64,000 nt of DNA from a virus (lineage: Duplodnaviria > Caudoviricetes). This document shows positions 1 to 64,000 of this stretch, piece after piece (within the stretch, counting starts at the first letter, position 1; every line of letters begins with the position of its first letter). The position numbers were made by a program, and so were the translations under genes. The notes under the pieces were generated by a model. The model worked only from the letters and a program-made list of their open reading frames with translations, did no database searches and was not told the DNA's origin. The stretch covers positions 128,001-192,000 of IMG/VR virus record IMGVR_UViG_3300043177_000122, one strand, 5' to 3'.

Positions 1-868
1 GAATACCAAACATCCAGTTAGAATTGGCAGTATTATCTTCATTAATTTGAATTCTAACCTCATCTCTATCTTTAAAGGCGTTTCTATATGTGTTGAAGAT
101 ATCTCTTTTCATAGCCAGTATCTGTTGCAAATAATCTAATTGACCATATAAAATTGCTGCTTGTATATTAGTCATACGATAATTGTAACCCAATTCTTGA
201 TGAATAAATCTAGTAGATGATTGTCCTTGCCCTTGTAATATCTTAGCGTATTCGTAAGCTTCTTGCGAATCTGTTACGAAAGCTCCACCTTCACCACTAG
301 TAATATTTTTGTTTCCAAAAAATGAAATAGCAGAAGCAAAACCGGCTCGTCCAGTCGCTAGGCCACCATAACCGCCTAAGAATCCTTCACAATTATCTTC
401 GACAAAATAAGTAGTAGGATATTTTAATTTTAGAGCGGGAACGTTAATGACATTTCCAATGTTATGTACAATCAGTACATCAGCATCTGGATAATCTTTA
501 AGTGCAGCGTCTAACTGGTCTAAATCAATATTCCAAGTGTGCAAGCTAGCATCTATTGGAATTAGATGATATTTCTGATCAAACAAAAAAGCATTCCAGG
601 CCGCTACATAAACATTATTTGGAACAATGATTTTTCTTTTAGTGTTATTTTCTGGAGGATGCGCTTTGTATAGAGTTTTAGCCATGAGATGACAAGCACT
701 TGTTCCATTATTAAGAGGTATTACATATGGTGTATGCAATAAATCTTGAAGTCGTTCAGTGACTAATGGTAAGTATTTGCCCTGTGAGGATATCCAAGTG
801 GAATCCAATGCATCATGAGCGTATTTTAAAGAATCAGGTGGTAGATATGGTTTGTAGACTGGAATCAT
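1..868 (-). CDS. DegT/DnrJ/EryC1/StrS-family PLP-dependent sugar aminotransferase (runs off window edge)
   Basis: Not in ORF track. Manual translation from ATG at 868: MIPVYKPYLP...EDNCEG...SFFGNKNITSGEGG...GYNYRMTNIQAA; open frame to position 1. Confidence 0.9.
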   Translation of the reverse strand, partial: MIPVYKPYLPPDSLKYAHDALDSTWISSQGKYLPLVTERLQDLLHTPYVIPLNNGTSACHLMAKTLYKAHPPENNTKRKIIVPNNVYVAAWNAFLFDQKYHLIPIDASLHTWNIDLDQLDAALKDYPDADVLIVHNIGNVINVPALKLKYPTTYFVEDNCEGFLGGYGGLATGRAGFASAISFFGNKNITSGEGGAFVTDSQEAYEYAKILQGQGQSSTRFIHQELGYNYRMTNIQAAILYGQLDYLQQILAMKRDIFNTYRNAFKDRDEVRIQINEDNTANSNWMFGI

Positions 869-869
869 G

Positions 870-1175
870 TTAGTACGTCTTATGTTGGTCTTGGATAAAT
901 TGCCCGTTATTTAAGTCTTCGCCTTTAGTGGCAGCAGAAACTACTTCTGCTATTTTTTTATCAACTTCTAGAATCATAGCTTGTCTTTGAACATTTAAAT
1001 CCATTGATTTTTTGAATGCATTGAAAAGTTTTAGCATTCCTTCTTCTGATCCATAAGCTGCCTTAAATTCCTCGAAGGTCATTTTACGAACAATATAAAG
1101 CTCTTCTTGGGCCAAAAACATTTTTTGATTGACAGTTGCTAATTTATCTATTAGAGATCCGATTGTATCAGCCAT
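870..1175 (-). CDS. hypothetical protein in glycan operon
   Basis: 101 aa ORF tightly packed in operon. Confidence 0.7.
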   Translation of the reverse strand: MADTIGSLIDKLATVNQKMFLAQEELYIVRKMTFEEFKAAYGSEEGMLKLFNAFKKSMDLNVQRQAMILEVDKKIAEVVSAATKGEDLNNGQFIQDQHKTY

Positions 1176-1181
1176 ATTACC

Positions 1182-1868
1182 TCACACTGTTATGCCGCCG
1201 TCAACTACTATAGATTGGCCTGTAACAAATTTAGAAGCATCAGATAAAAGAAATTCAATCACAGAATTTACATCATCAACAGTTGCTAAACGACCAAGTG
1301 GTGTTCTTCTAGTGATTTGTTCTTTCTGTCTAGCATCTAGCGATTTAGACATATCCGTTTCCATATACCCCGGCAAAACAGAATTAATTCTAAATCCCTT
1401 AGGACCCAGTTCCCTAGCTAAACTTCTTGTCATTCCATCTAATCCGCTTTTAGTAGCAGCATAAGTGGCTAAGCCTGCATAGCCTCTGACTGCTATAATA
1501 GATGAAACGTTGACAATAGTTCCTGGTTTTCGAGCTTTTAATCTTTCTCTAATGTATCTTTTAGTTAAAATAAGGGTAGAAATCAAATTAACTTGAACTA
1601 ATTCCGTAATAGATTCTTCTCCTTGCGTAGCTAATAGACCATCAAATGCAATAGCGGCATTATTAACTAAACAGTCTGCATTTTTAAAGAATGAATCTAA
1701 CAGACCAAATGTACTAGGATCTTTGAAATTTACTCCGCTAATATGTGTAAATAATTTACTATCAGATTCTGAACGAGCACATCCTATAATAGAGTGTCCC
1801 TGTTTGGCTAAATATTCTGCCGTAGATTTACCAAGTCCTCGACTTGTACCAGTTATAATAATATTCAT
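1182..1868 (-). CDS. SDR family oxidoreductase, FabG-like (3-oxoacyl-ACP reductase-like)
   Basis: TGTSRGLG, NNAA, YAATK, RINSVLPG, VTGQSIVVDGG motifs. Confidence 0.9.
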   Translation of the reverse strand: MNIIITGTSRGLGKSTAEYLAKQGHSIIGCARSESDSKLFTHISGVNFKDPSTFGLLDSFFKNADCLVNNAAIAFDGLLATQGEESITELVQVNLISTLILTKRYIRERLKARKPGTIVNVSSIIAVRGYAGLATYAATKSGLDGMTRSLARELGPKGFRINSVLPGYMETDMSKSLDARQKEQITRRTPLGRLATVDDVNSVIEFLLSDASKFVTGQSIVVDGGITV

Positions 1869-2857
1869 CTTTTAATCTTATTAGCTGATGTCAGCTCTAT
1901 TGTAGTTACCTGTGTTATTTGAAGAGGCACAGCATATTTAGGCAGTTTTTGAGTTAGCAATAATTTCAGACTTCTAGGGTCAATATCTCCTACATATTCT
2001 AGCCCGACTATTTGCCCTAGTAGTTGATTTGCGATAGGAAATGCACGACATTGCTTGATCTGAGGAATGCTATTAACAGTATTTTCAACTTCAGTTTGCG
2101 TAGTTTTAGCGCCGCCCACATTGATAACCTCAGTATCACGACCTATGAAATAAGCTCGACCATTTTCATATTTCCACATATCACCATTTTCTAAACGTGG
2201 CATTTTATCTTCCGGGAAGCCCTCTAAACCGTCACTACAAGAACAAAGATCACCAGATTCGGTTGTTGCATAAATGTGAGTTATTCGTGCATTAGGAAAT
2301 AATGTTTTAGCATCGTCTAATATTTTTTGTGTGGCGTATTCTCCACCAAATGTAATCTGTTTAAGAGGAGCTTTTTGAAATCTATCTGAATCAGCAATCA
2401 TCATTTTTCTAAATAATGATGGTGTCAAACTAATATGTGTAACCTGATCAATACAGTTAAGCATATTATTAATTGATAGGTCTTCCGGAATAACTAGTTT
2501 GGCATTTGTCTTCATACAATGAATTATTACCGATAGACCTGCCCACCTAGCCGGATTATAAGTTAATAACCATATATCTTGTTCACTACCTTTACCTTTT
2601 TTGTTTTGGTAAATTTGTTCAAAGTCTTTCCAAATTAATTTAGGAATTCCGGTTGTACCAGAAGTACGCAAAGCTATGCTTCCACCAGAAGGAAGAGATT
2701 CTACAAAATGGGCTTCTTTACATTCAACAATCCAATCAAATCCAGGAGCTGGCTCTGTTGATAAAGCAATATTATTGTTAATATTCAATAATGATATTAA
2801 CTTTTGTACCTCTGCAATAAACTTGCCTTCTTTACCAATCCAACATTTATAGTTCAT
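1865..2857 (-). CDS. AMP-binding (acyl-CoA/acyl-ACP ligase-like) adenylation enzyme
   Basis: TSGTTGIPK P-loop, YATTE, GD, GR..INVGG.K motifs. Confidence 0.85.
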   Translation of the reverse strand: MNYKCWIGKEGKFIAEVQKLISLLNINNNIALSTEPAPGFDWIVECKEAHFVESLPSGGSIALRTSGTTGIPKLIWKDFEQIYQNKKGKGSEQDIWLLTYNPARWAGLSVIIHCMKTNAKLVIPEDLSINNMLNCIDQVTHISLTPSLFRKMMIADSDRFQKAPLKQITFGGEYATQKILDDAKTLFPNARITHIYATTESGDLCSCSDGLEGFPEDKMPRLENGDMWKYENGRAYFIGRDTEVINVGGAKTTQTEVENTVNSIPQIKQCRAFPIANQLLGQIVGLEYVGDIDPRSLKLLLTQKLPKYAVPLQITQVTTIELTSANKIKR

Positions 2858-3111
2858 AATTTTTGACTCTTATATAATAATTCAGCAAGCTGTGAAACAG
2901 TACGAACGTTCCTCCAGTCAATGCCATCTTCATTAACCTTACTACTAACAAATGTTTCACCAGCTAACATAATAGAAGCAAAATCTAGACTATCAATACC
3001 TAAATCTAGAATGACACTATCCCCACTGATTTCATTTCTGTTTATCTTTCCAAGAGAGACATCCTCAATTACTAATCTCAAATAGTTAATAATATCACTT
3101 AGCGATTTCAT
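2854..3111 (-). CDS. acyl carrier protein
   Basis: 85 aa acidic protein with LGIDSLD phosphopantetheine-attachment motif. Confidence 0.85.
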   Translation of the reverse strand: MKSLSDIINYLRLVIEDVSLGKINRNEISGDSVILDLGIDSLDFASIMLAGETFVSSKVNEDGIDWRNVRTVSQLAELLYKSQKL

Positions 3112-3661
3112 AAAATTCTTTCTCCAATGCTAATAATCGTTCCTTATTTCTTTTACCAATTAGACGCATTGGGTTGCCAGCGACTACGGTAAATTCTGGA
3201 ACTGTTTTGTTGACAAAACTTAGCGCCCCAACAGAGCAGCCGGTTTCGAGCGTAAGGTTAGGCATGATAACCGAACCACATCCGATTATAACGTGTTTCT
3301 GTAGTAAAACGGGGCCTCCCATAACTTTTTTGAATCTATCAGGAATAGTTGGATTAGTCATCCAACCTTCAGAATAGTCATCAGTAGTTGTAAAAATGTT
3401 AACTCGTGAAGAAATTCCAACAAAATCTTCTATAGTAATTGGTGCACCACCTGCGCCCAATTGTGTGTAAAGAGAGATATGTATATTATTACCTATACGA
3501 ATAGTATTTTGAGCAGAGAAAAAACAAAATGCATCAATGCGAACATTATCTCCAATGTGAACATTTTGTGGATTTAGAATGCGAACTGAAGAATCAATGC
3601 GTACATTTTTACCGCAACTTCCTAATTTAGCTAAATCTTCTTCTGTATGAAAATCAGACAT
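3095..3661 (-). CDS. left-handed beta-helix sugar N-acyltransferase (AntD/QdtC/VioB-like)
   Basis: Hexapeptide repeats; NP..I.IGDNVRID.FC, DDYS...NPTIP, VIIG.GSVI, VAGNP. Start moved to ATG 3661. Confidence 0.85.
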   Translation of the reverse strand: MSDFHTEEDLAKLGSCGKNVRIDSSVRILNPQNVHIGDNVRIDAFCFFSAQNTIRIGNNIHISLYTQLGAGGAPITIEDFVGISSRVNIFTTTDDYSEGWMTNPTIPDRFKKVMGGPVLLQKHVIIGCGSVIMPNLTLETGCSVGALSFVNKTVPEFTVVAGNPMRLIGKRNKERLLALEKEFYEIAK

Positions 3662-4574
3662 GCAAACTCTCCTCAATCAAATTTTCCACAGCATGATGTG
3701 CTGTTACAGTACTTACAGTGATTTTGGACGTATAATGAATAGTGTCTCTAAACTTATCTCCTAACCAAAAGGTATTCTCTTTTGCTGGTATCATATTAGA
3801 GAAGCAAACATGTTTTTTGGGCTTTCCGAATAAATTATCTTGAATAAAAGAGAATGTATAAGCGCCCGATGCCCTACCAACTATAACATCACAATACGTA
3901 CTAACAAATCCATTTTCATTTAAATCGAAACCATTTTTACCGATGATAGCCGATGAATATATAATGTTAGAATGTTGTGATTGGTTAAACTGACTTTCAT
4001 GATTGGTAAGTATAAATAGTTTATCTTGGTGCTTTGAAGCTAGGCTAATTACAATTGGTAATAGTGGGAAATTATCTGCCTGCCCCGAGAGTGCATTACC
4101 ATTTGCAATTAATACTTTCATTCCGGGTCTTTTTTCCAAAAAATCTTTTGCAGATCCAATATGATACTTAGTGAAATCTATTTGAGGAAACCACTTGGTA
4201 GGATCTGACTCAATTTCTGATAATGTGAAATTAAAATAGTTCTTGCAAATTTCATCAAACATAACATACAAGCAATCAAATGTGATTCCATATGTGTTCA
4301 TATAATAGAAGCGGCGCTGAGCATACCAAGTATTAATGAACATAGTATCTCCCCTTACAAACACTCCTTCATGTTCATGCCAGTTAAGCGGAATTACATT
4401 ATATCCTAAGTCAGGTATGTCGGCAATACAGTTAGAATTATTCTTATGAGAGTATGAAATATTTACATCTGGAAATCTATGTTTAAAAGCAAGAGATAGT
4501 TTTCTAACAAACTCTCTAGATACATGTATGTCTCCATTGTGAAAATGGTTATAGAAAACTATATTTTTATACAT
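3654..4574 (-). CDS. putative glycosyltransferase-like protein
   Basis: 306 aa; N-terminal HFHNGD motif and late VIVGRASG motif resemble GT-B enzymes; operon context. Confidence 0.45.
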   Translation of the reverse strand: MYKNIVFYNHFHNGDIHVSREFVRKLSLAFKHRFPDVNISYSHKNNSNCIADIPDLGYNVIPLNWHEHEGVFVRGDTMFINTWYAQRRFYYMNTYGITFDCLYVMFDEICKNYFNFTLSEIESDPTKWFPQIDFTKYHIGSAKDFLEKRPGMKVLIANGNALSGQADNFPLLPIVISLASKHQDKLFILTNHESQFNQSQHSNIIYSSAIIGKNGFDLNENGFVSTYCDVIVGRASGAYTFSFIQDNLFGKPKKHVCFSNMIPAKENTFWLGDKFRDTIHYTSKITVSTVTAHHAVENLIEESLHV

Positions 4575-5137
4575 TATAAACTCGAAGCAGGAATAGTGAG
4601 ATAAGGCTCTGGCACAACATCAGCCATCGTATAGTTACGAACACCAGAATTATGAACATGATAAGTTCTAATGGATTTACTTGGGTTACTAACAGCATAG
4701 CCCGCTTTATGAAACTCATAGGCTATTCTATTGTCGCAACCTCTGGTGCCCAAAGTAAAATCACCAAACACACCTTCTACTTTACCTTTGAAAATCCAGG
4801 TATCTTGACTGTCGGGCCTATCAAAGAAACGCACAAAAGCATCATTGCCTAACCAATCCCAACGACTTAATGCGTATAGTTGTTTTGGTTTTATGTTTTC
4901 AACTAGCACAATAGTTTCATCAAAAAAAATATCTGAATTACAGATGATATTGATGTCATCTTCAGTAGACACTTTATTAATCTGATCAAAAAAGAATTGA
5001 TAAGTCGGCTTACTAGATGATTCGCAAATGATTGTAGTAATCAATTTGTTGTTCAAGTTTCTTTGTAAACACATATCAATTTCTCGTTTACGTAATGGAT
5101 GTTTGTCTTCGTAGTAATTATAGAATAATCTTATCAT
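4574..5137 (-). CDS. putative GT-A-like protein
   Basis: NSDIFFD (DxD-like), DSQDTWIF, GCDNRIAY; operon context. Confidence 0.45.
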   Translation of the reverse strand: MIRLFYNYYEDKHPLRKREIDMCLQRNLNNKLITTIICESSSKPTYQFFFDQINKVSTEDDINIICNSDIFFDETIVLVENIKPKQLYALSRWDWLGNDAFVRFFDRPDSQDTWIFKGKVEGVFGDFTLGTRGCDNRIAYEFHKAGYAVSNPSKSIRTYHVHNSGVRNYTMADVVPEPYLTIPASSL

Positions 5138-5138
5138 C

Positions 5139-6095
5139 TTACACCAAATGTATTAAGTTAGTTATGTGTAGTAACTCTATAACCCTAGAAGTAAATGTAT
5201 GTTCTTTTAGGACTCTTTGATAGCCATTCATACCAACTTGTTTAGCAATATCTGGATTTGCTTTACAGTAGTTAACAATATCTACAATCTCTCTAGTTGA
5301 ACGTACTGTGAAAATTTCCTTACCTTCAATAAAGTAACTTTCTACTCCTGGAAAGTGCCAAGAAATTGTGGGGCGGCCAGATGCCATACAAGCCAATAAC
5401 CTATCTGAGAAATAGTGTGATACATTATTGAAGTTGCTTATACTTAGAGTACATATACTTTGATTATAAATATCATTAGATAGTGATGGGTCAACTGTTG
5501 GTGCAGGCGGTATATAACCAGAGCCAAAAATACCAAAACGAGTACCAAAGTTACTTCGTAGGGTATCAACTACTCCTACTCTTAAACTACCATCTGGAAA
5601 AGTGTGACCATAATTATTAGCCAAGAAGCTTATATCATATTTAAAATCTGTTAGATTTTTAGGATAGTGGGTCCTAGGGTTATATCCAATTTGCCAATAT
5701 TTAACATTGTGACATCCAGATTGTTTATACATGTCCAACTGGCCAGTGCTTGAAATTAGTGAGTAATCAACTACACTAGAGGTACCAGTAAATTGAGCTT
5801 GTGCCTGAGCCCTTACATCTCCGGTCCAATTAGTAATAACTACACCAGGCACAATATTACGAGCCTCTTGTATAATACTGGCATCCATAATACCGGTAAA
5901 TTGAAGTTGCATATGAATTAAATGTGGCTGTAATGTTCTTACTTTTGAAAGAAACTCATGTGAAACAGTACCTTTACTACGAGTTCTATCCCATAGTCCA
6001 CAAAAATCAAATACATCTAATTTGGCCCCAATATTTTCAAAAGCTTCTATCATGCCGGGCTGATGTCCAATTGGTAGATAAAGAACTCTTAACAT
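5139..6095 (-). CDS. glycosyltransferase, CgeB/DUF3880-like
   Basis: YDISFLAN, YFSDRLLACMASG, VLKEHTFTSRV C-terminal GT-B motifs. Confidence 0.8.
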   Translation of the reverse strand: MLRVLYLPIGHQPGMIEAFENIGAKLDVFDFCGLWDRTRSKGTVSHEFLSKVRTLQPHLIHMQLQFTGIMDASIIQEARNIVPGVVITNWTGDVRAQAQAQFTGTSSVVDYSLISSTGQLDMYKQSGCHNVKYWQIGYNPRTHYPKNLTDFKYDISFLANNYGHTFPDGSLRVGVVDTLRSNFGTRFGIFGSGYIPPAPTVDPSLSNDIYNQSICTLSISNFNNVSHYFSDRLLACMASGRPTISWHFPGVESYFIEGKEIFTVRSTREIVDIVNYCKANPDIAKQVGMNGYQRVLKEHTFTSRVIELLHITNLIHLV

Positions 6096-7885
6096 TAGAT
6101 ACCTACCAATTTCTGGACGGCCTCAACTAGGCTTGCATTATAGGTTTCATTGAATTTTGCTTGAGTTTTTGGAATTTCATTCATAAAAGTATTTATTGCT
6201 TTGTTAATATTTTCTGGTGCAGGATATGTAGAATTATTCTGAGCAATCATAACAGATCCAATCAAATTAAGAAAAGCTTGATTGTTAGTAATTATTGGTA
6301 ACGATAAAGCCCCCGCCAATTTCAAAATACCAGACATATAATAAGTATTTGTGGATATGTCAATAACTGCTTTTGCACCCATCAATAAATTAGAGATACT
6401 GGTAAAAGAAACAGTATCAGAAACAAACTCTGCAAATGTTGGTAGCTTGACACGGGTGCCGACAATGATTAACGTGCCAAAACGTTCCTCCCACAAATTC
6501 AATAAAAGTCTTGTAATATTTTCATCCTTTTCAAAATACAAAAAGTAATCATACTTGAAAGCCTGTACATTAAGCATTGGCCATGGCTTATCGACTCGAA
6601 GTACATTGGCTTCAGGAATAGATTTCAAAATTTCTTGTGCATTAATTAGAGATGGTGTTAGTATAGTTTTGCAGCTTCTTAATTTGTCAATATGTTGTTG
6701 AGTTAAGTTGCCATGAAACCATTCATCAACCCAAACTCTATCTCCGCTAACTAAAGTATCTAGTGAACACATAATAACATTAGGTGCGTCTAGAGATTTT
6801 TTAAATTCAGCCATTGCAATGGCTTTAGAAGATACAGAAATGTTTGGAAAGAATGGTGCAATTTTTCTCATCCAAAGTCTAGAGCTTGGAGAATTTGGTA
6901 AAATGATTCCCGAGTTTTGGAAGGTTGCTGGCGGCTCAAATACATCTGTTGTAATGAGCGCGAATTCTTTACTATTACGCAATACTTGAAAATTCAACGA
7001 ATCTGGCGTAGGCTCTGTATAATTGTTTGAAGTGTAAAAACTTGGAACACCTGGATGTTGTAGTCCCTCAGCCACTATACGAGAGTGCATTGGTGGCCGA
7101 GGAGATGCGGTAAGAACCGTTGGTACTCCAGTATTTTGAATGTTAGAAACAAAAGTTGAGGGAATGTTTGGCGAACCAAAATGGAAATTAGGCGCAGATG
7201 GCGGTTGAACAACTACTGCGGGTTGAGCACCAACATATGGTAACATTAACCCGCTTTCATTTTTGACAGCAAACCAAATTCTTCTTTTAAAAAGGCTTGT
7301 GCTATTATCATTTTGTGAGGCCCAGTCGTATTTATATTCTCCGGAATTAAACTTTGGATTATCAAATCTCTTAAAACTCATACCACAATTAGTAAGAATG
7401 TGCTCAACATAAGCTGCGCTAGGGCGACAACCCGAACCATTATAGGCCAAATCATAAACTTCTTTGCCCTCTTGTATGGTGACCATTTTTTCAGGATCCT
7501 CTGAATCTAAAACGGCAGTTTCTAAAACCAGATATGTAGTTGAAGAACAAACAGCTTTTAAATGCTCTTCAATTGATGATAAATGACAAATCAAACCCAA
7601 ATCTAGAACCATATCGAATTTAGATCCGAAGAATGGCCATGGCCCCTCTAAGTTTGCTCGGACAACTTTAACACCAGGAAACTTCTTTGATACTACTTTA
7701 AGATGGTCTTGTCTAGCATCTACTGCGGTTATTTCTGCGCCTAAACGGTATAAAGTGCCACTTAAATCAGCATACCCACAACCTAGATCAGCTATTTTCT
7801 TGCCATAAAAGAATTTATAACCATAGTGGTCAACAATACCTTTAATACGCTTTTGGTTCCAATCGAAATATTTTCCGTCAAACAT
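6095..7885 (-). CDS. class I SAM-dependent methyltransferase fused to a second, degenerate GT-like domain
   Basis: IADLGCGYA motif I, AVDAR, FDMVLDLGLICHL in N-terminal ~210 aa; Pro-rich linker; C-terminal ~290 aa domain. Confidence 0.7.
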   Translation of the reverse strand: MFDGKYFDWNQKRIKGIVDHYGYKFFYGKKIADLGCGYADLSGTLYRLGAEITAVDARQDHLKVVSKKFPGVKVVRANLEGPWPFFGSKFDMVLDLGLICHLSSIEEHLKAVCSSTTYLVLETAVLDSEDPEKMVTIQEGKEVYDLAYNGSGCRPSAAYVEHILTNCGMSFKRFDNPKFNSGEYKYDWASQNDNSTSLFKRRIWFAVKNESGLMLPYVGAQPAVVVQPPSAPNFHFGSPNIPSTFVSNIQNTGVPTVLTASPRPPMHSRIVAEGLQHPGVPSFYTSNNYTEPTPDSLNFQVLRNSKEFALITTDVFEPPATFQNSGIILPNSPSSRLWMRKIAPFFPNISVSSKAIAMAEFKKSLDAPNVIMCSLDTLVSGDRVWVDEWFHGNLTQQHIDKLRSCKTILTPSLINAQEILKSIPEANVLRVDKPWPMLNVQAFKYDYFLYFEKDENITRLLLNLWEERFGTLIIVGTRVKLPTFAEFVSDTVSFTSISNLLMGAKAVIDISTNTYYMSGILKLAGALSLPIITNNQAFLNLIGSVMIAQNNSTYPAPENINKAINTFMNEIPKTQAKFNETYNASLVEAVQKLVGI

Positions 7886-7918
7886 GCTTGTCCAATCCTA
7901 ATCATTATTAGATTTTAT

Positions 7919-8665
7919 TCACAGTGAAGGGTCATTGAACGGAATAAAACACGGTTTCACCCTGCTCATATAGGCGTAACAATTTTTTTGAAATTTAGTC
8001 AAATTTTCTTGGTGTTGTTTAGTTTTAAATTCACGATACTCTCCCACATCTAAATCCCCTTCACCAAAATGAGAGCCTTTGCCAGGAAGGTATCCAATTT
8101 CCCAACCAGCCATTCTAGCTCGGAAATACCAATCAGCGTCTTCTTCGCCATATAAACCATAATCTAATGTGAAGAATCCAATCTTTTTATGCAAATCACG
8201 ATGAAAAACTGAGCAGGCTGTACCTAAATTACCATCAGATTTCTTTTGGAATGATTTGCCATTTCTAGTAACTAGTGGATATTCGGTTCCTTCAAAGTTA
8301 ATTCCAATTGCTAATCTAGGATTGTCTTTGATTAAATCAATACATTGACGTAACCAATCATAATGAACGTCAATATCATTATCTATAGTACATAGATACT
8401 CTGCTTCTGGTACCAATTTATCTGCTAATTGAAGGCCTTGATTTCTTCCCACTGCAATTCCTCTGTTTTCTTTGTTAAAATGTAGTGTAATCTTTGCAGT
8501 ATTTTCTTTAACCATTTCTGTTAGCCATTCTTGAGTTCCATCAGTAGATCCATTATCTACAATTATTAAATGATAAGTACCAATTGTATTTGGAAAGAAA
8601 CTATTAAGCATTCTTTTGGTTAAATCGAGGCGGTTATAAGTAACCATCATAATAGCAGTTGTCAT
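7919..8665 (-). CDS. glycosyltransferase family 2
   Basis: VTYNR, IVDNGSTDGT, DND (DxD), YGEEDADW motifs. Confidence 0.9.
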   Translation of the reverse strand: MTTAIMMVTYNRLDLTKRMLNSFFPNTIGTYHLIIVDNGSTDGTQEWLTEMVKENTAKITLHFNKENRGIAVGRNQGLQLADKLVPEAEYLCTIDNDIDVHYDWLRQCIDLIKDNPRLAIGINFEGTEYPLVTRNGKSFQKKSDGNLGTACSVFHRDLHKKIGFFTLDYGLYGEEDADWYFRARMAGWEIGYLPGKGSHFGEGDLDVGEYREFKTKQHQENLTKFQKNCYAYMSRVKPCFIPFNDPSL

Positions 8666-8672
8666 GGTATCT

Positions 8673-8680
8673 CATATATC
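8673..8680 (-). promoter_or_regulatory. GATATAT motif 8 nt upstream of glycan-operon ATG
   Basis: Reverse strand GATATATG-agatacc-ATG(8665); same spacing as six + strand copies. Confidence 0.6.
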
Positions 8681-8727
8681 TTGATCACGATAGAATGCGA
8701 ATTTCGGCATATAGAAAAGGAAATGTT

Positions 8728-9117
8728 ATGTCATACAGCGAAAAAGTAATTGACCACGCAGAAAACCCACGAAATGTTGGTACATTGGATAAGGATGACC
8801 CAAATGTTGGTACAGGTTTGGTTGGGGCTCCAGCTTGTGGTGATGTTATGCGCCTCCAAATTAAAGTGGATCCTGTAACCGATACCATTATAGATGCTAA
8901 ATTCAAAACTTTTGGTTGTGGTTCTGCCATTGCCGCATCATCATTAGCAACTGAGTGGATCAAGGGTAAAAGCATTGATGAAGCAGAGGCTTTAAAAAAT
9001 TCTGCTATAGTAGAAGAGTTAAGTTTGCCACCAGTCAAGATACATTGCTCAATTCTTGCGGAAGATGCTATTAAGAGTGCCATAGCAGATTTTCGAAAAA
9101 AACAGTCTCAGAAATAA
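8728..9117 (+). CDS. iscU: Fe-S cluster scaffold protein IscU
   Basis: YSEKVIDH..NPRNVG, GAPACGDVMRLQIKV, FGCGSAIA, LPPVKIHCS; start at ATG 8728 with AAGGA upstream. Confidence 0.95.
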   Translation: MSYSEKVIDHAENPRNVGTLDKDDPNVGTGLVGAPACGDVMRLQIKVDPVTDTIIDAKFKTFGCGSAIAASSLATEWIKGKSIDEAEALKNSAIVEELSLPPVKIHCSILAEDAIKSAIADFRKKQSQK

Positions 9118-9184
9118 TGCATTATTCCGTATTACAATACGGAGCAATGTATGTTAGGAAAAGACTGGAAAATAGTTAAATGGA

Positions 9185-9568
9185 TTGATAACTTCAATCA
9201 CTTTTAGACCAAAAGAAACATCACTAGAGAAGATTGCAAGACAAGCTTTAGAAGAGTTGGGTATAAAATTTAAAAGCAAATTCTGGATCAATATCAAAGG
9301 CTATTCTCCCAAAGAATATGATTTCTATATTCCGAGCTTAAATCTCTTACTAGAAATCGATGGGGAATATTGGCACTCATTACCTAAAAATGTAAAGAAT
9401 GATAAATACAAAGATGAACTAGCTAAGATTGCAGGATACAAACTTCTTCGTATCCCAGAAAAGTTAGTACTTGTCGATTTGATTAAAAAATCCATAAAGA
9501 AAGAGGAAGTTAATGGCAATGATAATTCTGGGCCAGAGTTGTTGCCCACTATGCAGCAAAATACTTGA
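9185..9568 (+). CDS. DUF559/Vsr-like PD-(D/E)XK endonuclease domain, 5' end probably decayed
   Basis: YDFYIPSLNLLLEIDGEYWH...D..KD...GYKLLRI; only a TTG start. Confidence 0.7.
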   Translation: MITSITFRPKETSLEKIARQALEELGIKFKSKFWINIKGYSPKEYDFYIPSLNLLLEIDGEYWHSLPKNVKNDKYKDELAKIAGYKLLRIPEKLVLVDLIKKSIKKEEVNGNDNSGPELLPTMQQNT

Positions 9569-9764
9569 AAAGGGAGATGAGTTAAAGGCATATCCAGCTT
9601 TCTTGCCTCAAGATCATCGTTTTGGAAAATTTTCTGGTGCTGCCTTCCATAAAACATGTGCCGAAGCAGATCCTGATTTTACTAGCGTAGAGGATATGTT
9701 TTATGTGTACAAAAAAAATTATGGATGGCCGCCCAAGATTGGCCGCCTAAAAATGGAGTGGTGA
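9513..9764 (+). CDS. hypothetical protein (CPLC, FHKTC)
   Basis: 83 aa ORF with GGAAG upstream. Confidence 0.55.
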   Translation: MAMIILGQSCCPLCSKILEKGDELKAYPAFLPQDHRFGKFSGAAFHKTCAEADPDFTSVEDMFYVYKKNYGWPPKIGRLKMEW

Positions 9765-9943
9765 TCTATGAACAATGTTTTCCAGAAGACGGTACAGAGC
9801 CAGAATGGTTCTGGGCAGACAAAGACATGTGGGAAGAATGGAATGCCGCTATGGAAAAGGCAGATCAAGAGCGGAAAGAGCGCATGGAAGAATCCCTAAG
9901 AAGAGAGCGGGAAGCCTGGCGGTATGTGAGGGACGATAACTGA
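9725..9943 (+). CDS. hypothetical protein
   Basis: 72 aa acidic/Trp-rich ORF. Confidence 0.45.
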   Translation: MAAQDWPPKNGVVIYEQCFPEDGTEPEWFWADKDMWEEWNAAMEKADQERKERMEESLRREREAWRYVRDDN

Positions 9944-10109
9944 AGAAGAATTACAAGTAATTATTGAAAAAATTAAAATTCGTTTAGCAACGCCTGAAGG
10001 TCAGGAAGCTCTTAGAAAGGCGGCCGAAGCATCTGCTAAAAGAGTACAAGAGATAAAAGAAATGACTAAAATTCCTTGGGAATGGATGCATAGACCAGTT
10101 GACTTCTAA
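9936..10109 (+). CDS. small hypothetical protein, possible ATA start
   Basis: Open frame ITEEELQVIIEKIK...HRPVDF* fills gap; GAGG upstream of ATA; not in ORF track. Confidence 0.4.
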   Translation: MTEEELQVIIEKIKIRLATPEGQEALRKAAEASAKRVQEIKEMTKIPWEWMHRPVDF

Positions 10110-10127
10110 TAACTAAGCATTAACTGT

Positions 10128-10709
10128 ATGTTGCCCTCAAAGATTCGCAGAAGGATACTTAATAAATTGGCCCAAGGCGTCCTGGGCTCACCTGCGTCTC
10201 CACCTTTCCCAACGTCTCCATCGTCTCCTAATGCTCCTACAGAGCCATCTTCGACCATGGCCATCAAGAAGGGGCTTTCACCACCAGCGTCCGATATGAT
10301 GAATTTATCTATTGGATGGGGTACTTGGGCGCAATATATAAATAGTTTAGTAGGGAAATTGGATAAGGCCATTATTGCTGGAACAGAGCAAGAGTATAAT
10401 TTTAAAGATTTGTTCCAAAATAGGTTTCCATCTGGGGTAGATACTAATTATGCTCCACCAAATCCTACAAAAGATCTTATTGCTTTTGGAAGGCTGATAT
10501 TCCAAAATATTATGAATAGCGGTATCCCATTCACAGGGCCTCTAAAGAATGAAGATATGCGTGCTAAAGTGGATTTGCTATTAGGCGCCCCCGAATTAAC
10601 TAAACTGCAACAAGTTAATCAAGCTGGCCCGTTACGTAATGTAGATGTGGATTTGAGTACCGTTAGAAGCGATTTACTTACTCTGAAAAATTCTATTCCA
10701 GTCACATAA
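10128..10709 (+). CDS. hypothetical protein (possible virion protein)
   Basis: 193 aa ORF; N-terminal NKLAQ then Pro-rich segment. Confidence 0.65.
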   Translation: MLPSKIRRRILNKLAQGVLGSPASPPFPTSPSSPNAPTEPSSTMAIKKGLSPPASDMMNLSIGWGTWAQYINSLVGKLDKAIIAGTEQEYNFKDLFQNRFPSGVDTNYAPPNPTKDLIAFGRLIFQNIMNSGIPFTGPLKNEDMRAKVDLLLGAPELTKLQQVNQAGPLRNVDVDLSTVRSDLLTLKNSIPVT

Positions 10710-10773
10710 GTTATATTTTGTATTATGTCAAACAAAATTAAATAATGTCAAATAAGTTGATATATGTTTATAT

Positions 10774-11436
10774 ATGCCATATTGTATTCGATGTTATCGT
10801 GATAAATTGTCTTCAGAAATGAAGTCTGCCAAAATATGTCTTTTGTGTGCGGCCAAACGACGAAAATATTATGATAGAAATTCTACTAATCTTAGAAGAA
10901 AATCAAAGAGATATTATAAGAAGACACGAGCTGATAGACTATCTTGGCAAAAGAATTACTATCAAACGAATATAGAAAGTAGAAAGAAGTATAATAAAAA
11001 GTACTATCAAAAACATAAAGAAGATATAATAAAGCACATAATACTGAAAGCAAAACAACGTCGTAAAAATGATCCTGTTTTTAGATTGAGAAAAAGAGTG
11101 TCTGCTGATGTTTGGAGAATGATAAAAACAAATGGTGGAACTAAAAATGGTTCTGTTATTAGGTTTTTGCCCTTTTCAATAAAAGAACTTAAAGAACATC
11201 TTGAAAAACAATTTGAACCATGGATGAATTGGAGTAATTGGGGTGTTTACAGAAAAGATATTTGGGATGACAATGATTCTACCACTTGGACTTGGCAAAT
11301 TGATCATATAATACCACATTGTAATTTTCAATATTCCTCGATGAAAGAGCAGTCTTTTCTAGATTGTTGGTCATTAACTAATTTGCGACCAATCAGCTCT
11401 AAAGAAAATCTAGAAAAGAATAGGCGAATTAAATGA
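10774..11436 (+). CDS. HNH-type homing endonuclease
   Basis: Basic Tyr/Lys-rich N-terminus; HLEKQF..WM.W.N.G, WQIDHIIP, NLRP...EN..K. Confidence 0.8.
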   Translation: MPYCIRCYRDKLSSEMKSAKICLLCAAKRRKYYDRNSTNLRRKSKRYYKKTRADRLSWQKNYYQTNIESRKKYNKKYYQKHKEDIIKHIILKAKQRRKNDPVFRLRKRVSADVWRMIKTNGGTKNGSVIRFLPFSIKELKEHLEKQFEPWMNWSNWGVYRKDIWDDNDSTTWTWQIDHIIPHCNFQYSSMKEQSFLDCWSLTNLRPISSKENLEKNRRIK

Positions 11437-12224
11437 GCACCTCTAAACTAAAAGACCGTATTGAACGATATCAATCGGTTACCGACCAAAGATTACTCGA
11501 CCGAGTACCAATTATTATTTGTGTCAATGGGCGAGGTTTTTCTAAAGTAACTCAATTGCTCGACAAGCCTTATTGTCCTAAATTCGCTGAGTGCATTCTT
11601 TCCACAACTTTGCGCCTGTGTAATGATGTAGAAGGTGCTTTATTTGCTTATCAATTCAATGATGAGATTGTTGTAGTAACTCGTAATGATCAAAATATTG
11701 ATACAAATCCATGGTATGATAATAAGCTACAAAAAATCTGTTCAGTAACCTCCGCTATTGCTACCATGCATTTTAATGATTGTGCAACTACTGTGGATCT
11801 TAATATGACTGGAGACCCTATTTTTACTTCCCAAGTTTTTACGGCGCCAAATATAGGAGAAGCTATCAATACTATTATTTACAAACAGCAACAAAATTTT
11901 CACACATCTATTCAGTCTGCTTGTTTGTATGAGCTTATTAGGAAGTACGATAAGAATACCATTAAAGAAATGATGGCCGGGCTGAGCATTGATGAGAAAG
12001 TAGATTTGTTAGCACAGGAGGCAGATATTAACTTCAATGATTATCCTACCTCTTTTCGTCGAGGGGTGGCAGCCTATAGAGTTCCAATTGTATCTGGTGA
12101 ATCCATGAGGAACAAATGGTATCTCAATACGGAGCCGCCAATCTTTACCAAAGATCAATCATTCCTGACTAATATCTTTAAGAATGGCGCCGATATCTTC
12201 AGACAGGAGAGTTTTTCAAAATAA
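11433..12224 (+). CDS. tRNA(His) guanylyltransferase Thg1-like protein
   Basis: vNGRGFSK, AYQFNDEI, K..S..S.IAT..F, FRRG motifs; first catalytic Asp appears as Asn. Confidence 0.8.
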   Translation: MSTSKLKDRIERYQSVTDQRLLDRVPIIICVNGRGFSKVTQLLDKPYCPKFAECILSTTLRLCNDVEGALFAYQFNDEIVVVTRNDQNIDTNPWYDNKLQKICSVTSAIATMHFNDCATTVDLNMTGDPIFTSQVFTAPNIGEAINTIIYKQQQNFHTSIQSACLYELIRKYDKNTIKEMMAGLSIDEKVDLLAQEADINFNDYPTSFRRGVAAYRVPIVSGESMRNKWYLNTEPPIFTKDQSFLTNIFKNGADIFRQESFSK

Positions 12225-12253
12225 TTCGGTTAATTTTTTAGGATTACCGGACG

Positions 12254-12281
12254 TTGACATCTAGGCATAAGTGGTTATATT
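12254..12281 (+). promoter_or_regulatory. sigma70-like promoter for tRNA cluster
   Basis: TTGACA (12254-59), 16 nt, TATATT (12276-81), 14 nt before first tRNA. Confidence 0.6.
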
Positions 12282-12294
12282 AGATGTACGATAA

Positions 12295-12368
12295 GCTGGC
12301 TTAGTATAATGGTATTATTCCGCTCTTGTAATGCGGAGAACCGAGTTCGATTCTCGGCGCCAGCTCCA
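12295..12368 (+). tRNA. tRNA-Thr(UGU)
   Basis: Cloverleaf; loop CTTGTAA; T arm CCGAG-TTCGATT-CTCGG; U73, encoded CCA; mismatches at 7:66 and 31:39. Confidence 0.85.
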
Positions 12369-12384
12369 AATATTAGAGTAATAA

Positions 12385-12459
12385 GCCCACGTAGTATAAC
12401 GGTTATTACCCGTCTTTGGTAAAGACGAAAATTGAGTTCGACTCTCAACTTGGGCTCCA
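12385..12459 (+). tRNA. tRNA-Thr(GGU)
   Basis: CGTCT-TTGGTAA-AGACG anticodon arm; TTGAG-TTCGACT-CTCAA; U73, CCA. Confidence 0.9.
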
Positions 12460-12462
12460 TAA

Positions 12463-12537
12463 GCTGTAGTAGTACAATGGTACTGCACTTCCTTGGTACG
12501 GAAGAGACTACAGGTTCGATTCCCGTCTACAGCTCCA
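12463..12537 (+). tRNA. tRNA-Thr(GGU), second copy with a different body
   Basis: GCTGTAG/CTACAGC acceptor; CTTCC-TTGGTAC-GGAAG; U73, CCA. Confidence 0.9.
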
Positions 12538-12539
12538 AG

Positions 12540-12644
12540 CTTTTATCTAATGCTAGTAAGACTAGCACCGGCAGAACCCCCGGTAACAGACCTGACAGTG
12601 GCAGTCGAATTAACGATAGATGGTTGAAGGATGTTTGATAAAAG
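12540..12644 (+). ncRNA. candidate structured RNA in tRNA spacer
   Basis: Closing helix CTTTTATC/GATAAAAG enclosing hairpins TGCTAGT-aag-ACTAGCA, CCGG-N8-CCGG and GAC..GTC. Confidence 0.45.
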
Positions 12645-12650
12645 TCACCT

Positions 12651-12724
12651 GCTGATATCGTATAGTGGAATTACGCTGCCCTCGTAACGCAGACACATGA
12701 GTTCGATTCTCATTATCAGCTCCA
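12651..12724 (+). tRNA. tRNA-Thr(CGU)
   Basis: GCTGATA/TATCAGC acceptor; loop CTCGTAA; ATGAG-TTCGATT-CTCAT; U73, CCA. Confidence 0.88.
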
Positions 12725-12748
12725 TAGCTACGCAAGGAGCTATTTTTG
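12724..12748 (+). terminator. hairpin plus U-tract after tRNA cluster
   Basis: ATAGCT-acGCAAgg-AGCTAT followed by TTTT. Confidence 0.5.
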
Positions 12749-12762
12749 TTTAAGAGGCTATT

Positions 12763-12993
12763 ATGATTCCTTTTGAAAGAGTAGCGGAATGTATTCGCAA
12801 ATTGCAAGCTATAGTGGATGTTGAATCTAATTCTCTTAAAAAGCGTACATATAAAGATCTTTTAGAAGGACTGAAGTTAGCATATGACTCTATTGTTAAA
12901 GACAATATTCCATGTCCGCCAGAAATGGAGGAATCAGTAGGTAAATCACTTAAAGTTATTGAAGATCTATATGCTAGAATTGCGTGCAATTAA
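12763..12993 (+). CDS. hypothetical protein
   Basis: 76 aa ORF with GAGG RBS. Confidence 0.6.
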   Translation: MIPFERVAECIRKLQAIVDVESNSLKKRTYKDLLEGLKLAYDSIVKDNIPCPPEMEESVGKSLKVIEDLYARIACN

Positions 12994-13004
12994 CAAGTAG
13001 AATC

Positions 13005-13226
13005 ATGAATAAATTATTTGATGCACTGTTGATAATTGACCATTTTGGGTGGAAAAACGATTTGGATCCAAAATTCAAACCATTTTTCGACAAGGTATAT
13101 GATTATGCCGCAAATCTTTCAGATAGCGATCTTACTAAAGAAGATTTAGCTGTTGTTTCTTTGATAGATCGTATTTTAGAAGAGAAATTTCAAGCGCGTG
13201 ATGCAAAGGATTTTAACAATAACTAA
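13005..13226 (+). CDS. hypothetical protein
   Basis: ORF; ATG 13005 preferred over track start 12984. Confidence 0.55.
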   Translation: MNKLFDALLIIDHFGWKNDLDPKFKPFFDKVYDYAANLSDSDLTKEDLAVVSLIDRILEEKFQARDAKDFNNN

Positions 13227-13227
13227 T

Positions 13228-13578
13228 GGGGATGACATAGATTCGACGTGGTTTCGAATTATCGAAATGATGCAAACAGAGGATGATTGCCCCTCCAAAA
13301 GTAATCAACGTATAAATGCAAACGATAATGCATTTGCAATGGCCGCCTGAGGGCACCATTCGTTCCTAGATAAGACTGCTTGAGTAATCAATGGAACGCC
13401 AACCCACAAAGCTGGTTGATGAATATGGCTACGATGTTCAACAACAAGATTAACAGTAGATAGCTAGCCGGAGCGAATTCTTGCAGCGTTGTTGATAACG
13501 CCAATATCAACTAAGTTTGTGAATGAGTTTTGATAAGGGCATATCGCGGACTCGGCTGCAATGCCGACATCTCCACCA
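13228..13578 (+). ncRNA. ssrA: tmRNA (SsrA), tag peptide ANDNAFAMAA*
   Basis: 5' GGGGATG...ATTCGAC, 3' CATCTCC-ACCA with G3:U70; tag frame GCA AAC GAT AAT GCA TTT GCA ATG GCC GCC TGA at 13318-13350. Confidence 0.93.
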
Positions 13579-13621
13579 TTTTAAACTGCACATCTCCACA
13601 TGCGCCGATATATAGTTGTGT

Positions 13622-14171
13622 ATGGAAAAGAAAATCATACTAAACTGCGCTCATTGTGGAGAATCATTTGAAAAAGAGGCTCGTGAGCATCGCCGACAAT
13701 TAAAAGAAGGAAAAGATGTTTTCTACTGCTCTCTTTCTTGCGTATGTAAAGAGCGAAATAAAAACAACCCTCCTAAAGGTAATGTAAAAAAATCTTCAAG
13801 CAGATAACCGAAGAGATGAGTACACTCAGTTTAGATGGTTTGTTAATCGTGGTAATTACAGAGGTAAGAGGAAGAGAAAATACGGATGCGATCTAACTGT
13901 AGAGTTTCTTAAAGAATTGTGGGATCAGCAAAAGGGCGTTTGCCCATTTACTGGATGGCAATTGATTCTACCACAAGATTCTTCTTATGCTTGGGATGAA
14001 AAGAACCCAGCTAATGCTTCTCTGGACAGAATAGATAATTCTAAGGGCTATATGCAGGGCAATGTTAGATTCATTTCAGTTATGGCCAATTTAGCAAGAC
14101 AAACATTTACAGACGAACAGGTTAGAAACTTTTGCAAAGCCGTGGTAACAAATGAAATGGCCACTTCGTGA
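13622..14171 (+). pseudogene. HNH/endonuclease-VII-like homing endonuclease split by one extra A
   Basis: CAHC and FYCSLSC N-terminus, CPFTG and ASLDRIDNSKGY..GNV C-terminus; frames join if A7 at 13786-13792 is A6. Confidence 0.75.
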
Positions 14172-14634
14172 TAAAACGCCCGCAATTCCTGAAGAAAGAG
14201 CTGTGGGCGATTTTGCTTTTAGGCGCTCCTTCTATTATCATCCCGGAGTAGACGTTTATTGCGGATTTGGGCAAGAAATACAGGCGATTGAAGAAGGTGA
14301 AGTTGTTCACATGGAAAACTTTACTGGGCCTAATGCTAATCCTCCTAGTCCATGGTGGCTAGAAACCTGGAGTATTCTTATTGAAGGAGCTTCAGGCGTT
14401 TTAGGATATTGTGAAATTAAACCATTTCCACATATTAAAATTGGAGTCAAGGTTAAAGCGGGCGAACTAATCGCTACTGTTATTCCTGTTCTTAAAAAAG
14501 ATAAAGGTAATGGTACGACCATGCTTCACTTTGAACACTACGAAACTGGAACTAGACACCATGTAACGTGGGAATTAGACACCATCAAACCCGAAGAATT
14601 AAAAAACTCTCGTTATTTGCTAGAAAAAAAATAA
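14152..14634 (+). CDS. M23-family peptidase-like protein
   Basis: HPGVD motif, V..GE.IA, LHFE; HxH first His absent. Confidence 0.65.
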   Translation: MKWPLRDKTPAIPEERAVGDFAFRRSFYYHPGVDVYCGFGQEIQAIEEGEVVHMENFTGPNANPPSPWWLETWSILIEGASGVLGYCEIKPFPHIKIGVKVKAGELIATVIPVLKKDKGNGTTMLHFEHYETGTRHHVTWELDTIKPEELKNSRYLLEKK

Positions 14635-14648
14635 TCAACCAATAATTG

Positions 14649-14656
14649 GATATATA
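14649..14656 (+). promoter_or_regulatory. GATATAT motif 8 nt upstream of ATG 14664
   Basis: GATATATA-catcgtt-ATG, the same geometry as at 10759, 13607, 16523, 18838, 19319 and 8680(-). Confidence 0.6.
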
Positions 14657-14663
14657 CATCGTT

Positions 14664-15260
14664 ATGAGCTATCTATAGAACCATCTAATTAAGCAAATGA
14701 AAGAGTGTCCACAAACGGATACTCAATCTGTGTATGAACACGGTGTCTCTGTAAAAGAGCACATTTTTGAATTGATTTCATTTTTAAAAACAGGACAAGT
14801 GCCTGAAGGTTGGAGATTACCTGACTGGATGCATATGTATCGAGAGCAGATTCTAGCCTCGCTTCTTCTAGAGGATATCATCAAAGCCTACGCAGTCTTC
14901 CATGATTGTGGTAAACCTTATTGTCTAATAATAGATGATAAGGGCAGAAGACATTTTCCTGACCATCCAGAGATATCACACAACGTTTGGCTTGCTGTTA
15001 GCAATAACAAAACGATTGCTAAGTTAATTCTTATGGATATGAAAATTCATACTATGAAGGCAGCAGATGTTGAAGAATTCTGTCAGCATCAAGAAGCTAT
15101 CACTCTCCTCATTGCAGGATTAGCTGAAGTACATAGTAATGCAAAGATGTTTGGCGGCATTGATTCTGAATCCTTCAAAATCAAATGGAGTCAAATTAAC
15201 AAACGTGGCAAAGCAATTTGTCGTAAACTATTTGGAGAACATCATGTGTCTATAGGTTAA
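14664..15260 (+). CDS. HD-domain phosphohydrolase with in-frame TAG at codon 5
   Basis: ATG AGC TAT CTA TAG AAC CAT CTA ATT AAG CAA ATG... is in frame with track ORF 14697; EHG, FHDCGKP and later H residues typical of HD fold. Confidence 0.7.
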
Positions 15261-15594
15261 AGAAGGCGATAAGCTTTATGTTATTACTCGTGCAGATTTG
15301 GAACCGGGTTATCAAGCAGTGCAGAGTATGCATGCATTGAGACAATTTACGGCAGAGCATCCTGAGGTCGATAAGGCATGGTTTGAGCAATCAAACTATC
15401 TTGGACTTCTTTCGGTGCAGAATGAACAAGAACTCCTGCAGTTGTTAGAACAAGCAAACAACCAAGGGATTCAAGCTTCAGCTTTCCGAGAACCCGATAT
15501 TGATAATCAAATGACAGCCATTGCGTTATCACCTGGCCCTAAGTCTAAAAAGCTTTGTAGCCGTTTACCACTAGCATTAAGAGGTAAGCCATGA
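15244..15594 (+). CDS. Pth2-like (peptidyl-tRNA hydrolase II fold) protein with in-frame TAG at codon 4
   Basis: GGAG RBS then ATG TGT CTA TAG GTT AAA GAA GGC GAT AAG CTT TAT...; KLYVITRADL.PGYQAVQSMHA and FREPDIDNQMTAIA motifs. Confidence 0.75.
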
Positions 15595-15842
15595 GCAAAT
15601 GGATTGATAAAGAGCGTGGGCCCGAATGTTTCTGTGGCATGCCAACTGGAGTATATATTAGTGAAGATGGTAAGGCATGGTTAATGTGTATCTTTCATGA
15701 ATATGAAGCGGGAGCAATGTTCCCGCTCCCTAGAGATGGAAGACCTGATGCCTGGCCTGATATTCCTCGTGAAGAGATAAATGAGCTAATGAAACGAGGA
15801 GCAGAAGAAGATGAACAAGAACCTATTTCAGAAGATGGATAA
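15591..15842 (+). CDS. hypothetical protein (CxC...CxxH)
   Basis: 83 aa ORF, GAGG RBS, overlaps preceding stop. Confidence 0.6.
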   Translation: MSKWIDKERGPECFCGMPTGVYISEDGKAWLMCIFHEYEAGAMFPLPRDGRPDAWPDIPREEINELMKRGAEEDEQEPISEDG

Positions 15843-15996
15843 AAAAGAATACGATTACTGCTCATGTTCGGGCCATTGCTGTGACAAACCAGAGCGATTT
15901 TGCCCTGTTCACGTTTGCGAAGCAGAAAATTTCTGTGAAGAATGCTTTGTTTCAGAATGTGCTAATTGCCACAAATCATGTGCGTGTGACCTATGA
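15811..15996 (+). CDS. small Cys-rich protein
   Basis: 12 Cys in the last ~45 residues. Confidence 0.55.
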   Translation: MNKNLFQKMDKKEYDYCSCSGHCCDKPERFCPVHVCEAENFCEECFVSECANCHKSCACDL

Positions 15997-16346
15997 AAAA
16001 GACTAGTATAGCATCTTTGCAAGAACGTTTAACTGATTGGTTGCCATGGGATGAAGCTATGTATCAGGTTGGAGCTACTCTTGGTTTCTGGCCTGAGTTT
16101 GGCGCACCTCATGATAACGATCCGTGGCATGGCGTTAAAGACGTTATGCACACTAGAAAACATGAACCGCTAGGTGCTATACTGGAATGGTTTCTCAAAG
16201 ATTTGGTTGAAGTGGGTTGTCTTGAATCAAAAACAGTCGAACTTGAATTCGAATTTTCAAGTGGGAAAAAGACCACGATTCCAATCGCGCATTATCGTTG
16301 GAATGTAAAATATAAAGGACCGGCAGATTTAATATCAATGTTATAA
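15993..16346 (+). CDS. hypothetical protein
   Basis: 117 aa ORF, ATGA overlap. Confidence 0.6.
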   Translation: MKKTSIASLQERLTDWLPWDEAMYQVGATLGFWPEFGAPHDNDPWHGVKDVMHTRKHEPLGAILEWFLKDLVEVGCLESKTVELEFEFSSGKKTTIPIAHYRWNVKYKGPADLISML

Positions 16347-16352
16347 TGTAAT

Positions 16353-16426
16353 CCGCTCTTGGTATAGTGGCTGTGCCGTCGACTCTAAATCGACAGAGCC
16401 GTGTTCAAATCACGGAGAGCGGGCCA
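16353..16426 (+). tRNA. amber suppressor tRNA (CUA), copy 1
   Basis: CCGCTCT/AGAGCGG acceptor, G73, CCA; GTCGA-CTCTAAA-TCGAC (anticodon CTA 16385-87); CCGTG-TTCAAAT-CACGG. Confidence 0.88.
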
Positions 16427-16436
16427 AATAATATAT

Positions 16437-16508
16437 GCGCCGTTAGCTCAGTGGTAGAGCGGGAGCCTCTAAAACTCACGGTCGAGGGTTCAAATCCCTC
16501 ACGGCGCA
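16437..16508 (+). tRNA. amber suppressor tRNA (CUA), copy 2
   Basis: GCGCCGT/ACGGCGC acceptor, A73, CCA not encoded; GCTC-AGTGGTA-GAGC; loop CTCTAAA (CTA 16469-71) on a 3-bp stem; GAGGG-TTCAAAT-CCCTC. Confidence 0.8.
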
Positions 16509-16537
16509 CAAACTACTATTATGATATATAATCTAGC

Positions 16538-16720
16538 ATGAACAAATTTATGACTAGATTAGAAATGCAAACACGTGTTAGAACAATTCGAGAAGAATTG
16601 GAAAATAGGAATAAAACTGGTATGGCCAAAATGGCAACCGACGATGGTGCCCCTATATCTACTGAAGACTTGCAAAATGAAATGTTTTCATTGATTTACA
16701 GATTGAGTAAATTTGAATAA
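16538..16720 (+). CDS. hypothetical protein
   Basis: 60 aa ORF preceded by GATATAT-N8. Confidence 0.6.
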   Translation: MNKFMTRLEMQTRVRTIREELENRNKTGMAKMATDDGAPISTEDLQNEMFSLIYRLSKFE

Positions 16721-16727
16721 GTAGGCT

Positions 16728-17240
16728 TCAAATTAGTGATTTCTTTCGCAATCGTTTACGAAGTGCTGGATCACTACATCCGAGTTTTTTTGAAACTGCA
16801 AATATGCTATTTTCAGCAATCATTTTTATGAGTGATTGATCATCTGGCCAATTAAATCTATCTTGGGTTGTTCGACAATGATTGCATAGCCCAGATACCG
16901 ACACTCTACTTCTATAATTTCCACATTTTTTGCAAGTATAATTTCCCGTTCGTTTTCTATTTATCGCATTACCACCAGCATAGTTTTCCGTTTGAGAGTG
17001 ACAGTTAGGGCAAAGAAATCTTAAATTCTCTATTCTATGATCTTTGTTATCTCCATTAATGTGATCAACTTGTAATGTAAGAATGTTTCCATTCCACTCT
17101 GGCCCTAATCCACAGATTGCGCATTTATATGGCAACAGATTGTACTTCAAGATTTTAGTTTTAAGATGTGATCTAGTAAAAGTAGAATTTTTTACTAATG
17201 CTTCCTCAATTGGGATTTCGTGGTCGCCTTTTTTATACAT
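16728..17240 (-). CDS. HNH homing endonuclease with C-terminal Zn ribbon and HTH
   Basis: CAICG, LQVDHINGD..DHRIENLRFLCPNCHSQT. Confidence 0.88.
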   Translation of the reverse strand: MYKKGDHEIPIEEALVKNSTFTRSHLKTKILKYNLLPYKCAICGLGPEWNGNILTLQVDHINGDNKDHRIENLRFLCPNCHSQTENYAGGNAINRKRTGNYTCKKCGNYRSRVSVSGLCNHCRTTQDRFNWPDDQSLIKMIAENSIFAVSKKLGCSDPALRKRLRKKSLI

Positions 17241-17288
17241 GTAACCTCACTTAATCTAACCTTTGTATGCATGTCAATGCATAGTTTT

Positions 17289-17780
17289 ATGAAAGAACTT
17301 CGTTTGGAAATAGAACTTGTACCACAAACCTCATGGATGAATAATGTCCGTTCTATATTAACTGCTGCACAATGGGATATTCTAAGAAAGCAAGTATCTG
17401 CTGCTGCTTGGGATACTTGCCAAATTTGTGGTGGAGTAGGCCCAGAACACCCAGTTGAGTGTCATGAGATTTGGGAATATAACGATAAGACCAAGATTCA
17501 AAAATTAGCCGGAATGATTGCATTATGCCCCAATTGTCATTTGGTCAAACATTTTGGTTTTGCTAGAGTTACAGATAGAGAGGAAATTGCTTTCAATCAT
17601 TTTATGAAAGTCAATAGTCTTAAAAAAATTCAAGCAGAAGCCGAGATTGTTAAAGCATTTGATATTTGGAGAAAACGTAGTGTGATTGATTGGGAACTTG
17701 ATCTATCTGGACTAGAGCGGTACGGAATAGATATTTCTAAAATTCGGAAGCCGCTAATGAAACCTTCGGAGACTGAGTAA
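17289..17780 (+). CDS. HNH-like protein
   Basis: CQICG...VECHEIWEY...LCPNCHLVKH; ATG 17289 preferred. Confidence 0.7.
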   Translation: MKELRLEIELVPQTSWMNNVRSILTAAQWDILRKQVSAAAWDTCQICGGVGPEHPVECHEIWEYNDKTKIQKLAGMIALCPNCHLVKHFGFARVTDREEIAFNHFMKVNSLKKIQAEAEIVKAFDIWRKRSVIDWELDLSGLERYGIDISKIRKPLMKPSETE

Positions 17781-17832
17781 GAATAACACTTGATAAGATA
17801 CTATGATATACTACATTACTAGTGGTGGTAAA

Positions 17833-18222
17833 ATGCCTTCTAATACAGACGAATCTAAAAGATATTGGCTTTTAGAGGATCCTCGTAAAACCGGACTTAA
17901 GAATGGGTTACGACAATTAACAATTGAACAGTTACAAAGAGTTATCGATTATCAAGGTGAAATGGTTCTGGACAGCTATAATTATGAGGGTGGAAAATTT
18001 TGTCCTTTAACGATAGCGGTTGAACTAGATAAAACAATAATTAACCCAACACATGAAAAAGTTTTCGATGCCTTGACAAGTATGGGTTATAAAGTTTACA
18101 ATACTCGTGGGATTCCAGGCGAGTTTTACACAAATAATAGGCTGGAAGATTTGCTGGAAGCAGCAAAAGAAGTGTTACAGGAGAAAACAAATCAGAATGC
18201 AAACTGTAAATCAATCAAATAA
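17833..18222 (+). CDS. hypothetical protein
   Basis: ORF with GGTGG upstream of ATG 17833. Confidence 0.6.
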   Translation: MPSNTDESKRYWLLEDPRKTGLKNGLRQLTIEQLQRVIDYQGEMVLDSYNYEGGKFCPLTIAVELDKTIINPTHEKVFDALTSMGYKVYNTRGIPGEFYTNNRLEDLLEAAKEVLQEKTNQNANCKSIK

Positions 18223-18748
18223 TCAGCAGCGTGAATACCGTACTCGTATCAATAAATTCATTCGTGTTCCTCAAATTCGTGTAGTGCTTGCCGATGGTTC
18301 CAATGCCGGCATTATGAATACTTATGAGGCTTTGAAAATGGCACAAGACCAAGGACTTGATTTGGTGGAGATTAGTCCTAAGGCACAACCACCAGTCTGT
18401 AAAATTATGGACTATGGTAAATTTAAGTACGAAGAGAAGAAAAAGCTTCAAGCTGCTAAAAAGAATCAACAGATTCAAGAACTTAAGGAGCTAACTTTTC
18501 GACCCAACACTGATGAGAATGACCTAAAACATAAGCTTTCTCAAGCTAAAGAGTTCTTAGCTGATGGTGACAGGGTTAAATTTGCAGTACGTTTCCGTGG
18601 TCGTGAAATTGTCCATCAGGATATTGGTAAAGAGAAGTTAACTTGGATTCTTCAGGAATTGAATGGTTTAGTATCTCCTAATCCGCAAATTTCTTTAGAA
18701 GGAAAAATTATGTGGATGATTGTTTCTCCTACTAAACAAAAGTCATAA
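18197..18748 (+). CDS. infC: translation initiation factor IF-3
   Basis: RIN..IRVPQIRVV, DLVEISPKAQPPVCKIMDYGKFKYE, FL.DGDRVK..VRFRGRE. Confidence 0.95.
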   Translation: MQTVNQSNNQQREYRTRINKFIRVPQIRVVLADGSNAGIMNTYEALKMAQDQGLDLVEISPKAQPPVCKIMDYGKFKYEEKKKLQAAKKNQQIQELKELTFRPNTDENDLKHKLSQAKEFLADGDRVKFAVRFRGREIVHQDIGKEKLTWILQELNGLVSPNPQISLEGKIMWMIVSPTKQKS

Positions 18749-18758
18749 TAGTAGGAAT

Positions 18759-18835
18759 GTCCCCGTAGTCTAAAGGATAGGCACCAGTTTCCTAAACTGG
18801 CATTAATGTTGGTTCGAGTCCAATCGGGGATACCA
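18759..18835 (+). tRNA. tRNA-Arg(CCU)
   Basis: CCAGT-TTCCTAA-ACTGG anticodon arm; GTTGG-TTCGAGT-CCAAT; CCA. Confidence 0.88.
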
Positions 18836-18852
18836 CTGATATATTTGTTGGC

Positions 18853-19317
18853 ATGAGAAACAAGAACTTTTCTTCCGAAGGCCAACGTAATTCCGACAAT
18901 CTAATATCTTTATTGAGACATCGCCTACATGATAATGGTAAGGTTAAATCTAATGATGCTCATGGCAATATTATTTATGTCGATTGTGATGTGTACAGTA
19001 AATCAATGCTAGAAGCATTCATTGATCTTGCGGTTTCCGAATTCAATGCCACTCCTGAGTTTACTGATTTTACATTAGAAAATAGTAGATTTGTGGACTG
19101 CTTTGCTGAAGTGATCATAGAGGGCGCCACTCTATATGCCTTATCTTCTAAGGCTTTGATTGAGCGCGGTCGTGAGTTTCAGATTGCAGATGACGGCGTT
19201 AATTTTCAGCCGCCTGCCATATCAGATATGCTTAATACTCAATTTAGTACGCTATTAGCACATCATTGGGATAAGTTGAAGCACATCAAGGCTAGCATTA
19301 AGTCCTTCAACAAGTAA
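18853..19317 (+). CDS. hypothetical protein (possible virion protein)
   Basis: 154 aa ORF preceded by GATATAT-N8. Confidence 0.65.
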   Translation: MRNKNFSSEGQRNSDNLISLLRHRLHDNGKVKSNDAHGNIIYVDCDVYSKSMLEAFIDLAVSEFNATPEFTDFTLENSRFVDCFAEVIIEGATLYALSSKALIERGREFQIADDGVNFQPPAISDMLNTQFSTLLAHHWDKLKHIKASIKSFNK

Positions 19318-19333
19318 TGATATATATTCCGTT

Positions 19334-20071
19334 ATGAAGAACGGAATTATATTGGCCGGCGGCACCGGCTCCCGTTTGATGCCTTTAACCCAAGTTGTTA
19401 ATAAACATTTGCTAGGTGTCAACGGAAAATTTATTATTGACTATCCAATGGATACCCTTAAGAAAATGGGTTGCCAGGACGTTACTGTAATTTTGGGTGG
19501 TAATCATTATGCCCAAGTAGCAGGCTATCTCGGTGATGGTAGTCGCTATGGCTTGAATTTAAACTATGTCTATCAGGCTGAGCCAAAGGGAATTGCCCAC
19601 GCGATTAATTTGTGCAAAAGATTTGTCTATGATGATTCAGATTTCTCAGTAATTCTCGGTGATAATATTTTCGAAAATGTTCCACGATGGAATAATCCAG
19701 ATTGGAAGACGAATCCTCGTGCTCAAATTTTATTAGCACACCATCAAGATCTGAAACGCTTTGGTGTTTGCTCTGTTGATACAGATGGCAAAATTGCAAA
19801 GATTGAAGAGAAACCAAAAGAGATAGACCCTAATTATAAAAATTTAGCAATGTCGGGTTGCTATCTTTTCACTTCACGATTCTTTGAATATTTTGAGCAG
19901 CTCAAGCCTAGCGCTAGAGGCGAGTACGAGATTACTGATATTGTTCGCCATTATTTAAAAGATGACAATTTATCTTACTCGGTTCTTGACGGCCTATGGA
20001 GTGATGCTGGGACTCATGAATCTATTGCTTTTGTAAACAACTACTTCTATACTAAATCTCAAAATCATTGA
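19334..20071 (+). CDS. rmlA: glucose-1-phosphate thymidylyltransferase (RmlA/RfbA-like)
   Basis: GIILAGGTGSRL.PLT...NKHLL, Q.EP.GIAHA, LGDN, EKP, SARGEYEITD, WSDAGT. Confidence 0.92.
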   Translation: MKNGIILAGGTGSRLMPLTQVVNKHLLGVNGKFIIDYPMDTLKKMGCQDVTVILGGNHYAQVAGYLGDGSRYGLNLNYVYQAEPKGIAHAINLCKRFVYDDSDFSVILGDNIFENVPRWNNPDWKTNPRAQILLAHHQDLKRFGVCSVDTDGKIAKIEEKPKEIDPNYKNLAMSGCYLFTSRFFEYFEQLKPSARGEYEITDIVRHYLKDDNLSYSVLDGLWSDAGTHESIAFVNNYFYTKSQNH

Positions 20072-20111
20072 TATAGTAGCTTCGTATTAGTAATTAACGA
20101 TTCGAGGCATT

Positions 20112-20969
20112 ATGAAAGTATTGACATTAGGCAACGGGTTCGTAGCCGATCATTTACCGTATGATAGAGTTCTAAAAGGAACTGAACGTGTTGAGCCATA
20201 CCGAGAAAATTTAGCATACCTTCTTGGGCGTGATAAACCAGATGTGATTATAAATTGTCTTGGCAAGACTGGCCGACCCAACGTAGACTGGTGCGAGTCA
20301 CATAAAACAGAAACTTATATGGCCAATGTAACAATGCCACTTATGATTGCAGAATGGTGTGAAAGTAACAATGTTCATTTGATTAACATTGGCTCTGGCT
20401 GTATCTATTTTGGCCCATCTCCTTACAAAGGTCATACTGGGGGGGCTAAAGATCCTGGTTGGCGAGAGGATGATTTTGCTAAACCAGAATCTTTTTATTC
20501 TAAAACTAAATATGCTTGTGACATGATGATTGGTTCTCTACCACATGTTACTACATTACGTATCAGAATGCCGGTATCAGATAAATTTGTACCGCGTAAT
20601 TTGATTAGTAAGCTTAGGGGATACAAACAAGTAATTGATATCCCAAATTCCATGACGATTATGAGCGACCTAGTTCGTTGTATTGACTGGGCAGCCACTA
20701 ATCAACCTAGTGGTATTTGGCATGTTGCTAACCCACAGCCAATGACGGCAGCCCGCATTATGCAAGAATACCAGAAATACTTTCCAAAACATCAGTTTGA
20801 AATTATCACTGAAGGACAACTGGATCAGTTGACAATTGCTAAGCGCTCAAACTGTATCCTTAACACGGATAAACTTAGGGCAGCTGGATTCAAGATGAGT
20901 GATTCTGAAGAGGCTCTTGCTAGTTGCATGGCTGAGTACGTTCAAGATATGCGGAGAAACAATGTCTAA
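20112..20969 (+). CDS. NDP-4-keto-6-deoxyglucose 3,5-epimerase/4-reductase (NRS/ER, UER1-type)
   Basis: G.TGRPNVDWCESHKTET, SFYSKTK, TLRIRMP, RNLISKL..Y..VIDIPNSMT. Confidence 0.85.
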   Translation: MKVLTLGNGFVADHLPYDRVLKGTERVEPYRENLAYLLGRDKPDVIINCLGKTGRPNVDWCESHKTETYMANVTMPLMIAEWCESNNVHLINIGSGCIYFGPSPYKGHTGGAKDPGWREDDFAKPESFYSKTKYACDMMIGSLPHVTTLRIRMPVSDKFVPRNLISKLRGYKQVIDIPNSMTIMSDLVRCIDWAATNQPSGIWHVANPQPMTAARIMQEYQKYFPKHQFEIITEGQLDQLTIAKRSNCILNTDKLRAAGFKMSDSEEALASCMAEYVQDMRRNNV

Positions 20970-21156
20970 TAAGAATGTTACGATTGATTTAAAAGCTAGA
21001 AAAGATAAAGACGGCATGATCTTCTATGTTGGCAAGATCAAGGCTCCAGTTTTAATTGACTGCTCCCAAGGCGCCGTGTTTTTAGTTTTCGTTTCAGATC
21101 ATGGTGATGAACAATTACAAATTGCGTTAATGGATAATAAAGAATTGGATGATTAA
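20962..21156 (+). CDS. hypothetical protein
   Basis: GGAG RBS, ATG 20962. Confidence 0.6.
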   Translation: MSNKNVTIDLKARKDKDGMIFYVGKIKAPVLIDCSQGAVFLVFVSDHGDEQLQIALMDNKELDD

Positions 21157-21455
21157 TGCCCAACCATTTTGAAATCCTATGGGAAAAATGTGAAAACTTT
21201 CAGAAAGAAGCTAATGCTGGAGCTAGCGTTCAACAAGTTATTGAAGAGCTAGTGATGAAGATTAGTTTGTATAAAGCAATTGATACTAAAACAGAGATTC
21301 CAGAGGAAGATCGACAAAAAGTAAAATCTCGCACATTAGGCGAGATTTTATTGACACTAACAGCATTATCCCTCAAAGATAATATCAATGTTTATGATGC
21401 TTTAAACATAGCGCTTCAATATAGAAGTATTGATCATTACGTTAGAAAAACTTAA
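21156..21455 (+). CDS. hypothetical protein, weakly MazG/NTP-PPase-like
   Basis: LGEILLTL.....NINVYDAL resembles the C-terminal helices of MazG-like proteins. Confidence 0.4.
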   Translation: MPNHFEILWEKCENFQKEANAGASVQQVIEELVMKISLYKAIDTKTEIPEEDRQKVKSRTLGEILLTLTALSLKDNINVYDALNIALQYRSIDHYVRKT

Positions 21456-21814
21456 ACTCTTTCAATGTAAAAATTACCCATTGGCATTCCTGGTAGCCCT
21501 TCTTTTTGCAAAGCAACAACGGCTTCATAGATTTTATCTTCTAATGCTTTAGGATTAGCAATATTTTGTTGTGAAGAATACATTACTTTGAATGCCGCTC
21601 CGCCTTGTAATTCTGATTGAGAAATTCCAATGCTTGCAATTTGAGAGGCATGTGGTCCTAGCTTATGTCTAATGGCCACAGAAATGTTCTCTTTAACCAC
21701 ATGGCGTGGCGCTAAATGTTGAGGTGGTAATTGCTGTTGTGCAAGCTTAGTAATAATCTTTTGTTGGTTTGAAGCAATTTTTAATAGCTTCTCTAAAATC
21801 TTTTTTGAATCCAT
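21452..21814 (-). CDS. hypothetical protein, paralog A (LLKIASNQQKI)
   Basis: ATG 21814 with GGAG RBS. Confidence 0.7.
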   Translation of the reverse strand: MDSKKILEKLLKIASNQQKIITKLAQQQLPPQHLAPRHVVKENISVAIRHKLGPHASQIASIGISQSELQGGAAFKVMYSSQQNIANPKALEDKIYEAVVALQKEGLPGMPMGNFYIERV

Positions 21815-21843
21815 AAACAACTCCTGTATGAGATATAATTTTA

Positions 21844-22188
21844 TTAGTCGGTAAACACAACAAAAATATTAGATAGTTCAGGTTGGTCTGGTTTCTGTGT
21901 AGATACCATAGTCTTAAGCTGTCTAATGAATTTTTCGCGAGTAACATTGTCTTTGGGGGCGCCGGCTACTTTGACAGTGTATCCGCCCATAACTTGAATG
22001 TCAGCGGTTACATCTACCTGAGATGCATTAAATCCGTTATTGGCGGCCGTGATTTGTGCTGCGCTTTTTAAATACACAATATTAGGGTCTTGCTCTTGAG
22101 TAAGGCGTTCCAAAATCTTCTGCTGATTAGAGGCAATCTTTAGAAGCTTGCTAAGAATAATTTTCTCTTTGTTATTCATGTTTTCCAT
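21844..22188 (-). CDS. hypothetical protein, paralog B (LLKIASNQQKI)
   Basis: Shares N-terminal block with 21452-21814. Confidence 0.7.
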   Translation of the reverse strand: MENMNNKEKIILSKLLKIASNQQKILERLTQEQDPNIVYLKSAAQITAANNGFNASQVDVTADIQVMGGYTVKVAGAPKDNVTREKFIRQLKTMVSTQKPDQPELSNIFVVFTD

Positions 22189-22624
22189 CCAAACTTTGTT
22201 GTAACAAGTAAACCGCTTCCTCGCGACTACTTGCGGTTGCCATTATCATATCATCCAAACCCAGTGTTAGCTTGCCCTCTTCTTCAAAGCAGTTATAAGC
22301 ATCTTTGGAGAACTTTAGAAAATCCTTTTCTGCCAGCAAGGACATCTGAACTGGTGACCCTTCTAGATTTTTATACTTTAGTAATACCTTGTGTAGCAAT
22401 TCAGTCTGGAGATCATAATTAAGGCACTGGTCTCCAAAAACACCAATGAATTTTTCCGCTGCTAAATCAAGGTTTTCTAATGTAGACTTATACAGCCTTT
22501 CAAAAAGCAAATGATCACCATAGAATGACACACCTTTGATAGTCCAATGATTATGTTGGTGAATTAGGGACAATGCTTTGAGAGTTGCCACATACAAAGC
22601 CCCGACTTTACTGCATTTATCCAT
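22172..22624 (-). CDS. Dps/ferritin-like protein
   Basis: HQHNHWTIKG..FYGDHLLFERLY......D..AEK ferroxidase-type pattern. Confidence 0.8.
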   Translation of the reverse strand: MDKCSKVGALYVATLKALSLIHQHNHWTIKGVSFYGDHLLFERLYKSTLENLDLAAEKFIGVFGDQCLNYDLQTELLHKVLLKYKNLEGSPVQMSLLAEKDFLKFSKDAYNCFEEEGKLTLGLDDMIMATASSREEAVYLLQQSLDGKHE

Positions 22625-22802
22625 GAGCTGGTCCTAGAAGTTACGGATTAATATGGAACCGCACAAAGATATGCTTTTATTGGTAGCTTCCTCTAAAATA
22701 GTATTTTTTTCAAAAGTATATCAATTTTGAACTAGATCTCGACAACGATGAGGGGGATCTATAGGGGGAGTATAATGTTATATATGATCCTAGGATTTTT
22801 AG

Positions 22803-23153
22803 ATGAAAAAACAGAAAACAATCGTACCTTTTTACTTCAAGGACATGACTCACCAACAAATGGTTGATCATCTTAACGAGAATTATCCCATTAGTCTTAA
22901 ACATAATGAAGACATAATTAATAGAATACATGCCAGATACCCAGTACTAGATAAGTCTGAGGTAGGAATCATAGTGAAAGCGGTTTTTGCTAGCTTTCGC
23001 GACCTGTTAATCCTGGGAAAAATTATGAATTTCAATAGTTTATTTTTTGACACAAAATTGCATTTCTTTGATTACCGCCGAGCCGGCCGTATATTACCAT
23101 CCTTGAAAGTTCGCATGTCTACGCCACCTAAGCTGAGGAAACATGACAAATAA
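22803..23153 (+). CDS. HU/IHF-like DNA-binding protein (divergent)
   Basis: KSEV..IVKAVF..FRD.L..GK.M.F..LF pattern. Confidence 0.5.
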   Translation: MKKQKTIVPFYFKDMTHQQMVDHLNENYPISLKHNEDIINRIHARYPVLDKSEVGIIVKAVFASFRDLLILGKIMNFNSLFFDTKLHFFDYRRAGRILPSLKVRMSTPPKLRKHDK

Positions 23154-23487
23154 AGAATTCGAAGATTTTTTGATTGATGACGATTCGGATGAAGAGATTG
23201 AGGAGGTTAAATTAGATATTGACCAAATCAAAGCAACTTTATCAGATTATTCAAATCAGAAACTTTGTGAAATGATTGTTTGTGATAGATATTTTGGTCT
23301 GGAAAAGAAAGTATCAACTATTTGTATGGAAGAGTTAGCTAGACGACGTCTAGCCGGAGATCCTTTTAAATATGAGGATCATATTGCAGAAATAACTAAA
23401 GAAATGCCAGAGCTAGGTTTATCTGCCACTCCAGACATAAGAACTGTTCTTAATCAAGCCATTAGTAGAAAGATTAATGCTCAATGA
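23143..23487 (+). CDS. hypothetical protein
   Basis: 114 aa ORF in tightly packed run. Confidence 0.65.
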   Translation: MTNKEFEDFLIDDDSDEEIEEVKLDIDQIKATLSDYSNQKLCEMIVCDRYFGLEKKVSTICMEELARRRLAGDPFKYEDHIAEITKEMPELGLSATPDIRTVLNQAISRKINAQ

Positions 23488-24032
23488 ATCGTAATTTAAC
23501 CGAGCAAATAGCTTTGCATGTTTTAGCTAATTTAGGGGTTGTATCTGCCAACTTTGTAAACAAAGAGGCAACACAATCAATCATAAATAAATCATACTTG
23601 TTGCCTGAGAAAATCTCTTTTGAAGATAATGGGCAAATAGTTCGTAAAAACATTTACGGGTGCCAGGTATCCATAGCTGATTCTAAAGAGTTGCGATTAT
23701 TATTGGCAGATTGTACACAAGATAAAGAGTTTCCGGAATTTGCACTGTTAGTACAGCTAAAAGATGCTCCTGCTTTCGGCATATATATGATCATTTCTAA
23801 TGATCAAATGGATTCTGAAGTTTTAATTGCTGTCAGTGCCGATAAACAAAATTGGATGCCATGCAGTGTATATTTACAAGCTACATTTTTAGCAGGCATG
23901 GAACAATTAAGAGATGTTGGTTTTGGTTGGACTAAAGCGACAAACTATTCGGAACATCATCAGCAGTTACTTTCTTTTATCAAATTCCATCATAATATTT
24001 ATCAGGAGGCAAATGAGGGGCAAGAAGAGTGA
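23484..24032 (+). CDS. hypothetical protein
   Basis: 182 aa ORF, ATGA overlap. Confidence 0.65.
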   Translation: MNRNLTEQIALHVLANLGVVSANFVNKEATQSIINKSYLLPEKISFEDNGQIVRKNIYGCQVSIADSKELRLLLADCTQDKEFPEFALLVQLKDAPAFGIYMIISNDQMDSEVLIAVSADKQNWMPCSVYLQATFLAGMEQLRDVGFGWTKATNYSEHHQQLLSFIKFHHNIYQEANEGQEE

Positions 24033-24486
24033 TCAAGCATTCGTTGCCGAATTCATTTCTGAAGCTGTTCAACATGGTATTGAGACTCCAGAGGAAATAG
24101 TTCGAGATGCGAAGAAAAAGATTGAACAAATTGATGAAGATATTAGGGCTGTTGAAGCTAAAAAGATTCTAAGATCAAAACTTGTAGATGTTATACTGAC
24201 TTTTGAGAAAAAATCAAAAGAGACATCTGAGACGGCAAAGTTTCTTTCGTTTTTTAAATTAGATTATCCTGGTCACTGCAAGCTTATTTGTGAATGGGTT
24301 AAAAACAAACCTATTGATATTGGAGAAAAATTTCAAGTTCTTGGTACTGGAGAAAATGATCCACACATGAGATATTCTATTAAACAACTTTTAGAATGTA
24401 AAGTTTTAAGTAGGGTTGGTAGTCAAGTTATGCGTGGTGAAAGATATAATGAGTATATGACATTTGTATTACGCGAGGTCAAATGA
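24013..24486 (+). CDS. hypothetical protein
   Basis: AGGAGG RBS, ATG 24013. Confidence 0.65.
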   Translation: MRGKKSDQAFVAEFISEAVQHGIETPEEIVRDAKKKIEQIDEDIRAVEAKKILRSKLVDVILTFEKKSKETSETAKFLSFFKLDYPGHCKLICEWVKNKPIDIGEKFQVLGTGENDPHMRYSIKQLLECKVLSRVGSQVMRGERYNEYMTFVLREVK

Positions 24487-24848
24487 TTATTCTAGTACAG
24501 GATAGAAAAGATAATTTACATCTCTCAAATTATACTCCTTATAATGGTCACAAGTATACTCTTTGTAATCTCATTTACTGTTTAAAAGATATTGTTAATA
24601 CGATAGCGTTAGACAATACATTCCCTGGTATTTGTCGTACTTGTTATGAAAATTATGAGGCCATGTATCTTGATGATTTAGATTATGATCCACGTATTGC
24701 TCATAGCTCTTTAAACAAAAATTTAATCTATAAGTACACTGATACTTCTAAGCAGTATTCAAGCCTTGATGTAAAACACTGGGATGCAGTTAATAAAAAT
24801 TGGGGAACATTACGTAAGTTACAGCGTAAAGTGACTGTGAGGAAATAA
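24483..24848 (+). CDS. hypothetical protein
   Basis: 121 aa ORF, ATGA overlap. Confidence 0.6.
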   Translation: MIILVQDRKDNLHLSNYTPYNGHKYTLCNLIYCLKDIVNTIALDNTFPGICRTCYENYEAMYLDDLDYDPRIAHSSLNKNLIYKYTDTSKQYSSLDVKHWDAVNKNWGTLRKLQRKVTVRK

Positions 24849-25174
24849 TGCCTTTAAGTATAAGCAAAAGAGATTTGTGGCATTATGTAAATCGAAAAAT
24901 CAAGCGTTTAATTCATCACTATCATGTCTTCAGTGTTATTAGTCTTTTGTTTGAAGAGATGCTTAGAGATTTAAAAGCCGGTAAAGAAATTAAGATTGTC
25001 AATCTTGGAACTTTAGTACTCAAAGATACGACTCCACGCAAATATCATGATGTAAGGTTTCACCGTGTAATGGAGTCTCCTGGTCACCGTGTCATGAGAT
25101 TATTTTTAGCCAAACCTATTCGTAAAAAATTATGTGAATCCCTAGATCTTGACAAGAAAATGAAGGGTAATTAA
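24848..25174 (+). CDS. HU/IHF-like DNA-binding protein
   Basis: SKRDL...V, L..G.EIKI.NLGTL.LK....RK......P..RV..LF..K..RK. Confidence 0.75.
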   Translation: MPLSISKRDLWHYVNRKIKRLIHHYHVFSVISLLFEEMLRDLKAGKEIKIVNLGTLVLKDTTPRKYHDVRFHRVMESPGHRVMRLFLAKPIRKKLCESLDLDKKMKGN

Positions 25175-25175
25175 A

Positions 25176-25562
25176 ATGAGAAAAAGAGGACCGCGTCCAG
25201 TGGTGTTCGTTTGTGTAGGGATAGATCCAAATAAGCCAGGCGACCCAATATCAAAACAAATTACGGCTGCTTCTCAGAATGAAGCGGCTTCTTTGTTTTT
25301 TGAGATGACGAAGGTGAAAGCTAAAAATATTCATGGCCCATATAGACCTAAAAGGGCTCAAGTTTTAGAGAACACTCGTAACATGAGATTTGGTGAACAA
25401 TCTAAAAAAGCAATTTATAATGATTGGGAAGTTACTGCCTTTTATCTAAAAGAACCTGAGAACCATGCATATTTAGTCTTTCAGAGAAGAGTTGATGGTC
25501 AAAAGCTAGCAGCCCCCAAAGGCACTGTCATTGTGCCCATTTCCGATTTGAGGTTATCATAA
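25176..25562 (+). CDS. hypothetical protein
   Basis: 128 aa ORF. Confidence 0.65.
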   Translation: MRKRGPRPVVFVCVGIDPNKPGDPISKQITAASQNEAASLFFEMTKVKAKNIHGPYRPKRAQVLENTRNMRFGEQSKKAIYNDWEVTAFYLKEPENHAYLVFQRRVDGQKLAAPKGTVIVPISDLRLS

Positions 25563-25912
25563 TGAATAAAACCTTTCTTAAAAAGATAAAGGCTTTGTTA
25601 TTAGAGCAAAAGACAGAGCTGATTAAATCTACAAAACAAGATTTAGCTGTAGATACCGATGGCGATGAGACTGATGAAATTCAAGCCAACCAATTGATTG
25701 AATTGAATAACCAGTTAATAGTACGCTCATCTGCTAAAATGTCTCAGATTGATGCGGCTCTTAAACGTATTGAAGATGGTACGTATGGACTATGTCAAGA
25801 TTGCGAAGAATCTATCCCCGAAAAAAGACTACTAAGTAATCCGTATTTTCAAACTTGTGTATCATGTGCTGAAGAGCGTGAAGCAGAAGAAAAACAAAGA
25901 AAGAGGTTTTGA
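25562..25912 (+). CDS. dksA: DksA/TraR C4 zinc-finger protein
   Basis: GDETDE acidic tip, AL.RIEDGTYGLCQDCEE.IP..RL...P....CVSC. Confidence 0.9.
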   Translation: MNKTFLKKIKALLLEQKTELIKSTKQDLAVDTDGDETDEIQANQLIELNNQLIVRSSAKMSQIDAALKRIEDGTYGLCQDCEESIPEKRLLSNPYFQTCVSCAEEREAEEKQRKRF

Positions 25913-26499
25913 TCTTGAATACATTAGTATTAGAACAAACTGAACATGGCGAAATGCCAATGGATGTGTATCAGAAATTGGCTAACGACCGAATTTTGTT
26001 TATCACAGATTACATTGATGACGCAATTGCAACTGATATTATTGCAACTTTGCTTTTAAAAGATCATGAAGATAATGAGAAAAAGATTACACTTTTTATC
26101 AATTCTCCAGGTGGCGATATTCGTAATACCTTTATGATCTATGACGTCATGATGCTAATCAACGCTCCAATTGAGACTGTTTGTATTGGTGCAGCAATGG
26201 ATGAAGCTGCAATCTTATTGGCGGGCGGCGAAAAGGGCATGCGACTAGCAACTAAGAATTCTATTATTGCTGTAAGTCAGCTTGTTAATAATTGGCATAT
26301 GCATACCAATATAACAAACGCTAAGAATCTCATGGAACAATTCAAAATCGATAACGATCGTTTAGTAGAAATTATTAGCAAATCAACTGGTAAAAGTGTT
26401 AAACAGATTAGGGAAGATTTTGATCGTCGAGTATTTTTCACTGCTTCTAAAGCGTTGAAGTATGGTTTGATTGATAAAGTTGTAACACCAAACAAATGA
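25909..26499 (+). CDS. ClpP-family subunit, catalytically inactive (ClpR-like)
   Basis: DRILF, FINSPGG, RR.FF.A..AL.YGLID.V; catalytic Ser and His positions read D and S; TTG start. Confidence 0.85.
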   Translation: MILNTLVLEQTEHGEMPMDVYQKLANDRILFITDYIDDAIATDIIATLLLKDHEDNEKKITLFINSPGGDIRNTFMIYDVMMLINAPIETVCIGAAMDEAAILLAGGEKGMRLATKNSIIAVSQLVNNWHMHTNITNAKNLMEQFKIDNDRLVEIISKSTGKSVKQIREDFDRRVFFTASKALKYGLIDKVVTPNK

Positions 26500-26507
26500 G
26501 ATAGACA

Positions 26508-27098
26508 ATGCCCAAACAAGATCATGATCATGGTGCGCCATTTCAAGCCCCCTTGCTTAGGGGTTATGCTGATAGCTATCTCAAGATGTCAAAAAATCGA
26601 GCTATCTTTTTTGCAGAAGATGTGAATGATAAAGTTGCTGCAGAATTATCTGCTCTGTTACTTTACTACGATAACATTGATCAGGAAGAGCCTATTCATT
26701 TGTATATTCATTCTAATGGTGGTGCTGTTAGTGGCCTTAGTAATATTTATGATGTTATGCAAATGATTCACGCCCCAGTTAAAACAATTCTGTTGGGTAA
26801 ATGTTATTCTGCAGGAGCTGTTTTATTAGCTGCTGGCACTAAGGGGGAACGTTATGCTCTTAGAAGCTCTAACGTTATGATCCATGGTATACAATTTGTA
26901 TTTCCTCTTCCTGGCGATGACATTACAACATCTAAGAATTATTTGGAATTCATAGAAGAAAACAATGATCTTTTGATGAAAATTCTAGCTAAGCATACCG
27001 GTCAGCCGCTTGAAAAGATTAAGGCAGATTGTTCTAGAGAATATTGGATGGACGCTAAGTCTGCCAAAGAATATGGCATTATCGATCATATATTGTAA
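26508..27098 (+). CDS. clpP: ATP-dependent Clp protease proteolytic subunit
   Basis: YIHSNGG, GKCYSAG (Ser), VMIHG (His), A.HTGQ.LEKI..D..RE.WM.A..AKEYGIID. Confidence 0.9.
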   Translation: MPKQDHDHGAPFQAPLLRGYADSYLKMSKNRAIFFAEDVNDKVAAELSALLLYYDNIDQEEPIHLYIHSNGGAVSGLSNIYDVMQMIHAPVKTILLGKCYSAGAVLLAAGTKGERYALRSSNVMIHGIQFVFPLPGDDITTSKNYLEFIEENNDLLMKILAKHTGQPLEKIKADCSREYWMDAKSAKEYGIIDHIL

Positions 27099-27099
27099 G

Positions 27100-27543
27100 A
27101 TGAGTAGCATCATTTTTGATTTAGTATATTCTGATTATGACTGGCAGGAGCATCATTTTATACAAGCTCCCGAAGGTACTACATTAGAAGATTTTCAAAA
27201 TCTTTGTGACCACCTTATGCCAAAGGCTGGTTATAAGGCAACTCTTAAAAGATCATCACCTAAAGTTGGAGGATGGATTTGTTGGAGTGATGTTGTGGAG
27301 TCGTTGGTATCCTTGTTAGAAAAACAAGGATACCAACGAATTATTCTTGGTTCTTATGTGGTTAATGGTGGTGTTATTGTTAGACCAGAGGAGTCTAAGA
27401 ATAAAGATAAATTAGGTTTTTCTTATCAAGCTATTGCCTCTTATAATGGTAAATTAGAAAGAAAATTAGCAGAAGAGCGAAAAGCTAAGAAACTATTGCG
27501 AATTGGTGTTTTAAAGAAAAAGATGGTTCAAATCATCAAATAA
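27100..27543 (+). CDS. hypothetical protein
   Basis: ATG 27100 preferred to track start 27010. Confidence 0.6.
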   Translation: MSSIIFDLVYSDYDWQEHHFIQAPEGTTLEDFQNLCDHLMPKAGYKATLKRSSPKVGGWICWSDVVESLVSLLEKQGYQRIILGSYVVNGGVIVRPEESKNKDKLGFSYQAIASYNGKLERKLAEERKAKKLLRIGVLKKKMVQIIK

Positions 27544-27704
27544 ATACGTATATCTCACCATGTGCTCATTTAAAGTCCAATTGTGTGCCTTGCTATAAAG
27601 TTTGTAATATAATGAAGAAGAACTTTAGCATGGAGTATTTTACCACTCATATCAAGCGAATACTAGATAATCTGAGCGGGATACTAAAATAAACACATAT
27701 TGTT

Positions 27705-29102
27705 ATGGAAAAGACTGCTAGAAAACCATCTATGGATCCAGCCCAGGAGCGATTAAGACAGAATAAGGCTATTTGGAACAAAGAAGTATCGACTTTTATC
27801 AATGATTTGATTCACTTCAAGAAAACGATGAATGGTTGGCCTTCTAAGTTTTTCAAAGAGCGCTCTCGTATTACTCAGCCTATTCCGGCTGATCCGGCTA
27901 CTATTATTGGTTCCTTGGCTGGCGATTTTCAAGAGATTGTTCAGAAAGGCAATAGTCTTATTCAAGAGCAAATTAATTATACTAAGAACCGTCGCCAAAA
28001 ACAACCGAAACAACTCAATCTTCCATTACCGGAGCCAACTCAAAAAGCACCAGAACCACCACAACCTCCAACTCCTGATTTGTCAAAACAGCTTTCTTTA
28101 GGGTTGAACGCCTCAGAAGAGCACATTGAGTTGTTTAAAGTAGCTTCCGACATGGAATCTAAATATCTTTTAGAGTCACAAGCTTCTAATCCAGTTACTC
28201 GTTTCATTGCCAGGTTATTCAATCCAAAATTTGGTTTTGGTGAAGCTGCTCGTATGCGACGTTTACGTATGACAATGTTAGATAGTTGTGCTAAAACTTA
28301 TAAAACGCTTAAAATATTACAGGCCACGATAGTTAAGTCATCAGATGATAGTATTGAACAGTCTCATAAAATGATGACAATGGCTTGGAATAACTGGAAT
28401 ATAGTTTATCGACTTGTAACTGCGTTCAAAGGATTAAAACCTAATGACGTTAAAGAGTCTGGCGGTCTAATTGAAGATCCTGAATTGGCTAGAGAAAGAG
28501 AAGCTGAACAAGGATATGAAGAGATTGGCAATAAGCTGCAGCCTGCTAGTGAGCCAACTCATGGAGTTCCAACATCTGATCTGGTAAAAGATTTTCAGTC
28601 TGCTGTCAATTACCTAGGTGCAGTCGTACAAAATCAAGAGTTCCAAAATCTTAATTCTTTTGTGGAACAACTTAAAGCGGCTCCTAATGATAAAAAAGTT
28701 GGCCTATTAGCTAAGTCTTTCATAGCATCAGACTATGCACAAGCTTTGGCGTCTACCAATCAAGAACTTGGAACTATGGGAAGTTCTTTCCAAGATATTA
28801 TGCAACAGCATAAAAGTAAACCAAAGAAAGAAGCGCAGGAATTTCGTGGTTGGCTTGGTAAAATTAGGCATCAACTAATTCCGGGCGGCACCTCTGGTTC
28901 AAGACTAGAAATCTATAATACTATTGATCAAACAAAGAAAGACGTAGATGCGTTAATGAATTTGCTTGAAAAGGGATATGATCGAAATAGTATTGAGAAG
29001 CAGGTTGTTCAAATTCATCGCCAGATGTCTTCGCTTCGTACTATGATTAGGTCTTTGTTTTATTCTATTAAGCCCGAGAAAGCTTCTTCACCGTTTTTCT
29101 GA
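27705..29102 (+). CDS. hypothetical protein (possible virion protein)
   Basis: 465 aa ORF with Pro/Gln linker. Confidence 0.75.
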   Translation: MEKTARKPSMDPAQERLRQNKAIWNKEVSTFINDLIHFKKTMNGWPSKFFKERSRITQPIPADPATIIGSLAGDFQEIVQKGNSLIQEQINYTKNRRQKQPKQLNLPLPEPTQKAPEPPQPPTPDLSKQLSLGLNASEEHIELFKVASDMESKYLLESQASNPVTRFIARLFNPKFGFGEAARMRRLRMTMLDSCAKTYKTLKILQATIVKSSDDSIEQSHKMMTMAWNNWNIVYRLVTAFKGLKPNDVKESGGLIEDPELAREREAEQGYEEIGNKLQPASEPTHGVPTSDLVKDFQSAVNYLGAVVQNQEFQNLNSFVEQLKAAPNDKKVGLLAKSFIASDYAQALASTNQELGTMGSSFQDIMQQHKSKPKKEAQEFRGWLGKIRHQLIPGGTSGSRLEIYNTIDQTKKDVDALMNLLEKGYDRNSIEKQVVQIHRQMSSLRTMIRSLFYSIKPEKASSPFF

Positions 29103-29108
29103 GGTCAA

Positions 29109-29513
29109 ATGGAACAAGGATATATTTATCTACATGAAAGTATCTTTCCTTCATTGCTTGCCATCTCATCAGATGAACAACAACGCGGGCTGATGCATCA
29201 AGAGTGGCCCCCTCCAGTCATGACCTTTGTGTATGGAGCCCCACGAACTAATCGATTTTGGATGAAGAATACTCCTAGTCCTTTAGATATTGTGTTCTGT
29301 CATAATGGGAAAGTATCGGAGATTTGCTTTGGTGAACCAAATTCTACTGAGGTTATAGGTTCGAAAGTTAGCGATCTTGTCATTGAGTTACCATATGGAA
29401 CAGTGGATTCAATTGGTTTGAAGATTGGTCAATCAGCGGGACTCGTTCTCCCTACACCAGATGACCTACGCAAAATTTTTGCTACAAAATACGGATTATT
29501 TGTAAAATTCTGA
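29109..29513 (+). CDS. DUF192 family protein
   Basis: RGLM, FWMKNT.SPLDIVF, VIELP.G motifs. Confidence 0.85.
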   Translation: MEQGYIYLHESIFPSLLAISSDEQQRGLMHQEWPPPVMTFVYGAPRTNRFWMKNTPSPLDIVFCHNGKVSEICFGEPNSTEVIGSKVSDLVIELPYGTVDSIGLKIGQSAGLVLPTPDDLRKIFATKYGLFVKF

Positions 29514-29559
29514 TACCCCTTGCCTTATCAATTTGTATGATTATATTGATGGGGACGAC

Positions 29560-30543
29560 ATGGATACTATACAGCAATTCAACCAGATTTTAAACAACTT
29601 TAACATCAAAGCTACTTGTCTCAGTGTGAATCAGGTCGATAACTATGTTTATTATGATCTGAAGCTGCATCCACGAGCTAAGGTTAAAGAGATTCAGAAA
29701 TACAGTGATGAAATTTCTTTGGCACTCAAGAAAGGTAAACCAAGCGTAAAGGTACTTCATGAACAAGGTGTTGTACGAGTAGAGTTTGCTTCTCCACGAG
29801 AAACTCCTTTGAAGTTGTTTGATTTGTTCACCAATGACAATATTCCCAATGGTGGTCTTGTTTGTTTACTAGGCCAAACAGTTGATGGTAATAAAGTATG
29901 GGTTGATTTATTAGATAACCCTCATTGTTTAGTTGCTGGCACTACGGGTTCTGGTAAAAGTACATTACTACATAATGTTATTGCTAACGTATTTAATTAT
30001 AATGATGCTGATTTATACCTAATTGATCCAAAACGTATTGAGTTTACTCGATATGAAGGGATTCGCGGCACTCAGGTATACAATACATATGATGATACGG
30101 TAGAGTTTTTGTCTAATATGATTGAAATAATGGAAGATAGGTATACTAAACTACGAGCTGGGTGGGATGTTTCTGCTTTGAAACCAGTCTTAATTATTAT
30201 TGATGAGTTTGCTGATTTGGTTATGCAAGACAAAGGAGATCTATTTTTTGATAAACTATGTCGTCTTGCCCAGAAGTGTCGAGCCGCACGGATTTCTATT
30301 ATGATTGCCACGCAGCGCCCCTCTGTTGATGTTATCAATGGAGCGATTAAAGCTAACTTTCCGGCCCGTATTGCCTGTAAAGTTGCAAGTCATGTTGATT
30401 CTAAAGTTATTTTAGATGCAGTGGGTGCAGAAAATTTACTTGGAAAAGGCGATGCGCTGTTACGCGACAATAATCACAACATGGAGCGTTTCCAGGTGGC
30501 ATATACAGATGCAACTGAAATTTGTGAGATTTTCGGAGTCTAA
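29560..30543 (+). CDS. FtsK/SpoIIIE-like ATPase (motor core only)
   Basis: PHCLVAGTTGSGKS, LIDPKR.E, IIDEFADL, RLAQK.RAA.I....ATQRPSVDVI.G.IKANFP.RIA, GAE.LLG.GD.L. Confidence 0.9.
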   Translation: MDTIQQFNQILNNFNIKATCLSVNQVDNYVYYDLKLHPRAKVKEIQKYSDEISLALKKGKPSVKVLHEQGVVRVEFASPRETPLKLFDLFTNDNIPNGGLVCLLGQTVDGNKVWVDLLDNPHCLVAGTTGSGKSTLLHNVIANVFNYNDADLYLIDPKRIEFTRYEGIRGTQVYNTYDDTVEFLSNMIEIMEDRYTKLRAGWDVSALKPVLIIIDEFADLVMQDKGDLFFDKLCRLAQKCRAARISIMIATQRPSVDVINGAIKANFPARIACKVASHVDSKVILDAVGAENLLGKGDALLRDNNHNMERFQVAYTDATEICEIFGV

Positions 30544-31880
30544 TGGAAGCTGCTGTGAATACATTAAATTTGATGGATGTTGATTTTCTAGTAGAGAATT
30601 TCCTCAAAGAACGCGAACAAGGAATTGCTACCCTACATCGAATCTATTTCAAGAATGGCAATTCTTTATCATTACGTGCCTTAGTTGAGAGTTTAAAAGA
30701 TGAGTTGCGTACTGGCTGTGTTACATTCATTAACAATGCATCTCCTGTAGATGAGATTAATGATTATCTTTTCTATATTGTAAATGCTTTTTGCAAAAAA
30801 CAAGCGCTCCCGAGTTTTAAACATAAAGCTGAGTATATTTGTCCCGGTTGTGTTTTCTTGGGCAAAGAATATGGCGTGTTGAACTTTAACAAAGTTCTGT
30901 ATTGTGATGAGTGCGAAGAAGAACTAAAAAATACTACTGATCCTAAAATGGTTTATTTCTTTAAAACTTTTTATCGTCATAACAAAAATGGATATCGATG
31001 TCCTGATTGTGAAAGATTTATTCCGCACCCAATAGATAATTCATATACAGTTTCGTGTCCATATTTTGATTGTTTGTTTGTAGGTGCCGTAGGTGATCTA
31101 AACAAAATGCATCATCCTACTTCAAAGTCTAATCCTGAGAAATTAATTCTTGATGCTTCTCACGATGGTTTATCTTTAAAAGACAATATTCAATCTCAAG
31201 ATGTAGATGTACAAACTCAATTAGAGTTTGCTGAGGATATGCAAGATAAGATTAAGTCCATCAGGGAAATCATAGAGACACAAAGTAATAATGCAGCGTA
31301 TAGTAGTTCTAGTGCTACCGTGAAGCATAAACAGTGTGTTTATCAGGCATTTTCTAATTTATTAGAACGTCACCCTGAAGAAATGGTTGCATATATTCTT
31401 CATAGCACAAATAGTCATATGGGCTTTCAACATAAGATATTTCAAGAGTATGTTTCATTATTGGAAGCATCTTTACCTTTTGTAATTTTCAAAAATAGAC
31501 AACCGGTAAAGATTGACAACATTATGGACGCTAATCTAGGTATATTTGATGAAATCTCCATTTTTGATGGTATTGTTAATGATAAACTAGTTATCAAAAA
31601 TGAGACTAAAGATTTCTATATTGGTGGTAGAAAAAGCACTTATGCTAAACCTTATTATATTGGTAAACTATTAAACATAATAGAGAGGGGCTCTAAAAAG
31701 ACTTTGCTGTCTAATGTTAAAGAGTATACTTTCTCTAAAATTTATATGCAAGACATTAGACCCGGTACGTTAGTTACGGTTACACATCTTCGAGTGCCGC
31801 CCCATTATCAAATGGGCGGGATGACTTATGTTAATAGAATTAGAAAGAAGATTGTTGAAAGGGCTAGGAGTATCATATGA
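30543..31880 (+). CDS. hypothetical protein with Zn-ribbon motifs
   Basis: CPGC, CDEC, CPDC, CPYFDC. Confidence 0.7.
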   Translation: MEAAVNTLNLMDVDFLVENFLKEREQGIATLHRIYFKNGNSLSLRALVESLKDELRTGCVTFINNASPVDEINDYLFYIVNAFCKKQALPSFKHKAEYICPGCVFLGKEYGVLNFNKVLYCDECEEELKNTTDPKMVYFFKTFYRHNKNGYRCPDCERFIPHPIDNSYTVSCPYFDCLFVGAVGDLNKMHHPTSKSNPEKLILDASHDGLSLKDNIQSQDVDVQTQLEFAEDMQDKIKSIREIIETQSNNAAYSSSSATVKHKQCVYQAFSNLLERHPEEMVAYILHSTNSHMGFQHKIFQEYVSLLEASLPFVIFKNRQPVKIDNIMDANLGIFDEISIFDGIVNDKLVIKNETKDFYIGGRKSTYAKPYYIGKLLNIIERGSKKTLLSNVKEYTFSKIYMQDIRPGTLVTVTHLRVPPHYQMGGMTYVNRIRKKIVERARSII

Positions 31881-32341
31881 GAATGCAATCTTTTAAACTT
31901 CTATCTAAATCGGAAGTTATCAAAATTAACATTTCAGAGTCTTTTATGGCCCGCGCCCGCTGTAAAGAATGTGGTAAAGGGCCAGATTATTACTATGGCA
32001 CGATGAGGCCATTTATGTGGAAAGAAGTGAAATACTTTTTAATTTTTTCTGAGATTTCTAAAAAGTGGTTTGCTAGAAATAATAATTGGTTCAAAGAGTA
32101 TCAGCCTCGCAATTTTAATAAGCTAGGAGATTTTTCTCGTACTTTAGATGAAAAATCTTACAATCCAATTGTACATAGAACTAAGGGCGCTGATATTAGT
32201 GATCGTTATAATATAGTCGAATATGTTGGTTGTGGTTGCGGTGCGACCGTATGGGCATTTAATAATGTCTCAGTACAAAAACGAGCAGAAATTACAAACC
32301 GAAAGGGCAGATATAAATACCCTCAGAAGTTTTTGTATTGA
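31877..32341 (+). CDS. hypothetical protein (CKEC...CGC)
   Basis: 154 aa ORF, ATGA overlap. Confidence 0.55.
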   Translation: MRMQSFKLLSKSEVIKINISESFMARARCKECGKGPDYYYGTMRPFMWKEVKYFLIFSEISKKWFARNNNWFKEYQPRNFNKLGDFSRTLDEKSYNPIVHRTKGADISDRYNIVEYVGCGCGATVWAFNNVSVQKRAEITNRKGRYKYPQKFLY

Positions 32342-32738
32342 GTTTTGGAAGTCGCTGACGCACTTGTTCTTCAAGCGATAAAAAATCATCAGCCAACTCT
32401 TCAAATAACTTCCATTCACGATTAATTAGCCTGTAGCATGAATAGTAAGATAGTCTAGCTACAGTATCATAATATTCTTTGCTTGCAAATTGGAGATGTT
32501 GAGGGGCTAGCGTATTAGCGAAAAAAATCCAATCTCCCAAATTTTGGTAGCGTAAAAAATCTTGTTTGTCACGGGCTTGTGCAAACAACAAAGTGACACT
32601 ATCTTTTGACAGGTCGAACTCGGCGCTTTTGTATTTTCCATAAATGCTAACAATGTAAGCTTTCGTATCACGTTGGCAATGCAGATCGTTTAGTAGTTCT
32701 TCAAAAAAAATACTAATATTCTTATGAAAGACATCCAT
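32292..32738 (-). CDS. hypothetical protein
   Basis: 148 aa ORF on - strand filling the gap before topA. Confidence 0.65.
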   Translation of the reverse strand: MDVFHKNISIFFEELLNDLHCQRDTKAYIVSIYGKYKSAEFDLSKDSVTLLFAQARDKQDFLRYQNLGDWIFFANTLAPQHLQFASKEYYDTVARLSYYSCYRLINREWKLFEELADDFLSLEEQVRQRLPKLNTKTSEGIYICPFGL

Positions 32739-32775
32739 AAAGATGATACAAGAATATTGAAAGACTCGGTGATAA

Positions 32776-34575
32776 ATGAAGACATTAGTGATAGTAGAAT
32801 CGCCAGCTAAGGCGGAAAAGATTCAAGGTTATTTAGGTAAGGACTTTATTGTTCTTGCTAGCAAGGGCCATATCACTGACCTTGCTAAAGGGGGCCGTTT
32901 TGGTCTAGGCGTTGATGTTGATAATGATTTTCGACCACGTTATGTTCTTCAAGAAGACAAAATCGAAACCCTTGATATGCTACTCAAAGCGGCTAAAAAA
33001 TGCGACGCTATCTTGATTGCAAGCGACCCTGACCGTGAAGGGGAAGCAATTGCATGGCACCTTCAAGAGAGACTTAAAGACACCGGATTGCCAATCAAAA
33101 GGGTTGTCTTTAATGAAATTAAGAAAGATAAAATTCAGAAAGCTATCAAATCACCACGAGATGTGGATGTGAATCTATTTCACTCCCAAGAAGCCCGTCG
33201 CATTTTGGATCGTTTGGTAGGATTTATGGCCTCACCATTTTTAATGAACTATTTTGGCCCCAAACTATCTGCTGGCCGTGTTCAGTCAGTTGTTACTCGT
33301 ATGGTGATTGATCGTGAGCGTGAAATTGAAGCATTTGTGCCAGAGACTTTTTGGACAATTAGTGTGATGCTTGCACCAGCCACTAATGTAAAAGCCGGCT
33401 TCATGACTAAGTTCAATGGTCGTCCAACCAATGAGAAAGATGCAAAATCTATTAAGGATACTTTAAATGTAGATCCTTATATTGTTTCAGAAGTAATTTC
33501 TGATGAAGAGGCAAAATATCCACAACCACCATTGGTAACTTCTACACTACAAAGAATTATGTCCAAGGAGCATGGCTTTAGCGCAGATCGTACTATGAAA
33601 GCCGCTCAGTCTCTTTATGAGAATGGCTATTGTACATATATTCGTACCGACTCAGTTCGTGTTGGTGATGAAGCTCTGGAAGATGTTCGTAAGTGGATTC
33701 AAGATCATAAGTATGGTCTACCTAAGAAAGCTTATACTTACAAAAATAAAGATGCAGCACAGGATGCACACGAATGTATCCGACCGTCTGATCTTTCATT
33801 AGAGCCCAACAATAACTATGCTATGGTCGACCCAGATGAAAAGTTGGTTTATGAAACTATTTGGAAGTATTTTGTGGCCAGTCAAATGATGCCGGCAGTA
33901 TATGATACCATGAAAATAACCGCTCATATTAAAGGCGATCCAACTCATGAGGTAAAGGCTTCTGGTAAAGCGCTTAAGAGTAAAGGTTTCCTTGAAGTTC
34001 TTGGCGTTCAGGATGATTCCAAGATTGATATTCCATTACTGAAAGTAGGAGATATCTTACAGCGCTTTGGAAAGATTCCAGTTCAATTGGAAAAGAAGCA
34101 GACTCAACCACCTCCTCGTTATTCTGAAGATAAGCTTATCAAAGAGCTAGTTAATAAGAACATTGGTCGACCAGCCACTTATGCTGAGCTATTAAGCAAG
34201 ATTAGCTCTCGTAACTATGTTGAGAAGAAAGGTAATGTTTTCCATGCCACAGATTTAGGTAAAAAGATTACTGATGAGCTTCTACAGTTTTTCACTTTTA
34301 TGGATTATGATTATACCGCCAAAATGGAGCAACAGCTTGATGAGATTGAAAGTGGTAAAGTCAATCATACCGATATGTTGAAAAAGTTTTATCCTGAATT
34401 TAAGAAAGAATTGGACAAGGCATATGTAGGACACGGAGCCAATATGTGTCCAAAATGTGGCAGTTCGATGTCAATTCGTACGACAAAGACTGGTAAGTTT
34501 TGGGGATGCTCCGGATATCCCAAGTGTAAACACACTGTAAATATTGCGTCTTCGCCATCAACAAATGTTGCTTAA
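32776..34575 (+). CDS. topA: DNA topoisomerase I (type IA)
   Basis: LVIVESPAKA, ASDPDREGE, SAGRVQS, AQSLYE, TYIRTDS (active Tyr), AHECIRP, IGRPATY, C-terminal Zn ribbon. Confidence 0.97.
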   Translation: MKTLVIVESPAKAEKIQGYLGKDFIVLASKGHITDLAKGGRFGLGVDVDNDFRPRYVLQEDKIETLDMLLKAAKKCDAILIASDPDREGEAIAWHLQERLKDTGLPIKRVVFNEIKKDKIQKAIKSPRDVDVNLFHSQEARRILDRLVGFMASPFLMNYFGPKLSAGRVQSVVTRMVIDREREIEAFVPETFWTISVMLAPATNVKAGFMTKFNGRPTNEKDAKSIKDTLNVDPYIVSEVISDEEAKYPQPPLVTSTLQRIMSKEHGFSADRTMKAAQSLYENGYCTYIRTDSVRVGDEALEDVRKWIQDHKYGLPKKAYTYKNKDAAQDAHECIRPSDLSLEPNNNYAMVDPDEKLVYETIWKYFVASQMMPAVYDTMKITAHIKGDPTHEVKASGKALKSKGFLEVLGVQDDSKIDIPLLKVGDILQRFGKIPVQLEKKQTQPPPRYSEDKLIKELVNKNIGRPATYAELLSKISSRNYVEKKGNVFHATDLGKKITDELLQFFTFMDYDYTAKMEQQLDEIESGKVNHTDMLKKFYPEFKKELDKAYVGHGANMCPKCGSSMSIRTTKTGKFWGCSGYPKCKHTVNIASSPSTNVA

Positions 34576-34599
34576 AGAAAGAACGAGTACCTTGTTAAA

Positions 34600-35904
34600 A
34601 TGATAACTAAAGAACAATATCTAACTCCAGAGGTTTTGGAGAAACAGGAGCACCTTTCGCCTGAGAGATTGGCGAAACTTGCTCCTACCAATAGGGTAGT
34701 TCCAGATCAGAAAAGACCGCCAGCAAATTTCATTGATTTAATGAATTGGACAACTGAACAATTCAAGACTGCCCTCAAAGATCAAGTTGGTTTAGAGAAA
34801 TTTGTACATAACCGCATTATTGTTGATGGGCAATTCCTTCAGTTTGCTGAAGAGAATAATGTTACTATCGAATGCTTGTATAAAGATTCTTCTATCTCTT
34901 GGACTACTGAACATGATTATGAAAAGTTTTTTATGCAAGGAGTTTTCTATATTAAGGCTAGAGGGTTAGAATTTTTGCACGCCGCTTTGTTTCATAAAGG
35001 AAATCAACAAGAAGATGAAGTTAGCTTCTTTGTAGTTGTTTCAAAAAACAACTATGAAGCTTATGTTAAGTTTCGCAATCAGTTTGATGACTGGGTACAA
35101 GAACGCGATCGTAGCAACTTACATATTCGCGTAATTGAAGGCGATGACATTCCTTATACCAAAGATCATTCTTGGGAAGATTTGTTTTTACCAGAAACTA
35201 TTAAAGTTGAAATTAGGGGGTTAGTAGAGAGTTTCTTGTCTTCCAAGGAATTTTATCTAAAGAACAAAATTCCTTGGAAACGAGGAATTTTGTTATATGG
35301 TAAACCTGGTAATGGAAAAACATCAATTATTCGCACTGTTATCTCTCAATATAATTTCAAACCAGTTACTATTGTAGCTGGAGCAAATGATGATGCAGTA
35401 CGAGAAGCATTCTCTTATGCGGAGGAGCAAAGCCCTTCGCTGCTTTATTTTGAAGACTTAGACTCTCTTCTTGCAAAGAGTGTTGATATCTCATCCTTCC
35501 TTAATTTAATGGATGGTATTTCAGCAAAGAATGGGTTGTTAATTATTGCTACCGCAAATGAGGTAAAAAAATTAGCACCCAACATTACTGATAGGCCATC
35601 TAGGTTTGATAGAAAATTCGAGATACCACTTCCAAATGCAGAAATGGCTTATATATATCTTAAAAGATGGTTCGGTAATCTCATTACAGTAAAACAATGT
35701 AGAGAGCTTGCCAAATATGCTACTAAATACGAGTTTTCTTATGCTTACTTAAAGGAATTGTATATATCTTCTATGTTTGAAGCTCTTGCGAATAATCGTA
35801 AAAGTCCAACTGAAAAGGATATTCAAAAAGCCTTTAACCGAACAGTTAAAGACAAAAATGCTTTAAGTGGCGGTTCTGTTAATCTTGATAAGTACATTAA
35901 GTGA
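34600..35904 (+). CDS. AAA+ ATPase (BCS1/FtsH-like core)
   Basis: WKRGILLYGKPGNGKT, YFEDLD, FLNLMDG, RPSRFD. Confidence 0.88.
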   Translation: MITKEQYLTPEVLEKQEHLSPERLAKLAPTNRVVPDQKRPPANFIDLMNWTTEQFKTALKDQVGLEKFVHNRIIVDGQFLQFAEENNVTIECLYKDSSISWTTEHDYEKFFMQGVFYIKARGLEFLHAALFHKGNQQEDEVSFFVVVSKNNYEAYVKFRNQFDDWVQERDRSNLHIRVIEGDDIPYTKDHSWEDLFLPETIKVEIRGLVESFLSSKEFYLKNKIPWKRGILLYGKPGNGKTSIIRTVISQYNFKPVTIVAGANDDAVREAFSYAEEQSPSLLYFEDLDSLLAKSVDISSFLNLMDGISAKNGLLIIATANEVKKLAPNITDRPSRFDRKFEIPLPNAEMAYIYLKRWFGNLITVKQCRELAKYATKYEFSYAYLKELYISSMFEALANNRKSPTEKDIQKAFNRTVKDKNALSGGSVNLDKYIK

Positions 35905-35928
35905 TAAGGTTAAAACGGGTCATTACAA

Positions 35929-36303
35929 ATGAAAGACCATAATAGAAAAGGTAAGAGGTTCTCTAAAAAGGCACCGAGGGGAGGTGAATCGCAGCCAGTC
36001 GCAGTCAACGACAAATTCGCACATATTGAAGCAGTGCAAGCCCAACCCCTCGAAGTTAAAGTGTATGGGAACAATTTCGATAAAGCTTTGAGAGCTTTTC
36101 GAGCCCTCGTTCAAAAAGAACGTATTCTCTCGTCATATAAAGAGAAGCAATCGTACGAGAAGCCATCTGACAAACGTAGGAGAAAGCGTAACGAATCCAA
36201 AAGGAAACAACTTGAACTTTGTAGCAAAGGTGACTGTAGACACTCAGGCCATGCTAAAAACCGCAAGGAAAGAAAGTTCAAGAGAGGCTCTTCTCCAGAA
36301 TAA
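35929..36303 (+). CDS. rpsU: ribosomal protein bS21 with N- and C-terminal extensions
   Basis: VKVYGNNFDKALRAF...VQKE.IL...KEKQSYEKPSDKRRRK. Confidence 0.88.
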   Translation: MKDHNRKGKRFSKKAPRGGESQPVAVNDKFAHIEAVQAQPLEVKVYGNNFDKALRAFRALVQKERILSSYKEKQSYEKPSDKRRRKRNESKRKQLELCSKGDCRHSGHAKNRKERKFKRGSSPE

Positions 36304-36315
36304 TCTGGAAACAAC

Positions 36316-37032
36316 ATGTCTGATACTGACGGTAAAATTAAACTAATCAAAAACCCTGATAGAAATAAACCTACGGCATATAAACCATATGTGCCGCAGT
36401 ATCAGGTACATGGTAAAGAACCTCAAGAATATCAAGGCGGTGCAGTGGCGCCTGGTCATCAAATGACTAGGCCCACTTCTCTGCCAAGTGATAATCCAAG
36501 ATCTAAAAGAGTGCCACTTCGTCAACCATATGCTGAGGTAGCTCCCTCACCTATTGGAAGGGGGCCGGTTCCAAATGTAGGAAATAATATGGAACATACA
36601 TGGTCTAGTGTAGATGGTGAAATTATTGATGATTTATCCAATCCGGAGTTTGACCCTAATCAACAAATGATTGATAATAATGATTTCGTGACTGAAACAG
36701 CTTTAGGATATCAAAGTGGACCAACAGCGGCAGATATTTTTCCACACTATCAAGCCTACGCTCCACAAGCTATTGAGCAGGAAATTGAAGCTATCCATCA
36801 GCCGGCCGATCCAGATGATTTGCTGCCCGTTCTAACCAGTTTAGATGATGAGTCTTATTTGTTAATTGTAGCTGGGGTGCCAGTTTGTTCTGGTCCTAAG
36901 ACCGAAATTGAAGACCAAGCTAGAGCTTTAGTATTTGGTGAGCACGAATTAAGCGACGGAAATCCTGTGCCAATTGATGATATAATTATTCTTAAGAGAG
37001 TCAAGGTAAAAGTTGGTTTATTCTTAGAATAA
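36316..37032 (+). CDS. hypothetical protein (Pro-rich, acidic)
   Basis: 238 aa ORF. Confidence 0.7.
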   Translation: MSDTDGKIKLIKNPDRNKPTAYKPYVPQYQVHGKEPQEYQGGAVAPGHQMTRPTSLPSDNPRSKRVPLRQPYAEVAPSPIGRGPVPNVGNNMEHTWSSVDGEIIDDLSNPEFDPNQQMIDNNDFVTETALGYQSGPTAADIFPHYQAYAPQAIEQEIEAIHQPADPDDLLPVLTSLDDESYLLIVAGVPVCSGPKTEIEDQARALVFGEHELSDGNPVPIDDIIILKRVKVKVGLFLE

Positions 37033-37039
37033 AGGTATC

Positions 37040-37855
37040 ATGGGACAAGAACCAAGAAAAGCTACTGATGTATTATTAGATTTAGAATCTAAAGTAGGTA
37101 TGTTATTAGACATCATACGTGCTCAAGATTTAAACATCAAAGTATTATCTAATAAATTAAATGATGTAATTGGGCGCTTAGATAAACAGCAAGCTGGTCC
37201 ACCTAAGATTGTTGTAGAAGCAATGCAGACTCCTGTACGGCAGGCATCTGTTGTTCCACCAGGGTTTACTCAAATTCCGGCTGGCGATCCAGAGAAGAAT
37301 ATTCCAATAGCTGCCGAATCTAAACTAATACAAACGGAAATGCCAAATGGCTTCCGCCGTAGTTCACGACCAGAAACTTATGCTGGTGATAATGTCTATT
37401 TACCTCATCCCGAAAATGAAATGAAGTTGCCAGTGCAGCTTCCAAAGCAAACACCTCGTCAACAAGCAATGACTCCGCCTCCTGGTCGCTCTGAAGCTAT
37501 AGTACCGCCCGAAGCAACTAAGAATACAAAAATAGCTCCTCCGCCAGCGCCCGATGAACCTTTACCTCAAGTTTCAACTGGTCAAATTCCAGTTCAACAA
37601 CGCTGTGTTGACAAGAATGGCAAATCTATTTTCTTGGCTCCCGTTGAAATTGTAGATGCAACAACTGGATTGCCAGTTTTTAAAACAAGAACAAATGGAA
37701 CTGGTAAATGGATGGCTGCACTTGGTATAGGTGTGTATCGAGTAACGATCACCAAGCAAGCTAATATAAGTAAAGAAAAGCTTGAAGCGGTACAAAACAT
37801 TCAAGTGGATGGCACCCAATCACCACTCGAATTACCGATGATCATCATCAAGTGA
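37040..37855 (+). CDS. hypothetical protein: N-terminal coiled coil, Pro-rich linker, C-terminal beta-sandwich-like domain
   Basis: C-terminal KTRTNGTGKW...LG.G.Y.VTI.K pattern. Confidence 0.65.
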   Translation: MGQEPRKATDVLLDLESKVGMLLDIIRAQDLNIKVLSNKLNDVIGRLDKQQAGPPKIVVEAMQTPVRQASVVPPGFTQIPAGDPEKNIPIAAESKLIQTEMPNGFRRSSRPETYAGDNVYLPHPENEMKLPVQLPKQTPRQQAMTPPPGRSEAIVPPEATKNTKIAPPPAPDEPLPQVSTGQIPVQQRCVDKNGKSIFLAPVEIVDATTGLPVFKTRTNGTGKWMAALGIGVYRVTITKQANISKEKLEAVQNIQVDGTQSPLELPMIIIK

Positions 37856-37863
37856 GTGCAACA

Positions 37864-38094
37864 ATGTCTGTAAAAATTTCTACTGAAAGGGCTGAGCAAT
37901 TATTCTAAGCTGAACTAAAAATGAAGCTTATGAAATCTTTGCTTGAAGCAATGGACTCCGGCACATGGTCTATGTCAGAAAATAGACCAGATTTAGATAT
38001 TCATACTGGACATATTGGTGATACAGATATTGAGATTACGTTTAATCATCCAGAATTTGGAGAGATAAAAATTAGCGGTAAGAATTTCGTTTAA
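37864..38094 (+). pseudogene. small ORF interrupted by TAA at codon 15 (or a 57 aa ORF from ATG 37921)
   Basis: MSVKISTERAEQLF*AELKMKLMKSLLEAM...KNFV*; not in ORF track. Confidence 0.4.
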
Positions 38095-38124
38095 CCCACC
38101 TTGGCATAATTTGCCGTGTAGGGT
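38094..38124 (+). promoter_or_regulatory. hairpin occluding the translation start of the downstream endonuclease gene
   Basis: ACCC/GGGT and GGCA/TGCC stems end immediately before ATG 38125. Confidence 0.4.
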
Positions 38125-38658
38125 ATGCCAGATTACAAAAATTATAACGAAGATCGCACCAAGAAGCTTTGTTTTGCTTGTAAAGATATGCTTGACATCG
38201 AATTGTTTCGAATGAAAGAAAAGAAACGGGGTCGAGGTAAAGGTAAATATCGAAACAGTGTTTGCAAGAAATGCGAACAACGACAAGTCGAAGAATATAG
38301 AACAACTGATATTGGTATAGCAGCCGAGATTGCTCGTCGACATAAGCATGTTTGTAAAGTTGATTCATTACCATATGATTTGGATAAATATTGGATTTTA
38401 GAAAAACTTAACTCGATAAGTTGGAAATGTGAGCTAACAGGGCTGCCCTTTAACTTAAAAAGAAATATCAATGACAAACGACAGGGGTTTCAGTGGGACT
38501 CTGTGTCAGTTGATAGATTAAATCCTAAAGGCGGCTACACCAAAGATAACATAAGGTTCGTTATAAATCAGGTTAATGTCTTTAGGCAAAACCACCCTGA
38601 CGAACAGATGTATATGGTGGCTAAGGCACTGTTAGATTACAGGAGCAAAAGTGAGTAA
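38125..38658 (+). CDS. HNH/endonuclease-VII-like homing endonuclease
   Basis: CFACK..CKKC N-terminus; CELTGLPF, SVDRLNP..GYTKDNIRFV. Confidence 0.8.
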   Translation: MPDYKNYNEDRTKKLCFACKDMLDIELFRMKEKKRGRGKGKYRNSVCKKCEQRQVEEYRTTDIGIAAEIARRHKHVCKVDSLPYDLDKYWILEKLNSISWKCELTGLPFNLKRNINDKRQGFQWDSVSVDRLNPKGGYTKDNIRFVINQVNVFRQNHPDEQMYMVAKALLDYRSKSE

Positions 38659-39352
38659 GAAAAAATTCAGTGTGATTGTTGCCGATTGTCCATGGCCTTT
38701 CAAAGATTCTTTAAAAATGTCCGATGTCAAGCGTGGTGCCCAGGCTAACTACGACACCATGACAATGCAACAAATTCGTGAGATGCCCGTAACTGAGGCT
38801 TGCGATCCAGATGGGGCAGTCTTATGTTTATGGGTGCCCGGCTCATTGCTTCAGGATGGTCTCGACACTATGAAAGCGTGGGGGTTTGACCACAAACAAA
38901 CTTATGTATGGGTCAAAATCAAGAAGCACAGATTTCAGAGATTTACCAAGTGGATAAAGAAAAGTGTACTAAGACACCCACAAATTGCCTATGAGAGATT
39001 TGCTTGTGTAAGGGCAATTAATGCCATCATAGATAATTTACCTAATGTAAATTTTAATGAAGAATTAGCATTTGGAATGGGGCATTTATTTAGACAGACC
39101 CACGAGATTTGTTTAATTGGTACACGCGGGAAAATACTTAAGCAATTAGCTAACAAGTCACAGCGCTCTGTAAGCTTTGCTGAAAATTTGAGGCATTCGG
39201 CCAAACCGGATGACTTACAAGAATCTTTGGAAACTATGTTTCCAAAAGCTCGGAAACTAGAATTGTTCGCCAGAAGACTCCGACCTGGTTGGACTTGTCT
39301 AGGGAACGAGATTGATGGTAAGGACATATATGATGCTCTTGCCGAACTATAA
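38651..39352 (+). CDS. MT-A70 family adenine methyltransferase
   Basis: VIVADCPW (DPPW variant), Y.TM, LCLWV, WGF....YVWVK, FRQTHEICLIG.RG, HSAKP, KLELFAR...GW...GNE. Confidence 0.88.
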   Translation: MSKKKFSVIVADCPWPFKDSLKMSDVKRGAQANYDTMTMQQIREMPVTEACDPDGAVLCLWVPGSLLQDGLDTMKAWGFDHKQTYVWVKIKKHRFQRFTKWIKKSVLRHPQIAYERFACVRAINAIIDNLPNVNFNEELAFGMGHLFRQTHEICLIGTRGKILKQLANKSQRSVSFAENLRHSAKPDDLQESLETMFPKARKLELFARRLRPGWTCLGNEIDGKDIYDALAEL

Positions 39353-39367
39353 ACGGAGAATAGAACA

Positions 39368-39877
39368 ATGCCGAAGAAAACGCTATTATTGAATGCTAGT
39401 TATGAGGTGCTTTCTTTTATTCCAGAAAGGAAAGTTTTCAAGTTACTTTTCAAAGACAAGGTTGAAGTCGTCTCTAACTGGGATGAATTCATTACTTGGG
39501 GCAATGGAAAGATTAAGCACCCTTCTATCTTGAGATTGAAGACTCACGTAAAACGAAATTATTTCAACTCAAACTTCAGTCGTAAAGCTTTAGTTAAAAG
39601 AGATAGAAGCACTTGTCAGTACTGCGGTAAGAAGCTTACAGCTTCTCAAATTACAATCGACCACGTATTACCTAGAGCACAAGGCGGCATTACTTCCTTC
39701 GTGAACTGTGTAGTTTCATGCCAGATTTGTAACAATGCGAAGGCTGACAAAACGCCTGAACAAGTAAATATGAAGCTTCTTAAGAAGCCAACTCACCCAT
39801 CTTTCTCTGCACATTACTATGTCGCAGATCCTCAGGAATACTGGCATAAGGATTGGGATGACTTTTTGCGAGGCTAA
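39368..39877 (+). CDS. HNH endonuclease
   Basis: LLLNASYE, RD..TCQYCG, TIDHVLPR.QGG...F.N.V.SC..CN..K..KTP. Confidence 0.9.
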   Translation: MPKKTLLLNASYEVLSFIPERKVFKLLFKDKVEVVSNWDEFITWGNGKIKHPSILRLKTHVKRNYFNSNFSRKALVKRDRSTCQYCGKKLTASQITIDHVLPRAQGGITSFVNCVVSCQICNNAKADKTPEQVNMKLLKKPTHPSFSAHYYVADPQEYWHKDWDDFLRG

Positions 39878-39892
39878 AATCTGAGTTCCGTA

Positions 39893-39922
39893 AATGGGGA
39901 TAATCAAAATATTATCCCCATT
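39893..39922. terminator. perfect 12-bp inverted repeat (terminator or operator)
   Basis: AATGGGGATAAT-caaaat-ATTATCCCCATT right after the HNH stop; only a weak U-tract. Confidence 0.5.
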
Positions 39923-39978
39923 CTTCGGCCAATAATATGGAATACCTATATACTTTTCCATGATATATAGGAAGCACC

Positions 39979-40233
39979 ATGACCCAGGTAACATCTTGCA
40001 ACTGCATTGTTTGTGCAAAAGAATTTGATCCAGACGAGCTACAGAGCGTAGCTTTGTCTAAAATCAATGTTACTCGTTTCAAGATTTGCCAATCTTGTTT
40101 GGGTCATTGTGATCCTGCTGAAGATTATCGCCAAGCTCGCGAAATTATTAGTTCTTATTTGTGGTTTGCTGAGGCTAAAGGTTTATTCAAAGAAGCCTCT
40201 GATATCTTAGAGGATATTTCTAAGAAGAAATAA
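39979..40233 (+). CDS. hypothetical Zn-finger protein
   Basis: CIVC...CQSC; GATATAT upstream. Confidence 0.65.
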   Translation: MTQVTSCNCIVCAKEFDPDELQSVALSKINVTRFKICQSCLGHCDPAEDYRQAREIISSYLWFAEAKGLFKEASDILEDISKKK

Positions 40234-40235
40234 TA

Positions 40236-40388
40236 TCACAATTCAATGATGATAACTCGTGGAGATTCTTCTTTATCATCTTTTTCTTGGCGTACTGGCG
40301 GCGGCTCTAATTCAACATAGAGGGGTTGTAGCTCTTCATCGTTCTTCTTTTTTTCGATTTTGTGGATAAAAGGGAAGAATGCGTCCAT
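40236..40388 (-). CDS. small hypothetical protein
   Basis: GAGG RBS, ATG 40388, 50 aa. Confidence 0.55.
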   Translation of the reverse strand: MDAFFPFIHKIEKKKNDEELQPLYVELEPPPVRQEKDDKEESPRVIIIEL

Positions 40389-40425
40389 AGTAACCTCTAG
40401 TCTGTGTATATGACGGAATATTAGT

Positions 40426-40626
40426 ATGATGTGCTCATCCTGCTCCAAGCTAGCTTTACTGTATGTTAGTAATAAGCAATGTATGCGTTGTCAAGGCGCA
40501 GTCGTTGTCAATATGGCTGTAATTTGTGAAGTTTGTTCCGCTACTGATAAAATTTGTACCGTTTGTTTGAAAAAACTAACTCCATTACAACCTAAACCTG
40601 GCGGTTGTAACTGTGGTAAAAAATGA
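40426..40626 (+). CDS. small Cys-rich protein
   Basis: Four CxxC pairs plus CxC in 66 aa. Confidence 0.6.
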   Translation: MMCSSCSKLALLYVSNKQCMRCQGAVVVNMAVICEVCSATDKICTVCLKKLTPLQPKPGGCNCGKK

Positions 40627-40654
40627 TTACGATCCTTGGGGACATAGGTAAAGC

Positions 40655-41182
40655 ATGATAATCACAAATAATGAAGCTGCGCTACGTGTATTTTGCGAAC
40701 CTGTTACCATGGAAGAGGTGGGTTCACTAATAGAAACTTTAGAAAAAGAGCTAGACTATGCTAATCGTTTAGGAAAAAATGGTATTGGTTTAGCTGCTCC
40801 ACAGATAGGTATCGCTAAAGATATTGCTATTGTACGATTACCAAAGATGAATTTCAATCTAGTAAATGCTAAATTGGTTCAAGGATATGACCCTGCTGTT
40901 TTTACAGATGAAGGGTGTTTGTCTTTTCCGGGTCGATTAGAGACTACTACGAGATTTCAAGAAGTACACATTACTAACAATTTGACTGAGCCACATAGTT
41001 TTATTGCTACTGGATTTGTAGCTGTTGTATGTCAACATGAATTAGATCATTTGAATTCAACTTTGTTTATGGATCGTAGTATTCCAAAACCAGTTCCAAT
41101 TGTAAATAAGGTTAAAATTGGGCCAAACCAACCATGCATTTGTGGTTCTGGTAAGAAATATAAGAAATGTTGTGGCAGATGA
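40655..41182 (+). CDS. def: peptide deformylase with C-terminal SEC-C motif
   Basis: GIGLAAPQIG, EGCLSFP, QHELDHL; NQPCICGSGKKYKKCCG. Confidence 0.95.
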   Translation: MIITNNEAALRVFCEPVTMEEVGSLIETLEKELDYANRLGKNGIGLAAPQIGIAKDIAIVRLPKMNFNLVNAKLVQGYDPAVFTDEGCLSFPGRLETTTRFQEVHITNNLTEPHSFIATGFVAVVCQHELDHLNSTLFMDRSIPKPVPIVNKVKIGPNQPCICGSGKKYKKCCGR

Positions 41183-41364
41183 AGTGTCCAAAATGCAACA
41201 GTTCAGATACCAAAAAAGTTTATGTTAGTGATCCTGAATGGCATATAGGTCATCAACGCTGCCAAAATCCACTTTGCAAATATCAGGGCGATTGGTTAGA
41301 ATTCTGTGACCTTCCTATTGTGTTTAAACAGGTTATAATAGATATAGGAGATAACAATGACTGA
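41179..41364 (+). CDS. small Zn-ribbon protein
   Basis: CPKC...CQNPLC; ATGA overlap with def. Confidence 0.55.
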   Translation: MKCPKCNSSDTKKVYVSDPEWHIGHQRCQNPLCKYQGDWLEFCDLPIVFKQVIIDIGDNND

Positions 41365-41620
41365 CAAAAAAGATGACAGAATAGAATTAAATACTGATAT
41401 TTTAGTGGCTGATGTGATGCTGAGAATAACTGCTTTAGAAAAACTTTTAATTGAAAAGGGAGTTTTTACGCAAGCAGAACTATCTGCTATAACTGATGAA
41501 ATAGCTAAAAAAGTAGCCAAAGTAGTTTTGGAAAAAGCAAAAGTTTCTAAAAATATAGAAGAATTCGTTGCGACACTAGAAAAGTCTGATAGTTCAGATA
41601 AGAAAGATTTTGATAATTAA
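41357..41620 (+). CDS. hypothetical protein
   Basis: GGAG RBS, 87 aa. Confidence 0.65.
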   Translation: MTDKKDDRIELNTDILVADVMLRITALEKLLIEKGVFTQAELSAITDEIAKKVAKVVLEKAKVSKNIEEFVATLEKSDSSDKKDFDN

Positions 41621-41928
41621 TGCAATTCATCACTCAAGAAGAAGAAATACAAATAGACTTACCATTACAAGCTTTATATTTTTATGCTTCTTGGATGCCG
41701 TATCATCATAAGTTTATCACTATGATTTCTAAAATAGAAGAAAAGCACAAGAATATAGCATTCTTTGCTATTGATGTAGAGTCTTTTCCTAATCAGTGTA
41801 AAAGATTTTCTGTTGAATCTATACCTGAAGTTATTATTCTTAAAGGCGGTAAAGAGGTGAAAAGGATTAGCGGGCTTACTCTTACCAGCGCTTTTAGAAG
41901 TGCTTTTGCTGATATATGTACTTCTTGA
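41620..41928 (+). CDS. thioredoxin-fold protein lacking CxxC
   Basis: FYASWMPYH in place of WCxxC; IDVE, F.VESIP..I..KGGKEV.RI.G. Confidence 0.7.
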   Translation: MQFITQEEEIQIDLPLQALYFYASWMPYHHKFITMISKIEEKHKNIAFFAIDVESFPNQCKRFSVESIPEVIILKGGKEVKRISGLTLTSAFRSAFADICTS

Positions 41929-41936
41929 ACCTTTAA

Positions 41937-42359
41937 ATGGAGAAAGTTATGCCAAAGAAAACCAGCAAGAAATCTAGTAAGAAAACCAAGGTTACTAAGC
42001 CTGCCAAAAAGACAGTAAAAACCAAGAAGGTAGATAAGCCGGTGGCACCTCCACAAACTGCTAACCCCCCAGTTCCTCAGGTATTGCCGCCAGTTGCTGT
42101 CAAGACGGAAGCAGAAAAGATTTGGGATGAAATTAAGAATCGTCCTATTGAAATGTTTGGTCTGCCAGATCAGTATGTATTTCAACACGCCACCTTTGTG
42201 CCTGTTGAACCAAATACGCTGTATGTAACTATTCGCTCTACTGCAACTCTCCCTTCACTGGAGGCTGCAATTGCCCCTCATTTTACTGTTGAGTTAGCTG
42301 ATAAGTTTGTGCTTATCAAGCGAGTTTCTAAACCATTAATTCCTTTCAAGAAGAGATAA
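41937..42359 (+). CDS. hypothetical protein with Lys-rich N-terminus
   Basis: 140 aa ORF. Confidence 0.65.
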   Translation: MEKVMPKKTSKKSSKKTKVTKPAKKTVKTKKVDKPVAPPQTANPPVPQVLPPVAVKTEAEKIWDEIKNRPIEMFGLPDQYVFQHATFVPVEPNTLYVTIRSTATLPSLEAAIAPHFTVELADKFVLIKRVSKPLIPFKKR

Positions 42360-42362
42360 TAT

Positions 42363-42893
42363 ATGACAAATAGAGGCGGCCCACCAAATCCACCCGGACA
42401 ACCAACATTACAAGGACCTGACGAATATACTCCTAAGATTGGAGTGAAAGGTCAAGGACAATCTATATTTGATAGTCGACGTAAAAAACCAACTCAGCAA
42501 GAATTTCAACAACAAGTACAACAAACGCAAGAAACTCTATCTGGTTACAAAAAACGAGCCGCCGAATTGTTTGTACAGTTTCAAAGAGCTATGGCCGATA
42601 AAACTCTACCACAGAATCGCAACATATTTAATCTAGAATCAGAAAAAGAACTTCTTCAGAATATGATTGTGTTGGCAGCAGAAATTAATAGTGATCCAAA
42701 TGAAAGAGAAAGTGAAGGCTCGCTTACTTGGATTGTGCTTTTATTAAAAACTTGTTTCACTCAAAGAGATAAGTTGAATGAGCTAGAATATGCAATAGCA
42801 CAGCTTCATAAAAAAACAGATCCTATTGCTATGGCTGATTTTATAAACAAAGAAATTACTAAAGCTCTTGACACGAAAAAAGGTAATGAATAA
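42363..42893 (+). CDS. hypothetical protein
   Basis: 176 aa ORF. Confidence 0.65.
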   Translation: MTNRGGPPNPPGQPTLQGPDEYTPKIGVKGQGQSIFDSRRKKPTQQEFQQQVQQTQETLSGYKKRAAELFVQFQRAMADKTLPQNRNIFNLESEKELLQNMIVLAAEINSDPNERESEGSLTWIVLLLKTCFTQRDKLNELEYAIAQLHKKTDPIAMADFINKEITKALDTKKGNE

Positions 42894-43080
42894 ATTGACC
42901 ATGACACCCAAAGAGCTACTTTTATCTTTAATTTCTGAAGAAAAAGAGCGCTTCGGTCAATATTCTCAATTATGTGCCATATACCAAGTACCGCCCGATC
43001 CAATAGCAATAGCGAGACACCAGGGGAAACTGGAAGTGTTGCAGCGGCTTTTGCAGGAAAAGATTATTATCAAGAGTTGA
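42886..43080 (+). CDS. small hypothetical protein
   Basis: ORF overlaps both neighbours; AAGG upstream. Confidence 0.45.
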   Translation: MNKLTMTPKELLLSLISEEKERFGQYSQLCAIYQVPPDPIAIARHQGKLEVLQRLLQEKIIIKS

Positions 43081-43589
43081 TTAGTAGGGCCAATACAGTA
43101 CCCATTACAAAGTTATTTCGTCATTATGGCATCCGCCTGGATGAACATAATAAGAAAACAGCTTGTCCATTCAAATCGCATGCGGGTGGCCGTGAGCGTT
43201 CACCTTCATTCTGGTATTATCCTCATACAAATACGTTCCACTGTTTTGGTTGCCACAAAGGTCCATCTTGTTGTGACTTTGTAGTAGAGATGGAACAATG
43301 TACGAAGGTACAAGCAGCTCAAAAGATACTACATCTATTTGAATCAGATGTAGATGAGGATAATATGTACAACATGCAGGATTTTGATGAGCGTCTCAAA
43401 ATAATGATGGACTTTTCAAACACTGTACGTGAGTTTTATCAGACTTATTCGACCGAAAAAGCGGGGGTATATGTTGAGCAAGCGTGTAAAAAATTCGACA
43501 CGCTGAACCTAAAGAAAAAGCTTAATAATGAGGCGTTAAGCCGAACTGTTGAGAAACTGAAGGAATACATAAACCTATATAAACCATGA
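42972..43589 (+). CDS. CHC2 zinc-finger protein (primase zinc-binding domain, no TOPRIM)
   Basis: CPFKSH...ERSPSF......FHCFGC.KG....DFV.EME; true start uncertain. Confidence 0.75.
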   Translation: MCHIPSTARSNSNSETPGETGSVAAAFAGKDYYQELISRANTVPITKLFRHYGIRLDEHNKKTACPFKSHAGGRERSPSFWYYPHTNTFHCFGCHKGPSCCDFVVEMEQCTKVQAAQKILHLFESDVDEDNMYNMQDFDERLKIMMDFSNTVREFYQTYSTEKAGVYVEQACKKFDTLNLKKKLNNEALSRTVEKLKEYINLYKP

Positions 43590-43898
43590 AGAAAACTTGG
43601 GAAGAAAAACTAGAAGAAATTCTAGAAAATCATGATGATGTGTTCGGACATAATACCGAAGTAGATATCCATCGTTTTATGCGCGGGCTCAAAAAAAGCC
43701 GCTCGCACATGTGAAGAATTAGAGATTGATGTGGTTGATTATTACACCATAAGAATCAAGCTTCCTGATCTTGTTTTTAAAGAAAGAGCAAAAGATAGGG
43801 AATTGGTATTGTTGTATATCTTAACGTCAAGCCCAATGCCAACTGAATGCCGATACAATAAAAAGAAGGATCATTTGACTATAGAGTGGCATTATTAA
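43586..43898 (+). pseudogene. hypothetical protein split by one extra A
   Basis: Frames join if A7 at 43691-43697 is A6 (...RGLKKAARTCEELEIDV...EWHY*). Confidence 0.55.
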
Positions 43899-43936
43899 TG
43901 GCGATGTGCATGTAGGTAAATTTTCACATTCATTGT

Positions 43937-44538
43937 ATGAAGTATTTTTATCTGTACAGGATTACAAACATAATTAACGGAAAAGTTTATATTGGGCAAA
44001 GTGTTAATCCATGGGCTCGTTGGCGCAGACATAAATCTGATGTTAAACTCGGCAAAGACAAAAAGCACTTTGCAAATGCTATTAGAAAGCATGGAGTACA
44101 TAATTTCATTTTGATGTGATTGCGCAAGCAAAAACTCTAGAAGATATTGATCAAACAGAAATCGATTGCATAAAACAGTACAAATCATCGGATAAAAAAT
44201 ATGGCTACAACATTGCGCTTGGTGGTAATGGTAAAAGGATAGTTTCCGAACGAACAAGAAAAAAAGATAGCTAAGTTTAGAATGGGCAAGAAAGCGACAG
44301 AAGAGACTAAACGTAGAATGTCTCAATCTATGATTGGTAAAATGCCGGAGAGAAGAATGGTATGTTCGGACTTTCAAGTGAAGATACCTCATGTGCTAAG
44401 TTGACATTGAGTCAAGCTAACGATATAAGAAGAGAGTACTTTGCTGGTGGCATTTCATCTATCAAATTAGCTGTGAAGTATGGCGTAAGCAAGAAAACTG
44501 TATGGAACATACTTCACAACAAGATTTACAAAAGCTAA
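43937..44538 (+). pseudogene. GIY-YIG homing endonuclease with NUMOD3/HTH, three frameshifts
   Basis: LYRITNIINGKVYIGQS...RW..H; GYNI..GG; indels in T4 (44109-12), A7 (44259-65) and A4 (~44338-41). Confidence 0.8.
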
Positions 44539-44546
44539 GGGACTGA

Positions 44547-45743
44547 ATGTCAACGGTAATAATTCTAGGTGATCCACACGTCGGTAAAGGAACAAACATC
44601 GGTAAAGGCGGTGTTGGTTCTACGCTCAATAGTCGCATTGTTGACCAACTAAACTTATTAGATTGGACGTTGGATCAGGCTGTTGAGCATCATGCAGATC
44701 ACATCATCATCACTGGAGATGTATTTGAAGAGCCAAAGCCTCATCCAGCTTTAATTACTCTATTTATTTCTTGGCTCAAAAAATGTCAAGTACATGACAT
44801 CAATGTGCATATCATTGTTGGCAACCACGATATTCTACGCAATGGTCTAGTATCAACTTCACCATTAGATATTGTGAGTGAAGTTGAATTAGACGGGATT
44901 AGTGTCTACAAAGACATTAACACAATCATAATTGGTACTACAGCTTTTACGCTCGTGCCATTTCGTGATAGAAAATCATTTAGCTCCAATTCTAACGCTG
45001 AAGCAATTGCGTTGGTTCGCGATAGTCTTGTCTATGAACTTGCTAGCATTCCAACCACCTATCGAAAAGTGTTGATAGGACATTTAGCGATCGAAGGTTC
45101 AATTCCAATTGGTGATGAAATTGACGATTTGGCTAACGAGTTGTTTTGTCCTTTGGATATGTTCCAAGGATATGATTATGTGTGGATGGGACATGTTCAT
45201 AAACCTCAAGTAATGAAAAAGAAAAACCCTTATATTGCACACATTGGCAGTATGGATATTTCTAATTTTGGTGAAACAGATCATAAGAAACACATTGTAA
45301 TTTTCCATTGTGATGAAGAGAATGGATGGAGTTCAGCGTATTTACCAACAAGACCATTGCAAAAAATCACAGTCAGTGTACCCAAAGGTACCGATGATAC
45401 CACGGCCTATGTTTTGAGCGAAATCAAGAAGGCTGGGGTTCAAGATAAGGCGATTGTAAAAGTAGAGGTATCACTTGCATCTCCTGAGTTGAAATCAATC
45501 AACAAATCAACAATCGAAAAGTATTTGACAGGGCAAGGCGCTTTCAATGTCAATGCAATCTCAGAATTTAAGAAAGTTAACCTTATCAAAAAGGATAATA
45601 ACAATACCATCGACTCAAAGATGGATGTGGCTGCCGCAATCAAAACTTATGCGCAAACCTATATAGAAGATGCTGTAAGACCTGGCTTTATTGAATTAGC
45701 TATGGATATTCTTACCATCTACAAGGCCGAGGGCAAAGAATGA
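44547..45743 (+). CDS. sbcD: SbcD/Mre11-like nuclease
   Basis: GDPH, GDVFE, GNHD, GHL, GHVH metallophosphoesterase motifs. Confidence 0.9.
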   Translation: MSTVIILGDPHVGKGTNIGKGGVGSTLNSRIVDQLNLLDWTLDQAVEHHADHIIITGDVFEEPKPHPALITLFISWLKKCQVHDINVHIIVGNHDILRNGLVSTSPLDIVSEVELDGISVYKDINTIIIGTTAFTLVPFRDRKSFSSNSNAEAIALVRDSLVYELASIPTTYRKVLIGHLAIEGSIPIGDEIDDLANELFCPLDMFQGYDYVWMGHVHKPQVMKKKNPYIAHIGSMDISNFGETDHKKHIVIFHCDEENGWSSAYLPTRPLQKITVSVPKGTDDTTAYVLSEIKKAGVQDKAIVKVEVSLASPELKSINKSTIEKYLTGQGAFNVNAISEFKKVNLIKKDNNNTIDSKMDVAAAIKTYAQTYIEDAVRPGFIELAMDILTIYKAEGKE

Positions 45744-47968
45744 AACCATCCAGGCTCTATGTAAAAGATTTTATGTGCTATGATGATGCTTATATTGATT
45801 TTTCTCAGTTTAGTTCAGCATTAATTGTTGGGAAAACAGAAAACAATAATGAAGTTTCTAATGGTGTAGGTAAAACTACACTATTCCGAGCGATCGAATA
45901 TTTACTCTTTAACTATTCAGATGTTAATCTAGAGGATATTATTCGTGATGATGCTGATAAGTGTAGTGTGACATTTGATTTTATTGTTGGTAACGAAGAA
46001 TATAGAGTCACGCGCACGCGCACGCGCAAAGGCGCCACCGATCTTACGCTCTACAAACGTACTGCTCTAGATGGCGATGAAACCGAAGCTCTTCACTCTA
46101 TTAGTGGCGATCGTTATACTCCTATTGTAGATGATACTGATAAGTATTGGAAAGACATATCGGGCCGTCGCTCTGCCGATACAGATAAAGAGTTAGCCAA
46201 GTTAGTTAAAGTGAACTTGAAATCTTTTAGAATTTTCATACATTTTCTACAGCGCGATTTTGGCGGTTTAACCACCGCTACTCCTGAGGCTCGTAAGAAA
46301 ATTCTCAAAGATGCCTTGAACCTTATTGTATATTCAAAGCTAGAAAAGATTGCTAAAGATAAATCATCAGCCCTTTCTAAAGAGGCTGATAAGTTTCGTA
46401 CACTTATAAGTAGCTTAGGAGATCCAGATGCTGTTATGACAGACATCTCTGCTAAACTTATGGATGTAGAAAAAGAAATATCCGTTCGTTCTCTTAAAGT
46501 AGGAGATTTTGAAGTTCAGATTAATGTCATTAATGAAAAAATTAATCAACTAGTAAATGAGCATTCTAATCTAGAAAGTAAATTCTCTAATTTGGTGGCT
46601 AAAGAACAATCTCTTAATATTGAAAAAACAAAGATAGAAACTTCTATTAAAGAATATACTACTAAGAAATCTAATATAGTTAAACTTGCTCACGAAACCG
46701 TAGCAGAATTAAAAGAGTTTGAAGATACTCAAATTAAATTGGCTGAGCTAGATTTTAACCAAATAGATATTCTTTCAGAGAAGATTATTGCAAATAAAGA
46801 AAAGATAGCTCAGTTAAGTTTAACTATTCAAAATGATATGACGCGAGCTGAAAAGCTAAGAAAACCAATTCCTGAAGATGGCGAATGTGAAGAATGTCGT
46901 CAGCCTATCACAATAGAACATAGAAAAATTTGTCAGAAAAAAATCGATCAAGAATTGCGTGAAAAGCAAATTAACATTCAAAATTGTAAGAAAGAGATTT
47001 CAACTTTGAATACGGAGAATGCTGTTCACCAGCAAACTATTAATACGCTTACATTGTCTAAACAGAATCTTGAAAGTATCAATGGTAAAATATCTGCCAA
47101 AAAGAAAGAAGTGGCAGATAGGCGCACTATTCATGATGAGTATAAGATCCTACTAGATAAATTCAATGAGGAGTTGGAAGAGAAGATAAAAGAAATGGAT
47201 GCTATATCCCAGCAACTTCAAAATTCTTCAGCAATTAAAGAAGCTAAGATTCTTGAAAAACAAATACAAGAAGAAAAGCAAAAGGCAAAAACTATTGAGT
47301 CACAAAACTTGATTAACAATAAAGAGCTAAACCATTTTAATAGTACTAAAGCTGTTCTTCAGCATGATTTAAACCAAAGGATTGATGAAAAGCGCAAAAA
47401 GATTGAATACAGTAAACTACTTAAAGAAATTGAAGATAAACTGGGAATGTATCCGGCCGTTGTACAAGCATTTTCTAGTACTGGTATTCCTAATCTAATA
47501 ATTCAAAATGTCCTTGATGATTTACAAATTGAGTCCAATGCTTTACTTACGCAATTAAAACCTGGGTTGCAGTTATCTTTTTCTGTTGAAAAGACTATTG
47601 AAAAGACAGGAGACCAAGCGGACACTTTAGATATTCATTATACTGTTAATGGTAAAAAACGATATTATGAGAATATCTCTGGTGCTATGCAGTTGGCTGT
47701 CAATTTTAGTTTGAAATTGGGGCTTTCATTTTTGTTACAAAAATTAAGTGGTGTAGATGTTCGATTCCTATTATTAGATGAAATTGATCAGTCTTTGGAT
47801 AAAGCAAGTGTAGATTTCTTTGCAGATATAGTTAAGCTTTTCTCAAAGGACTATACTATTTTAGTCATTACCCATAATGATCGTTTGAAAGATAAATTCT
47901 CACATGCAGTATTGGTAGAACAAGATATAAACATGGTATCACGTGCGAAAGTTGTTTCATCGTGGTAA
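45740..47968 (+). CDS. sbcC: SbcC/Rad50-like ATPase
   Basis: SNGVGKT Walker A, coiled coils with CEEC zinc hook, ISGA signature, LLDEID Walker B, ITH. Confidence 0.92.
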   Translation: MKPSRLYVKDFMCYDDAYIDFSQFSSALIVGKTENNNEVSNGVGKTTLFRAIEYLLFNYSDVNLEDIIRDDADKCSVTFDFIVGNEEYRVTRTRTRKGATDLTLYKRTALDGDETEALHSISGDRYTPIVDDTDKYWKDISGRRSADTDKELAKLVKVNLKSFRIFIHFLQRDFGGLTTATPEARKKILKDALNLIVYSKLEKIAKDKSSALSKEADKFRTLISSLGDPDAVMTDISAKLMDVEKEISVRSLKVGDFEVQINVINEKINQLVNEHSNLESKFSNLVAKEQSLNIEKTKIETSIKEYTTKKSNIVKLAHETVAELKEFEDTQIKLAELDFNQIDILSEKIIANKEKIAQLSLTIQNDMTRAEKLRKPIPEDGECEECRQPITIEHRKICQKKIDQELREKQINIQNCKKEISTLNTENAVHQQTINTLTLSKQNLESINGKISAKKKEVADRRTIHDEYKILLDKFNEELEEKIKEMDAISQQLQNSSAIKEAKILEKQIQEEKQKAKTIESQNLINNKELNHFNSTKAVLQHDLNQRIDEKRKKIEYSKLLKEIEDKLGMYPAVVQAFSSTGIPNLIIQNVLDDLQIESNALLTQLKPGLQLSFSVEKTIEKTGDQADTLDIHYTVNGKKRYYENISGAMQLAVNFSLKLGLSFLLQKLSGVDVRFLLLDEIDQSLDKASVDFFADIVKLFSKDYTILVITHNDRLKDKFSHAVLVEQDINMVSRAKVVSSW

Positions 47969-47976
47969 GGGGCCAG

Positions 47977-48579
47977 ATGTATAAGATTGCAATCTGCGGC
48001 AAAGCCAATACAGGCAAAAACACATTAGCCAATCTATTGCTAGATGAGATTTTCAAAATTAATAATAATGAGTATTTTACTCCTAAGTTTATGGCATTTG
48101 CTGATCCAATCAAAGAGATTATAATGACCATGTTTCCGCGTGCTAACAAAGAATTTCTATATGGACCATCTCATTTTAGAGCGGAGGTTATTCCAGGAGC
48201 ATTTAAGGATGGTAAGCCTCTTACTTACCGTCAAGCACTAATTGATATTGGAACAGAAGTTGGTCGTAAGTATAGTGACCGTATTTGGTTAGAGAATTTT
48301 GACCATCGTTTTGAAAACTTATCAAAAGAGTCTTTTACATCCAATGTCGTGATTGTAACGGATGTTCGATTCCGAAATGAATTTGATCACCTAAAAGAAA
48401 AAGGATTTTTTCAGATACGTTTGTATCGAGATACTGGTGCCCCCGAGATTCAACATATTAGTGAAACCGGCCAAAGTTCTATTAAGGATGAAGAATTTGA
48501 CTATGTATTGTTTAATACTAAATCATTGGAAGAGCTAAGAGAGGAGGTTCGTTGTCAGATCATACCCAGAATTTCTTAA
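47977..48579 (+). CDS. deoxynucleoside monophosphate kinase
   Basis: GKANTGKN, FADPIKE, RQALIDIGTE.GR, VTDVRF.NE, H.SE. Confidence 0.88.
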   Translation: MYKIAICGKANTGKNTLANLLLDEIFKINNNEYFTPKFMAFADPIKEIIMTMFPRANKEFLYGPSHFRAEVIPGAFKDGKPLTYRQALIDIGTEVGRKYSDRIWLENFDHRFENLSKESFTSNVVIVTDVRFRNEFDHLKEKGFFQIRLYRDTGAPEIQHISETGQSSIKDEEFDYVLFNTKSLEELREEVRCQIIPRIS

Positions 48580-48614
48580 TAGGCAAGACTATTAATACTT
48601 TCGTATGTTCTCAA

Positions 48615-48929
48615 ATGAGCGTTGAAGCCCTAAAAAAGAATTTTGTACCGAAATACTTGGCGACAGGAGAGCGGAAATTCTATCGCTTTCTAATCCTTTA
48701 CGCTCTAAACAAACTAATATACATTGAAAAAGGCTCCTTCAAGGGTAAACCGCCCGAGTTGGAGTTTTTAGATTATTACGACCAATTCATAATTTTGTAT
48801 AGAAGAGAAGGTGAGGAAGTCTATTTAGAGCTAGCTAGAGTCTTTAGAAGGGTAGCTCATAAAGTTTATCGAGTTATGTTAAAAAAGAACATGACAGAAA
48901 GAAATGCAAAATTTCTCAATTTGGTATAA
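48615..48929 (+). CDS. hypothetical protein
   Basis: ATG 48615 preferred. Confidence 0.6.
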   Translation: MSVEALKKNFVPKYLATGERKFYRFLILYALNKLIYIEKGSFKGKPPELEFLDYYDQFIILYRREGEEVYLELARVFRRVAHKVYRVMLKKNMTERNAKFLNLV

Positions 48930-48930
48930 T

Positions 48931-49965
48931 ATGGCAGTTATTAGCGTTACAGTTACACAATCGTCAGAACAAGTAGTAGCAGGAATACCAAAAACAGTTT
49001 CCATTACTACTAACATCACATCCACTATTTTCTATACTTTGGATGGAACAGATCCAACCTTATTCTCTACTATTTATACTGGGCCTATTTTTTTACCATT
49101 TGACCAATTATTGGTTACGCTTAAAATATTAGCTACTAATGGTGTTGATTCATCTCCAATTGTGGTTGAGCAATATATGACCAACATAGTAGATGGTAAT
49201 GCACGTTTAGGGCATGCTGGAACTACCGCTCAAGCAGGGAGTGTAGTTCCGAATGCTTACCCATTTGGTACACCTCCATTTCAACCTCAACAAGGTTATG
49301 TTAATCCTGCCGAGGCTGGGCCATATGGTGGAGCTGTCTATAATCCAGAGCTACCAGCCACTCCTACAGGTTTTGATGGACAAGGTAACCCAACAGGGTA
49401 TACCAATCAGCCGTACAATATTACAAATTATCAGATAACATATACTAATAGAGATGCTTTGGGCAATCAAGGAAGCAACATCGGTAACTTACCAGGTAAA
49501 ACCATTTTACCCTATCCAAGTGATGTTCAACCAGACAAAGGGCAAACTTCAGGACAAGGTCCAGAAGAGACTAATCAATTTACATCATTATTTGATCCAC
49601 GAGCAATGGTTATTTTTCAGGATTTCAGTACCGAAGATCCAAGTGATCCTCCACAAATTAATAGACAGTTTTTCTCACTAGAAAATGCTGAGAGAGCAAG
49701 AGATGGAACTTTCTATTTTAATACAGGATTAGATGCTTCGGCTCCAGTTAGTGGTTCTTTTGTAAGAGCACATTACAATCCACGCACTAATACAATGACT
49801 CATTACTATAGAGATTCTTGGTCTAATAAATGGATTATTTCAACTGCACCTTATCAACCAACTGGAACATTTGATGGTAATATGGCTCAAATGGCAATGG
49901 GAACTAAGAGTGGCGCGGGAGTTATTTTTGAATGGTTGCCCTTCGCAAGACGTGTTCTATTCTAA
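48931..49965 (+). CDS. protein with N-terminal chitobiase/FN3-associated domain, Pro/Gly/Thr-rich (possible virion protein)
   Basis: IFYTLDGTDPT..S..YTGPI. Confidence 0.7.
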   Translation: MAVISVTVTQSSEQVVAGIPKTVSITTNITSTIFYTLDGTDPTLFSTIYTGPIFLPFDQLLVTLKILATNGVDSSPIVVEQYMTNIVDGNARLGHAGTTAQAGSVVPNAYPFGTPPFQPQQGYVNPAEAGPYGGAVYNPELPATPTGFDGQGNPTGYTNQPYNITNYQITYTNRDALGNQGSNIGNLPGKTILPYPSDVQPDKGQTSGQGPEETNQFTSLFDPRAMVIFQDFSTEDPSDPPQINRQFFSLENAERARDGTFYFNTGLDASAPVSGSFVRAHYNPRTNTMTHYYRDSWSNKWIISTAPYQPTGTFDGNMAQMAMGTKSGAGVIFEWLPFARRVLF

Positions 49966-50005
49966 ATCGATATATAAGTATTACACATTAAACGAAAGAA
50001 TATTA

Positions 50006-50791
50006 ATGACAGAAGATTTACGTTTGTCGGCGAGTAAAACCAAGACTTTCTTGGATTGTAAAGCCAAGTACAAGTTTTGTTATATTGAAAAACTGCCACG
50101 CAAAGACTGGGACTTTCATATTTTTGGCAAATTCTGCCATAGTGTTTTAGAGTTTTTTCACAAGCAGTATATTGAAGGTTGTTTGTTACCATACAATGTT
50201 ACAATGAATGATGCCTTTAAACATGCACTGGAAGAGTTTAAAGATAAGATGACTCCTGAAATGAAGAAGGAGTGTTTTCAAATTATTGACCAGTATTTGC
50301 GTTTAATTACCAAAGATAAACAAGGTGGCATGCCAGCCAACGTAATTGCGGTTGAAAAAAGATTTGACTTTGCCATCGCTGAAAATCTTGTATTAAACGG
50401 AGCAATTGACAGGATTCAATTGGATGTTGATAATGTAATCCACGTGGCGGACTACAAAACCACGAAAAACAAAAAATATCTCAAAAACGACTTCTTTCAG
50501 CTTTTAACATATGCTTATGTTATAGTGTCTGAAGACCCGAGTATAGAGAAAGTGCGAGCGTCTTATATTTTACTCAGACATAATTTTGAATATGTGACAG
50601 TTGAGTTTAATAAGGAAGAAATTTTAGCGGTAAAAGATAAGTACGAAGAGTATGCAAAGCAAATGCTTTCTGAGAAAGAGTTTAGACCAAATCCTACGAT
50701 TCTCTGTCGTTTCTGTGATTATTCTGATGTATGTGTAGAAGGAAAGAAAATGTTAGAACCTTCGAAAATATATGGAGAAGTTGCGTGGTAA
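50006..50791 (+). CDS. PD-(D/E)XK nuclease (RecB/AddB/Cas4-like)
   Basis: LSASK.KTFLDC...Y, G...H..LE, GAIDRI, ADYKT, QL..Y, CRFCDY..VC. Confidence 0.9.
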   Translation: MTEDLRLSASKTKTFLDCKAKYKFCYIEKLPRKDWDFHIFGKFCHSVLEFFHKQYIEGCLLPYNVTMNDAFKHALEEFKDKMTPEMKKECFQIIDQYLRLITKDKQGGMPANVIAVEKRFDFAIAENLVLNGAIDRIQLDVDNVIHVADYKTTKNKKYLKNDFFQLLTYAYVIVSEDPSIEKVRASYILLRHNFEYVTVEFNKEEILAVKDKYEEYAKQMLSEKEFRPNPTILCRFCDYSDVCVEGKKMLEPSKIYGEVAW

Positions 50792-50994
50792 ACAAAATTT
50801 GTAATAAAGCAATCAATGAAATTATTGAACAGCTTATTGCTAATGAAAGTCAACATAAAGTATCTCAAAGTGATCCGAATGCCACTTTTCAAGCTGTCGA
50901 TCTTAATGTTAAGTTTGTGCTAAACATTGAAGATAAAGATAACAGAGTAAAGCCGTTTCAGATGTTCTGCAATCCCGTAGTAGATTTAAAGTAA
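50785..50994 (+). CDS. small hypothetical protein
   Basis: GGAG RBS, GTG start. Confidence 0.45.
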   Translation: MVNKICNKAINEIIEQLIANESQHKVSQSDPNATFQAVDLNVKFVLNIEDKDNRVKPFQMFCNPVVDLK

Positions 50995-51003
50995 GAGGAA
51001 ACA

Positions 51004-52254
51004 ATGCAAATTGAAGTAACTGAATTAGAACCATGCAGATTGTCTGTTCACTATGAAGCTAACTTCCTGGAAATCTCTGATAAGAGAGCAGAAGTAGAAA
51101 ATGCTTTTAAGAAAGCCCCAGTGCCCGGATTTAGGCCAGGTAAGCCTGTACCACCAGACGCTATTAGGGTGTATTATCGTCAACAAATTGATGATTCTCT
51201 AAAGCGAGCTTTGGCAGAAGATGCATTTCACAATACTCTTTTCGAAAAGAAGATTAGACCACATGGCGCCCCTCGTTTCAATAATTTACTATTAGATGGT
51301 GGTAAGTTTACTTGTGATTTTGAAATTTTGACAAAACCAGATTTTGAAATTCCTGATTGGAAAAATATGGAAGTTGTAAAACCACATGGTGAAGTAGAGG
51401 CGTCTGTACTTGCCGAAAAGATGATGCAGGAGTTGCGTGTCCGTTTAGGTGAAGTATCTCCTTATGGCGATACGGACTTTGTTCAATCTGGCGATAATGT
51501 TCTCATCGATTACAAAGGTAGTGTAGACGGTGAAGTTGTAGAAAGCTTAGTTGCTGAAGGCGAAATGATTACCGTAGGTAATAGTCCATTAGCAGCATTT
51601 GATAACAACTTATTGGGCATGTCACTAGATGAGACTCGTGAATTTGATTTTATTGCTCCTGCTCAAGGGCTTCCTTCTTTAGCAGGAAAGACCATTCATT
51701 TCGTAGTTACTGTAAAGATGGGAACTAAAACTGTACCATGTGCTCTTGATGATGAAATGGCTAAGAAGATGGGTAAAACTACCTTTGCTGAATTGCAAGA
51801 AACTGTTGCTCAGGCTGCCTTTGCACGTTCAGCCAGTATGAAGAAACTAGCAATTCAAGAGGCTGTGGCCAGAAAGCTTGTTGATAGTGTTGATATTAAA
51901 GTTCCAAACTGGATGTCTTTGTCTGAGGCTCAATATTTGAGCCACCAATCACAAGTAGATTGGAATACTATGCCAGATGTAGACCGAGAGAAGATGATTG
52001 AAATGGCCGAGCAAAATGTTAAGCTATCTCTAATTTTAGATAAGATTAGAGAGGCTGAGCCAGAAGCACAGCTAACTGATCAAGAGGTGTTTGAAATCAT
52101 CAAGCAAAATTTGGCTAATACCAAAGTAACTCAAAGCTTAGATGAAGTTATTCAACAGATGAACAAGACTGGTTATTTGCAAATCTTGTTCTCACGTATT
52201 AAAGATGAAAATACTATGGACTTCATAGTGAAGTCAATAAAATTGATTGATTAA
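51004..52254 (+). CDS. tig: trigger factor
   Basis: VPGFRPGK ribosome-binding loop; FKBP-like domain (GD.V.IDY.G.VDGE, F...L.GM...E.REF); helical C-domain. Confidence 0.9.
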   Translation: MQIEVTELEPCRLSVHYEANFLEISDKRAEVENAFKKAPVPGFRPGKPVPPDAIRVYYRQQIDDSLKRALAEDAFHNTLFEKKIRPHGAPRFNNLLLDGGKFTCDFEILTKPDFEIPDWKNMEVVKPHGEVEASVLAEKMMQELRVRLGEVSPYGDTDFVQSGDNVLIDYKGSVDGEVVESLVAEGEMITVGNSPLAAFDNNLLGMSLDETREFDFIAPAQGLPSLAGKTIHFVVTVKMGTKTVPCALDDEMAKKMGKTTFAELQETVAQAAFARSASMKKLAIQEAVARKLVDSVDIKVPNWMSLSEAQYLSHQSQVDWNTMPDVDREKMIEMAEQNVKLSLILDKIREAEPEAQLTDQEVFEIIKQNLANTKVTQSLDEVIQQMNKTGYLQILFSRIKDENTMDFIVKSIKLID

Positions 52255-52269
52255 CAGGGAGAAAGTATA

Positions 52270-52590
52270 ATGGGAAAGAAAGATAATGGTCCTTTAACCT
52301 CTTTACCAAAGAAGTGGGACGATCTCATTAAGAAGATGCCGGAATTCAAAGACACTGCTGATGCAGCTAGTGTTGATGAATTAAAGAAAATTATCGTTGA
52401 ATGTGAGGGTAATATCTACACAGTCAATCGAGAAGAAGATGCAGATGATAAGTTAACCGCAGCTAGAGAAATGTCTAAAGAGCTAGCTGCTCCTTATCGT
52501 GATGCTAAGAAAGTACAACAGGCAAAAATTCAATATGCTCTACTTTGCTTAGAGAGCAAGGGAGTAGACCTAGATAACAAAGGCGACTAA
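52270..52590 (+). CDS. hypothetical protein
   Basis: GGAG RBS, 106 aa. Confidence 0.65.
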   Translation: MGKKDNGPLTSLPKKWDDLIKKMPEFKDTADAASVDELKKIIVECEGNIYTVNREEDADDKLTAAREMSKELAAPYRDAKKVQQAKIQYALLCLESKGVDLDNKGD

Positions 52591-52868
52591 TGAAAGTCGA
52601 AAGGTTCCTTATTCAAGCATGCTGTAACAAGAAGCAAATAGTTTTTAAACTAGATAGGCCAATTGATAATAGCTTACTTGAAGTTCTGAAAAGTAATGGG
52701 TATACAGAAGCTGCCCACTTTACTAAAGCAGGAATGCTATATGCCGATAATCTGGACTTAATAGTGACGGGTCCATTTGGTGGCGATAAGCTAAATGCTA
52801 AGTGTAAAAGAGCAGACTGTGACCAAATCCTCAATGATCTTGAGGCGTTGCTTGTCAGAACGGAGTGA
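52590..52868 (+). CDS. hypothetical protein
   Basis: 92 aa, TAATG overlap. Confidence 0.65.
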   Translation: MKVERFLIQACCNKKQIVFKLDRPIDNSLLEVLKSNGYTEAAHFTKAGMLYADNLDLIVTGPFGGDKLNAKCKRADCDQILNDLEALLVRTE

Positions 52869-52870
52869 GG

Positions 52871-53536
52871 ATGGCAAAGGGTAAAGGTTCTATCACTGAA
52901 GTCAGAAAGAAAGTTACCAAAACCCACGAATTTATTTCAACTTCCTATCATGAGGCAGGACATGCTGTTATTGCATTGTTATACCTTATGAAAGTTAGTT
53001 CCGTGTCTGTTTTTGAAAATAAGCAATTTAAAAGAATTCACGGTATTTGTTATTATGATTATCCTAGTGATTTTGATGAAATTCAAGACCCTGAATTATT
53101 GAATACTCTAGTTAGAGCAGAAATTGGTATTAGTTATGCTGGTTTAATTGCTGAAACTTCTTTATTTAGAAGTATTTCAGGGTCTAAACAAACTCCAACT
53201 TTTATCAGTTATGGTTCTGCAGATGATAACAAATCAGCCCGAGAGGTGATTAAAAAGTATAACCTGGCACCTCCAGGGCCTAAAAGAACAGCTTATAAAA
53301 GAAAATTAATGGCTGAAGTGCAAAATGAACTTCATGAACATTGGGACGCAGTGATGGCAATAGCTCATGCTCTTTTCCGTCATCGTCGATTGTCTTTTGT
53401 TGATTTACAAGAATTGCTGACTAAGAAGACTCGTAACAAAAAATTCTGGAAAGATCAATTCAAGAAGATTAGTTATTTTTACGATAATAGTCAGAACCTT
53501 GACGAAAAAGATTTGAAATCTATATTGTCAAGGTAA
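52871..53536 (+). CDS. M41/FtsH-like zinc metallopeptidase domain, standalone
   Basis: SYHEAGHAVIA; YAG..AE; G..DD; L.EHW..V..IA..L. Confidence 0.75.
   Translation: MAKGKGSITEVRKKVTKTHEFISTSYHEAGHAVIALLYLMKVSSVSVFENKQFKRIHGICYYDYPSDFDEIQDPELLNTLVRAEIGISYAGLIAETSLFRSISGSKQTPTFISYGSADDNKSAREVIKKYNLAPPGPKRTAYKRKLMAEVQNELHEHWDAVMAIAHALFRHRRLSFVDLQELLTKKTRNKKFWKDQFKKISYFYDNSQNLDEKDLKSILSR
53499..53526 (+). promoter_or_regulatory. sigma70-like promoter upstream of dnaE leader
   Basis: TTGACG (53499-504), 16 nt, TATATT (53521-26). Confidence 0.45.
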
Positions 53537-53551
53537 CGTAACCACCACACC

Positions 53552-53637
53552 GTATTCCCTGGCACAGTACACGCAGTCTATCCTTAGACTGAAAACTCCC
53601 CTGAGATTGGGTAAGATGTACATACGTGTTACAATAC
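53552..53637 (+). ncRNA. candidate structured cis-regulatory leader of dnaE
   Basis: Nested stems GTATT/AATAC, GTACACG/CGTGTTAC, CAGTCTA-tcct-TAGACTG and CCC-N8-GGG; ends 13 nt before GGAGG RBS. Confidence 0.45.
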
Positions 53638-53659
53638 ACAAACCATATCAGGAGGTCTT

Positions 53660-56600
53660 ATGACCGACTTTGTTTCGCTGCATAATCAGACGCAGTTTTC
53701 TATTCTTGATTCTATCATCACACCCAAGGCATTGTTCAAGCGAGCAAAAGAACTAGGGCAAACAGCAGTGGCAATAACAGACCATGGTTCTTTAGCTGGA
53801 ACATGGGATGCATGGAAGGCTTCAAAAGAAACTGGTGTAAAACTTATTATTGGATGTGAATGTTATTTTCAAGATGATGCCTCCAATGTTAATGAGAAAT
53901 TTCGTCACATTGTATTATTAGCCAAGAATGCTGTTGGCTATCGTAATTTGTTGACATTGAATAAGAAAGGTTTCGATCAGAGTTCCTTTGTTGGTAAGCG
54001 CGTTTATTCTGTGCTTGATTGGAAATTATTGGAACAGTATTCTGAAGGACTAATTTGTTTGACCGCTTGCGGTAATGGCATCATCAGCCAGCCTATTATG
54101 AAGGGTAAAATGGATGAAGCAGAGAAAACTCTGTTGCGCCTCAAAGATTTGTTTGCTGATAATTTGGGGATTGAAATTCAGCCCAACAACATGAAGCGCG
54201 GTTCAAATATCTTTAATGATGAAATTGATCAAGATTTTTTGAACAGACAATTAGTAAAGCTCGGCAAAAAACACAATGTTCGTGTTGTGGCTGCCTGTAA
54301 TGCTCATTATCTAACAAAAGAAGATGCGGATGTACATGACGCATTCCTTGCTATTGGTGCGCATCAGCCAAAACATTCTGGTTTCCGCCTTAAGTATCCG
54401 GTTCCCGAGTTTTATCTTAAAACGGGCGATGAAGTTAAAGAATTTTTTGCACGTGTTTATAAAGACGAAGCGCAAACCTTCGTAGATAATTCTATTTACT
54501 TTGCTAACTTGTGCGAGAAGCCTGAATGGATTGATCCGAAGTTTTCTAATCCATCAGGAAAAGAATTGCCAGTATTCCCTGTTAAAGATGAGCCTGATTA
54601 TCCTCAATTCCGTGAATGGGTTACCAAACAGCCAGAAGACATTCAGAAATTGGATGAGGATAAATTGTTCTTGCGCTACCGCTGTATTGAACGATTTGAT
54701 TCTCGTGTCAAGAATCTTACCCCAGAGCAACGTGAGCAATATAATAAACGTATAGAAGAGGAGCTGGATGTTTTAGAATTCCATGGATTCTCCAGTTATA
54801 TGCTCATTGTTGCAGATTTTATAGATTGGGCTAGAAAGCATGAAATTGCTGTAGGAGAAGGTCGAGGTTCTGTTGGCGGCTCACTAGTAGCTTATCTATT
54901 GGGAATTCACCAGGCCGATCCGATTAAATACAATTTGATTTTTGCTCGTTTTCATAATAAAGAAAAGAGTTCATTTCCAGATATTGATACTGACTTTGCG
55001 CCATCTGGTCGTGAGTTAGTTCAAAATTATTTGCGTAAGAAATATGGCGAAGATCATGTAGCACACGTTAGTAATGTTAACACAATTACACCAAAAGTGT
55101 ACGTTAAAGATATTGCGCGTATTTTTGAATTTGGAGGATCCAAAGAAGAAGCGTTTAAGATTGGCAATGAAGTTGCAAACTGTATTCCTGCAGATATACA
55201 CTCTATTGATGACGCTTTGACAAAAGTTCCCCTCTTTGCAGAGTATGCTAAGAAATATCCAGAGTTTGTAAAATACAAAGATATCTGTGGTAAATATCGA
55301 GCTTGGTCTACCCATGCTGGTGGTATCATTATCTCTGCCCGCCCTTTGACTGGACTCGTTCCGCTTAGAAAGGATAAGGATGGAGCCTTAGCCATTGAGT
55401 ATGATAAGGATAAAGCAGAAGAAAACGGCCTGGTCAAGATGGATACTTTGGGACTTTCAACTCTAGATATCATTGGTCAAGCTATGAAGTTAATTAAGGA
55501 GTCTGGCAAACCAGTTCCAGAAAATATTAGTTATGATGAATATGATCAAGAAGCATATGATATCATTTCTAGTGGCGATACATTTTGTGTATTCCAGTTA
55601 GGAACCTCTGGCGGAACTATTGATCTTTGTAAGCAGATTAAACCAAAGTCGGTTAATGATATTAGTTATATTAACTCTTTGGCAAGACCTTCTGCCCGAG
55701 ACATGCGTAAAGATTTTATCTTAACCAAAGTCGGCAAAAAACCATTCGCACTGTTGCATCCAACATTAGGTCGAGCATTCAATAATACATTCGGTTTCGG
55801 TCTTTATGAAGAGTCTTTGATGTATCTTGCCCAGGACGTAGCTGGATGGAGCTTACATGAAGCAGACCGTCTTCGTAAGTTAACTAAAGAAAAAGGTAAG
55901 AATCCTAAGAAGGTTCAAGAATGGAGAAATGAGTTTATTAAAGGCGCTGTAGAAAATAATGTAGATGAGGCTATTGCTAAACGTATTTGGGACGAAGTTG
56001 TTGATAAGTTCCAGGGTTACGGTTTTAACATGTCTCACAGTATTTTATACTCAATGACGAGTTACAAGACCGCTTATCTTAAAGCTCATTATCCAATTGA
56101 ATTCTTAATGGCTAACTTAATGGCAGAAGTTAAATCGAACTCTCCAGATGCAAAGGGCAACATTGAGAAGATCAAAAAAGAGATTCGTAAACGCAGGGTC
56201 AAAATTGTCCCTCCGGATATTAACAAATCACAACTATCTTATACCATTGAAGATGGTAACAAATTAATTACTGGTTTGGATGCAATTAAGTTTGTTGGTG
56301 CTGATGCTATAAATGATATTCTTGAAAAGAGACCTTTTACTAGTTTCTTTGATTTTATGTCTAGAGTTAGTTCAAAAACAGTTCGAGCAAATAGTATTCA
56401 GGCTTTAGCTGCATGTGGCGCGTTAGATTCGTTTGGTATTCCGCGCAAATTGATGTACTTGTATGTTTCTGACTATCGTAAGAAATTGCAAGTTTGGTTA
56501 AAGAAGCATGATCCTACTCAAGAGGAATTTATTTATCCATGGCCACAAGAGTCTGCTTGGACTATGCCAGAGATTTATGCTCTTGAGCATTATTATCTAG

Positions 56601-57172
56601 GTGAGTCATTTAGCTGCAAACCATCACTAGCATATGGTAAATTCTTTGATGGAGATGCTACAACTGTACAAGAAATTAAACGAATGAAGGATAAGACCAA
56701 TGTATCTTCTGTCAAAGGTATCATTCGTGATTTCTTTGAATTCCGTGTGAAAAAAGAAGGTAAGTATTATGGTCAGTCTATGATTAAAGCTGTAATGGAA
56801 GATAAAAATGGCGACCAATGTACTCTAACTATTTTCCCGGACCGCTGGAAAACCGTACAGGAACGAATTGCAGAACTTAATAAGAAGGCTGAATTTGATA
56901 TAGGTATAGCATTGTACTTCTCGGGTAACACCAATTCTTATGAAGATGATATGGGAATCATATTGGATCAATTATACCATATCGCGTTGCCGCCGTCTTT
57001 GCCGGCCGATCTAAAAGCTAAGAAAATCAATCTTAAAGAGGCAAAAGCTAAGCTTTTTGGAGAGGTAAAAGAGGAAAAACCTAAGAGTCCTCAGGAGATA
57101 CTAGATCAAATTGAAGATACTCTCTATGATGAGGGCCTAATTGATTTAGATGACGAAAATGAAGATGATTGA
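53660..57172 (+). CDS. dnaE: DNA polymerase III alpha subunit (family C)
   Basis: PHP domain (AITDHG), GRGS.GGSLVAY.LGI, PDIDTDF, HAGG, GL.K.D.LGL, YGFN.SH; no intein seen. Confidence 0.97.
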   Translation: MTDFVSLHNQTQFSILDSIITPKALFKRAKELGQTAVAITDHGSLAGTWDAWKASKETGVKLIIGCECYFQDDASNVNEKFRHIVLLAKNAVGYRNLLTLNKKGFDQSSFVGKRVYSVLDWKLLEQYSEGLICLTACGNGIISQPIMKGKMDEAEKTLLRLKDLFADNLGIEIQPNNMKRGSNIFNDEIDQDFLNRQLVKLGKKHNVRVVAACNAHYLTKEDADVHDAFLAIGAHQPKHSGFRLKYPVPEFYLKTGDEVKEFFARVYKDEAQTFVDNSIYFANLCEKPEWIDPKFSNPSGKELPVFPVKDEPDYPQFREWVTKQPEDIQKLDEDKLFLRYRCIERFDSRVKNLTPEQREQYNKRIEEELDVLEFHGFSSYMLIVADFIDWARKHEIAVGEGRGSVGGSLVAYLLGIHQADPIKYNLIFARFHNKEKSSFPDIDTDFAPSGRELVQNYLRKKYGEDHVAHVSNVNTITPKVYVKDIARIFEFGGSKEEAFKIGNEVANCIPADIHSIDDALTKVPLFAEYAKKYPEFVKYKDICGKYRAWSTHAGGIIISARPLTGLVPLRKDKDGALAIEYDKDKAEENGLVKMDTLGLSTLDIIGQAMKLIKESGKPVPENISYDEYDQEAYDIISSGDTFCVFQLGTSGGTIDLCKQIKPKSVNDISYINSLARPSARDMRKDFILTKVGKKPFALLHPTLGRAFNNTFGFGLYEESLMYLAQDVAGWSLHEADRLRKLTKEKGKNPKKVQEWRNEFIKGAVENNVDEAIAKRIWDEVVDKFQGYGFNMSHSILYSMTSYKTAYLKAHYPIEFLMANLMAEVKSNSPDAKGNIEKIKKEIRKRRVKIVPPDINKSQLSYTIEDGNKLITGLDAIKFVGADAINDILEKRPFTSFFDFMSRVSSKTVRANSIQALAACGALDSFGIPRKLMYLYVSDYRKKLQVWLKKHDPTQEEFIYPWPQESAWTMPEIYALEHYYLGESFSCKPSLAYGKFFDGDATTVQEIKRMKDKTNVSSVKGIIRDFFEFRVKKEGKYYGQSMIKAVMEDKNGDQCTLTIFPDRWKTVQERIAELNKKAEFDIGIALYFSGNTNSYEDDMGIILDQLYHIALPPSLPADLKAKKINLKEAKAKLFGEVKEEKPKSPQEILDQIEDTLYDEGLIDLDDENEDD

Positions 57173-57274
57173 TATATACGATGTTGGTTGATAACAAAAT
57201 TGGCCGTATCGTCGAAAAATGATAAAGATGATATCATTTGTATATAAAATCTATGCATAGTAAGGAATGTAGTT

Positions 57275-58213
57275 ATGTCAAGAATAAAGCTAAAGGAATG
57301 GGCAGATAGAAATAACCTGTCATACATTACCGCAAATAGACATTTCCACCAAGGATTAATCCCTGGGGCTGTCCAGCTTGATTCTGGTACTATCCTTGTA
57401 GAGGATGACTCTTTGGAGCAGAATATGGCAGCTAATTCTAGTGCAAATGATGCAATGTCCCTTTTTCTGAAAAAGACGGTCGAGTTCAGTAAAAATAATT
57501 CCACAGTGGAAGACTTTGCCGCTTTTATTATCTCGAATTTTCAGCTTAAACTAAATTCAGTTCCAGAGAGCCCTCGCTACTCTCGTAATAGACCAAAAGC
57601 AGATGAAGTGCAAAAACACTTTCAGCAATTCCTTCCAGATAAAGAATCTGTTGAACATATGAAAGCAGTCGCAGCTCTTTTGAAGCAAGGTAAAACGGCT
57701 GGAAATGTTGTGCCTGCTGCAAGTGTGCCTGCTGCAAGTGCGCCTGAGGCAGCAGCCACTTCACCTGCTGATGGTTTGTTAAGTGAAGAAGAATTGCAAA
57801 GTTTATTTGCGGCATCTCCTAGTGCCGTAACAGACATGCATGCGTATACAGGTGTACACATGTATGGGGGAGAAACTACTGAAGGTCTGGTATCACGAAG
57901 TGTTGATTTAAACACAACTCCACAACAAATCAACTATACCGGCTCTACAAGCCAGACCTTCAGTAGCACATCTTCTATTATTGGAGGTATGCAAGCCAAC
58001 GCTAGTCATCTTGTTGGCGCCGCTCCGTTTGGAGAAGTTGCTATGAATGGAATATTTTTAGCCGCTCCAGCATCTGCTAGTTCTGTGCCCGTTACTTTCC
58101 AACCAACTCAAAAAGAAATATTATCAGCAACTCAAATTATTGAAACTGTCGATTCTGATGAAGTTAATGAGTTCCCACGCAAACGTGGCAGAAAACCATC
58201 TAAGAAGAGATAA
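57275..58213 (+). CDS. putative DNA-binding protein: IS607/MerR-like HTH, low-complexity linker, AT-hook
   Basis: KLKEWA..N.LSY.TA.R.F..G.IP N-terminus; PRKRGRKP C-terminus. Confidence 0.6.
   Translation: MSRIKLKEWADRNNLSYITANRHFHQGLIPGAVQLDSGTILVEDDSLEQNMAANSSANDAMSLFLKKTVEFSKNNSTVEDFAAFIISNFQLKLNSVPESPRYSRNRPKADEVQKHFQQFLPDKESVEHMKAVAALLKQGKTAGNVVPAASVPAASAPEAAATSPADGLLSEEELQSLFAASPSAVTDMHAYTGVHMYGGETTEGLVSRSVDLNTTPQQINYTGSTSQTFSSTSSIIGGMQANASHLVGAAPFGEVAMNGIFLAAPASASSVPVTFQPTQKEILSATQIIETVDSDEVNEFPRKRGRKPSKKR
57710..57754 (+). repeat. 15-bp coding tandem repeat (VPAAS x2 plus a degenerate third unit)
   Basis: GTGCCTGCTGCAAGT repeated. Confidence 0.7.
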
Positions 58214-58215
58214 TA

Positions 58216-59233
58216 ATGCAATTGTCAAGTCGTCTTACAAAATTATTTCAATCACAAACTGATAAGATATTTAAATATCTTTTTTCAGAGAATCCTGATG
58301 TTATTAAGTCTTATGTCAATGGTGGTTTATCTGCTATTAGCATGATATTAGCACCAGTTAATGTATTTATGAGGCATCTACTAACGGTTCAAGGTTTAGA
58401 CCCTGATGCGGTTCCTGGGGAAGCTCAGAGAGAATTGCTTCAAACTGCTTTTAATAGTATATTTGAAGCCACTCATGAAAAAGATTATGATGACGATTAT
58501 GATGTTTCGTGGGCTCGTAATAGATATAAGTCTGTGAAAGAAAAGCTAGATATTACTGAAGATAATTATAAGTCTCTGACAGATTTATCTAGGTTTAATG
58601 ATGACCCACCAGTTTTGACTAAAGAAAAATTTGATGATTTAGTGCAAAAGGTTAATCCAGTAGCATTAGAGTCGGAAAAACGCGAATTACCATTAGTAAC
58701 AACTTATTTCCAAGATGAAATTCAAGCTCTTAAAAGTTTTGTTGATTCTATGGAAGAAAGCAAAGCTAAGAAAAATAATCTTAAACCATCCTCTAAAAAG
58801 GTAAATAAAGGTAAGAGATCGGGAGGTATAATTCGTAGAATAACTTCTAATGAGACGCCAAAAGAAGAACCATCAACTTTGGAGGTTAAATCTGATCGTA
58901 AAGTTCGTCCATCTTCTAAGAGACCCCCCAGGTCGTAATTTAAGTGAATTAGCTGCGGAAAAGAAAGTTAAGGTAAAAGAAGCTATCCCAGAATTTCACG
59001 CAGAAATGAAAAGAAAACTAACTAAAGCTACAGAACTAACCAACCTAATGATTGCAAATGGTCTTTGTCAACCGGATAATAAATCTCGTAGAGACCAAAT
59101 TAAGTCAATGATAAATTGGACTGATAACAATTTTGAAGCTCTAGAAAGAGTTATCAAAAAAAAATACGCTCCCACGAAAGATGCAGTAGTTGAGAATAAA
59201 TTTAAAGGCTCTTTTAGAAGAGTTCGGAAATAA
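58216..59233 (+). pseudogene. probable single gene split at a C6 run (track ORFs 58216-58938 and 58850-59233)
   Basis: Removing one C at 58924-58929 gives ...SSKRPPGRNLSELAAEKK... Confidence 0.5.
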
Positions 59234-59240
59234 GGTATAA

Positions 59241-59702
59241 ATGCCAATTAGACGTGTTCAACAACAATCAGATAGTGGAAGTATCCAAAACCTACAAAAT
59301 AGGAACGAGGAAGAACTTCCTCCAACCGATTATGAGCTTCGAGTGAAAGAGCTTTATGAACATGCATTGGTAACTAGAAATCAAGCCCTAGTTGACTCCC
59401 TGAGTTTGATTCCACTTAATGGGGCTGCCAATGATCCGGTTTCTATTTTTTTTAGACACAGAGAATATGTTAAATCACTTAGCGCCTCGCTAGCTGAAAA
59501 AATTCGGCAGGCAGCTAAAGAAATTGCAAGCTGCTTACATGTGGATGAATCTTCTTTACCACAAGAAATAAAATGGTCTAGATATAAGCAATCTCATTAT
59601 CTTACAGCTATTACTGAAGATATTGATATAGTTAAAGTAGCAAGTGCTGATGGCCAAACTTATACGAGGACAAAAAGAAGTTTTAGAAGGGTAATCGAAT
59701 GA
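59241..59702 (+). CDS. hypothetical protein
   Basis: 153 aa; ends RSFRRVIE. Confidence 0.65.
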   Translation: MPIRRVQQQSDSGSIQNLQNRNEEELPPTDYELRVKELYEHALVTRNQALVDSLSLIPLNGAANDPVSIFFRHREYVKSLSASLAEKIRQAAKEIASCLHVDESSLPQEIKWSRYKQSHYLTAITEDIDIVKVASADGQTYTRTKRSFRRVIE

Positions 59703-60511
59703 AGTGCGTATCCTGTGAAATAGAAATTAATCCAAAATGGAAATATGCTATTGATATGAATGTGTGTCCCTTTTGTGGCAAACATATTATGGAAGAGCAT
59801 CTTAAGAACTGTCTAACTACTTTGGCTGCTGCTATGGAAGCGATGCTTAAGTACCCTGAACAGTTAGATGATTGGCTGCTATCTAATCATAACTATATTA
59901 AAACAGACTCTCCCGATCTAAAACAATATCTTCCAAAAGAAGCTTTCGAAGAAATACGCAAAGAACTTGATGAAGCAGAATTTCAAGAGAAGAAAAAGTC
60001 TGTTGTTAAGATTAAGGTTCCGACAGAAGATGGTGATGTTATTGAACAAGAAGTTGTTGTTGAAAAGATGGCAACCGATGATAGAACTCAAACTTTCCAC
60101 GATCGCGCAAACAATATGTTGAAGCAAGAGAAAGCTGTGAATGGTGACCCTAAAAGTGTCGCCGCAAAAACTAGGGATCTTAAAGCAATGGCAGAAAAAA
60201 TCAAGCGAGAAGCTGCAATTCAAGCGAAAGCCGAAGGTGGTATGGCACCTATGATGAGCAAGGAAATGATCGCTTCTGGTGATATAGTGTCTTCGAGCTT
60301 GCCACCAGCTTCCGATGGTGATGACGATGAAATTTCAGATGTTGTTTTAGCAATGAATAATATGAAAAAATTTGGAGGGGTTGGTGGTGCGAACGAAAAA
60401 GATTTGCATGCCCTAGCTAAGATGCAGGCAAAAGCTCAAGGCGCTTTCAAACGATTGGGTTCTGGTCAAGGAAGTTTTTCAAGAGTAAACCATGGCAATC
60501 AGAGTCGTTGA
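59699..60511 (+). CDS. hypothetical protein with N-terminal Zn ribbon
   Basis: CVSC...CPFC. Confidence 0.7.
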   Translation: MKCVSCEIEINPKWKYAIDMNVCPFCGKHIMEEHLKNCLTTLAAAMEAMLKYPEQLDDWLLSNHNYIKTDSPDLKQYLPKEAFEEIRKELDEAEFQEKKKSVVKIKVPTEDGDVIEQEVVVEKMATDDRTQTFHDRANNMLKQEKAVNGDPKSVAAKTRDLKAMAEKIKREAAIQAKAEGGMAPMMSKEMIASGDIVSSSLPPASDGDDDEISDVVLAMNNMKKFGGVGGANEKDLHALAKMQAKAQGAFKRLGSGQGSFSRVNHGNQSR

Positions 60512-60779
60512 CAATAAGAAACTGGAAATGACAGATGATGAATGGGATATGTACCAAAAGATTTGTAAGTCTTATACAGATGTAACTGGTAAAGGCGAAG
60601 ATCTTTTTATGGATTTGTTTGAGACTAATGATGAAGGTATTATTATTTTTTTAAAACCTCCCGCTAAGAGAAGAACTAGTTTAGAAGTATTCTTATTTTT
60701 GATGTCATTAATGCAACACCAACATTTACGTTTAATGTATCAACAGATTGATGACGCCATTAAAGAAATCAAGAAGTAA
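60492..60779 (+). CDS. hypothetical protein
   Basis: 95 aa ORF. Confidence 0.65.
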   Translation: MAIRVVDNKKLEMTDDEWDMYQKICKSYTDVTGKGEDLFMDLFETNDEGIIIFLKPPAKRRTSLEVFLFLMSLMQHQHLRLMYQQIDDAIKEIKK

Positions 60780-60780
60780 A

Positions 60781-61035
60781 ATGGGACATTATTCCGAAAA
60801 GATAAGCAATAAAGATAAGCAATTTGTCAAAGATTTCATAATGGATAAAATATCTCATAAAATAGATGAGGCTTTAGCTAATTTAGAAAGTGCTTATGAT
60901 TACAACCATTTTTGTAATGAAATATGGATTGATAGTTTTCATGGTAGTTTTAAGCTACATTTTACGCCGGCCAATGAGATGAATGATGGGCAGAATTATT
61001 ATTTATCATTTGATTATTTTGGTCGTGGCAAATAA
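60781..61035 (+). CDS. hypothetical protein
   Basis: ATG 60781 preferred. Confidence 0.55.
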   Translation: MGHYSEKISNKDKQFVKDFIMDKISHKIDEALANLESAYDYNHFCNEIWIDSFHGSFKLHFTPANEMNDGQNYYLSFDYFGRGK

Positions 61036-61088
61036 TTATTTGTCGAGAAAAAGTTCGGTTAATTCAATTATATAGGGGAAAGACAAAC

Positions 61089-61595
61089 ATGAGCCAACAA
61101 GTAAGACTCGGCGATGTTTTAGGTGCTAACCTTGAGGAAGACTTTAAGAATTTTGACCTTACGGAAATACAAAGTGTATTGGAACAATTAAGGGATGTAG
61201 ATGCTATTGATTTAGCACATGCAGAACTTTTACAACAAAAATCATTAAGAGGAGCAGATATTTTAGCAGATTATCTAGCTAAGATGGTAAAGACAGTAGC
61301 ATATCTAGAATCGAAAGTAAATAGTACAAAGAATAAAGTGTCCTTAGAATATGCGTCTCCTGATGGAGCGCGAACGACCGTGGACATGAAGAAATGGGCG
61401 GGAGAATCATCGCCCGAAGTCGAAGCAATACTAGTAAAATTAGCAGAAGCCAAAGGTGCTAAAATGGCCCTGGACCGAAAATACGAGATTTTGATCAAAG
61501 CTCACCACCATTTTAAAGACATTGCTGGCGGGCTCCGAAAGACGATCCTCGGTTATAGTTCAGGCACCGGCAACCCGCCAGGCGAGGGCTATTGA
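61089..61595 (+). CDS. UvsY-like recombination mediator (putative)
   Basis: Helical 168 aa protein directly before recA; ends in K...H..K pattern. Assignment rests largely on context. Confidence 0.45.
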   Translation: MSQQVRLGDVLGANLEEDFKNFDLTEIQSVLEQLRDVDAIDLAHAELLQQKSLRGADILADYLAKMVKTVAYLESKVNSTKNKVSLEYASPDGARTTVDMKKWAGESSPEVEAILVKLAEAKGAKMALDRKYEILIKAHHHFKDIAGGLRKTILGYSSGTGNPPGEGY

Positions 61596-61606
61596 TAGGA
61601 GAAAAA

Positions 61607-62803
61607 ATGTCAGATGATAAAAAAAAGAAAGCCGATAAGCTAACCGCATTTTTCCGAAGCTTTGCAGAAGCAGACGCTCAGTTAGATGTTAGACTCGCCC
61701 ATGAAACTATTGGAGAAAAACTTCCTGTTATTTCATCTGGCTCTATGGTTCTTGACGATGCTTTGTCATCCGGTGGTTTACCAAAAGGCAGATTGATTCA
61801 GTATTATGGCGCCCCCGGCAGTGGCAAAACCCTAATGGCAATGCTGGCTATGAAAGAAGCGCAACTACAAGACCCAACATCTCAACAGATGTTCATTGAT
61901 GCAGAAGGCACATTCGATGCTAAGTGGGCAGAGATTCTTGGACTAGATGTCACTAGAATTATTGTTGTAGATGGTGAAACGGCCGTTATTGGTCGTAGCT
62001 GTTTTGAGATGATTCTTGGGGTTCCTAAGGAAGATAAAAAGACTCATGAGCTAGTCGGCAAATCTAAGCAAGGACTACTCGATATGATTATGGCGGGAGA
62101 ATTCAATATCAACATGGTTGTGTTGGATTCACTCGGCGCCATTATTCCACCAGGCGAAGATGTTTCGGTTGTTGGAAAGATGAATATGGCTTTACTTGCC
62201 AGATTCTTAACTACTACTTTCCGTAAGCTTTCTCTTGATGCAAATAGGGCAATGGTGCCATTTATTTTCATCAACCATAAGAAAGCCAATATGGATCCTT
62301 ATGGTGTAGACCACTCGTTTTCTGGCGGAAATACTTACGCTCACTTCTTGAGTGCTAACGTTTACTTTGAAGCGGTAGCTCGTGCAGATGCGCAAATCTT
62401 GGATGAAAAAGAGCAAAAGGTCGGACATACGATGCGTGCAACCATTGAAAAATCGAAGTTTGGCCCTTACCCTCGTAAGTGTGAATTCAAAGTAAACTTC
62501 GGAGTCGGCGTTATAGATAAGCATGAAGAAATTGCACAGCTAGCTTTAGATTACAACGTGGTCGTTAAGACCTCCACAGTATCTCATGAATATGGTGATA
62601 AGAAGTGGGTTGGATTTCCAAAGTTCTGTGAAGCTCTTAAAGATGATCCAGCTCTTGCGACTGAACTAGCTTTGAAGATTAGCCAGGCGCGTGAGCAAAA
62701 GTGGGAAACAGCTCGTAAGGAACAAGAGGCCAAGAAAAATGGCGTTACTGCTGATGAAGCTGGTATAGAAACAGAAGCAAAGAAGGGCAAGAAAGGTAAG
62801 TAA
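61607..62803 (+). CDS. recA: RecA/UvsX recombinase
   Basis: SGS..LD.AL..GGLPKGR, YG.PGSGKT, FIDAE, VLDSL.A, GGN...H, K.K.G. Confidence 0.93.
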   Translation: MSDDKKKKADKLTAFFRSFAEADAQLDVRLAHETIGEKLPVISSGSMVLDDALSSGGLPKGRLIQYYGAPGSGKTLMAMLAMKEAQLQDPTSQQMFIDAEGTFDAKWAEILGLDVTRIIVVDGETAVIGRSCFEMILGVPKEDKKTHELVGKSKQGLLDMIMAGEFNINMVVLDSLGAIIPPGEDVSVVGKMNMALLARFLTTTFRKLSLDANRAMVPFIFINHKKANMDPYGVDHSFSGGNTYAHFLSANVYFEAVARADAQILDEKEQKVGHTMRATIEKSKFGPYPRKCEFKVNFGVGVIDKHEEIAQLALDYNVVVKTSTVSHEYGDKKWVGFPKFCEALKDDPALATELALKISQAREQKWETARKEQEAKKNGVTADEAGIETEAKKGKKGK

Positions 62804-62805
62804 TT

Positions 62806-63156
62806 ATGCCAATTGAGTTGGGTCCAAATAGTCTTTTAGGCGCTCAAGCTGCCTCCCTCAAGAAACCACCATTTTTAATTACATTAGAAGATGGTCTTTC
62901 TGGGAAGACTCGTAATTTTCAGAGATTTATTTCTTTGGATAAGCCTGAATCAATTAACGGTTTTGTCCAAGTCAAGGGAATTTTCTGTGATAAGGACGAA
63001 GAGGAAATAATCAAAACCTTTGCGGACATCTTGACAAATACTTCCAAAGAATTAATTTTGGAGATGATGTTTCCGCTACATAGAATTCATAGCATTAGAA
63101 GCTTAGTATTCAATGCTGTAAAGACTGTGACAGTTCCTAATAAAGAACAGAAGTAA
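62806..63156 (+). CDS. hypothetical protein
   Basis: 116 aa ORF. Confidence 0.65.
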   Translation: MPIELGPNSLLGAQAASLKKPPFLITLEDGLSGKTRNFQRFISLDKPESINGFVQVKGIFCDKDEEEIIKTFADILTNTSKELILEMMFPLHRIHSIRSLVFNAVKTVTVPNKEQK

Positions 63157-63174
63157 GATATTACGAATAGGAAA

Positions 63175-63465
63175 GTGAGTAATACAATGGTTAACGCGAA
63201 TGAAACAAATGAGGTGATTTTTCGTGGGGTCACCTCAGTAATAGAACAATCTGGAGGCATTTGGAAAGGAACGATGACAAATTTGACTACTGCTTTGAAC
63301 CGTGTTCTTAGTCAACGTCAGAGGACTCTTCTTCCTGGTTCACCAGGCGCCCTCAGAGTGGTGATTAACAGAATAGCTAATAGGCTACGTAATAGAGGTA
63401 TTGGAGTAAGATTTGGCCGTACCACTGACCACACCCGCACTCGCTACGTACGATTTACACACTAA
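63175..63465 (+). CDS. small basic protein, winged-helix-like
   Basis: W.GT...L...L....P.SP..L...I.R....LR..GI.V.F.R pattern; GTG start. Confidence 0.5.
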   Translation: MSNTMVNANETNEVIFRGVTSVIEQSGGIWKGTMTNLTTALNRVLSQRQRTLLPGSPGALRVVINRIANRLRNRGIGVRFGRTTDHTRTRYVRFTH

Positions 63466-63549
63466 TGTGATAGAAAATACGATCGATTGTTTTTGTTAAG
63501 TAGATAAACGTACTATAAGTACAAAATAGAATAACATTTGGAGATCAAA

Positions 63550-64000
63550 ATGAGTACATTCGGTGAAGTATCTTGGAATGATGATGTGTTCCCAGGCGAT
63601 AACAAGAAGCAAACAAACAGCAAAGACCTCTTTCTTCGTTTAGATGAGGGCCCGAACGAAATCCGTATTCTGACCCAACCATACCAGTACTTGGTTCATA
63701 AGTACAAGAAAGAAGGTGACAACGGTTTCGGACAGAAAGTTCAGTGTTCTGCAATTCATGGAAGCTGCCCTCTCTGTGCGGATGGCGACAAGGCTAAGCC
63801 GCGTTGGTTACTAGGAGTTATTAGTCGTAAGACTGGTACCTACAAGATTTTGGACATCTCTTTTGCTGTGTTTTCACAGATTAGAAAATATAACAAAAAT
63901 CCAAGATTTGGTGATCCAACTAAGTATGACATCAACATTGAAGTTGATAAGAACGGCGGTGCCACTGGATACTACAGTGTTCAAGCCTTGCCAAAGGAAC
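63550..64000 (+). CDS. single-stranded DNA-binding protein, T4 gp32-like (runs off window edge)
   Basis: Not in track. From ATG 63550: FLRL..G.NEIRIL, C......CPLC, RWLLGVI.R, GDPTKYDI.I. Confidence 0.75.
   Translation, partial: MSTFGEVSWNDDVFPGDNKKQTNSKDLFLRLDEGPNEIRILTQPYQYLVHKYKKEGDNGFGQKVQCSAIHGSCPLCADGDKAKPRWLLGVISRKTGTYKILDISFAVFSQIRKYNKNPRFGDPTKYDINIEVDKNGGATGYYSVQALPKE

What the first reader, a model, noticed from the sequence alone, without database searches (positions are those of the whole stretch)
16353..16508. Two tandem CUA-anticodon tRNAs with unrelated bodies
Seen: both have the identical loop CTCTAAA but different identity elements. Copy 1 has C1:G72, G73 and encoded CCA; copy 2 has G1:C72, A73, a Lys/Phe-like body, only 3 Watson-Crick pairs in the anticodon stem and no encoded CCA. 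Established: TAG-recoding phages (Lak megaphages, some crAss-like phages) carry CUA tRNAs and usually insert Gln. Inference: two independent origins of suppression, perhaps inserting different amino acids or acting at different times.
Basis: partly seen in the sequence, partly recalled or inferred. Interest (0 to 1): 0.8.

Follow-up and report, generated by a model that had tools for sequence, protein, structure and literature searches.

The report
Paired amber-suppressor tRNAs serving amber-gated genes
A 359-kb freshwater phage that otherwise uses the standard genetic code carries two different tRNAs that read the UAG stop codon, and their likely job is to read a conserved UAG placed 3-5 codons into two neighbouring tRNA-repair genes, a link that recurs across many huge phages.

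Summary
The phage is not TAG-recoded. Coding density is the same under code 11 and with TAG as sense, TAG ends about 5% of ORFs genome-wide and 0 of 86 in the window, and no release-factor gene was found.

The tRNAs end a tightly packed gene run. Its first two genes, an HD-domain protein and a Pth2 peptidyl-tRNA hydrolase, each begin ATG, 2-3 codons, TAG. Conserved residues follow directly, with no usable start codon before them.

Among 71 non-redundant IMG/VR Pth2 loci, 38 carry this amber gate. A same-strand tRNA(CUA) lies within 5 kb in 33 of those 38, against 5 of 33 ungated loci. The gate also occurs in published huge phages, including the 735-kb genome.

Where two CUA tRNAs occur, 9 of 10 distinct loci pair a G73 tRNA with an A73 tRNA, as does Xanthomonas phage XacN1. 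This suggests two charging identities.

Best reading: dedicated dual-identity suppressors that open an amber gate on tRNA-salvage genes. Charging, the inserted residues and expression are untested.

The amber-gate lead came from an earlier scan note on this genome; I tested it here.

The parts
16353..16426 (+). tRNA(CUA) copy 1: C1:G72, G73, CCA encoded, 4-nt variable loop, A31:U39, loop CUCUAAA
   Evidence: ARAGORN; Rfam 47.2 bits. Orthologues in L001 and L006-8 carry compensatory changes in the acceptor, anticodon and T stems. The D-arm equals that of a phage tRNA-Gly(UCC) family.
16427..16436 (+). 10-nt spacer AATAATATAT between the two tRNAs
   Evidence: Sequence; identical in the nearest relative L001. 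Too short to hold a promoter.
16437..16509 (+). tRNA(CUA) copy 2: G1:C72, A73, no encoded CCA, anticodon stem with G27.A43 and C31.A39 mismatches
   Evidence: ARAGORN; Rfam 65.7 bits. The same stem architecture is kept, with compensatory changes in the middle three pairs, in L001, L014, XacN1 and RAS14.
14664..15260 (+). HD-domain gene with in-frame TAG at codon 5 (14676-14678); the likely first client of the suppressors
   Evidence: ATG 14664 lies 7 nt after a GATATATA motif, the same spacing as at other gene starts. ATG + 1-4 codons + TAG is kept in 10 of 13 non-redundant relatives. The residues between the TAG and Met12 are conserved with synonymous variation; I9 is invariant. The AF2 model has pLDDT 93 and its helix 3-14 includes the TAG position. 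The best PDB fold is the class-II tRNA nucleotidyltransferase 3WFO-3WFS.
15244..15594 (+). Pth2-type peptidyl-tRNA hydrolase gene with in-frame TAG at codon 4 (15253-15255); the likely second client
   Evidence: GGAGA-N5-ATG 15244. Pfam PTH2 matches residues 10-102 to profile positions 2-104 of 115, at 33.8 bits against a cut-off of 23. The first table-11 start (TTG 15298) is residue 19 and would delete the first conserved strand. The gate is conserved in relatives.
14649..14656 (+). GATATATA promoter-like motif 7 nt before the HD gene's ATG; a second copy at 16523-16530 opens the next unit after the tRNAs
   Evidence: The genome has 26 copies on the + strand and 3 on the - strand; 11 have an ATG 4-9 nt downstream. 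Conserved in relatives before the HD gene and after the tRNAs.
15591..16346 (+). Three small overlapping ORFs (15591-15842, 15835-15996 Cys-rich, 15993-16346) that fill the space between Pth2 and the tRNAs
   Evidence: ORF list and sequence. No Pfam hit for the two I scanned (15591-15842 and 15993-16346); the Cys-rich ORF was not scanned. Overlapping stops and starts, and no terminator-like site on the + strand between them, suggest one transcription unit. This is an inference.

Best explanation
The two genes encode functional amber-suppressor tRNAs in a phage that otherwise uses the standard code. They sit at the 3' end of a compact unit: GATATATA motif, HD-domain gene, Pth2 gene, three small ORFs, tRNA, tRNA. 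The first two genes each start with ATG, 2-3 sense codons and then UAG, directly followed by the conserved body of the protein. Without a charged CUA tRNA, ribosomes would stop after a 3-4-residue peptide. With it, full-length HD protein (a fold like the tRNA 3'-end-repair part of CCA-adding enzymes) and Pth2 would be made. On this reading the tRNAs act as the key to an 'amber gate' that ties production of two tRNA-salvage enzymes to the presence of matured, charged phage suppressor tRNA in competition with host RF1. The gated codon lies in a non-conserved N-terminal tail, so any inserted residue would do. That would explain why the tRNA bodies turn over freely in the clade. The two tRNAs differ consistently at the discriminator (G73 versus A73), so they are probably charged by two different synthetases: by elimination Gln, Glu or Trp for G73 and Lys for A73. 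This would give redundancy across hosts or conditions. Shown here: the tRNA genes, their covariation, the conserved gates, and the gate-tRNA co-occurrence. Inferred: co-transcription, charging, the inserted residues, and the regulatory purpose.
For: 1. The tRNAs are real and under selection.
2. There is no bulk recoding. ORF coverage is 0.886 under code 11 and 0.883 with TAG as sense. Stop use is TAA 247, TGA 133, TAG 22 in the genome and 54, 32, 0 in the window. Only spurious or ordinary cases turned up in the internal-TAG scan.
3. Pth2 needs the readthrough. The Pfam domain starts at residue 10 and no ATG, GTG or TTG lies between the TAG and residue 19.
4. The HD N-terminus upstream of Met12 is conserved as protein and is modelled as part of a helix.
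5. In 13 relatives, an ATG lies 1-5 codons before the upstream bounding stop in 24 of 62 cases for TAG, 7 of 82 for TGA and 4 of 101 for TAA.
6. Among 71 non-redundant Pth2 loci, 38 are gated. Of these, 33 of 38 have a same-strand tRNA(CUA) within 5 kb, against 5 of 33 ungated loci (Fisher 7e-10, uncorrected for phylogeny). The mini-ORF design never uses TAA or TGA. The base after the TAG is a purine in 37 of 38.
7. The gate also occurs in GenBank huge phages LR756500, LR756501 and LR756504.
8. Homologues without a TAG have their ATG exactly at the TAG position.
9. G73 pairs with A73 in 9 of 10 distinct two-tRNA loci and in XacN1.
10. The phage has its own CCA-adding-family genes that could finish copy 2.
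Against: The co-occurrence test is not phylogenetically corrected. Five gated loci lack a CUA tRNA within 5 kb, and some ungated loci have one. For Pth2 the codon after the TAG is AUU, AUA or AUC in 24 of 38 gates, which leaves room for reinitiation at a weak start. For HD, a shorter product from Met12 could still work. A gate whose key is encoded in the same transcription unit has no obvious regulatory input. The record is only about 83% complete, so other clients, or a release factor, could lie in the missing part.
Confidence: 0.68

Rival explanations
1. The tRNAs mainly act globally. They read through host (and the few phage) UAG stops to damage or reprogramme host translation, or to make C-terminally extended phage proteins. 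The gates on Pth2 and HD are only a secondary sensor that switches on clean-up enzymes when readthrough is active.
For: TAG is rare as a phage stop (0 of 86 in the window, 22 of 402 in the genome), as expected if readthrough is costly. A phage tmRNA lies 3 kb upstream and Pth2 is a ribosome-rescue or recycling enzyme. Pth2 genes also sit beside UUA- and UCA-anticodon suppressor tRNAs in other huge phages without a gate. RNase HII ends in TAG and is in frame with the next ORF.
Against: Readthrough extensions of the 22 TAG-ended ORFs are short and look random. The XacN1 authors found no meaningful extensions either (PMC5852040). This reading does not by itself explain why the gates are so conserved.
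Confidence: 0.15
2. ATG-x-x-TAG is a small leader ORF that senses RF1, and the proteins are made by reinitiation just after it (AUU/AUA/AUC for Pth2, Met12 for HD). The CUA tRNAs are neighbours for another reason.
For: The codon after the TAG is AUU, AUA or AUC in 24 of 38 Pth2 gates. A phage IF3 gene, whose product would govern the use of such starts, lies 1.6 kb downstream of the tRNAs. UAG is the only stop read by RF1 alone (established knowledge).
Against: GTT, GTA, AAC and similar codons follow the TAG in the other Pth2 gates, and AAC or AAT follows it in HD; none is a start codon. The Ile or Val after the gate is simply the conserved second residue of ungated homologues. This reading does not explain the 87% versus 15% co-occurrence with tRNA(CUA).
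Confidence: 0.08
3. The phage is a TAG-recoded (code 15-like) phage whose recoded late genes lie outside the window or in the missing 17% of the genome, as in Lak or crAss-like phages.
For: It has suppressor tRNAs, TAG is rare as a stop, and the record is incomplete. The published model predicts such intermediates (10.1101/2021.08.26.457843).
Against: The whole 359-kb record, including the head and tail gene regions, gains no coding coverage with TAG as sense. No gene has internal TAGs flanked by coding signal on both sides, apart from artefacts. No RF-1 domain gene (the domain common to RF1 and RF2) was found.
Confidence: 0.05
4. One or both genes are non-functional relics or decoys that are not charged; for example, copy 2 has a weak anticodon stem and no CCA.
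For: Copy 2 has only 3 Watson-Crick pairs in its anticodon stem and lacks CCA. Neither body matches any isotype clearly.
Against: Both types are kept in relatives with compensatory changes. The odd stem (C31.A39) is itself conserved in distant phages. About two thirds of the clade's CUA tRNAs lack an encoded CCA (32 of 49), and the phage encodes CCA-adding-family enzymes.
Confidence: 0.04

Closest known systems
Tandem tRNA-Sup(CUA) pair of Xanthomonas jumbo phage XacN1 (PMC5852040), and tRNA-Sup-CTA of Stenotrophomonas phage RAS14
   Same: A standard-code jumbo phage with a very large tRNA set and two adjacent CUA tRNAs. Copy 2 is 82% identical to XacN1 sup1 and shares its anticodon stem with the C31.A39 mismatch. 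The XacN1 pair also differs in acceptor stem and discriminator, A73 versus G73.
   Different: The XacN1 authors found no client genes by reading through 3'-terminal ambers. Its suppressors are not next to HD or Pth2 homologues. Here, conserved clients with a 5'-proximal amber lie in the same gene run, and the two bodies are unrelated rather than sharing a core.
TAG-recoded phages with suppressor tRNAs (Lak megaphages, crAss-like and other gut phages; 10.1101/2021.08.26.457843)
   Same: A phage-encoded tRNA(CUA), depletion of TAG as a stop, and the idea that in-frame stops gate the expression of particular genes until the suppressor is made.
   Different: In those phages many in-frame TAGs are spread through late structural and lysis genes, coding density rises under code 15, and RF2 is sometimes present. 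Here there are only two gated genes, each with one TAG at codon 4-5, both tRNA-salvage enzymes, and no release factor was found.
Classical E. coli amber suppressors (supE tRNA-Gln CUA, Su7 tRNA-Trp CUA, supF tRNA-Tyr CUA) and their context rules (own knowledge)
   Same: A CUA anticodon in a C32-U33-CUA-A37-A38 loop. Copy 1 has the A31:U39 closing pair of efficient suppressors. A purine after the UAG, which favours suppression, is found at 37 of 38 gates.
   Different: Those are single-base mutants of cellular tRNAs. These are conserved wild-type phage genes whose bodies match no isotype, with remodelled acceptor ends.
Lambda bar minigenes, early peptidyl-tRNA drop-off and Pth (background: PMC10192219; minigene literature from own knowledge)
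   Same: A 3-5-codon ORF ending in a stop is the classical source of peptidyl-tRNA drop-off that Pth must clear. Here such a mini-ORF precedes a peptidyl-tRNA hydrolase gene.
   Different: In those cases the mini-ORF is not fused in frame to the hydrolase and no dedicated suppressor tRNA is involved. Whether drop-off plays any part here is untested.
Synthetic amber-gated gene expression with orthogonal suppressor tRNAs (own knowledge)
   Same: An amber codon placed near the N-terminus makes protein output depend on a supplied suppressor tRNA at minimal cost when the gate is closed.
   Different: This is a natural system. The charging enzymes are unknown, and the key and lock appear to be co-transcribed.

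Membership tests
Phage-encoded amber suppressor tRNA (tRNA-Sup-CUA) | Canonical cloverleaf tRNA gene | tested here: met
   Rfam RF00005 47.2 and 65.7 bits; ARAGORN; covariation on 18 relatives.
Phage-encoded amber suppressor tRNA (tRNA-Sup-CUA) | Anticodon CUA in a 7-nt loop with U33 and a purine at position 37 | tested here: met
   Both loops read C-U-CUA-A-A.
Phage-encoded amber suppressor tRNA (tRNA-Sup-CUA) | In-frame UAG codons in phage genes that need decoding | tested here: met
   HD codon 5 and Pth2 codon 4, conserved and co-occurring with tRNA(CUA).
Phage-encoded amber suppressor tRNA (tRNA-Sup-CUA) | Aminoacylation and suppression in vivo | not testable with these tools
TAG-recoded phage (code 15 type: Lak, crAss-like) | Many in-frame TAGs in genes; coding density rises when TAG is read as sense | tested here: not met
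   Coverage 0.886 versus 0.883; no long gene in the window contains a TAG; the internal-TAG scan found only artefacts or true stops.
TAG-recoded phage (code 15 type: Lak, crAss-like) | Phage release factor (RF2) or a matching synthetase in a code-change module | tested here: not met
   No PF00472 and no PF00749 match in the record. TrpRS and TyrRS are present but lie about 50 kb away. The record is about 83% complete.
tRNA-Pyl (ARAGORN's label for any CUA tRNA) | Pyl-type anatomy: 6-bp anticodon stem, 3-nt variable loop, tiny D-loop without G18G19 | tested here: not met
   Both have 5-position anticodon stems, 4- or 5-nt variable loops and a GG in the D-loop. pylS and pylBCD were not searched.
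Initiator-type tRNA reading UAG as a start | C1xA72 mismatch and three consecutive G:C pairs closing the anticodon stem | tested here: not met
   Copy 1 has paired C1:G72 and the stem GUCGA/UCGAC; copy 2 has G1:C72 and only two G:C pairs. The Shine-Dalgarno sequence is spaced for the upstream ATG, not the TAG.
XacN1-type dual suppressor pair | Two CUA tRNAs in one locus that differ in acceptor stem and discriminator (G73 versus A73) | tested here: met
   Window copies have G73 and A73; 9 of 10 distinct two-tRNA loci and XacN1 show the same pairing.
tRNA-Gly(UCC) (ancestry of the copy 1 body) | Gly identity set U73, G1:C72, C35, C36 (own knowledge of E. coli GlyRS) | tested here: not met
   The D-arm is identical to that of phage tRNA-Gly(UCC), but copy 1 has G73, C1:G72 and anticodon CUA. 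It shares the body but is not a Gly acceptor by these rules.

The most novel reading that the evidence does not exclude
Huge phages carry a conserved, self-contained translational switch. One or two suppressor tRNAs of deliberately different charging identity (G73 type plus A73 type) open a UAG gate placed where the ancestral start codon used to be in a Pth2 peptidyl-tRNA hydrolase gene, and in this clade also in an HD tRNA-end-repair gene. This would tie tRNA-salvage capacity to the state of the phage's own tRNA supply and to host RF1 activity. It would be a natural counterpart of engineered amber-gated expression, and an answer to why standard-code jumbo phages keep 'orphan' amber suppressors.
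Probability: 0.45. Interest if true: 0.85.

Novelty: new variant of a known kind. Interest (0 to 1): 0.74.

Why it matters
Amber-suppressor tRNAs in phages that use the standard code have been a loose end. For XacN1 the authors explicitly could not find what their two CUA tRNAs read. This locus points to an answer that looking at gene ends would miss: a single UAG 3-5 codons after the start of specific genes. That UAG is conserved across dozens of huge-phage lineages and statistically tied to a nearby tRNA(CUA).

If confirmed, three things follow:
- It would be a minimal, natural form of stop-codon gating, distinct from whole-genome or late-gene recoding.
- It would explain mis-annotated, N-terminally truncated Pth2 genes in huge-phage genomes.
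- It would give synthetic biology naturally evolved suppressor tRNAs with two different acceptor identities.

It also gives the 'rare stop, then suppressor, then recoding' model a concrete intermediate to test.

Tried and rejected
- **Close relatives in GenBank phages:** megablast of 6 kb around the tRNAs found nothing. The DnaE-type polymerase is at most about 31-34% identical to anything in that collection.
- **E. coli tRNA comparison:** copy 1 has no match. Copy 2 gives only weak matches to tRNA-Lys and tRNA-Ile at 74-78%.
- **Isotype by nearest neighbours:** a comparison against 438 phage tRNAs with the anticodon masked was uninformative for both copies, and biased toward Gly for copy 1 by the way those loci were fetched.
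- **Genome-wide search for further early-amber genes:** the frequency of an upstream ATG is the same for TAG, TAA and TGA bounding stops, and the other candidates were wrong frames or had normal starts. In this genome the gate seems limited to HD and Pth2.
- **Internal in-frame TAGs:** the four candidates were an antisense frame, a true stop of RNase HII, and one unresolved ORF pair at genome 15725-16288.
- **A promoter directly before copy 1:** TGTTATAAT occurs there but is not conserved in the nearest relative, so I dropped it. The sigma-70 and terminator scan did not exceed the shuffle controls.
- **Phage 'lacks tRNA-Trp':** ARAGORN finds none, but Infernal finds a weak CCA-anticodon tRNA-like gene at genome 42629-42699, so I make no claim.
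- **XacN1 and RAS14:** no HD or Pth2 homologue lies beside their suppressors.
- **CUA tRNAs elsewhere in gated records:** one was found for L015's record; none for L012's (56% complete) or LR756504 with one loop pattern.

Full report
**The observation.** The window holds two tRNA genes with anticodon CUA at 16353-16426 and 16437-16509 on the + strand (ARAGORN). Rfam's tRNA model scores them 47.2 and 65.7 bits against a gathering score of 29.
- Both anticodon loops read CTCTAAA.
- Copy 1 has C1:G72, G73, an encoded CCA, a perfect anticodon stem (GUCGA/UCGAC) and a 4-nt variable loop.
- Copy 2 has G1:C72, A73 and no CCA. Its anticodon stem is G27.A43, G:C, A:U, G:C, C31.A39.
- The two bodies are 58% identical and lie 10 nt apart.

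**The genome.** The window is bases 128001-192000 of a single 358,993-bp virus record, which CheckV rates as about 83% complete. The record carries 57 tRNA genes by ARAGORN and by Infernal. In the window it also carries a tmRNA (104 bits) and an IF3 gene. Elsewhere it carries TrpRS and TyrRS and two CCA-adding-family genes. It has no close relative among GenBank phages. Earlier scan notes describe it as an uncultivated freshwater huge phage.

**It is not a recoded phage.**
- In the window, 86 non-overlapping ORFs end in TAA (54) or TGA (32) and none ends in TAG. No long ORF changes when TAG is read as sense.
- Genome-wide, stop use is TAA 247, TGA 133, TAG 22. ORF coverage is 0.886 under table 11 and 0.883 with TAG as sense.
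- Readthrough of the 22 TAG-ended ORFs gives short, random-looking tails.
- A scan for internal TAGs flanked by coding signal found one antisense artefact, the true stop of RNase HII, and one unresolved pair of small ORFs.
- No RF-1 domain gene and no GlnRS/GluRS-type gene is present.

**What the tRNAs read.** An earlier first-stage note (e1-5392212) pointed to two TAGs just upstream, and I tested it.
- The HD-domain gene begins GATATATA-N7-ATG AGC TAT CTA TAG AAC... at 14664.
- The Pth2 gene begins GGAGA-N5-ATG TGT CTA TAG GTT AAA... at 15244.
- For Pth2 the case is direct. Pfam PTH2 aligns residues 10-102 to profile positions 2-104 (33.8 bits, cut-off 23). The first table-11 start, TTG 15298, is residue 19, so without readthrough the first conserved strand (KLYVITRADL) cannot be made.
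- For HD, the residues between the TAG and Met12 (N-x-L-I-x-D/Q-M) are conserved with synonymous codon changes, and I9 is invariant. An AlphaFold model (pLDDT 93.2) places residues 3-14 in a helix. The ATG sits at the same 7-nt distance from GATATATA as at other gene starts; that motif occurs 26 times on the + strand and 3 times on the - strand.
- The HD model's best PDB matches are class-II tRNA nucleotidyltransferase structures 3WFO-3WFS (probability 1.0, TM about 0.6). That fits a role at tRNA 3' ends, as does Pth2.

**Conservation of the module.**
- Sixteen IMG/VR loci found with the HD protein (38-88% identity) mostly keep the order tRNA-Thr cluster, tmRNA, HD, Pth2, tRNA(CUA), tRNA-Arg(CCU). 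Fourteen have at least one CUA tRNA and five have two.
- The HD gate (ATG + 1-4 codons + TAG) is present in 10 of 13 non-redundant relatives, and the Pth2 gate in 9.
- Homologues without a TAG have their ATG exactly where the others have the TAG.
- In these loci, an ATG lies 1-5 codons before the upstream bounding stop of a long ORF in 24 of 62 cases for TAG, 7 of 82 for TGA and 4 of 101 for TAA.

**Wider distribution.**
- A profile of the Pth2 domain retrieved 80 more IMG/VR loci, of which 71 are non-redundant.
- 38 of the 71 have the gate. 33 of those 38 have a same-strand tRNA(CUA) within 5 kb, mostly 12-2300 nt downstream. Only 5 of 33 ungated loci have one (Fisher 7e-10, not corrected for shared ancestry).
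- The mini-ORF-plus-stop design never uses TAA or TGA, although TAA is by far the commonest stop in these AT-rich genomes.
- The base after the TAG is A in 29 gates, G in 8 and C in 1.
- The gate is also present in published huge phages LR756500 (462 kb), LR756501 (735 kb, with two CUA tRNAs 2 kb downstream) and LR756504 (636 kb).
- An ungated Pth2 in LR745208 sits 80 nt from a UUA-anticodon tRNA.

**The tRNAs themselves.**
- On 18 syntenic CUA tRNAs, the cloverleaf pairs in 95.7% of cells. 18 of 21 pairs change on both sides, and no shuffle or slid control comes close.
- Copy 1 has orthologues in L001 and L006-8 with compensatory changes in three stems. Its 18-nt D-arm matches exactly 35 IMG/VR sites, 29 of them tRNA-Gly(UCC) genes with GCGGG...U73 acceptor ends. 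It matches only 7 sites in 185,579 bacterial and archaeal species genomes. It therefore looks like a phage Gly-type body whose acceptor end was remodelled to C1:G72 and G73.
- In other relatives the same slot is filled by a different body with U1:A72 and G73.
- Copy 2 belongs to a family that includes XacN1 sup1 (82%) and RAS14's tRNA-Sup. The C31.A39 mismatch and a mismatched 27:43 pair recur in that family while the three middle pairs covary. The 'weak' stem is thus a conserved trait.
- Among 10 distinct loci with two CUA tRNAs, 9 combine G73 with A73. XacN1's two suppressors share a core but differ in acceptor stem and in A73 versus G73.
- Overall body similarity assigns no isotype.
- By elimination from established bacterial identity rules (own knowledge): among class-I-shaped tRNAs one anticodon change away from CUA, G73 fits Gln, Glu or Trp and A73 fits Lys. 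This is inference only.

**Mechanism I commit to.** The two tRNAs are the key to an amber gate.
- The unit from the GATATATA motif at 14649 to the next one at 16523 is tightly packed, with overlapping stops and starts and no terminator-like site on the + strand. The mRNA and the tRNAs are therefore probably co-transcribed (inference).
- Once the tRNAs are processed (an earlier scan note reports a phage RNase P RNA, which I did not check; copy 2 needs CCA addition) and charged, they compete with host RF1 at codon 4-5. That allows synthesis of HD and Pth2.
- A failed attempt costs only a tri- or tetrapeptide.
- Because the gated position lies in a non-conserved N-terminal tail, any amino acid is tolerated. 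That would explain the free replacement of tRNA bodies in the clade and the use of two charging identities as redundancy.
- The purpose is the weakest part. One coherent idea is that suppressor activity causes readthrough and stalled ribosomes, and that the phage couples its rescue and salvage enzymes (with tmRNA nearby) to that activity.

**Comparison with the literature.**
- The XacN1 paper reports two CUA suppressors in a standard-code jumbo phage and states that no target genes could be identified by reading through terminal ambers (PMC5852040).
- The stop-codon recoding survey describes suppressor acquisition by standard-code relatives and gating of late genes by many in-frame stops (10.1101/2021.08.26.457843).
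- A 2026 jumbo-phage survey treats suppressors only in the context of whole-genome recoding (PMC13037316).
- Three full-text searches found no description of a 5'-proximal amber in Pth2 or of G73/A73 suppressor pairs.
- I therefore class this as a new variant of a known kind.

**Limits.** Nothing here shows expression, charging or the inserted residue.

Noticed in passing
window 13228-13578 (+): A phage-encoded tmRNA (Rfam 104.2 bits) that ARAGORN missed in the window. Its tag reading frame gives ANDNAFAMAA and ends in TGA. Relatives have ANDNAFAMAA, ANDFAFAEAA and ANDNAAPMALAA, which are proteobacteria-like tags (the lineage comparison is from my own knowledge).
   Followed up: partly
window 18107-18748 (+): A phage-encoded translation initiation factor IF3, with both Pfam domains at 112 and 91 bits. 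The true start codon is unclear: the domain begins at residue 48 of the longest ORF, which overlaps the upstream ORF.
   Followed up: no
window 16728-17240 (-) and 13817-14171 (+): A minus-strand HNH endonuclease ORF (Pfam HNH hit) lies just downstream of the suppressor tRNAs. A second ORF between the tmRNA and the M23 peptidase gene also looked HNH-like on reading, but its Pfam scan returned no family.
   Followed up: no
window 14649, 13607 and 16523; genome-wide: The motif GATATATA occurs 26 times on the + strand and 3 times on the - strand. It is followed by an ATG after exactly 7 nt at most of 11 gene starts, which leaves no room for a Shine-Dalgarno sequence. This may be a phage promoter giving leaderless mRNAs.
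   Followed up: partly
genome C1:42629-42699 (outside the window): A weak (24.6 bits) tRNA-like gene with a CCA (Trp) anticodon, G73, a 3-nt D-loop and the same C31.A39 mismatch as copy 2. ARAGORN finds no tRNA-Trp although the phage encodes a TrpRS.
   Followed up: partly
genome C1:93525-96565 (L053, L054): Bacterial-type TrpRS (TIGR00233, 283 bits) and TyrRS (TIGR00234, 369 bits) genes lie beside a tRNA cluster. Whether either charges a CUA tRNA is unknown.
   Followed up: partly
L002:7710-7770, L014:7705-7764, L009:6993-7052: Directly upstream (2 nt) of the U1:A72/G73-type CUA tRNA lies a conserved tRNA-like element with a T-arm (GGGTGGTGCGAATCCACCC) and a closing stem but no D-arm. It may be a processing signal or a Y-RNA-like module.
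   Followed up: no
L059 (LR745208) 4411-4487; L135; L095: Other huge phages place UUA-anticodon (ochre-type) or UCA-anticodon (opal-type) tRNAs next to Pth2 genes. In L095 an amber-gated Pth2 has a UUA tRNA as its only nearby suppressor.
   Followed up: no
genome C1:49093-49686: The RNase HII gene ends in TAG and is in frame with the next 79-codon ORF, so suppression would make a fusion protein. It may be coincidence.
   Followed up: no
alignment A1, tRNA positions 31:39 and 27:43: Half of the clade's CUA tRNAs (9 of 18) have an unpaired 31:39 position, mostly C.A, and a third have an unpaired 27:43. This recurrent loosening of the anticodon stem has no explanation so far.
   Followed up: partly
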